Positions 1-20,338 are shown, numbered from the stretch's first letter. The stretch: DNA of 20,338 nt from Candidatus Thalassarchaeaceae archaeon (GCA_030747675.1 JASLKH010000031.1:1-20338); one strand, 5' to 3'. Program-made: numbers and translations. The notes: a model not told the origin generated them from the sequence alone.

Positions 1-162
1 ACCTCCTCTCCCTCCACGTCCATGTACTCCATATCGAAGGCGTCCATGTTCTTCTACCTCTCTTCCTCCCCCTTGTCCCTCCTGATCTGCCTGACCTTCA
101 CCTTGTTCAATAAATCCAAATCCTTTTGTCTGATTAAACCACTTGACAGTTCCTTGTGCCAT
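1..162 (-). CDS. csp: Cold-shock protein (Csp family), N-terminal part only; homology stops at GATC 84-87 and the frame runs off the window edge
   Basis: Not in the ORF track. Manual translation from ATG at 162: MAQGTVKWFNQTKGFGFIEQGEGQAD, with the typical KWFN and RNP1 (KGFGFI) motifs, then QEGQGGGREVEEHGRLRYGVHGRGGRGG with no RNP2 (xFVH). Confidence 0.85.
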   Translation of the reverse strand, partial: MAQGTVKWFNQTKGFGFIEQGEGQADQEGQGGGREVEEHGRLRYGVHGRGGRGG

Positions 163-230
163 ATATCGGGGGGATGAAATAGACTACTTGATGTTACTGA
201 TGAAAAACTTCACCTAAAGCGCAGAAAAGG

Positions 231-304
231 TGGGCGATACAGGATTCGAACCCGTGTTCTCGGATTAGAAATCCAAGGTGATATCCAAGCTACACTAATC
301 GCCC
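231..304 (-). tRNA. tRNA-Arg (anticodon TCT), intron-less, CCA not fully encoded
   Basis: Reverse complement GGGCGATTAGTGTAGCTTGGATATCACCTTGGATTTCTAATCCGAGAACACGGGTTCGAATCCTGTATCGCCCA folds into a cloverleaf: acceptor GGGCGAT/ATCGCCC, anticodon stem TTGGA/TCCGA, loop TT-TCT-AA, T-loop TTCGAAT; the Arg identity element A20 is present. Confidence 0.95.
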
Positions 305-329
305 GTGTTTTAATGCGGTGCACAGCCCC

Positions 330-337
330 TTCATGAA
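330..337 (-). promoter_or_regulatory. Putative TATA-position element (TTCATGAA) of tRNA-Arg
   Basis: Lies 33-26 nt upstream of the mature tRNA 5' end; the same motif class occurs upstream of many genes in the window. Confidence 0.45.
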
Positions 338-351
338 CACTGCACATGGAT

Positions 352-930
352 TCATCTGAATAATTTCGCACATTTAGGACACCTAGTTGGTGCTCTAACT
401 GTAGAACGAGACCACTGAAAACCACAATGGGGACAATCCCATTCCTGCACATCTTGCTGTGCTAATGCTTGATTTTGGATACTTTGTAACAATGAGCTTT
501 CAGAAAGTTTTGGAGGAGGGGCTATTGCATTCAGGATCTCGGCGTGGCGTACATCGTGGTTGATTAGGCCAGCGGCATGTAAAAATTCATGAGCAAGGGT
601 GTGGACATACAACTTTTCATCTTCGAGCAATATGGGATGTAAGCCTATGGTTACATCACCAGGAGGCATTTTGTGTTTCTTCCTCATTTCGAGTTCCGCA
701 AGATGGGCCTCAAAACCAGTATTCCCCAAAACATTGGCATTGGGGTCAAGCCATTCAACGCGCACGCGCGAGAGATGCTGTAGGAAGGGTGCATCGTTTG
801 GGTCTATATTGTTCTGGATATATTCCACCAAACCAACAGGAATTGGCGGAGCACCATTTGGAATGTGACGTGCTTGGGCATTTACAGACACATAGCGATT
901 AATTCCGCCACCCACCGGAGTGTCAACCAT
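352..930 (-). CDS. SprT-like / zincin metalloprotease with C-terminal Zn ribbon (192 aa)
   Basis: HExxH motif (TLAHEFLHAAGLINH) preceded by IGLHPILL; C-terminal CPHC...RCPKC. Start reassigned to ATG 930 because GGTGAGG (SD) lies at 933-939 and the longer ORF overlaps tRNA-Ala. Confidence 0.75.
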   Translation of the reverse strand: MVDTPVGGGINRYVSVNAQARHIPNGAPPIPVGLVEYIQNNIDPNDAPFLQHLSRVRVEWLDPNANVLGNTGFEAHLAELEMRKKHKMPPGDVTIGLHPILLEDEKLYVHTLAHEFLHAAGLINHDVRHAEILNAIAPPPKLSESSLLQSIQNQALAQQDVQEWDCPHCGFQWSRSTVRAPTRCPKCAKLFR

Positions 931-1019
931 CGCCTCACCGCGAACCATCGAGGGGTTGGTGATGCTTAAAGCAACGTGGCGGTTCGCCGGCTTGCTCACG
1001 AACTTGTTTGTGTGTAAAT

Positions 1020-1092
1020 GGGCGCTTAGATCAGCTGGAAGATCGCTTGAGTGGCACTCAAGAGGCCGGGGGTTCAAATCCCCCAGCGTCCA
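1020..1092 (+). tRNA. tRNA-Ala (anticodon GGC), intron-less
   Basis: GGGCGCT-TA-GATC-AGCTGGAA-GATC-G-CTTGA-GTGGCAC-TCAAG-AGGCC-GGGGG-TTCAAAT-CCCCC-AGCGTCC-A; G3.U70 wobble and A73 (Ala identity). Confidence 0.97.
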
Positions 1093-1132
1093 CTCTTGTG
1101 ACCCATGTGGTTATGTCTTGGAAACCACTGCG

Positions 1133-2491
1133 ATGAATGTGGAACTGAAACCTGAAATTGGTTGGACCCATCCAACTGACCCGGTTGCGGAAGTTCAACA
1201 ATTTGCGACACCTGCTGCTCAGCGTCGCTATGATATAGACTGGTTGCGAGTAATTCTCTTTGCTTTACTCATCTGGTTCCATTACGCTGTATTCTCCCTA
1301 TGGCAAATTGAAGGCGACGATAGCAGCATGGAATTATTCAATCTTCCATTGTTCATCATCATAGGAGTGATGCATCAATGGCGACTTGCAGCATTATTCA
1401 TCATCTCAGGCATGGGGACTGCATTTGCTTTCAGACGTAGATCTTGGAAAACCTACATCAAAGAAAGAGGGGCTAGGCTTGGCCTTCCCTTATTATTTGG
1501 AACGTATATTTTGTTCTTCGGAATCTTTGAACCAATCGATGCAACACGGCGATTATTCACTCCATTCCCTGGATCTCAACACATGCCTTACGGTCATTTG
1601 TGGTTTATTTACAACTTACTGATTTACTCCATACTACTTACACCATTGTTTACTTATGTCAAAAATAATCCTAATGGGAAGTTGATTCAATTCGTCCGTT
1701 CAGTATTGAAAATTCGTTACGGAATGGGGTTGCTTTTACTCCCGCCCATCGTTCTATTTGTGAATGGATTATTGTTCAAGCCATGGGCATTTGGTGAAGT
1801 TGGTATGTGGTGGGAATTTCCTCGATATCTCCTCTACTTCTTTTTCGGATTCCTGATGATTTCAGCAAAGGAAGATTACTTTCCAGCGATTGACCGAATC
1901 AGAATTCCAATCACAATAATTGCACCCATCTTTGCAATTGCATGGTATACTGTGAATGAATCAAGTAGTATTCCACATGTAATGGATGGCGGGTGGGTAG
2001 AAGAAGGATACTCCACATTCTCATACGAGGCGACTGTGGCTACGTTTATCCAATCATTTCATGCTTGGTTTTGGTGTTTATTCATTTTCAGTTGGGCTTC
2101 AAAAATATTGAATCGACCAAGTAAATGGTTAGCTTATCTCAATGAGGCTGTATACCCGACATACATTGTCCATATGCACCTCACATTCCTACCAATCGCA
2201 ATCTTCGGAATTGCTGGTTTGGGATACTATGTTGGACTGACATTTGGCACAATTCTCGTCATGATTGGTGTGATGGTTTGCTTTGAAATTGCTAGAAGGG
2301 CTACATATGCTCGTGCCATATTCGGGATCAAAGGTGGACACGAAGAGGTGTCGAAATTATTTCCGTACAACATGACTGAAGAACGTAGTACCAAAATTAT
2401 TCTAGCAATCGTAGCACATATGCTTGTAATTGGCATGATTATCGGTTTGATGGTGGCCCTTATTGGAGCAGGAATTTTAACCGGAGGTTGA
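1133..2491 (+). CDS. Acyltransferase family 3 (OpgC/MdoC-like) polytopic membrane protein (452 aa)
   Basis: RRYDIDWLRV..LLIWFH N-terminal signature, LFIISG, HLWFIYNL, YLNEAVYPTYIVH; about 10-11 hydrophobic segments. Start moved to ATG 1133 because the ORF-track extension runs through tRNA-Ala. Confidence 0.85.
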   Translation: MNVELKPEIGWTHPTDPVAEVQQFATPAAQRRYDIDWLRVILFALLIWFHYAVFSLWQIEGDDSSMELFNLPLFIIIGVMHQWRLAALFIISGMGTAFAFRRRSWKTYIKERGARLGLPLLFGTYILFFGIFEPIDATRRLFTPFPGSQHMPYGHLWFIYNLLIYSILLTPLFTYVKNNPNGKLIQFVRSVLKIRYGMGLLLLPPIVLFVNGLLFKPWAFGEVGMWWEFPRYLLYFFFGFLMISAKEDYFPAIDRIRIPITIIAPIFAIAWYTVNESSSIPHVMDGGWVEEGYSTFSYEATVATFIQSFHAWFWCLFIFSWASKILNRPSKWLAYLNEAVYPTYIVHMHLTFLPIAIFGIAGLGYYVGLTFGTILVMIGVMVCFEIARRATYARAIFGIKGGHEEVSKLFPYNMTEERSTKIILAIVAHMLVIGMIIGLMVALIGAGILTGG

Positions 2492-2559
2492 GAATACCGT
2501 CCATTATGGTCCGCCCGAAGCATCAAATCATCTAGCGTAAACGCCGAAGCGGTGCGACT

Positions 2560-3576
2560 GTGGTGAAGCAAGTTATTCCCCTCGGGCTCATGTTTGTGTT
2601 ACTCCTCAGTCTAGTTCCAAATGCAATTGCATGTGAAACCGAAATCGGGCGAATCCCTTCACCCACTGGCATCTCACCCGACAAGGACGAATCGATGCGA
2701 GAAACTGTCCGCATCTCCAAAATTGGGCAAGAAACTGCTCGTTACTTATTGTGGGAAGTTCTGATGGGCGCAAACTATACTGAGAAATACATCGCAGAAC
2801 AAATCGATCAAGCAATGATTGATGCAGGTTCAAATCCAGACTGGAATTCTTTTGATACGATTGTTGCCAGTGGTGCAAATGGAGCCATACCTCACGGTGA
2901 TCCGGACAATAATGGGGCTGGGCCGAAACAAGTGATAGTTGGAGATGTCGTTGTAGTTGATTTGGGTGCACGTGTCAACGACTGGGTTAGTGATATCACA
3001 CGTTCTTATGTGGTGGGAGGTACAGACAACTTCACAATTATTGATTCATACATGGCAGTCTATGACGCCCAAAATTTGACATTTCCTGTTATCGAATCAG
3101 GTACACCAGCATGGGTTCCTGATGATATTGCGAGAGCACATATTACAGAGAAAGGGTATGGGGATTTGTTCACGCATTCCCTTGGACATGGCTTTGGAGT
3201 TTGTGTTCACGAGCCACCGTTGCTATCTAGCGGTTCAGATGACCCACTTTTTGGACTAAAATATAATCAACAGCCACTAATGGTATGGGATGCGGTAACA
3301 ATCGAACCTGGAATTTACCATGATGGATGGTTCGGCATTAGAATAGAAGATGATTTCCTTGTAAATAGCGATGGACACGAATTCCTTTCAGAAGACATAC
3401 CAAGAGATTTAGACTGGTTCATGATTTTGTCTGGAGATTATGAAAATTCATCTTTCACACCCATAAATGAAGAAAAGAGGGGGCAATCCAATGTTCCAGC
3501 TGTAGGTTTGTTTGAATCAATGGTCCTCTGCTCAGTAGTTGCTGTTCTTTACCGTCGTCGCGTAGAAATAAATTGA
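2560..3576 (+). CDS. M24 (Xaa-Pro aminopeptidase/prolidase-like) peptidase with signal peptide and C-terminal membrane anchor
   Basis: Metal ligands intact: VDLGA..SDITRS, HSLGHGFG..VHE, TIEPG, IRIEDD. Hydrophobic N-terminus ending AIA-C; C-terminal VPAVG + hydrophobic helix + RRR. GTG start (2560 or 2563). Confidence 0.9.
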   Translation: MVKQVIPLGLMFVLLLSLVPNAIACETEIGRIPSPTGISPDKDESMRETVRISKIGQETARYLLWEVLMGANYTEKYIAEQIDQAMIDAGSNPDWNSFDTIVASGANGAIPHGDPDNNGAGPKQVIVGDVVVVDLGARVNDWVSDITRSYVVGGTDNFTIIDSYMAVYDAQNLTFPVIESGTPAWVPDDIARAHITEKGYGDLFTHSLGHGFGVCVHEPPLLSSGSDDPLFGLKYNQQPLMVWDAVTIEPGIYHDGWFGIRIEDDFLVNSDGHEFLSEDIPRDLDWFMILSGDYENSSFTPINEEKRGQSNVPAVGLFESMVLCSVVAVLYRRRVEIN

Positions 3577-3646
3577 GACATGAGATGTACATTAGCCAAC
3601 TGATTATAGCAAAGGTATGATGAACGGTCGGTGATGGCCAAAGGCC

Positions 3647-5122
3647 ATGTATGGCATCACCATTGGACCGTATGGTATCATGATGACCATGATTGTATTA
3701 CTCACCCCACTACTTTGTTGGTCCTTCACCCGTAATCAAAAAGATTCTAGAGTCCCCATGAATCGAATATATTGTGAAATCAAGGGGAAAAAATACTACC
3801 TACACATCATGGGGTACTTACTGATCGTATTCTGGAAGCAAATTACAGACGCCTTAAATGAACCCATAAAAGTCAAAACTGGTCATTATACGGATTGGGT
3901 ACTAGCGTTTGAAGGAGAATCGGTCCTGTGGATTCAAGACTCATTTTCAAATGCTATTTTAACAGACGTCCTAAACTTTCATTACTTGTTCATCTATCTA
4001 TTTCTGATTTATGTGACTACAATATATTACATGTATACAGGAGAACGCGATCTGACAGATAAAGTCACACTCAATTACCTCCTAATATATGCTTTAGCAG
4101 TCCCTTATTATCTGTTCTTCAATGTGGAGGTGACAAGCTCATACATTCCAGGAATGGAAGCTCTTCTCTACCATGATGGGTGGTATACTGATTTCTATGC
4201 CACACATGACCCACTCGACAATTGTGTCCCAAGTTTGCATATTGCAATACCATTTGGAATTCTTGCACTCAATTGGTTGCATGTGCGTGACAAAGGGATA
4301 AAAATGAAAGAATGGAAACATTTGGCGTACCATCGCTTCATTCTTTGGAACACAATCCTATTTGCATTTGCAATTCTCTACCTTGGGATCCATTGGATTG
4401 TAGACATCCCATTAGGCATCATGATTGGAGGCATCGGAGCCTTGTTCATCCACCACATACAACCGCGCCTACGAAATGACTTCGGGCGAACATTCGAAGG
4501 TGTAAACCGCTTCAAATTTGGCCGCCATGCTCTATTTGAAGGAATTGTTGTCTTGTTGTTGTTTGCAGCAATAATGGGGGGTTTGAATTATCAAGAAAGC
4601 ACCATGGATGACCGCGCATCGATGAGACTTGGACCTGGAGATACAAAATTCGATATCATACAACCGACGGGGGAAGAATTTGCACATGTTTCTGTAACCA
4701 ATATGGATGAGGAATACACAATCCAAGTGACTTTGCTTACCTTGAAAGAAAGTGTTGAATTAATGGAAAATGGAGTGATCAATTGGAACGAGGAAAACCA
4801 ACCAAGGTGGGATGAGTGGATTGGTCCATCTGAGACAGGACTCTTTTTCTCCAATCAGAAGATAATTGATTTTGACTCCAATCACACTGAATGGACGTTA
4901 CTGATTATTCACCACCCTGGTACCGAGGAAGTGATTGATGTCCACATTTATGTTGAATATACTGAAGGAGTGCCTGTTAACCTCGCATTGTTACTCAGTA
5001 TCCCATCCCTATGGATGACTGGATTTGTCATCCACAGGCTCGTCCGATTGAAGGTTGAAGGGTTACCTTTGAGTGATTCAAGACCAAGTCATGCTTGGAA
5101 CAAATCAAGCGAAGATGAATGA
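3647..5122 (+). CDS. PAP2-superfamily (AUR1/IPC-synthase-like) membrane phosphatase/phosphotransferase with C-terminal soluble domain and terminal TM helix
   Basis: Motifs NCVPSLH and YLGIHWIVD, multiple TM segments. Confidence 0.85.
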   Translation: MYGITIGPYGIMMTMIVLLTPLLCWSFTRNQKDSRVPMNRIYCEIKGKKYYLHIMGYLLIVFWKQITDALNEPIKVKTGHYTDWVLAFEGESVLWIQDSFSNAILTDVLNFHYLFIYLFLIYVTTIYYMYTGERDLTDKVTLNYLLIYALAVPYYLFFNVEVTSSYIPGMEALLYHDGWYTDFYATHDPLDNCVPSLHIAIPFGILALNWLHVRDKGIKMKEWKHLAYHRFILWNTILFAFAILYLGIHWIVDIPLGIMIGGIGALFIHHIQPRLRNDFGRTFEGVNRFKFGRHALFEGIVVLLLFAAIMGGLNYQESTMDDRASMRLGPGDTKFDIIQPTGEEFAHVSVTNMDEEYTIQVTLLTLKESVELMENGVINWNEENQPRWDEWIGPSETGLFFSNQKIIDFDSNHTEWTLLIIHHPGTEEVIDVHIYVEYTEGVPVNLALLLSIPSLWMTGFVIHRLVRLKVEGLPLSDSRPSHAWNKSSEDE

Positions 5123-5150
5123 AAGTTGTTTTGTTCAAACGTACAACTTT
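5122..5150. repeat. Inverted repeat AAAGTTGT-N13-ACAACTTT directly after the PAP2 stop; possible terminator or protein-binding site
   Basis: Perfect 8-bp arms at 5122-5129 and 5143-5150. Confidence 0.4.
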
Positions 5151-5220
5151 AATGATAAAAATTGGACATTTATTCAGAATGTTCCCAAATTGATGTGAAA
5201 AAGAATCAATTTTGGACTAA

Positions 5221-6771
5221 ATGATTAAGAGGGGGCATTTTAGGTCAGGCCCTCTAGGGGCGTGGCTTATGCTGGCAGCGGAAGAAAGTAGAGGGGCGAA
5301 TGCTACAAGTTTGAAATCAGAGGTTTCAATTCAACTACCTGTAGCTGAACAATCAAAAATAAATCGGGAAATTGCAGATACATATCATCGATACCACATA
5401 GATGCTATTGAAACTGAAGACCGACAAAAAATTCCTCGTAGATTCAATGTGAAAGTTGGTAAATTTGGATTGGCTAAACTACTTGCTAAGGAGTTTTTCA
5501 AGTACTTTGGTCATTGGGATGTTGTCTTTTCCAGACCTTGTACATATGGGGTTTTCAGTGGCCCAGTTGGTGGATTCTCCCCTCGGCCAGACTTATGTGT
5601 CGGATGTTTACGGTGTGAAATTCAACATCCTGAATTTGTGAAAGTCTCACCTAATCCAGAGCTTGCTAAACTTGGAGATTCATACCTCACTAGCAAGCAT
5701 ATTGCTAGAATTAATGAAGAATCCAAAAAAGGTTCAGTCCCAGTACGTGGTCAAGGATATCGTGGCAAATTTGGGGGACCAGGTTTTGATCAGATGTTTA
5801 CAGACATGTCTGAAATCGTACGGCCAAGTCGTGATGGGATTCACGGTCGTGAATTAATTGGTACAAGTGTAGATCTTGGTTACAAACCAATGTACCTTTC
5901 ATTTCATAAAAATGGAAGTTTGCTTAATTCGCCGAAGATGATGACGATTCAAGTTCCATTCGTATTTGATGCACCGCCCTCATCAGTTGATCAGATTGTA
6001 TCCCGGATTTATGCTCAAGCAGCAGAAGATATCGACACATTAGCGTTCTTGCCCAATGAAACTGTTACTGCGCTAGGACTTTCTTCAGCACACGTGGTAC
6101 CAATGATCCCTCCTAATGAAATCGGTTCAATTGAAAGTCATGGAAATGGCACGAGAATGGTTGAAATGACCACTTGGAGCCCTGAAGCATGGGCTGTTGT
6201 CAAGGACCATCCCTTACTTGTATCTGTCAGATTGCCATTCATTGGAGATTGGAAATCAAGGCTAATCGAAATGGTCAACTCAGGTGTATCTATAATCCGA
6301 CTTGTTGCAGACCACCATGGCCTAAGTGACCAAGGTGAATTTGTGATGGATTTATTCCAAGAAGCACATTTCACTTTGGTGAAGAATGGTAATCGTGACG
6401 AAGTCACCCTCATGGGTTCAGGAGGAATTGCTGGTGCAGATCATCTACCAAAAGCAATCATCACAGGAATGGATGCCGTAGGATTAGATCATCCACTCCT
6501 CATTGCAATGCAGGCACATCTCAGTGGGGATTTGCGGGCACGTGATGTAGCGGATGTTTTGTTACCAAAAAAACTGGACACAGATTGGGGAGTTCAACGA
6601 ATTTTGAATTTATCTTGCTCATGGCGTGATCAGCTTCTAGAAATTCTCGGCGCAATGGGGATTCGCGAGGTGCGTCGTCTGAGAGGAGAAATCGGGCGTG
6701 CAATGTGGTGTGGCCACCTAGAAGAAGAAGCGTTTGGTGATATTGATGGATTTATTGGAGGTGGGCATTGA
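5221..6771 (+). CDS. Glutamate-synthase-related barrel protein with N-terminal ferredoxin-like Fe-S domain; catalytic motifs degenerate
   Basis: RPCTYGV...CVGCLRCEIQHP; PVRGQGY..GFDQMFTDMSEIVRP; C-terminal GSGGIAGADHLPKAIITGMDAV and IREVRRLRG resemble GltB2. Lacks MSYG, TGEGG, QGAKPG and the C-terminal Cys cluster. Start uncertain (5221 or 5269). Confidence 0.8.
   Translation: MIKRGHFRSGPLGAWLMLAAEESRGANATSLKSEVSIQLPVAEQSKINREIADTYHRYHIDAIETEDRQKIPRRFNVKVGKFGLAKLLAKEFFKYFGHWDVVFSRPCTYGVFSGPVGGFSPRPDLCVGCLRCEIQHPEFVKVSPNPELAKLGDSYLTSKHIARINEESKKGSVPVRGQGYRGKFGGPGFDQMFTDMSEIVRPSRDGIHGRELIGTSVDLGYKPMYLSFHKNGSLLNSPKMMTIQVPFVFDAPPSSVDQIVSRIYAQAAEDIDTLAFLPNETVTALGLSSAHVVPMIPPNEIGSIESHGNGTRMVEMTTWSPEAWAVVKDHPLLVSVRLPFIGDWKSRLIEMVNSGVSIIRLVADHHGLSDQGEFVMDLFQEAHFTLVKNGNRDEVTLMGSGGIAGADHLPKAIITGMDAVGLDHPLLIAMQAHLSGDLRARDVADVLLPKKLDTDWGVQRILNLSCSWRDQLLEILGAMGIREVRRLRGEIGRAMWCGHLEEEAFGDIDGFIGGGH
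6757..6763 (+). promoter_or_regulatory. Shine-Dalgarno site GGAGGTG for the second glt gene (TGATG stop/start overlap at 6769-6773)
   Basis: Complementary to the archaeal 16S 3' end; 7 nt before ATG 6771. Confidence 0.8.
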
Positions 6772-8102
6772 TGGCTGCTAAAGAATGGAAGAAACCAAGC
6801 CCAAAATTATTGGAAAAGACACAACATTTGATGCATGATGGATTTCATCAAAGGGCGTCTCCCGATACACCCTATGGCTTGCCTGAAGCGCTTGGTGATG
6901 CTCGCTGGACGGATGAATTAATTGCTTCAACATGGTATATGGCTGAAACGGGAGAATGTCCACCTCATCTAAACTACAAAACTGGTAAGAGTGGAGGGGG
7001 TTTTGATCGTCTTGAATTCAAAGAAGTACCCAAAGAAAATCAATTATCTGAAGACTCTGAAGTAGATATTTCTCTGAATTTAAACAGAAGGGGTGATAAT
7101 CGACGTGAGTTGAAAATTGACATCCCATGGTATGGAGGGGGGATGTCATATGGTTCTGTTTCTGTAAACGTAATGATGTCGAGAGCATTGAATGCAAAAA
7201 ACTGGAACACACTCATGTCGACAGGAGAGGGTGGATATCCTGATCAATTATACGCTTGTAAAGAGAATGTAATTACACAAGTTGCAACAGGATACTTTGG
7301 TGTTGAAGAGAAATCAATCCAAGCCGCACCTATTATTGAGTTCAAGTACGCTCAAGGGGCAAAGCCAGGATTAGGTGGGCATCTTCTTGCTTCTAAAGCT
7401 GGAGATGAAGTTGCAAAGATGCGTGGTAGTGTACCTTTCGTGAGTCTTTTCAGCCCATTCCCGTTCCATTCCACATATTCTGTGGAAGATCACATGAAAC
7501 ACCTTGATTGGATTAAAACAATCAATCCTACGGCATTAATGTCCGTGAAAGTAAGCACACCACACGATGTAGATATGGTCGCAGTTGGTTCTTACTACGC
7601 AGGTGCACATATCGTGCACCTGGATGGTAGTTTTGGTGGAACTGGTGCAGCACCTGAAATCGCCAAGAAGAATATTGCCATGCCCATCGAATTAGCAATT
7701 CCCAAGGTACACAAATTCATGCTAAAAGAAGGGGTGCGAGATAATGTCACAATTATCGCTAGTGGCGGAATTCGTACTGCTGACGATATTGCAAAGGCTA
7801 TTGCCCTAGGGGCAGATGGCTGCGTACTTGGAACCAGTGATTTAGTGGCGATGGGTTGTACTCGATGCTCTAATTGTGAAGGGGGGCCATCAGGACGCGG
7901 TTGCCCATGGGGATTGACTACAACAGATACTGAACTACAAGAATGGGTTCAGCAAGCATGGGGGGCAAACAGGTTGGACAATTACTACAAAGCAGTATCA
8001 GAAAGAATTCGAGAAATTCTCAGAGAATTAGGACTTAATGAAATTGGTCAACTACGAGGCCGGACTGATTTACTTCGATATATTTCAGGAGGTGAGGCTT
8101 AA
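6771..8102 (+). CDS. gltB2: Glutamate synthase FMN-binding subunit (archaeal GltB2-type)
   Basis: GGMSYG, TGEGG, QVATGYFGV, KYAQGAKPGLGGHL, GGTGAAP, IASGGIRTADDIAKAIALGAD and the Fe-S motif GCTRCSNC..GCPWG. Start set to ATG 6771 (overlaps the upstream stop, SD present). Confidence 0.9.
   Translation: MAAKEWKKPSPKLLEKTQHLMHDGFHQRASPDTPYGLPEALGDARWTDELIASTWYMAETGECPPHLNYKTGKSGGGFDRLEFKEVPKENQLSEDSEVDISLNLNRRGDNRRELKIDIPWYGGGMSYGSVSVNVMMSRALNAKNWNTLMSTGEGGYPDQLYACKENVITQVATGYFGVEEKSIQAAPIIEFKYAQGAKPGLGGHLLASKAGDEVAKMRGSVPFVSLFSPFPFHSTYSVEDHMKHLDWIKTINPTALMSVKVSTPHDVDMVAVGSYYAGAHIVHLDGSFGGTGAAPEIAKKNIAMPIELAIPKVHKFMLKEGVRDNVTIIASGGIRTADDIAKAIALGADGCVLGTSDLVAMGCTRCSNCEGGPSGRGCPWGLTTTDTELQEWVQQAWGANRLDNYYKAVSERIREILRELGLNEIGQLRGRTDLLRYISGGEA
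8088..8096 (+). promoter_or_regulatory. Shine-Dalgarno site GGAGGTGAG for the third glt gene (TAATG overlap at 8100-8104)
   Basis: Full GGAGGTGA match 5-6 nt before ATG 8102. Confidence 0.85.
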
Positions 8103-10753
8103 TGTTTCAAAATCGACCCGATTTTGAGGCACCTCTCATGAATATTATATCCAGGCCCCGTGGAGATACACCCACAAATCCGGACGCTGTGTTGAAAGCT
8201 AGAAAACAACTGACTGATTCACTACCTTCTATTGAAATGCATGAAGATGATGCTGCAGAAGGTGGATGTGGAGTTGTGGGATTAGCATGCGAAATTCCAG
8301 TTGCTGGCCGACATCTATTCAGATCGTTGGAACAAATGCGAAACCGAGGGAATGGAAAAGGAGGTGGTGTAGCAATGGTTGGATTAAACTCCACGCAATT
8401 TGGCACTACACAAAGTGTGTTGGAAGGTAGTTATCTAATTGCAATTGCCTGGGTAAACGAAGGATTTAGAGAAGAAATTGAGGCGAAATATATTCATTCT
8501 TCCTTTGAAGTTGATCACATTTATGATGTGCCTACTCTCGAGGATTGGACTACGCTTTCAGCACTTGAAGTATGTCCCCCTGACGTGACTTGCTACTGGG
8601 TTCGGCCAACGGAATCTGGTATTGCTGAAATGTTCAGTGAAACAAGTTTGAATCCAGGTGACTTTGAGGATGAAGATGCAATCCATTCCGAGTATGTTTA
8701 TCGCAACACACACAAATTGAATGTGGAATATTATGCGGAAAATGGTAGGGCTGATGCTTTCGTTCTAAGCCACGGTAGAGACATGTTAATCCTGAAAATT
8801 GTGGGCTATGCTGAAGATGTCATCAAGTACTATTGTCTGGACAATGTTACTGCACACGTTTGGATTGGGCATCACAGATATCCAACTCGAGGACGAGTAA
8901 CACACCCAGGGGGTGCACACCCATTTGGTCAAGGAATTGACGTTGCATTGGTACATAATGGTGATTTCAGCAATTATGTTTCAGTCAAGGACTACTTGGC
9001 ACAACGAGGAATGGAACCGCTTTTCTTCACAGATACAGAAGTTGCTGCACTTGCATTTGACCTCCACCTTCGAGTCTATGATTATCCAATGGAATATCTA
9101 ATTGAATCCTTAGCACCTACAAGTGAGCTTGATTTTGTCATGTTACCCGATGAAAAGAAAGCAATTTATGAGGCCATTCAAAAAACTCATATTCATGGAT
9201 CCCCAGATGGGCCTTGGTTCTTTATTATAGCCCAAGGTGCAGGAAAAGGACACCATCGACTAATTGGAATTACAGATACCAGTATGCTTCGTCCACAAGT
9301 ATTCTCTTACCAACGTGGAGAGGTTGCCATAGCATTCTGTGCTTCCGAAAAACAAGTGATTGATGCTGTTATGGAAAGTCTTGCTTCCGAAGACAAACGA
9401 TTCTGGCGAAGATGTGATCGGTATTGGAATGCCCGAGGTGGGTCCTATACAGACGGGGGAGCATTTCTATTTGATGTCATGAAAAAAGATGGAGGAGGTT
9501 TCGAGCTTGTGATGACTGACAAATTTGGTAGGTTAGTTGACACTCATCCTTCCGGCGATTTCGAAATAATGGATGCTGCCATGACGAGTGAAGTTGTTTG
9601 GCCTGAAAGTCAAGACGCTGAGGAATGCTTCATGACTTGCTCAGAATCGTTACTCACAATGGATTGGCCCGCTGCAAGAGCAATGCTTTCGGAAATTCAT
9701 ACTCAGTCACAACAGCGAGACAGAATGAAATCTCTTGATTTGTTACGTCTTTTACTGAATAGACAATACTCCACCGGCAATCTACGTCGTAGTCGCTGGC
9801 TCGATCATGTCGAAGATTCGATTAATGAAATTTTGATAGGGAGTAAATCATCACCATGTGCATCACTAGTAGGTCAAACTGGACCTGGACACCAACCTAA
9901 CCCTGAAAATGATAATCAGGCAATTGTGGTCGATGCTCGACCGTATCCAATCGAAGGTAGCAATAGTTTAGCTAGAGAATTAATTTCATTATACGAAAAA
10001 GGATGGAAAAATTTCCATGTTATCATGTGTCAAGGTCATCGATTCATTGGCAATGGATTTGGAATGAATACCGATGATGTAAGAATTGATGTGTACGGAA
10101 GTGTAGGGGATTACTTAGGTAGTGGAAATGATGGTATGACTATCCACATGCATGGAAATGGTCAAGACCAAATTGGACAAATTCACAAAAGGGGTACTAT
10201 GGTCATACATGGTGATGTAGGCCAATGTTATGGTTATGGGGCAAAAGGTGGCAGATTATTCGTGCTAGGCAATGCTGCTGGTCGCCCAATGATTAATTCT
10301 GTAGGCAATCCGAAACTTGTGATTAACGGTACTGCACTTGATTACCTTGCAGAATCATGTATGGCAGGAGATCCACTTGACGGAGGAGGATTTGTACTAA
10401 TTAATGGCATTGAATTTACCCCTGAAGGTGAAATTATGGCCATGGAAACTCCATATCCTGGCGGGAATTTATTCAGCCTCTCAAGCGGAGGGGCCATTTA
10501 TGTCCGAGATCCACACAACCGACTTTCAAGTAGTCAACTAAACGGTGGTGATTTTGTTGATTTAACAGAAGAAGATTGGTCTATTCTTGAACCTCTATTG
10601 GTTGAAAATGAACACCACTTCGGAATCCCACTTGCGAGATTACTAACTGTGGATGGAGAATTATGTGCTCCTGCTTCGGTCTATAGGAAGATTATCCCTC
10701 TTAAGAATAAGGCACTTTCAGTTGAAGATGGTTGGGCTGCCAAGCATGATTGA
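8102..10753 (+). CDS. Glutamate synthase class II glutamine amidotransferase domain fused to GXGXG beta-helix domain (GltB1-GltB3 fusion)
   Basis: Ntn nucleophile context EGG-CGVVG after a ~55-aa leader; RNRGNG, GHHRYPT, HPF, HNGD; C-terminal GXGXG repeats (GHRFIGNG, GDYLGSG, GQCYGYGAKGG, GNAAGRP). Confidence 0.9.
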   Translation: MFQNRPDFEAPLMNIISRPRGDTPTNPDAVLKARKQLTDSLPSIEMHEDDAAEGGCGVVGLACEIPVAGRHLFRSLEQMRNRGNGKGGGVAMVGLNSTQFGTTQSVLEGSYLIAIAWVNEGFREEIEAKYIHSSFEVDHIYDVPTLEDWTTLSALEVCPPDVTCYWVRPTESGIAEMFSETSLNPGDFEDEDAIHSEYVYRNTHKLNVEYYAENGRADAFVLSHGRDMLILKIVGYAEDVIKYYCLDNVTAHVWIGHHRYPTRGRVTHPGGAHPFGQGIDVALVHNGDFSNYVSVKDYLAQRGMEPLFFTDTEVAALAFDLHLRVYDYPMEYLIESLAPTSELDFVMLPDEKKAIYEAIQKTHIHGSPDGPWFFIIAQGAGKGHHRLIGITDTSMLRPQVFSYQRGEVAIAFCASEKQVIDAVMESLASEDKRFWRRCDRYWNARGGSYTDGGAFLFDVMKKDGGGFELVMTDKFGRLVDTHPSGDFEIMDAAMTSEVVWPESQDAEECFMTCSESLLTMDWPAARAMLSEIHTQSQQRDRMKSLDLLRLLLNRQYSTGNLRRSRWLDHVEDSINEILIGSKSSPCASLVGQTGPGHQPNPENDNQAIVVDARPYPIEGSNSLARELISLYEKGWKNFHVIMCQGHRFIGNGFGMNTDDVRIDVYGSVGDYLGSGNDGMTIHMHGNGQDQIGQIHKRGTMVIHGDVGQCYGYGAKGGRLFVLGNAAGRPMINSVGNPKLVINGTALDYLAESCMAGDPLDGGGFVLINGIEFTPEGEIMAMETPYPGGNLFSLSSGGAIYVRDPHNRLSSSQLNGGDFVDLTEEDWSILEPLLVENEHHFGIPLARLLTVDGELCAPASVYRKIIPLKNKALSVEDGWAAKHD

Positions 10754-10794
10754 TGATAGAAAGCATCAACAAATATGTCACAAAAGGAGACTAC

Positions 10795-10989
10795 ATGCCG
10801 AAGGTTCGTAAACCAAAAAGAGGTTGGCCTCGGCTACTTTTGCCGAAAAGAATGCGTCGTAGATTTCGTGAACCAAATAGTGGCCATGGCCTCCCTCCTT
10901 GCCCCCACTGCGGATTATTCGCGATGAAGAAAGATGATACTAGGGGAGAAATATATTGTACAGAATGTGGTGGTCTTCTTAGGAATTGA
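10795..10989 (+). CDS. Small basic protein with TFIIB/TFB-type Zn ribbon (64 aa)
   Basis: CPHCG....KDDTRGEIYCTECG matches the TFB zinc-ribbon pattern; AAGGAG upstream of ATG 10795; K/R-rich N-terminal half. Confidence 0.7.
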   Translation: MPKVRKPKRGWPRLLLPKRMRRRFREPNSGHGLPPCPHCGLFAMKKDDTRGEIYCTECGGLLRN

Positions 10990-11025
10990 TGCAAGAACTC
11001 TTGAATAGCAACGTCTTCGCCTAAA

Positions 11026-11093
11026 TCCCGCTGTGATGATAACCTGATGCCGACTGCTGTTTAAGTGAGGATTGATGGGCGAACTGAGCGGGA
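11026..11093 (+). ncRNA. Box C/D methylation-guide sRNA (68 nt)
   Basis: 6-bp terminal stem TCCCGC/GCGGGA; box C GTGATGA 11033-11039; probable D' CCGA 11050-11053; C' GTGAGGA 11065-11071; 12-nt guide TTGATGGGCGAA 11072-11083; box D CTGA 11084-11087; intergenic location. Confidence 0.85.
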
Positions 11094-11124
11094 CCCTCAA
11101 GGGCCTTGACCTCTTGGGAGCACC

Positions 11125-12690
11125 ATGATTCCAAACCCGGGCTTCACATCTGGGCCAGGTTTTTCTCTTCAGCAAAACTCGCAATATCTACCAAGTGATG
11201 GTGCGACTTGGGTTGAAATTCAACCGGAACCAATAACTCCATCCGACCCCAATTTACAGATGGCTCGACCAAGTAGACCTTGGCGAATGTACGCTCGTGT
11301 TGTGGGACTTGTAATATTGGTCTTCTTCTTTGAACAAATTGTAGCAGGTGCAATTATTGAGGCATTAAATGGTGATATCCTTTTTAGTTCAGTTTGCCTA
11401 GCTTTTTCAATTCCATTCTTGCTCGCAATGGTTGCAATGAGAAGACCACGGATTATACTCCTAGAACGTGCAATACCAGATCCAAACGGTAAGGTTTTGC
11501 ATGCAATAACATCGCATGAGGGGTCATTGAGTACTCCGATGCCAACAAGGATGGGGCGCCATTTAATCAGGGATGATTCAATTCTCGATGTCCCAACCTC
11601 AAAAGCATCATGGATATTGTTCACTTGTACAGTTTTATTTTCAATTATTTTAGCAATACTTTCAGCCATTGGTGCATACATACTGGTCCTCCCCCTCTTA
11701 ATTCCAACTATTCTTATTGGATTCAGCATACCTGTTATGGGTTGGTGGTCACATTCAACTCACCAAATTGGTTTGCCCACTCGAAAACGTGATGCTGAAG
11801 CCTGGTTAATGGCTGGAATGCTTTCTGGACTCCCAGCAATTGTCATCAATTCGTCAATATTTCCTGGAATTATACAATTCATTACACCTAACATATCTGC
11901 TGATGTACTATTTGCACTAACCGTTTCAATTTCCGCCCCAGTTGGAGAAGAATTTTGTAAAGGTGTAGCCATATTGTTTTTTGCAAATCGAATTAAATCA
12001 CCAAAACATGGTTTCCAAATCGGATTTACGGTGGGGTTGGGATTTGCAATTGTTGAAAATTTAATGTATATCTCAAATGCCAGTGTAGATCCTGTAGCAT
12101 TAGGCTTTACAACATTAATTCGAGGTATTGGTTCAATCCCAGGGCATGCATTTTGGACATCACTAACTGGGGCAGGGATTGGCTGGCATCTTATGCAAAA
12201 AAGAGCAAATGAACTACACTTAAAGGCTCGAGATGGGCAAAAAATTTCAACGCCCCTGTCGGGCGACAAGAATTGGAAAATTTTTAACCCGAAAACAGGA
12301 ATAGAAATTGATTCCGTACAACCTGAACCAGGGATACAAACCCTCTCATCTGGAGTCAAAGTTTGGTTGCCACCTCAGGCGATTGGAGTTAAAGATCCAT
12401 TACTAAAAATACCACTCCCAAAATCTCCTGCTTTGGGATTACTCCTTGCAATGCTAGGGCACGCATTCTGGAATGGGTCTTCAATCGTTGTTGACTTCGT
12501 CGCATTGCAACAAGGGATGGGTGAAATAGGTCGAGTGATTTTACAATTGATGTGGATTGTTTTCTTGGTCATAGGAGTACTTCTAATTGGCATGGGACTT
12601 TTGTCAAGCGTACGTGATGCCCCGGATGGGGCGGCAGTAGATAGTTACCAACAGCAACTTGCGGAAATCACAAATAGAATTAGTAGGTAA
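11125..12690 (+). CDS. PrsW-family intramembrane metalloprotease (M82)
   Basis: APVGEEFCKG, GLGFAIVEN, GHAFWT and GHAFWN motifs in a polytopic membrane protein. Confidence 0.9.
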   Translation: MIPNPGFTSGPGFSLQQNSQYLPSDGATWVEIQPEPITPSDPNLQMARPSRPWRMYARVVGLVILVFFFEQIVAGAIIEALNGDILFSSVCLAFSIPFLLAMVAMRRPRIILLERAIPDPNGKVLHAITSHEGSLSTPMPTRMGRHLIRDDSILDVPTSKASWILFTCTVLFSIILAILSAIGAYILVLPLLIPTILIGFSIPVMGWWSHSTHQIGLPTRKRDAEAWLMAGMLSGLPAIVINSSIFPGIIQFITPNISADVLFALTVSISAPVGEEFCKGVAILFFANRIKSPKHGFQIGFTVGLGFAIVENLMYISNASVDPVALGFTTLIRGIGSIPGHAFWTSLTGAGIGWHLMQKRANELHLKARDGQKISTPLSGDKNWKIFNPKTGIEIDSVQPEPGIQTLSSGVKVWLPPQAIGVKDPLLKIPLPKSPALGLLLAMLGHAFWNGSSIVVDFVALQQGMGEIGRVILQLMWIVFLVIGVLLIGMGLLSSVRDAPDGAAVDSYQQQLAEITNRISR

Positions 12691-12809
12691 ATACTTACTT
12701 AGAGTCATGCGGGGATGCAGAGTATTATGGAAAAACAACAACATATCTCTGCTGACATAAGTAACATTCAACCGCAGAAGGTAAGTCGCAGGGGCACCAG
12801 AGGCATCAT

Positions 12810-13580
12810 ATGATCGAGTTAGAAATGACTGGAGGTCTGCAACAGACCAACCTCATCATCTCAATTATCTTGGTATTACTCCTAATGGTTATCAGTCGCC
12901 TAAGACGAGTACTCAACGAATCTGGAACTTGGGCTGCAGCAGTTTTGGGGCTAGGTGTTGCTATTGCAGGGCACTGGAGTTGGCTCATGATATTACTCGC
13001 ATTCCTCACATCTGGATTTGTAGCAACGAAATGGAAGTACGCAGAGAAAAAAAGTCGTGGTTTCAATGAGGGAAAAGAGGGGGAAAGAGATTGGACAAAT
13101 GTGTTAGCGAATGGAGGTGTCCCTCTATTCATTTCATTACTTGCACTATATACCCAGAATTGGCAGGATCTTCTACCGATATTTTCTGCATCTGTTGCTG
13201 TCGCTGCATCTGACACATTTGCAAGTGAATTTGGATGCTTGGACCATCGTGTAAGGATGATTACTACTTTCAAAAGATGTAAGCCAGGAGTGAATGGGGG
13301 GTTTAGTCCATCTGGACAACTTGCCGCTTTCGTTGGTTCTGGATTCATTGCACTTTTCAGTGCAGCACTAGGTACTATCCTCGATGCTGAAGCGTTGAGC
13401 CAACCTGTACACTTCATTATAGGTGTCACTGTGATTGGTTTCATAGGGTGTCAGATTGATTCCGTATTAGGGGCAGTTCTCGAAAACCGTGGCTATATTG
13501 GCAAGGGTACTGTCAATTCTTTAGCAATTACATCTGGGGCGATTATAGCTTGGTTTTTGCTACCAATTATGAGCAATTAA
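12810..13580 (+). CDS. DUF92 / TMEM19-family membrane protein
   Basis: RDWTNVLANGG, AASDTFASEFG, PGVNGGFSPSG, GCQIDSVLGA..E, VNSLA signatures. Confidence 0.9.
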   Translation: MIELEMTGGLQQTNLIISIILVLLLMVISRLRRVLNESGTWAAAVLGLGVAIAGHWSWLMILLAFLTSGFVATKWKYAEKKSRGFNEGKEGERDWTNVLANGGVPLFISLLALYTQNWQDLLPIFSASVAVAASDTFASEFGCLDHRVRMITTFKRCKPGVNGGFSPSGQLAAFVGSGFIALFSAALGTILDAEALSQPVHFIIGVTVIGFIGCQIDSVLGAVLENRGYIGKGTVNSLAITSGAIIAWFLLPIMSN

Positions 13581-13592
13581 AGCGTCTTTTTA

Positions 13593-13613
13593 CGGCGGCC
13601 CTTAGGGCCGCCG
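13593..13613. repeat. Perfect GC-rich palindrome CGGCGGCCC-TTA-GGGCCGCCG; terminator or regulator site
   Basis: 9-bp perfect stem with 3-nt loop, preceded by TTTTT at 13587-13591, between the DUF92 stop and the next gene's TATA-position motif. Confidence 0.6.
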
Positions 13614-13615
13614 GT

Positions 13616-13623
13616 TTGATGAA
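13616..13623 (+). promoter_or_regulatory. Putative TATA-position element (TTGATGAA)
   Basis: 29-22 nt upstream of ATG 13645, consistent with a leaderless transcript. Confidence 0.45.
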
Positions 13624-13644
13624 GGCCTAGGTTCTGGGCTCGCC

Positions 13645-16017
13645 ATGCACGGCAGCGAAGGGAATCGTTCAGGTAATGTCCTGATGATTCTCATTGTGAC
13701 ATTATTGGCCACGAGTGTAGCACCATCACCAGTTTCTAGTCAAACCACAAATTTCCCAACTGGGCCGGGTCTCGATTGGAACCTACCTACTGAACATCAC
13801 ATATTCCTAAATGGTACGCAGGGGAATGAAGGGTTAGATCGAATTCACCCCCCAAATACTGGCTACCCTGGTGGTGAAGTCATATTCCCCGGGCATGGAT
13901 TCCCAGTCTCACTTGTTTCTGCTTCAACAAATGCTGCAACTCAACCAACTAACCTCAAAGGCAACTTATCTGTTGATTTGTTTGCAGGCTTGGAAGTTGA
14001 AGATTCTACAACATGTAAGGCCACTAACATCATTCCAGGTGGCACAGCACTACTCAGTTCCCAAACAACATTCTATGCCACAGTTCGAATTGGTGATGTC
14101 ACCGTCATGGACAACCTCCCGAGTGATTCAATTCCAATGGAGTATGACTGGAACAAAGCACACAAGTTCACAATTACAACTGAAATTGATGAAATGCTTG
14201 ACGTAGGGGAATCAATCACGCTTGATGTATCGGTCGTGCACGATTGCGAATCCAGACCTGGTCGGCTTTTCTGGGGCACTTATGACCTCACTAGTGGATT
14301 GATAATAAAAGCAGATATGCTGACACCTTCACTGAACTCAACGGTGGACCAAAACGGTATTGCTCAAATTGAGTTTACTCCCCATTCGCCATTTGGAAGT
14401 GATGACTATTCAAACATCATCATTGATATCATTGGCCCACTAGATGGATGGGACCAAGGAGTTCACTACAGAATTATGCCGGAAGAAGAAATGAGAGTGG
14501 AGCACCTTGAATTTCCCCCTCATGGTACACGCCAAACTGATTCTGGAAGCATGGCATGGACTTGGGTCACGAACAATACAATGAAACCAGGGATGTATGT
14601 CATGGATGTTTGTATCCAAACCTCAGATGGGTTATTTGATGCAGGTCTGCTTGAATCTACGGACCCCCCTTGTCATATAATCGGTGTTCTCAGATTTGAA
14701 GTAATAGAAACTGCGGGCACTTGGGTTGCATCAGGATGGTTTACCATCATACCAATACTCTCCACATTGGGGCTCATAGGGTGGTTTTTCAGCACGAGAC
14801 TTCCACCTTGGCCGGCACTAGTTGTAATTGCCATTCTCATGCTTTCTGTACTTGGAACATTGGTGGCATTACCAGATATAGGTCCAGATTCACAGCAAAA
14901 TGAAGCGGCGGCACCTAACTTCACACTACTTACCCATGGTGACGGTAAAGAAAGTCTGGGGAGTTTAACAAATGGAAAGGATGCCTTGGTATTGGGAGTA
15001 TTCTTAGCCGGATCACCCGCTTCCGATCTTCAAATGGAAGATTTTTCAATCGCCAAGGAAAAATTAGGTGACTCAGTTTCATTTGCTCAATTAATTACTG
15101 GAGATTCTGTCGAGATGTATGATGGCGATACTCATGCCATGAAATTAAATGGTTCTTGGCCATTATTAATTGATGAAAGTGATGGAGCCGTTGCTAAAAT
15201 GCTCCCAACTGGAATTGCAGATGGAGTTGTAATTATTGATTCTGCAGGGTTCATAGTTAGTTGGAAACCCGCTAGCATGAGCCCTGTCGATTTAGAAAAA
15301 TCAATTGAAATAGCTGACTCAGGAGGGGGGAGGAGCCCATTTGAACTCCTCAGTATCAGTAGCCTTATTGTAATGCTCCCCTTACTTATTTTAGGCTTAC
15401 CACGTGAGCGAATTGAGGCACCGGAAGATGTTTTAATTCCAGCTGCAGGTTGGATTGGAACTTTCGGTGCGGCAGCAACTGGGTACTTGGTGTGGGCTCT
15501 TCCTGTGGCCATACTTGTTGGAGCAGCTGGTGCCATGTTTTGGACATGGTTAACATTAGCACTCATAACCTGGATGGCTTGGCAGGCCATAGCCATGATT
15601 ATCTGGCAAATTGTGCCAGAAATTGATTTCATTGCAACAAAAATCCACTCAATACTACCAGGATCATACAGAAAGTGGCGGAGTCAGAAAATGTTCACCT
15701 GGGATATGCGAATGGGGCACTGGTTTGCATGGTTATCATGGATTGCTATGCCGACTCTACTCGCACAAGGTGTAGGTTCGAGAATCGCAGGAGGTGGTTG
15801 GGGCTATCTCTTAGGCCCAATTTTCCTTGCTTTTTTCACTATTATTGCAGGTTTCACTACCCTATTGTTCCGTTTAGTAGCATCTTGGGGAGGTCCAATT
15901 TCAAGACTTGGTGGTATGTTGACTAGGCCAGTTATGGTCCGAACATGGGGGGTATTCACCGCAGGAATTAGTTTCTGGATGATTCTTTGGATTATGACAA
16001 ACACTCTATCCAATTAA
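13645..16017 (+). CDS. Exported multi-domain membrane protein: signal peptide, extracellular domain, redoxin (thioredoxin-fold) domain lacking CxxC, and a C-terminal ~6-TM CcdA-like region
   Basis: APNFTLL..GKDALVLGVFLAGSPAS...WPLLIDESDG...VVIIDSAGFIV is a redoxin pattern; C-terminal TM region has VMLPLL and GHWFAWLSWIAMPTLL at CcdA-like positions. Confidence 0.65.
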   Translation: MHGSEGNRSGNVLMILIVTLLATSVAPSPVSSQTTNFPTGPGLDWNLPTEHHIFLNGTQGNEGLDRIHPPNTGYPGGEVIFPGHGFPVSLVSASTNAATQPTNLKGNLSVDLFAGLEVEDSTTCKATNIIPGGTALLSSQTTFYATVRIGDVTVMDNLPSDSIPMEYDWNKAHKFTITTEIDEMLDVGESITLDVSVVHDCESRPGRLFWGTYDLTSGLIIKADMLTPSLNSTVDQNGIAQIEFTPHSPFGSDDYSNIIIDIIGPLDGWDQGVHYRIMPEEEMRVEHLEFPPHGTRQTDSGSMAWTWVTNNTMKPGMYVMDVCIQTSDGLFDAGLLESTDPPCHIIGVLRFEVIETAGTWVASGWFTIIPILSTLGLIGWFFSTRLPPWPALVVIAILMLSVLGTLVALPDIGPDSQQNEAAAPNFTLLTHGDGKESLGSLTNGKDALVLGVFLAGSPASDLQMEDFSIAKEKLGDSVSFAQLITGDSVEMYDGDTHAMKLNGSWPLLIDESDGAVAKMLPTGIADGVVIIDSAGFIVSWKPASMSPVDLEKSIEIADSGGGRSPFELLSISSLIVMLPLLILGLPRERIEAPEDVLIPAAGWIGTFGAAATGYLVWALPVAILVGAAGAMFWTWLTLALITWMAWQAIAMIIWQIVPEIDFIATKIHSILPGSYRKWRSQKMFTWDMRMGHWFAWLSWIAMPTLLAQGVGSRIAGGGWGYLLGPIFLAFFTIIAGFTTLLFRLVASWGGPISRLGGMLTRPVMVRTWGVFTAGISFWMILWIMTNTLSN

Positions 16018-16032
16018 TATCTGTATAATCTA

Positions 16033-16974
16033 TCAATTTTGGAGGCCAACGAACATTGCATCAACCATTCGATCTAGGTCAAATTCAGGTATCCAAAGCC
16101 ATTCTTTTCTCGCAAGTTTATCTTCAATTTCATTGGGCCAAGAATCGGCATATTGTTGACGTATATCAGGATTAAATGAACAAGTGAAACTAGGCAGATG
16201 TCTTCGAATAGATGTTACTAATTCATCTACAGTGAATGAACACCCCGCGATATTGTATCCGGCCCTAGAATCTCCCAACTGCTCAGATGGTGTAGACATT
16301 AATTCTAATGTGGCCCGAATCGCATCTTCCATATACATCATAGGCAATCTTGTGTCTCCCCTTACAAAACAATCGTAGTGACCCGATTCAATGGCAGCAG
16401 AAAATATCTCAACTGCATAATCAGTTGTCCCGCCCCCTGCTGGAGCCTTGTAAGAAATTAGGCCAGGATATCGTATTCCACGTATATCGACACCAAATTG
16501 TTTCCAGTACATTAGTCCCAACTGTTCCCCATTCACTTTTGTTTTCCCATATACTGTAGTTGGATTGAGTGGAGTGACCTGGGGGGCTAAATCAGGGCAA
16601 TCTGGTCCGAAAACTGCGATTGAAGATGGTGCATACACTCGCAAACCATGCTTTTTAGCACATTCAAACACAACTTTCGTACCACCAACATTTACTCTTT
16701 CGCATAATTCAGGGTTCTTTTCACCAGTCGCTGAAAGAAGAGCCGCTAGGTGATAAATTGTGTCAATCTGAAACTCAATAACTAATTTTTCAAGCGCATT
16801 TCCATCAAGTACATCTAGGATAAAAAAAGGACCTGATTTTAAAATAGAATGATTTGCAACATCTCTGATATCTGTCGCAATTACAGATTGTGGGTTGTAA
16901 TTGTCACGCAATGCTTCAACCAATTCAGTCCCAATTTGGCCCAACGCACCAGTAACGAGAATGCGCGTGGCCAT
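16033..16974 (-). CDS. tdh: L-threonine 3-dehydrogenase, extended SDR type (313 aa)
   Basis: ILVTGALGQIG Rossmann motif, HLAALLSATGE, PSSIAVFG, YGKTK (YxxxK), GGGTTDY, LPMMYMED, RQQYADSWP. Start set to ATG 16974. Confidence 0.85.
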   Translation of the reverse strand: MATRILVTGALGQIGTELVEALRDNYNPQSVIATDIRDVANHSILKSGPFFILDVLDGNALEKLVIEFQIDTIYHLAALLSATGEKNPELCERVNVGGTKVVFECAKKHGLRVYAPSSIAVFGPDCPDLAPQVTPLNPTTVYGKTKVNGEQLGLMYWKQFGVDIRGIRYPGLISYKAPAGGGTTDYAVEIFSAAIESGHYDCFVRGDTRLPMMYMEDAIRATLELMSTPSEQLGDSRAGYNIAGCSFTVDELVTSIRRHLPSFTCSFNPDIRQQYADSWPNEIEDKLARKEWLWIPEFDLDRMVDAMFVGLQN

Positions 16975-17094
16975 ATCTGGCCTCCGGCCGAGTCGATACT
17001 TGAACTTCGGTATTGACCATAGACGGTGAAAAAAGGTCAAAACAAAGCCAACGTTCATGTACTTCGCATAAGGGGTTCAGACCCCGTTGATTGC

Positions 17095-18747
17095 ATGCGT
17101 TATGTCGTAGTGTCGGGCGGGGTCCTCAGTGGAATAGGGAAAGGAGTAACGGCGAGTAGCATCGGCGTTTTATTGAAATCGATGGGTTTGAAAGTCACTG
17201 CAATCAAGATTGACCCCTACCTAAACAGCGATGCTGGAACCATGAGTCCTTTTGAACATGGAGAAGTTTTCGTATTAGATGACGGAGGGGAAGTCGACCT
17301 TGATTTGGGTAATTATGAGCGGTTTCTTGACATTCGTTTGGGACGCGATAATAATCTAACTACAGGAAAAGTATACTCAGCAGTGATCGAAAGAGAACGA
17401 AGAGGAGATTACCTTGGAAAAACGGTTCAAGTTGTCCCCCACATTACAAATGAAATTCAAGAATGGATTGAAAAAGTTGCCCAACAATGTAGCGATGGTA
17501 GTGGAGATAAACCCGATGTTTGTGTTATTGAATTAGGTGGCACCGTCGGAGATATCGAAAGCGCACCATTTGTTGAGGCCTTGCGTCAATTCCAATTCCG
17601 AGTAGGGAGAGAAAATATCTGTTTCTTCCATGTATCATTAGTTCCAGTTATCGGTGTAGTTGGCGAACAGAAAACGAAACCAACACAACATACGGTCAAA
17701 GAATTAAGAGCCGCAGGTTTAGCTCCCGATTTCCTTGTTTGCAGGAGTAGTGAACCACTCTTACCTGAAGTGAAAGATAAATTGTCTTCATTTTGTCATG
17801 TAGATCCGGCTCATGTTTTCAGTGCTCATGACGTGCCCAACATTTACCATGTCGCACTGATGATGGATGAGCAAGGAGCTTCCAAACTATTGGCATCCCG
17901 TCTTGGTCTATCAGTCCCGGAATCAAGACCACAGCTTGATGAATGGCGAACCATGGCGGCAAAAGTTGACAATCTGGACAAAGATTTGCGTATAGCAATG
18001 GTTGGAAAATACACTGGACTTTCAGACTCATATCTAAGTGTCATCAAAGCTTTGCAACATGCAGCATTTAATGCGGGCGCTAGGATGAACATTGATTGGG
18101 TCGAAGCCGAATACTTAGAACCTGAACAATTGACTGAAAATCCCGAAAAGCATGCAGAGTATTGGGCTATGGTCAAAGAAGCTGACGGAGTTTTGGTACC
18201 GGGTGGATTTGGTAATCGAGGTGTTGAAGGAAAAATGTGTGCTGCACGATATTGCCGTAAGTCAGGGAAGCCTTACCTTGGAATTTGTCTAGGTCTTCAA
18301 ATTGCAGTTATCGACTTTGCACGAGATGTTCTGGGTAAAATTGGGGCGAATAGCACTGAATTTGATGAAGCAACTCCGCACCCAACTGTCATTTTCATGC
18401 CTGAAGGAAGCAAGACACACATGGGAGGTACAATGCGATTAGGAAGCAGGCAAACAAATCTACAAACTGAAGATTGTGAAGCATTTAGATTGTATGGTGG
18501 CGAGATGAAAATCCATGAACGTCATCGCCATCGATACGAAGTCAATCCAGAAATGGTTGAAGAACTTGAAGCCGCAGGTCTACGGTTTGTGGGAAAAGAT
18601 ACTGAAGGTGAAAGAATGGAGATCATCGAATTAAAAGGGCACCCTTACTTCTTCGCTACTCAATATCACCCTGAATTCAAAAGTCGACCTAATAGACCAA
18701 GTCCACCTTTTGTTGGTTTAATCGAAGCCGCTCTTTCGGCGCAATAA
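17095..18747 (+). CDS. pyrG: CTP synthase (550 aa)
   Basis: SGGVLSGIGKG, KIDPYLN.DAGTMSP.EHGEV, GKYTGLSDSY, PGGFG, GICLG (catalytic Cys), RHRHRYEVN, QYHPE. Start set to ATG 17095. Confidence 0.98.
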   Translation: MRYVVVSGGVLSGIGKGVTASSIGVLLKSMGLKVTAIKIDPYLNSDAGTMSPFEHGEVFVLDDGGEVDLDLGNYERFLDIRLGRDNNLTTGKVYSAVIERERRGDYLGKTVQVVPHITNEIQEWIEKVAQQCSDGSGDKPDVCVIELGGTVGDIESAPFVEALRQFQFRVGRENICFFHVSLVPVIGVVGEQKTKPTQHTVKELRAAGLAPDFLVCRSSEPLLPEVKDKLSSFCHVDPAHVFSAHDVPNIYHVALMMDEQGASKLLASRLGLSVPESRPQLDEWRTMAAKVDNLDKDLRIAMVGKYTGLSDSYLSVIKALQHAAFNAGARMNIDWVEAEYLEPEQLTENPEKHAEYWAMVKEADGVLVPGGFGNRGVEGKMCAARYCRKSGKPYLGICLGLQIAVIDFARDVLGKIGANSTEFDEATPHPTVIFMPEGSKTHMGGTMRLGSRQTNLQTEDCEAFRLYGGEMKIHERHRHRYEVNPEMVEELEAAGLRFVGKDTEGERMEIIELKGHPYFFATQYHPEFKSRPNRPSPPFVGLIEAALSAQ

Positions 18748-18751
18748 TTGC

Positions 18752-19882
18752 TTAATCAACTGCGACTTTTAATAGTCTAGTTGTTCTATAACCTTGCAGA
18801 ACTTTAAGATATTTTTTCTCTGCGAATTGTTCATCCAATTCAGAATCACCGGTGTCTATTCGAAGTTGATTGACGGTTAGCATTTTTGCAGGTGTGACAA
18901 CCCCTAGAATATTTTCAATTCCAATAGCACGGAGGACTTCTGGCGAAAGTTGTAAGTTGCCACGCCCCAATAGAAATCCTTGTCCCCCCATTGGAGAAAC
19001 AAGTAAGACACAATGCCCATTATGTTCTGTTAGAACGTTAATTAATCCATCTTCGTCTAAATCGGTTCCAATTTGATTGATTCCAATTGAAACATCAATT
19101 CCAAGTAAAGTTGGTTCTAATCCTACCTCTTCAGCTATTGTTCGCAAGGTCCCCCCAGAACCCCAAATTACCATCATATCTTGATCATCAATGAATACCT
19201 CACGGATATGATCACCGAGTGCCTCCAATACTTCGTCCTCTGCAGCAGCATGAACTCGCATCTTAGCACCCTGCATCCATCTTGGACTTGCAGGTGTGAT
19301 TACTTCACCATACATTCGGACTGACCAATTCCCATCACGATAGAGTTCTTCGTCTAAATCCATCACTTCTGTACGTCCTTCCAACAAATCTCCTGATAGC
19401 CAAGCAAGGAGGACTTCTGCAGCCGCATTTGGGGACGCTGCAAAGCATCCACTGTGCATTTTTACGCCACCAGGAACACCAATCAAAGGTAAATTTCCAG
19501 CGTTGCATTCCTGTAAAGATTCAACGATATCACGAGTGGTGCCATCTCCCCCTGCATACAGTAACAAATCTATTTCCGAACTCACCAATGCCTTCACAGC
19601 ATCCCTTGTGGAATCAGCCGAGGTCATTTGAGGTGTATCATATACAATTGAATACTCATTTTTAGGAATCCAATCAGAACCCATTCTACCAGAACAAGTC
19701 AAAATTTCAATGCTAGAAAGCCCATCTTTACATCCCTCTATTGTTTGTTTCATTCGAGGACCAGATCTATCTTTAGCACCTGCTTCACGAGCTTCAAGCG
19801 CACGGCCGTCACTACCCTTGAAACCTAACCGGCCACCTAGACCTGCATCTGGATTCACAAGGATGCCTATACGGCGGGACAT
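18752..19882 (-). CDS. ATP-NAD kinase / AcoX-related protein
   Basis: IGILVNPDAG, GGDGTTRD, GVPGGVKMHSGCFA, GQGFLLGRGNLQLS motifs. Confidence 0.85.
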   Translation of the reverse strand: MSRRIGILVNPDAGLGGRLGFKGSDGRALEAREAGAKDRSGPRMKQTIEGCKDGLSSIEILTCSGRMGSDWIPKNEYSIVYDTPQMTSADSTRDAVKALVSSEIDLLLYAGGDGTTRDIVESLQECNAGNLPLIGVPGGVKMHSGCFAASPNAAAEVLLAWLSGDLLEGRTEVMDLDEELYRDGNWSVRMYGEVITPASPRWMQGAKMRVHAAAEDEVLEALGDHIREVFIDDQDMMVIWGSGGTLRTIAEEVGLEPTLLGIDVSIGINQIGTDLDEDGLINVLTEHNGHCVLLVSPMGGQGFLLGRGNLQLSPEVLRAIGIENILGVVTPAKMLTVNQLRIDTGDSELDEQFAEKKYLKVLQGYRTTRLLKVAVD

Positions 19883-19913
19883 ATCACTCGCAGGTCAACA
19901 ATATCCATCAAGT

Positions 19914-19928
19914 CTGCCCTATGGGCAG
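19914..19928. repeat. Palindrome CTGCCC-TAT-GGGCAG in the divergent intergenic region
   Basis: 6-bp perfect arms between two TATA-position motifs (19904-19911 minus, 19949-19956 plus). Confidence 0.5.
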
Positions 19929-19980
19929 GACGATGCTTAGCCAACGCATTGAAGGAGTAGACAGTTCTCGTAGTGATGGG

Positions 19981-20338
19981 ATGCGTATGTCAGAAGAAGA
20001 CCTTGACTCCATCGAAGACATCTTTGCAAAGGAGATGGCTGCCAAACTTGCTGCTCGTGCAGAAATGGAGCAAGATGAATCTATTCCAGACGCTCCTGAC
20101 GAACCTGAAAATGTCAGTGACGCTTTTGCAATTGGTGTTTCTAACCATATGCCTGTACTTTCTCCAGAACCAGTTTTCCCATCTAATGTCCCTTACGGTG
20201 AACCGATTTCACCTCTCACCAGTGCCCATCCTAAAGTTGACCCACTCTTGACACCACTAGGTCCTCCAGCATCTCCACCAATGGATGCTATGCCACCAGG
20301 GCCACCGCCTTCACAACCTCAAAAGGCACCCCCCGCTG
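19981..20338 (+). CDS. Hypothetical acidic then proline-rich protein, 3'-truncated by the window
   Basis: Not in the ORF track (no stop). MRMSEEDLDSIEDIFAKEMAAKLAARAEMEQDESIPDAPDEPE...PPASPPMDAMPPGPPPSQPQKAPPA, open to the end; start 19981 or 19987. Confidence 0.75.
   Translation, partial: MRMSEEDLDSIEDIFAKEMAAKLAARAEMEQDESIPDAPDEPENVSDAFAIGVSNHMPVLSPEPVFPSNVPYGEPISPLTSAHPKVDPLLTPLGPPASPPMDAMPPGPPPSQPQKAPPA

What the first reader, a model, noticed from the sequence alone, without database searches (positions are those of the whole stretch)
5221..8102. Split glutamate synthase with two complementary, sub-functionalised GltB2 paralogues
Seen: two tandem, translationally coupled barrel genes. 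Gene 1 keeps an N-terminal ferredoxin-like domain and the GltB2 scaffold but lacks MSYG, TGEGG, QGAKPG and the C-terminal Cys motif. Gene 2 has all these catalytic/FMN/Fe-S motifs but no ferredoxin domain. Known: single-chain archaeal GltB2 (e.g. Methanocaldococcus MJ1351 type) carries both ferredoxin and active barrel, and large bacterial GltB contains a non-catalytic central barrel domain. Inference: a heteromeric enzyme in which gene 1 is a dead-barrel electron-input/scaffold subunit. No gltD lies in the window, so the electron donor is unexplained. I do not know of a characterised enzyme with this architecture, but similar operons may be annotated elsewhere.
Basis: partly seen in the sequence, partly recalled or inferred. 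Interest (0 to 1): 0.7.

Follow-up and report, generated by a model that had tools for sequence, protein, structure and literature searches.

The report
Three-gene glutamate synthase with dead barrel
This ocean archaeon (Marine Group II) carries a widespread but biochemically unstudied three-protein form of glutamate synthase, in which an iron-sulfur-bearing, catalytically dead copy of the flavin barrel partners the live one and probably sits where the "central domain" sits in the classical enzyme.

Summary
Three genes overlap by one base at each junction. Gene 1 (5269-6771) is a GltB-type barrel that has lost every substrate and FMN motif except GSGG, and it carries a four-Cys remnant of a ferredoxin domain. 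Gene 2 (6771-8102) is a complete FMN/Fe-S synthase barrel. Gene 3 (8102-10753) fuses an Ntn glutamine amidotransferase to a GXGXG domain.

Gene 1 is not decaying. It is under purifying selection, and the same three-gene order recurs in 80 of 80 loci examined, spanning archaea and many bacterial phyla. Gene 1 and gene 2 are fused in more than 1,000 proteins. Other variants add an FAD-linked oxidase/Fe-S module at gene 1's N-terminus.

An AlphaFold model of a natural fusion superposes as one body on the central plus FMN domains of Azospirillum GltS (Z 30, 627 residues). Gene 1 is therefore most likely a scaffold and electron-entry subunit. The electron donor is unknown: no gltD was found, and ferredoxin is my guess.

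One puzzle remains. In the Poseidoniales sampled, the cluster and glutamine synthetase never co-occur.

This scan has noted the same architecture before in other genomes. I found no paper that characterises it. I rate it a new variant of a known kind.

The parts
5269..6771 (+). Gene 1: Fe-S plus dead GltB2-like barrel subunit (500 aa from Met17; an alternative ATG at 5221 would give 516 aa)
   Evidence: ORF. The 500-aa database form and the homologue starts favour 5269. The family is conserved at 47-82% identity from archaea to Chloroflexota. AF2 model pLDDT 89, pTM 0.87.
5539..5631 (+). Gene 1 Cys motif: C91-x18-C110-x2-C113-x2-C116-x3-H120-P121, predicted to bind a single [4Fe-4S] cluster (remnant of a two-cluster ferredoxin domain)
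   Evidence: The four Cys are invariant in 110 homologues. They align with C42, C65, C68 and C71 of the full ferredoxin domain of fusion P0388, and H120 aligns with C75.
5653..6693 (+). Gene 1 barrel (residues about 129-475), homologous to the GltB FMN barrel but without MSYG, TGEGG, QGAKPG, GGTGA or the Fe-S Cys. It carries its own invariant motif TDMSEIVRPxRDGIHGRE
   Evidence: hhalign against the gene 2 family, E 2.6e-36. VIA-align to GltS alpha residues 788-1182: Z 23.0, 309 residues aligned. Invariant columns.
6771..8102 (+). Gene 2: live FMN/Fe-S synthase barrel (GltB2 type, 443 aa), with no ferredoxin domain
   Evidence: PF01645 E 5.5e-87. Matches PDB GltB FMN domains at E 1e-48. All catalytic motifs are invariant in 27 orthologues.
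7857..7904 (+). Gene 2 Cys cluster C363-x2-C366-x2-C369-x8-C378-P: four Cys where canonical GltB has three (C-x5-C-x4-C)
   Evidence: Invariant in 27 orthologues. Alignment with Bacillus GltB shows the extra Cys and a 4-residue insertion.
8102..10753 (+). Gene 3: fusion of an Ntn glutamine amidotransferase (about residues 56-470), a variable linker (about 480-640) and a GXGXG beta-helix (about 640-883). Catalytic Cys56 (8267-8269) follows a 55-residue propeptide
   Evidence: Pfam GATase_6 plus GXGXG. FwdC-like GXGXG. Invariant AEGGC56, HHRYPT, HNGD and TDTE in 25 orthologues.

Best explanation
The three genes encode one glutamine-dependent glutamate synthase complex of a non-canonical, split and permuted architecture.

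Gene 3's Ntn amidotransferase domain hydrolyses glutamine. The ammonia passes to gene 2's barrel, where 2-oxoglutarate is aminated and the imine is reduced by FMN.

Gene 1 is a catalytically dead paralogue of that barrel. It packs against gene 2 in the place taken by the central domain in classical GltB, so it acts as a scaffold and probably helps build the interface with the amidotransferase. Its N-terminal single [4Fe-4S] cluster relays electrons from an external donor to gene 2's Fe-S cluster and FMN. In this archaeon the donor is most likely a ferredoxin reduced by 2-oxoacid:ferredoxin oxidoreductase.

Shown here: the homology, the motif losses, the conservation, the synteny, the fusions and the predicted domain arrangement. 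Inferred: complex formation in this organism, absence of flavin in gene 1, the electron path, the donor, and glutamate as the product.
For: 1. Gene 2 is a complete GltS synthase domain. Gene 3 keeps all Ntn-amidotransferase catalytic motifs and a GXGXG domain.

2. Gene 1 is homologous to gene 2 over 333 columns (E 2.6e-36) but has lost seven of the eight strand-end motifs that build the FMN/2-oxoglutarate site, including a deletion of about 42 residues spanning QGAKPG.

3. The order gene 1 - gene 2 - gene 3 is conserved in 80 of 80 loci wherever the contig reaches far enough. These loci span Poseidoniales, MGIII, Chloroflexota, Acidobacteriota, Chlamydiota, Deinococcota and others. More than 598 species genomes carry gene 1's signature motifs. 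No other neighbouring gene is conserved.

4. Fusions exist in nature: gene 1 + gene 2 fusions of about 970-1000 aa (1,311 hits at E<=1e-30, including cultured Desulfatirhabdium butyrativorans), and single chains of 2,508-3,016 aa carrying FAD-oxidase, Fer4, dead barrel, live barrel, GATase and GXGXG.

5. In about 30 loci from many phyla, an FAD_binding_4/FAD-oxidase_C plus Fer4 module is joined to the N-terminus of the gene 1 homologue, ahead of gene 2 and gene 3. This points to that end as the electron entry.

6. The AF2 model of the fusion P0388 (pLDDT 87.6, pTM 0.91) superposes in one piece on A. brasilense GltS alpha residues 445-1184, which are the central plus FMN domains. Z is 30.0, rmsd 3.5 A, 627 residues aligned. 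The best single-barrel hits reach Z<=24 with about 300 residues aligned.

7. Purifying selection: pN 0.11-0.25 against saturated pS 0.75-0.85, similar to gene 3.

8. The dead barrels (gene 1 plus fusion barrel 1) form one clade (SH-aLRT 99). The live barrels of this system group with canonical GltB FMN domains (SH-aLRT 96), so the duplication is ancient.

9. The genome has a 2-oxoacid:ferredoxin oxidoreductase. No GltD-type Fer4_20 was found.
Against: There is no biochemical or structural experiment on any member of this family.

Gene 1 retains GSGG at strand 7 and has gene-1-specific invariant His, Arg and Asp residues (H344, H350, H392, R185, R188, D189). These hint at a ligand site, not a mere scaffold.

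The domain arrangement comes from an AF2 model of a homologue only 36% identical to gene 1. AlphaFold may have learnt the arrangement from GltS structures.

By sequence, gene 1 is no closer to the central domain than gene 2 is (E 2.3e-7 against 7e-8).

In the Poseidoniales sampled, the cluster never co-occurs with glutamine synthetase. A classical GS-GOGAT role therefore does not fit this organism.

The genome is only 78% complete, so a GltD-like or other partner could be missing from the assembly.
Confidence: 0.6

Rival explanations
1. Gene 1 is an active redox enzyme and not a dead scaffold. Its barrel would bind a flavin or another cofactor at the conserved His/Arg/Asp site and itself oxidise the physiological donor (for example NAD(P)H or a small metabolite). 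Its Fe-S cluster would pass the electrons on, so that gene 1 replaces GltD functionally.
For: GSGG at strand 7 is retained. A block of gene-1-specific invariant polar residues exists: TDMSEIVRPxRDGIHGRE, H344, H350, H392. No separate donor gene is conserved next to the trio. The fold is that of FMN-dependent barrels.
Against: Seven of the eight strand-end motifs of the FMN/substrate site are lost, and loop 4 is deleted. The phosphate-binding Arg/Thr after GGI and the GT at strand 8 are replaced; strand 8 now reads LD.P, with an acidic residue. Many lineages add a separate FAD dehydrogenase module upstream, which would be redundant if gene 1 were itself the dehydrogenase. The GltS central domain also keeps an SG at the same strand without binding flavin (established knowledge of GltS structures).
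Confidence: 0.13
2. The complex is not a glutamate synthase in vivo. It would be a related amidotransferase-coupled enzyme acting on another substrate, for example an N-methylglutamate-synthase-like (MgsABC) enzyme or a reductive aminase of another 2-oxoacid. Alternatively, in these GS-less archaea it would serve mainly to dispose of imported glutamine.
For: Gene 3's amidotransferase and GXGXG domains are remote from those of GltB; the best matches are PurF/GlmS and FwdC. QGAKPG is followed by LGGH rather than EGGQ. Calidithermus, Thermalbibacter and a Terriglobia MAG carry the trio in addition to a canonical 1,500-aa GltB. In Poseidoniales the trio is found only in genomes without glutamine synthetase.
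Against: Gene 2 keeps every synthase-site motif and aligns with solved GltS structures over the whole domain. Redox Fe-S clusters in genes 1 and 2 fit a reductive reaction, unlike the redox-neutral Mgs reaction (the Mgs chemistry is from my own knowledge). Gene 2's clade is sister to canonical GltB FMN domains.
Confidence: 0.15
3. Gene 1 is only a structural subunit. Its Fe-S cluster would be structural or regulatory, and electrons would reach gene 2's cluster directly from ferredoxin, as in plant and cyanobacterial Fd-GltS.
For: Fd-GltS needs no extra redox subunit (established knowledge). The window-type gene 1 has lost one ferredoxin cluster and the barrel's own Cys cluster, both of which the fused relatives keep. 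This looks like a shrinking wire.
Against: The four remaining Cys are invariant in 110 sequences. Donor modules always attach at this end.
Confidence: 0.1

Closest known systems
Canonical glutamate synthase alpha subunit (GltB/GlsF; solved as 1EA0, 6S6S, 7MFM, 1OFD/1LLW), with or without GltD
   Same: It has the same four functional pieces: an Ntn amidotransferase, a non-catalytic barrel, an FMN/Fe-S barrel and a GXGXG beta-helix. Gene 2 aligns with the FMN domain at E 1e-48. The model of the dead-plus-live barrel pair superposes on the central plus FMN domains (Z 30, 627 residues).
   Different: Here there are three polypeptides instead of one, and the order is permuted: dead barrel, live barrel, then amidotransferase fused to GXGXG. 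The dead barrel carries an Fe-S domain and is much closer in sequence to the FMN barrel than the central domain is (E 2.6e-36 against about 1e-7). It does not reach the PF04898 cut-off. Gene 2 has four Cys rather than three at its cluster. No GltD was found.
Split 'archaeal-type' glutamate synthases (GltB1/GltB2/GltB3 as separate genes, e.g. the Methanocaldococcus MJ1351 type; Thermotoga/Geobacter GSU1235-1239 type with a pyridine-nucleotide oxidoreductase and an Fe-S protein)
   Same: The domains are on separate genes, and a ferredoxin-type Fe-S domain lies N-terminal to a GltB2 barrel. The Geobacter operon is described in PMC2725144.
   Different: Those systems are described with one GltB2 barrel that is both ferredoxin-bearing and active, and with separate GltB1 and GltB3 genes (from my own knowledge; not tested here). 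Here there are two barrels with divided roles, and GltB1 is fused to GltB3.
N-methylglutamate synthase MgsABC (GltB1-, GltB3- and GltB2-like subunits)
   Same: It is also a three-gene system built from the same domain families.
   Different: It has no second, dead barrel and its reaction is redox-neutral (from my own knowledge). No Mgs-specific model matched in NCBIfam. Membership was not otherwise testable here.
Dihydropyrimidine dehydrogenase (1GT8) and other Fe-S-wired FMN barrels
   Same: Both use a chain of [4Fe-4S] clusters that feeds an FMN TIM barrel. DPD appears among the fold matches (Z 15.8-16.4).
   Different: DPD has a different domain order and no amidotransferase. The relationship is only that of the general fold.

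Membership tests
Glutamate synthase synthase/FMN domain (Pfam PF01645; GltB2, COG0069) | Profile match above the curated cut-off over the whole domain | tested here: met
   Gene 2 scores 292.8 bits over profile positions 56-368. Gene 1 scores only 22.7 bits (cut-off 20.4) over positions 261-315, so it is a member by homology (hhalign E 2.6e-36) but a marginal one by the profile.
Glutamate synthase synthase/FMN domain (Pfam PF01645; GltB2, COG0069) | Catalytic and FMN motifs MS(F/Y)G, TGEGG, QGAKPG, GGTGA(A/S)P, GG(I/L)R | tested here: met
   Met for gene 2: all are invariant in 27 orthologues. Not met for gene 1, which retains only GSGG.
Glutamate synthase synthase/FMN domain (Pfam PF01645; GltB2, COG0069) | Cys ligands of the Fe-S cluster after strand 8 | tested here: met
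   Gene 2 has C363, C366, C369 and C378 (four Cys; canonical GltB has three). Gene 1 has none there.
GltB central domain (Pfam PF04898) | Profile match above the cut-off | tested here: not met
   No gene 1 match was found in the genome search. The only sub-threshold hit lies in gene 2 (21.6 bits; cut-off 22.8). hhalign of the gene 1 family against 16 central domains gives probability 93.5%, E 2.3e-7, no better than gene 2 against the same domains.
GltB central domain (Pfam PF04898) | Non-catalytic alpha/beta domain packed N-terminal to the FMN barrel in the same spatial relation | tested here: inconclusive
   Met in an AF2 model of a natural fusion homologue (6s6s_A residues 445-1184, Z 30.0, 627 aligned). 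This is a prediction, and it was not made on the window's own split proteins.
Class II (Ntn) glutamine amidotransferase | N-terminal nucleophile Cys plus the R-x-x-T, HNG(D/E) and (S/T)D(S/T)E motifs | tested here: met
   C56 (after an invariant AEGG), HHRYPT, HNGD and TDTE are invariant in 25 orthologues. Pfam GATase_6 E 1.7e-7. Whether the 55-residue propeptide is cleaved cannot be tested with these tools.
GXGXG domain (PF01493; GltB C-terminal domain / FwdC) | Profile match above the cut-off | tested here: met
   37.3 bits (cut-off 32.5) at residues 654-810 of gene 3. The closest solved relative is FwdC, 5t5i_C.
NAD(P)H-dependent glutamate synthase (GltB + GltD) | A GltD-type beta subunit (Fer4_20 plus pyridine-nucleotide oxidoreductase) | tested here: not met
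   PF14691 was not found in the 78%-complete genome. No such gene is conserved next to the trio in 80 loci.
2x[4Fe-4S] bacterial-type ferredoxin domain | Two CxxCxxCxxxCP motifs (eight Cys) | tested here: not met
   Gene 1 keeps only four Cys, equivalent to Cys 4-7, with His at the position of Cys 8. No Fer4 Pfam hit. Fused relatives keep all eight.
Glutamate synthase (enzyme activity EC 1.4.7.1 / 1.4.1.x) | Glutamine + 2-oxoglutarate + 2 e- gives 2 glutamate | not testable with these tools
   This needs an enzyme assay.

The most novel reading that the evidence does not exclude
The gene 1 family would be the little-diverged living relative of the enigmatic GltB central domain. One ancient duplication produced a dead barrel and a live barrel. 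Classical GltB arose when that pair came to lie between the amidotransferase and GXGXG halves of a gene-3-like protein, which is exactly where gene 3 has its variable linker.

On this reading, the dead barrel's original job was to carry the Fe-S wire. The trio would then be the core of a third, modular class of glutamate synthase whose electron-input module is exchangeable: none or ferredoxin, an FAD-linked oxidase, and possibly ETF.
Probability: 0.35. Interest if true: 0.75.

Novelty: new variant of a known kind. Interest (0 to 1): 0.6.

Why it matters
Glutamate synthase is a textbook enzyme of nitrogen assimilation with two well-studied electron-donor classes (NAD(P)H and ferredoxin). Its central domain has no assigned function or known origin.

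The trio described here is present in hundreds of species across both prokaryotic domains, including some of the most abundant planktonic archaea. It is annotated only as 'glutamate synthase-related' or 'hypothetical'.

If the proposed mechanism holds, three things follow:
- It adds a structurally distinct class of the enzyme with a pseudo-enzyme subunit as electron conduit.
- It offers a testable account of where the central domain came from.
- It raises a physiological question: what is a GOGAT for in Marine Group II archaea that appear to have no glutamine synthetase? The answer bears on how these organisms process organic nitrogen in the ocean.

Tried and rejected
Gene neighbourhoods were taken from the search for related loci and analysed by script instead.
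- A search for a conserved fourth gene (an electron donor) around 80 loci found none. The best extra cluster occurred in only 17 loci.
- Gene 1 gave nothing in NCBIfam, nothing in a PDB sequence search, and nothing new in the ESM Atlas.
- Orthology of gene 1 to the central domain was tested by hhalign and by a tree. It is unresolved. The scores equal those of gene 2, and the tree is a three-way split with long branches, so I do not claim it.
- Classical dN/dS could not be computed because synonymous sites are saturated. I report pN and pS instead.
- 'Recent local duplicate' is rejected: gene 2 groups with canonical FMN domains, not with gene 1.
- 'Decaying pseudogene' is rejected.
- ETF as a linked donor: the genome's etfBA genes sit next to an HMG-CoA synthase-like gene on another contig, not near the trio, so there is no support for it here.
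- I considered D-2-hydroxyglutarate as the fuel for the FAD-oxidase variants only as speculation. An earlier follow-up in this scan (e1-2194522) reported that idea as not supported. I did not test it.
- Seven literature searches found no paper describing this architecture. The library is incomplete, so this does not prove there is none.
- Locus L113 (unpublished genome G075) was not used.
Full report
**What is there**

The window comes from a 1.68-Mb, 78%-complete genome of a Marine Group II archaeon. It belongs to Poseidoniales, family Thalassarchaeaceae, judging from the names of the nearest database proteins. Between a PAP2-type membrane protein gene and a PrsW-type protease gene lie three + strand genes.

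The stop of gene 1 and the ATG of gene 2 share one base (TGATG at 6769-6773). The stop of gene 2 and the ATG of gene 3 do the same (TAATG at 8100-8104). A GGAGGTG motif lies just upstream of both downstream starts. Gene 1 probably starts at Met17 (5269, 500 aa), as in the database copy and most homologues.

**Gene 2 and gene 3**

Gene 2 (443 aa) is a complete glutamate synthase FMN/synthase domain. It matches PF01645 at E 5.5e-87 and solved GltB chains at E 1e-48. MSYG, TGEGG, QGAKPG, GGTGAAP and GGIR are all invariant in 27 orthologues. Its Fe-S motif has four Cys (C-x2-C-x2-C-x8-CP) where Bacillus GltB has three.

Gene 3 (883 aa) fuses an Ntn amidotransferase to a GXGXG beta-helix through a poorly conserved linker of about 160 residues. 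The nucleophile Cys56 follows an invariant AEGG, which implies a 55-residue propeptide. HHRYPT, HNGD and TDTE are invariant.

**Gene 1**

Sequence libraries barely recognise gene 1. Profile-profile comparison nevertheless shows that it is homologous to gene 2 along the whole barrel and the pre-barrel segment (probability 99.9%, E 2.6e-36, 333 columns).

The same alignment shows what it has lost. The MSYG, TGEGG and Q..ATG.FGV equivalents are gone. A stretch of about 42 residues that holds QGAKPG and the following Arg and SPFPFHS loop is deleted. GGTGAAP and the Fe-S cysteines are gone too. Only GSGG at strand 7 remains.

In exchange, gene 1 has its own invariant signature (TDMSEIVRPxRDGIHGRE), several invariant His, and an extremely conserved C-terminal helix pair.

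At the N-terminus, four invariant Cys (C91, C110, C113, C116) match Cys 4-7 of a two-cluster ferredoxin domain that fused relatives still have in full. His120 stands where Cys 8 would be. The prediction is therefore one [4Fe-4S] cluster.

The AF2 model is confident (pLDDT 89, pTM 0.87). Its longest structural match is the FMN domain of Azospirillum GltS (residues 788-1182, Z 23.0, 309 residues aligned). Generic FMN barrels such as IMPDH and flavocytochrome b2 score alongside it.

**It is not a decaying copy**

Within the genus, nonsynonymous differences are 0.11-0.25 per site while synonymous sites are saturated (0.75-0.85). Gene 3 shows much the same, and gene 2 is somewhat tighter. Archaeal and Chloroflexota members are still about 50% identical.

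**It belongs with genes 2 and 3**

In all 80 loci retrieved, gene 2 and the same GATase-GXGXG fusion follow in the same order wherever the contig continues. The loci span Poseidoniales, Marine Group III, Chloroflexota, Acidobacteriota, Chlamydiota, Deinococcota (Calidithermus roseus), Thermalbibacter longus, Actinomycetota, Gemmatimonadota and Methylomirabilia. No other neighbouring gene is conserved.

Gene 1 and gene 2 are fused into one protein of about 980 aa in a very large family: 1,311 hits at E<=1e-30, including cultured Desulfatirhabdium butyrativorans.

In a further set of loci from many phyla, an FAD_binding_4/FAD-oxidase_C module with an Fe-S domain is joined to the N-terminus of the gene 1 homologue, again followed by gene 2 and gene 3. 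Two bacterial metagenome proteins of 2,508 and 3,016 aa hold all of these domains in one chain. The place where donor-type modules attach is the Fe-S end of gene 1.

**Where the dead barrel sits**

I modelled a natural fusion (P0388) with an alignment of 117 fusions. The result had pLDDT 87.6 and pTM 0.91. I compared it with about 48,000 PDB representatives.

The top match is the Azospirillum GltS alpha chain, aligned in a single superposition from residue 445 to residue 1184. That range covers the central plus FMN domains. Z is 30.0, rmsd 3.5 A, and 627 residues are aligned. Every other hit aligns one barrel only (Z<=24, about 300 residues).

The dead barrel is therefore predicted to stand to the live barrel as the central domain stands to the FMN domain.

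Two caveats apply. This is a prediction on a homologue 36% identical to gene 1. AlphaFold has also seen GltS structures.

**Evolution**

A maximum-likelihood tree of barrels gives three groups. The first is the central domains, on a long branch. The second is all dead barrels, meaning gene 1 plus fusion barrel 1 (SH-aLRT 99). The third is all live barrels, within which gene 2 plus fusion barrel 2 are sister to canonical GltB FMN domains (SH-aLRT 96).

Gene 1 is thus not a recent copy of gene 2. The duplication is at least as old as the split between this system and classical GltB.

Whether the central domain descends from the same duplication cannot be decided. hhalign scores of the central domain against gene 1 and against gene 2 are alike (E 2.3e-7 over 247 columns; 7e-8 over 156 columns), and the tree is unrooted with long branches. 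One duplication is the more economical account, because both sister lineages have a dead barrel in the same position. I rate that at about one in three.

**How it most likely works**

Glutamine is hydrolysed on gene 3. The ammonia reaches gene 2, where 2-oxoglutarate is aminated and reduced by FMN. Gene 1 holds the assembly together in the central-domain position, and its cluster passes electrons to gene 2's cluster.

No GltD-type gene was found in the genome. A 2-oxoacid:ferredoxin oxidoreductase is present, so reduced ferredoxin is my best guess for the donor. The genome's ETF genes lie elsewhere, next to an HMG-CoA synthase-like gene.

The steps from 'complex forms' onward are inference. 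Overall confidence is 0.6.

**An unexplained point**

Among 41 Poseidoniales genomes, gene 1 was found in 22 and a type II glutamine synthetase in 18. One genome had neither, and none had both. The glutamine synthetase is a GlnII: NF041605 at E 3.5e-116, solved GS-II at E 8.5e-96.

Glutamate dehydrogenase is nearly universal, in 38 of 41 genomes. Its absence from this assembly is probably due to incompleteness.

These genomes are related and many are incomplete, so the pattern is a lead and not a statistic. If it is real, the enzyme cannot be running a GS-GOGAT cycle here. The archaeon may depend on glutamine from imported peptides, with the enzyme moving amide nitrogen into glutamate.

Bacterial carriers differ. 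Calidithermus, Thermalbibacter and a Terriglobia MAG have glutamine synthetase, a canonical GltB and the trio. A Parachlamydiales chromosome and an Anaerolineales MAG have no canonical GltB.

**Novelty**

Databases call these proteins 'glutamate synthase-related', 'alpha-hydroxy-acid oxidizing protein' or 'hypothetical'. Seven full-text searches found no description of the architecture; the Geobacter and Thermotoga split types are different.

This scan has already flagged the same trio in several other genomes. Earlier follow-ups reached the same reading, including the glutamine synthetase exclusion. I read those notes after my own tests.

I class the finding as a new variant of a known kind: it is real, widespread and uncharacterised, but it is built from known domains and has a predictable core chemistry.

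Noticed in passing
Genome-wide; relatives G001-G040: In 41 Poseidoniales genomes, the three-gene cluster and a 338-aa type II glutamine synthetase never co-occur: 22 have the cluster only, 18 have GS only, 1 has neither, 0 have both. In the four same-genus genomes that have it, the glutamine synthetase gene lies next to the glutamate dehydrogenase gene.
   Followed up: partly
window 7857-7904: Gene 2's Fe-S motif has four invariant Cys (C-x2-C-x2-C-x8-CP), against three in Bacillus GltB. This suggests a [4Fe-4S] cluster in place of the classical [3Fe-4S] cluster.
   Followed up: partly
window 8102-8269: Gene 3 has about 55 residues before the invariant AEGG-Cys56 nucleophile. A long propeptide must therefore be removed, or translation starts at Met46, for the amidotransferase to be active.
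   Followed up: no
P0238 (2,508 aa), P0254 (3,016 aa); loci L118-L171: There are single-chain bacterial proteins and four-gene operons in which an FAD-linked oxidase/Fe-S module precedes the dead barrel, the live barrel, GATase and GXGXG. They form a second, widespread variant with a built-in candidate electron donor.
   Followed up: partly
A5 (fusion family), barrel 1: In the fused relatives, the dead barrel still has the full two-cluster ferredoxin domain, a Cys motif after strand 8 and a second ferredoxin domain before barrel 2. The window's form is a pared-down version of a longer Fe-S wire.
   Followed up: partly
window 5221-5268 and relatives L007-L010: Several same-genus orthologues have an in-frame TAG upstream of the conserved Met-Leu start. 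The 5221 ATG of the listed ORF is therefore probably not the start of gene 1.
   Followed up: partly
G000 contig C89 (L173 1408-3072): The etfB-etfA pair lies downstream of an HMG-CoA synthase-like gene and upstream of a carboxylesterase-like gene. It is not linked to the glutamate synthase cluster.
   Followed up: yes
window 13645-16017: This 790-aa ORF has no Pfam or NCBIfam match.
   Followed up: no
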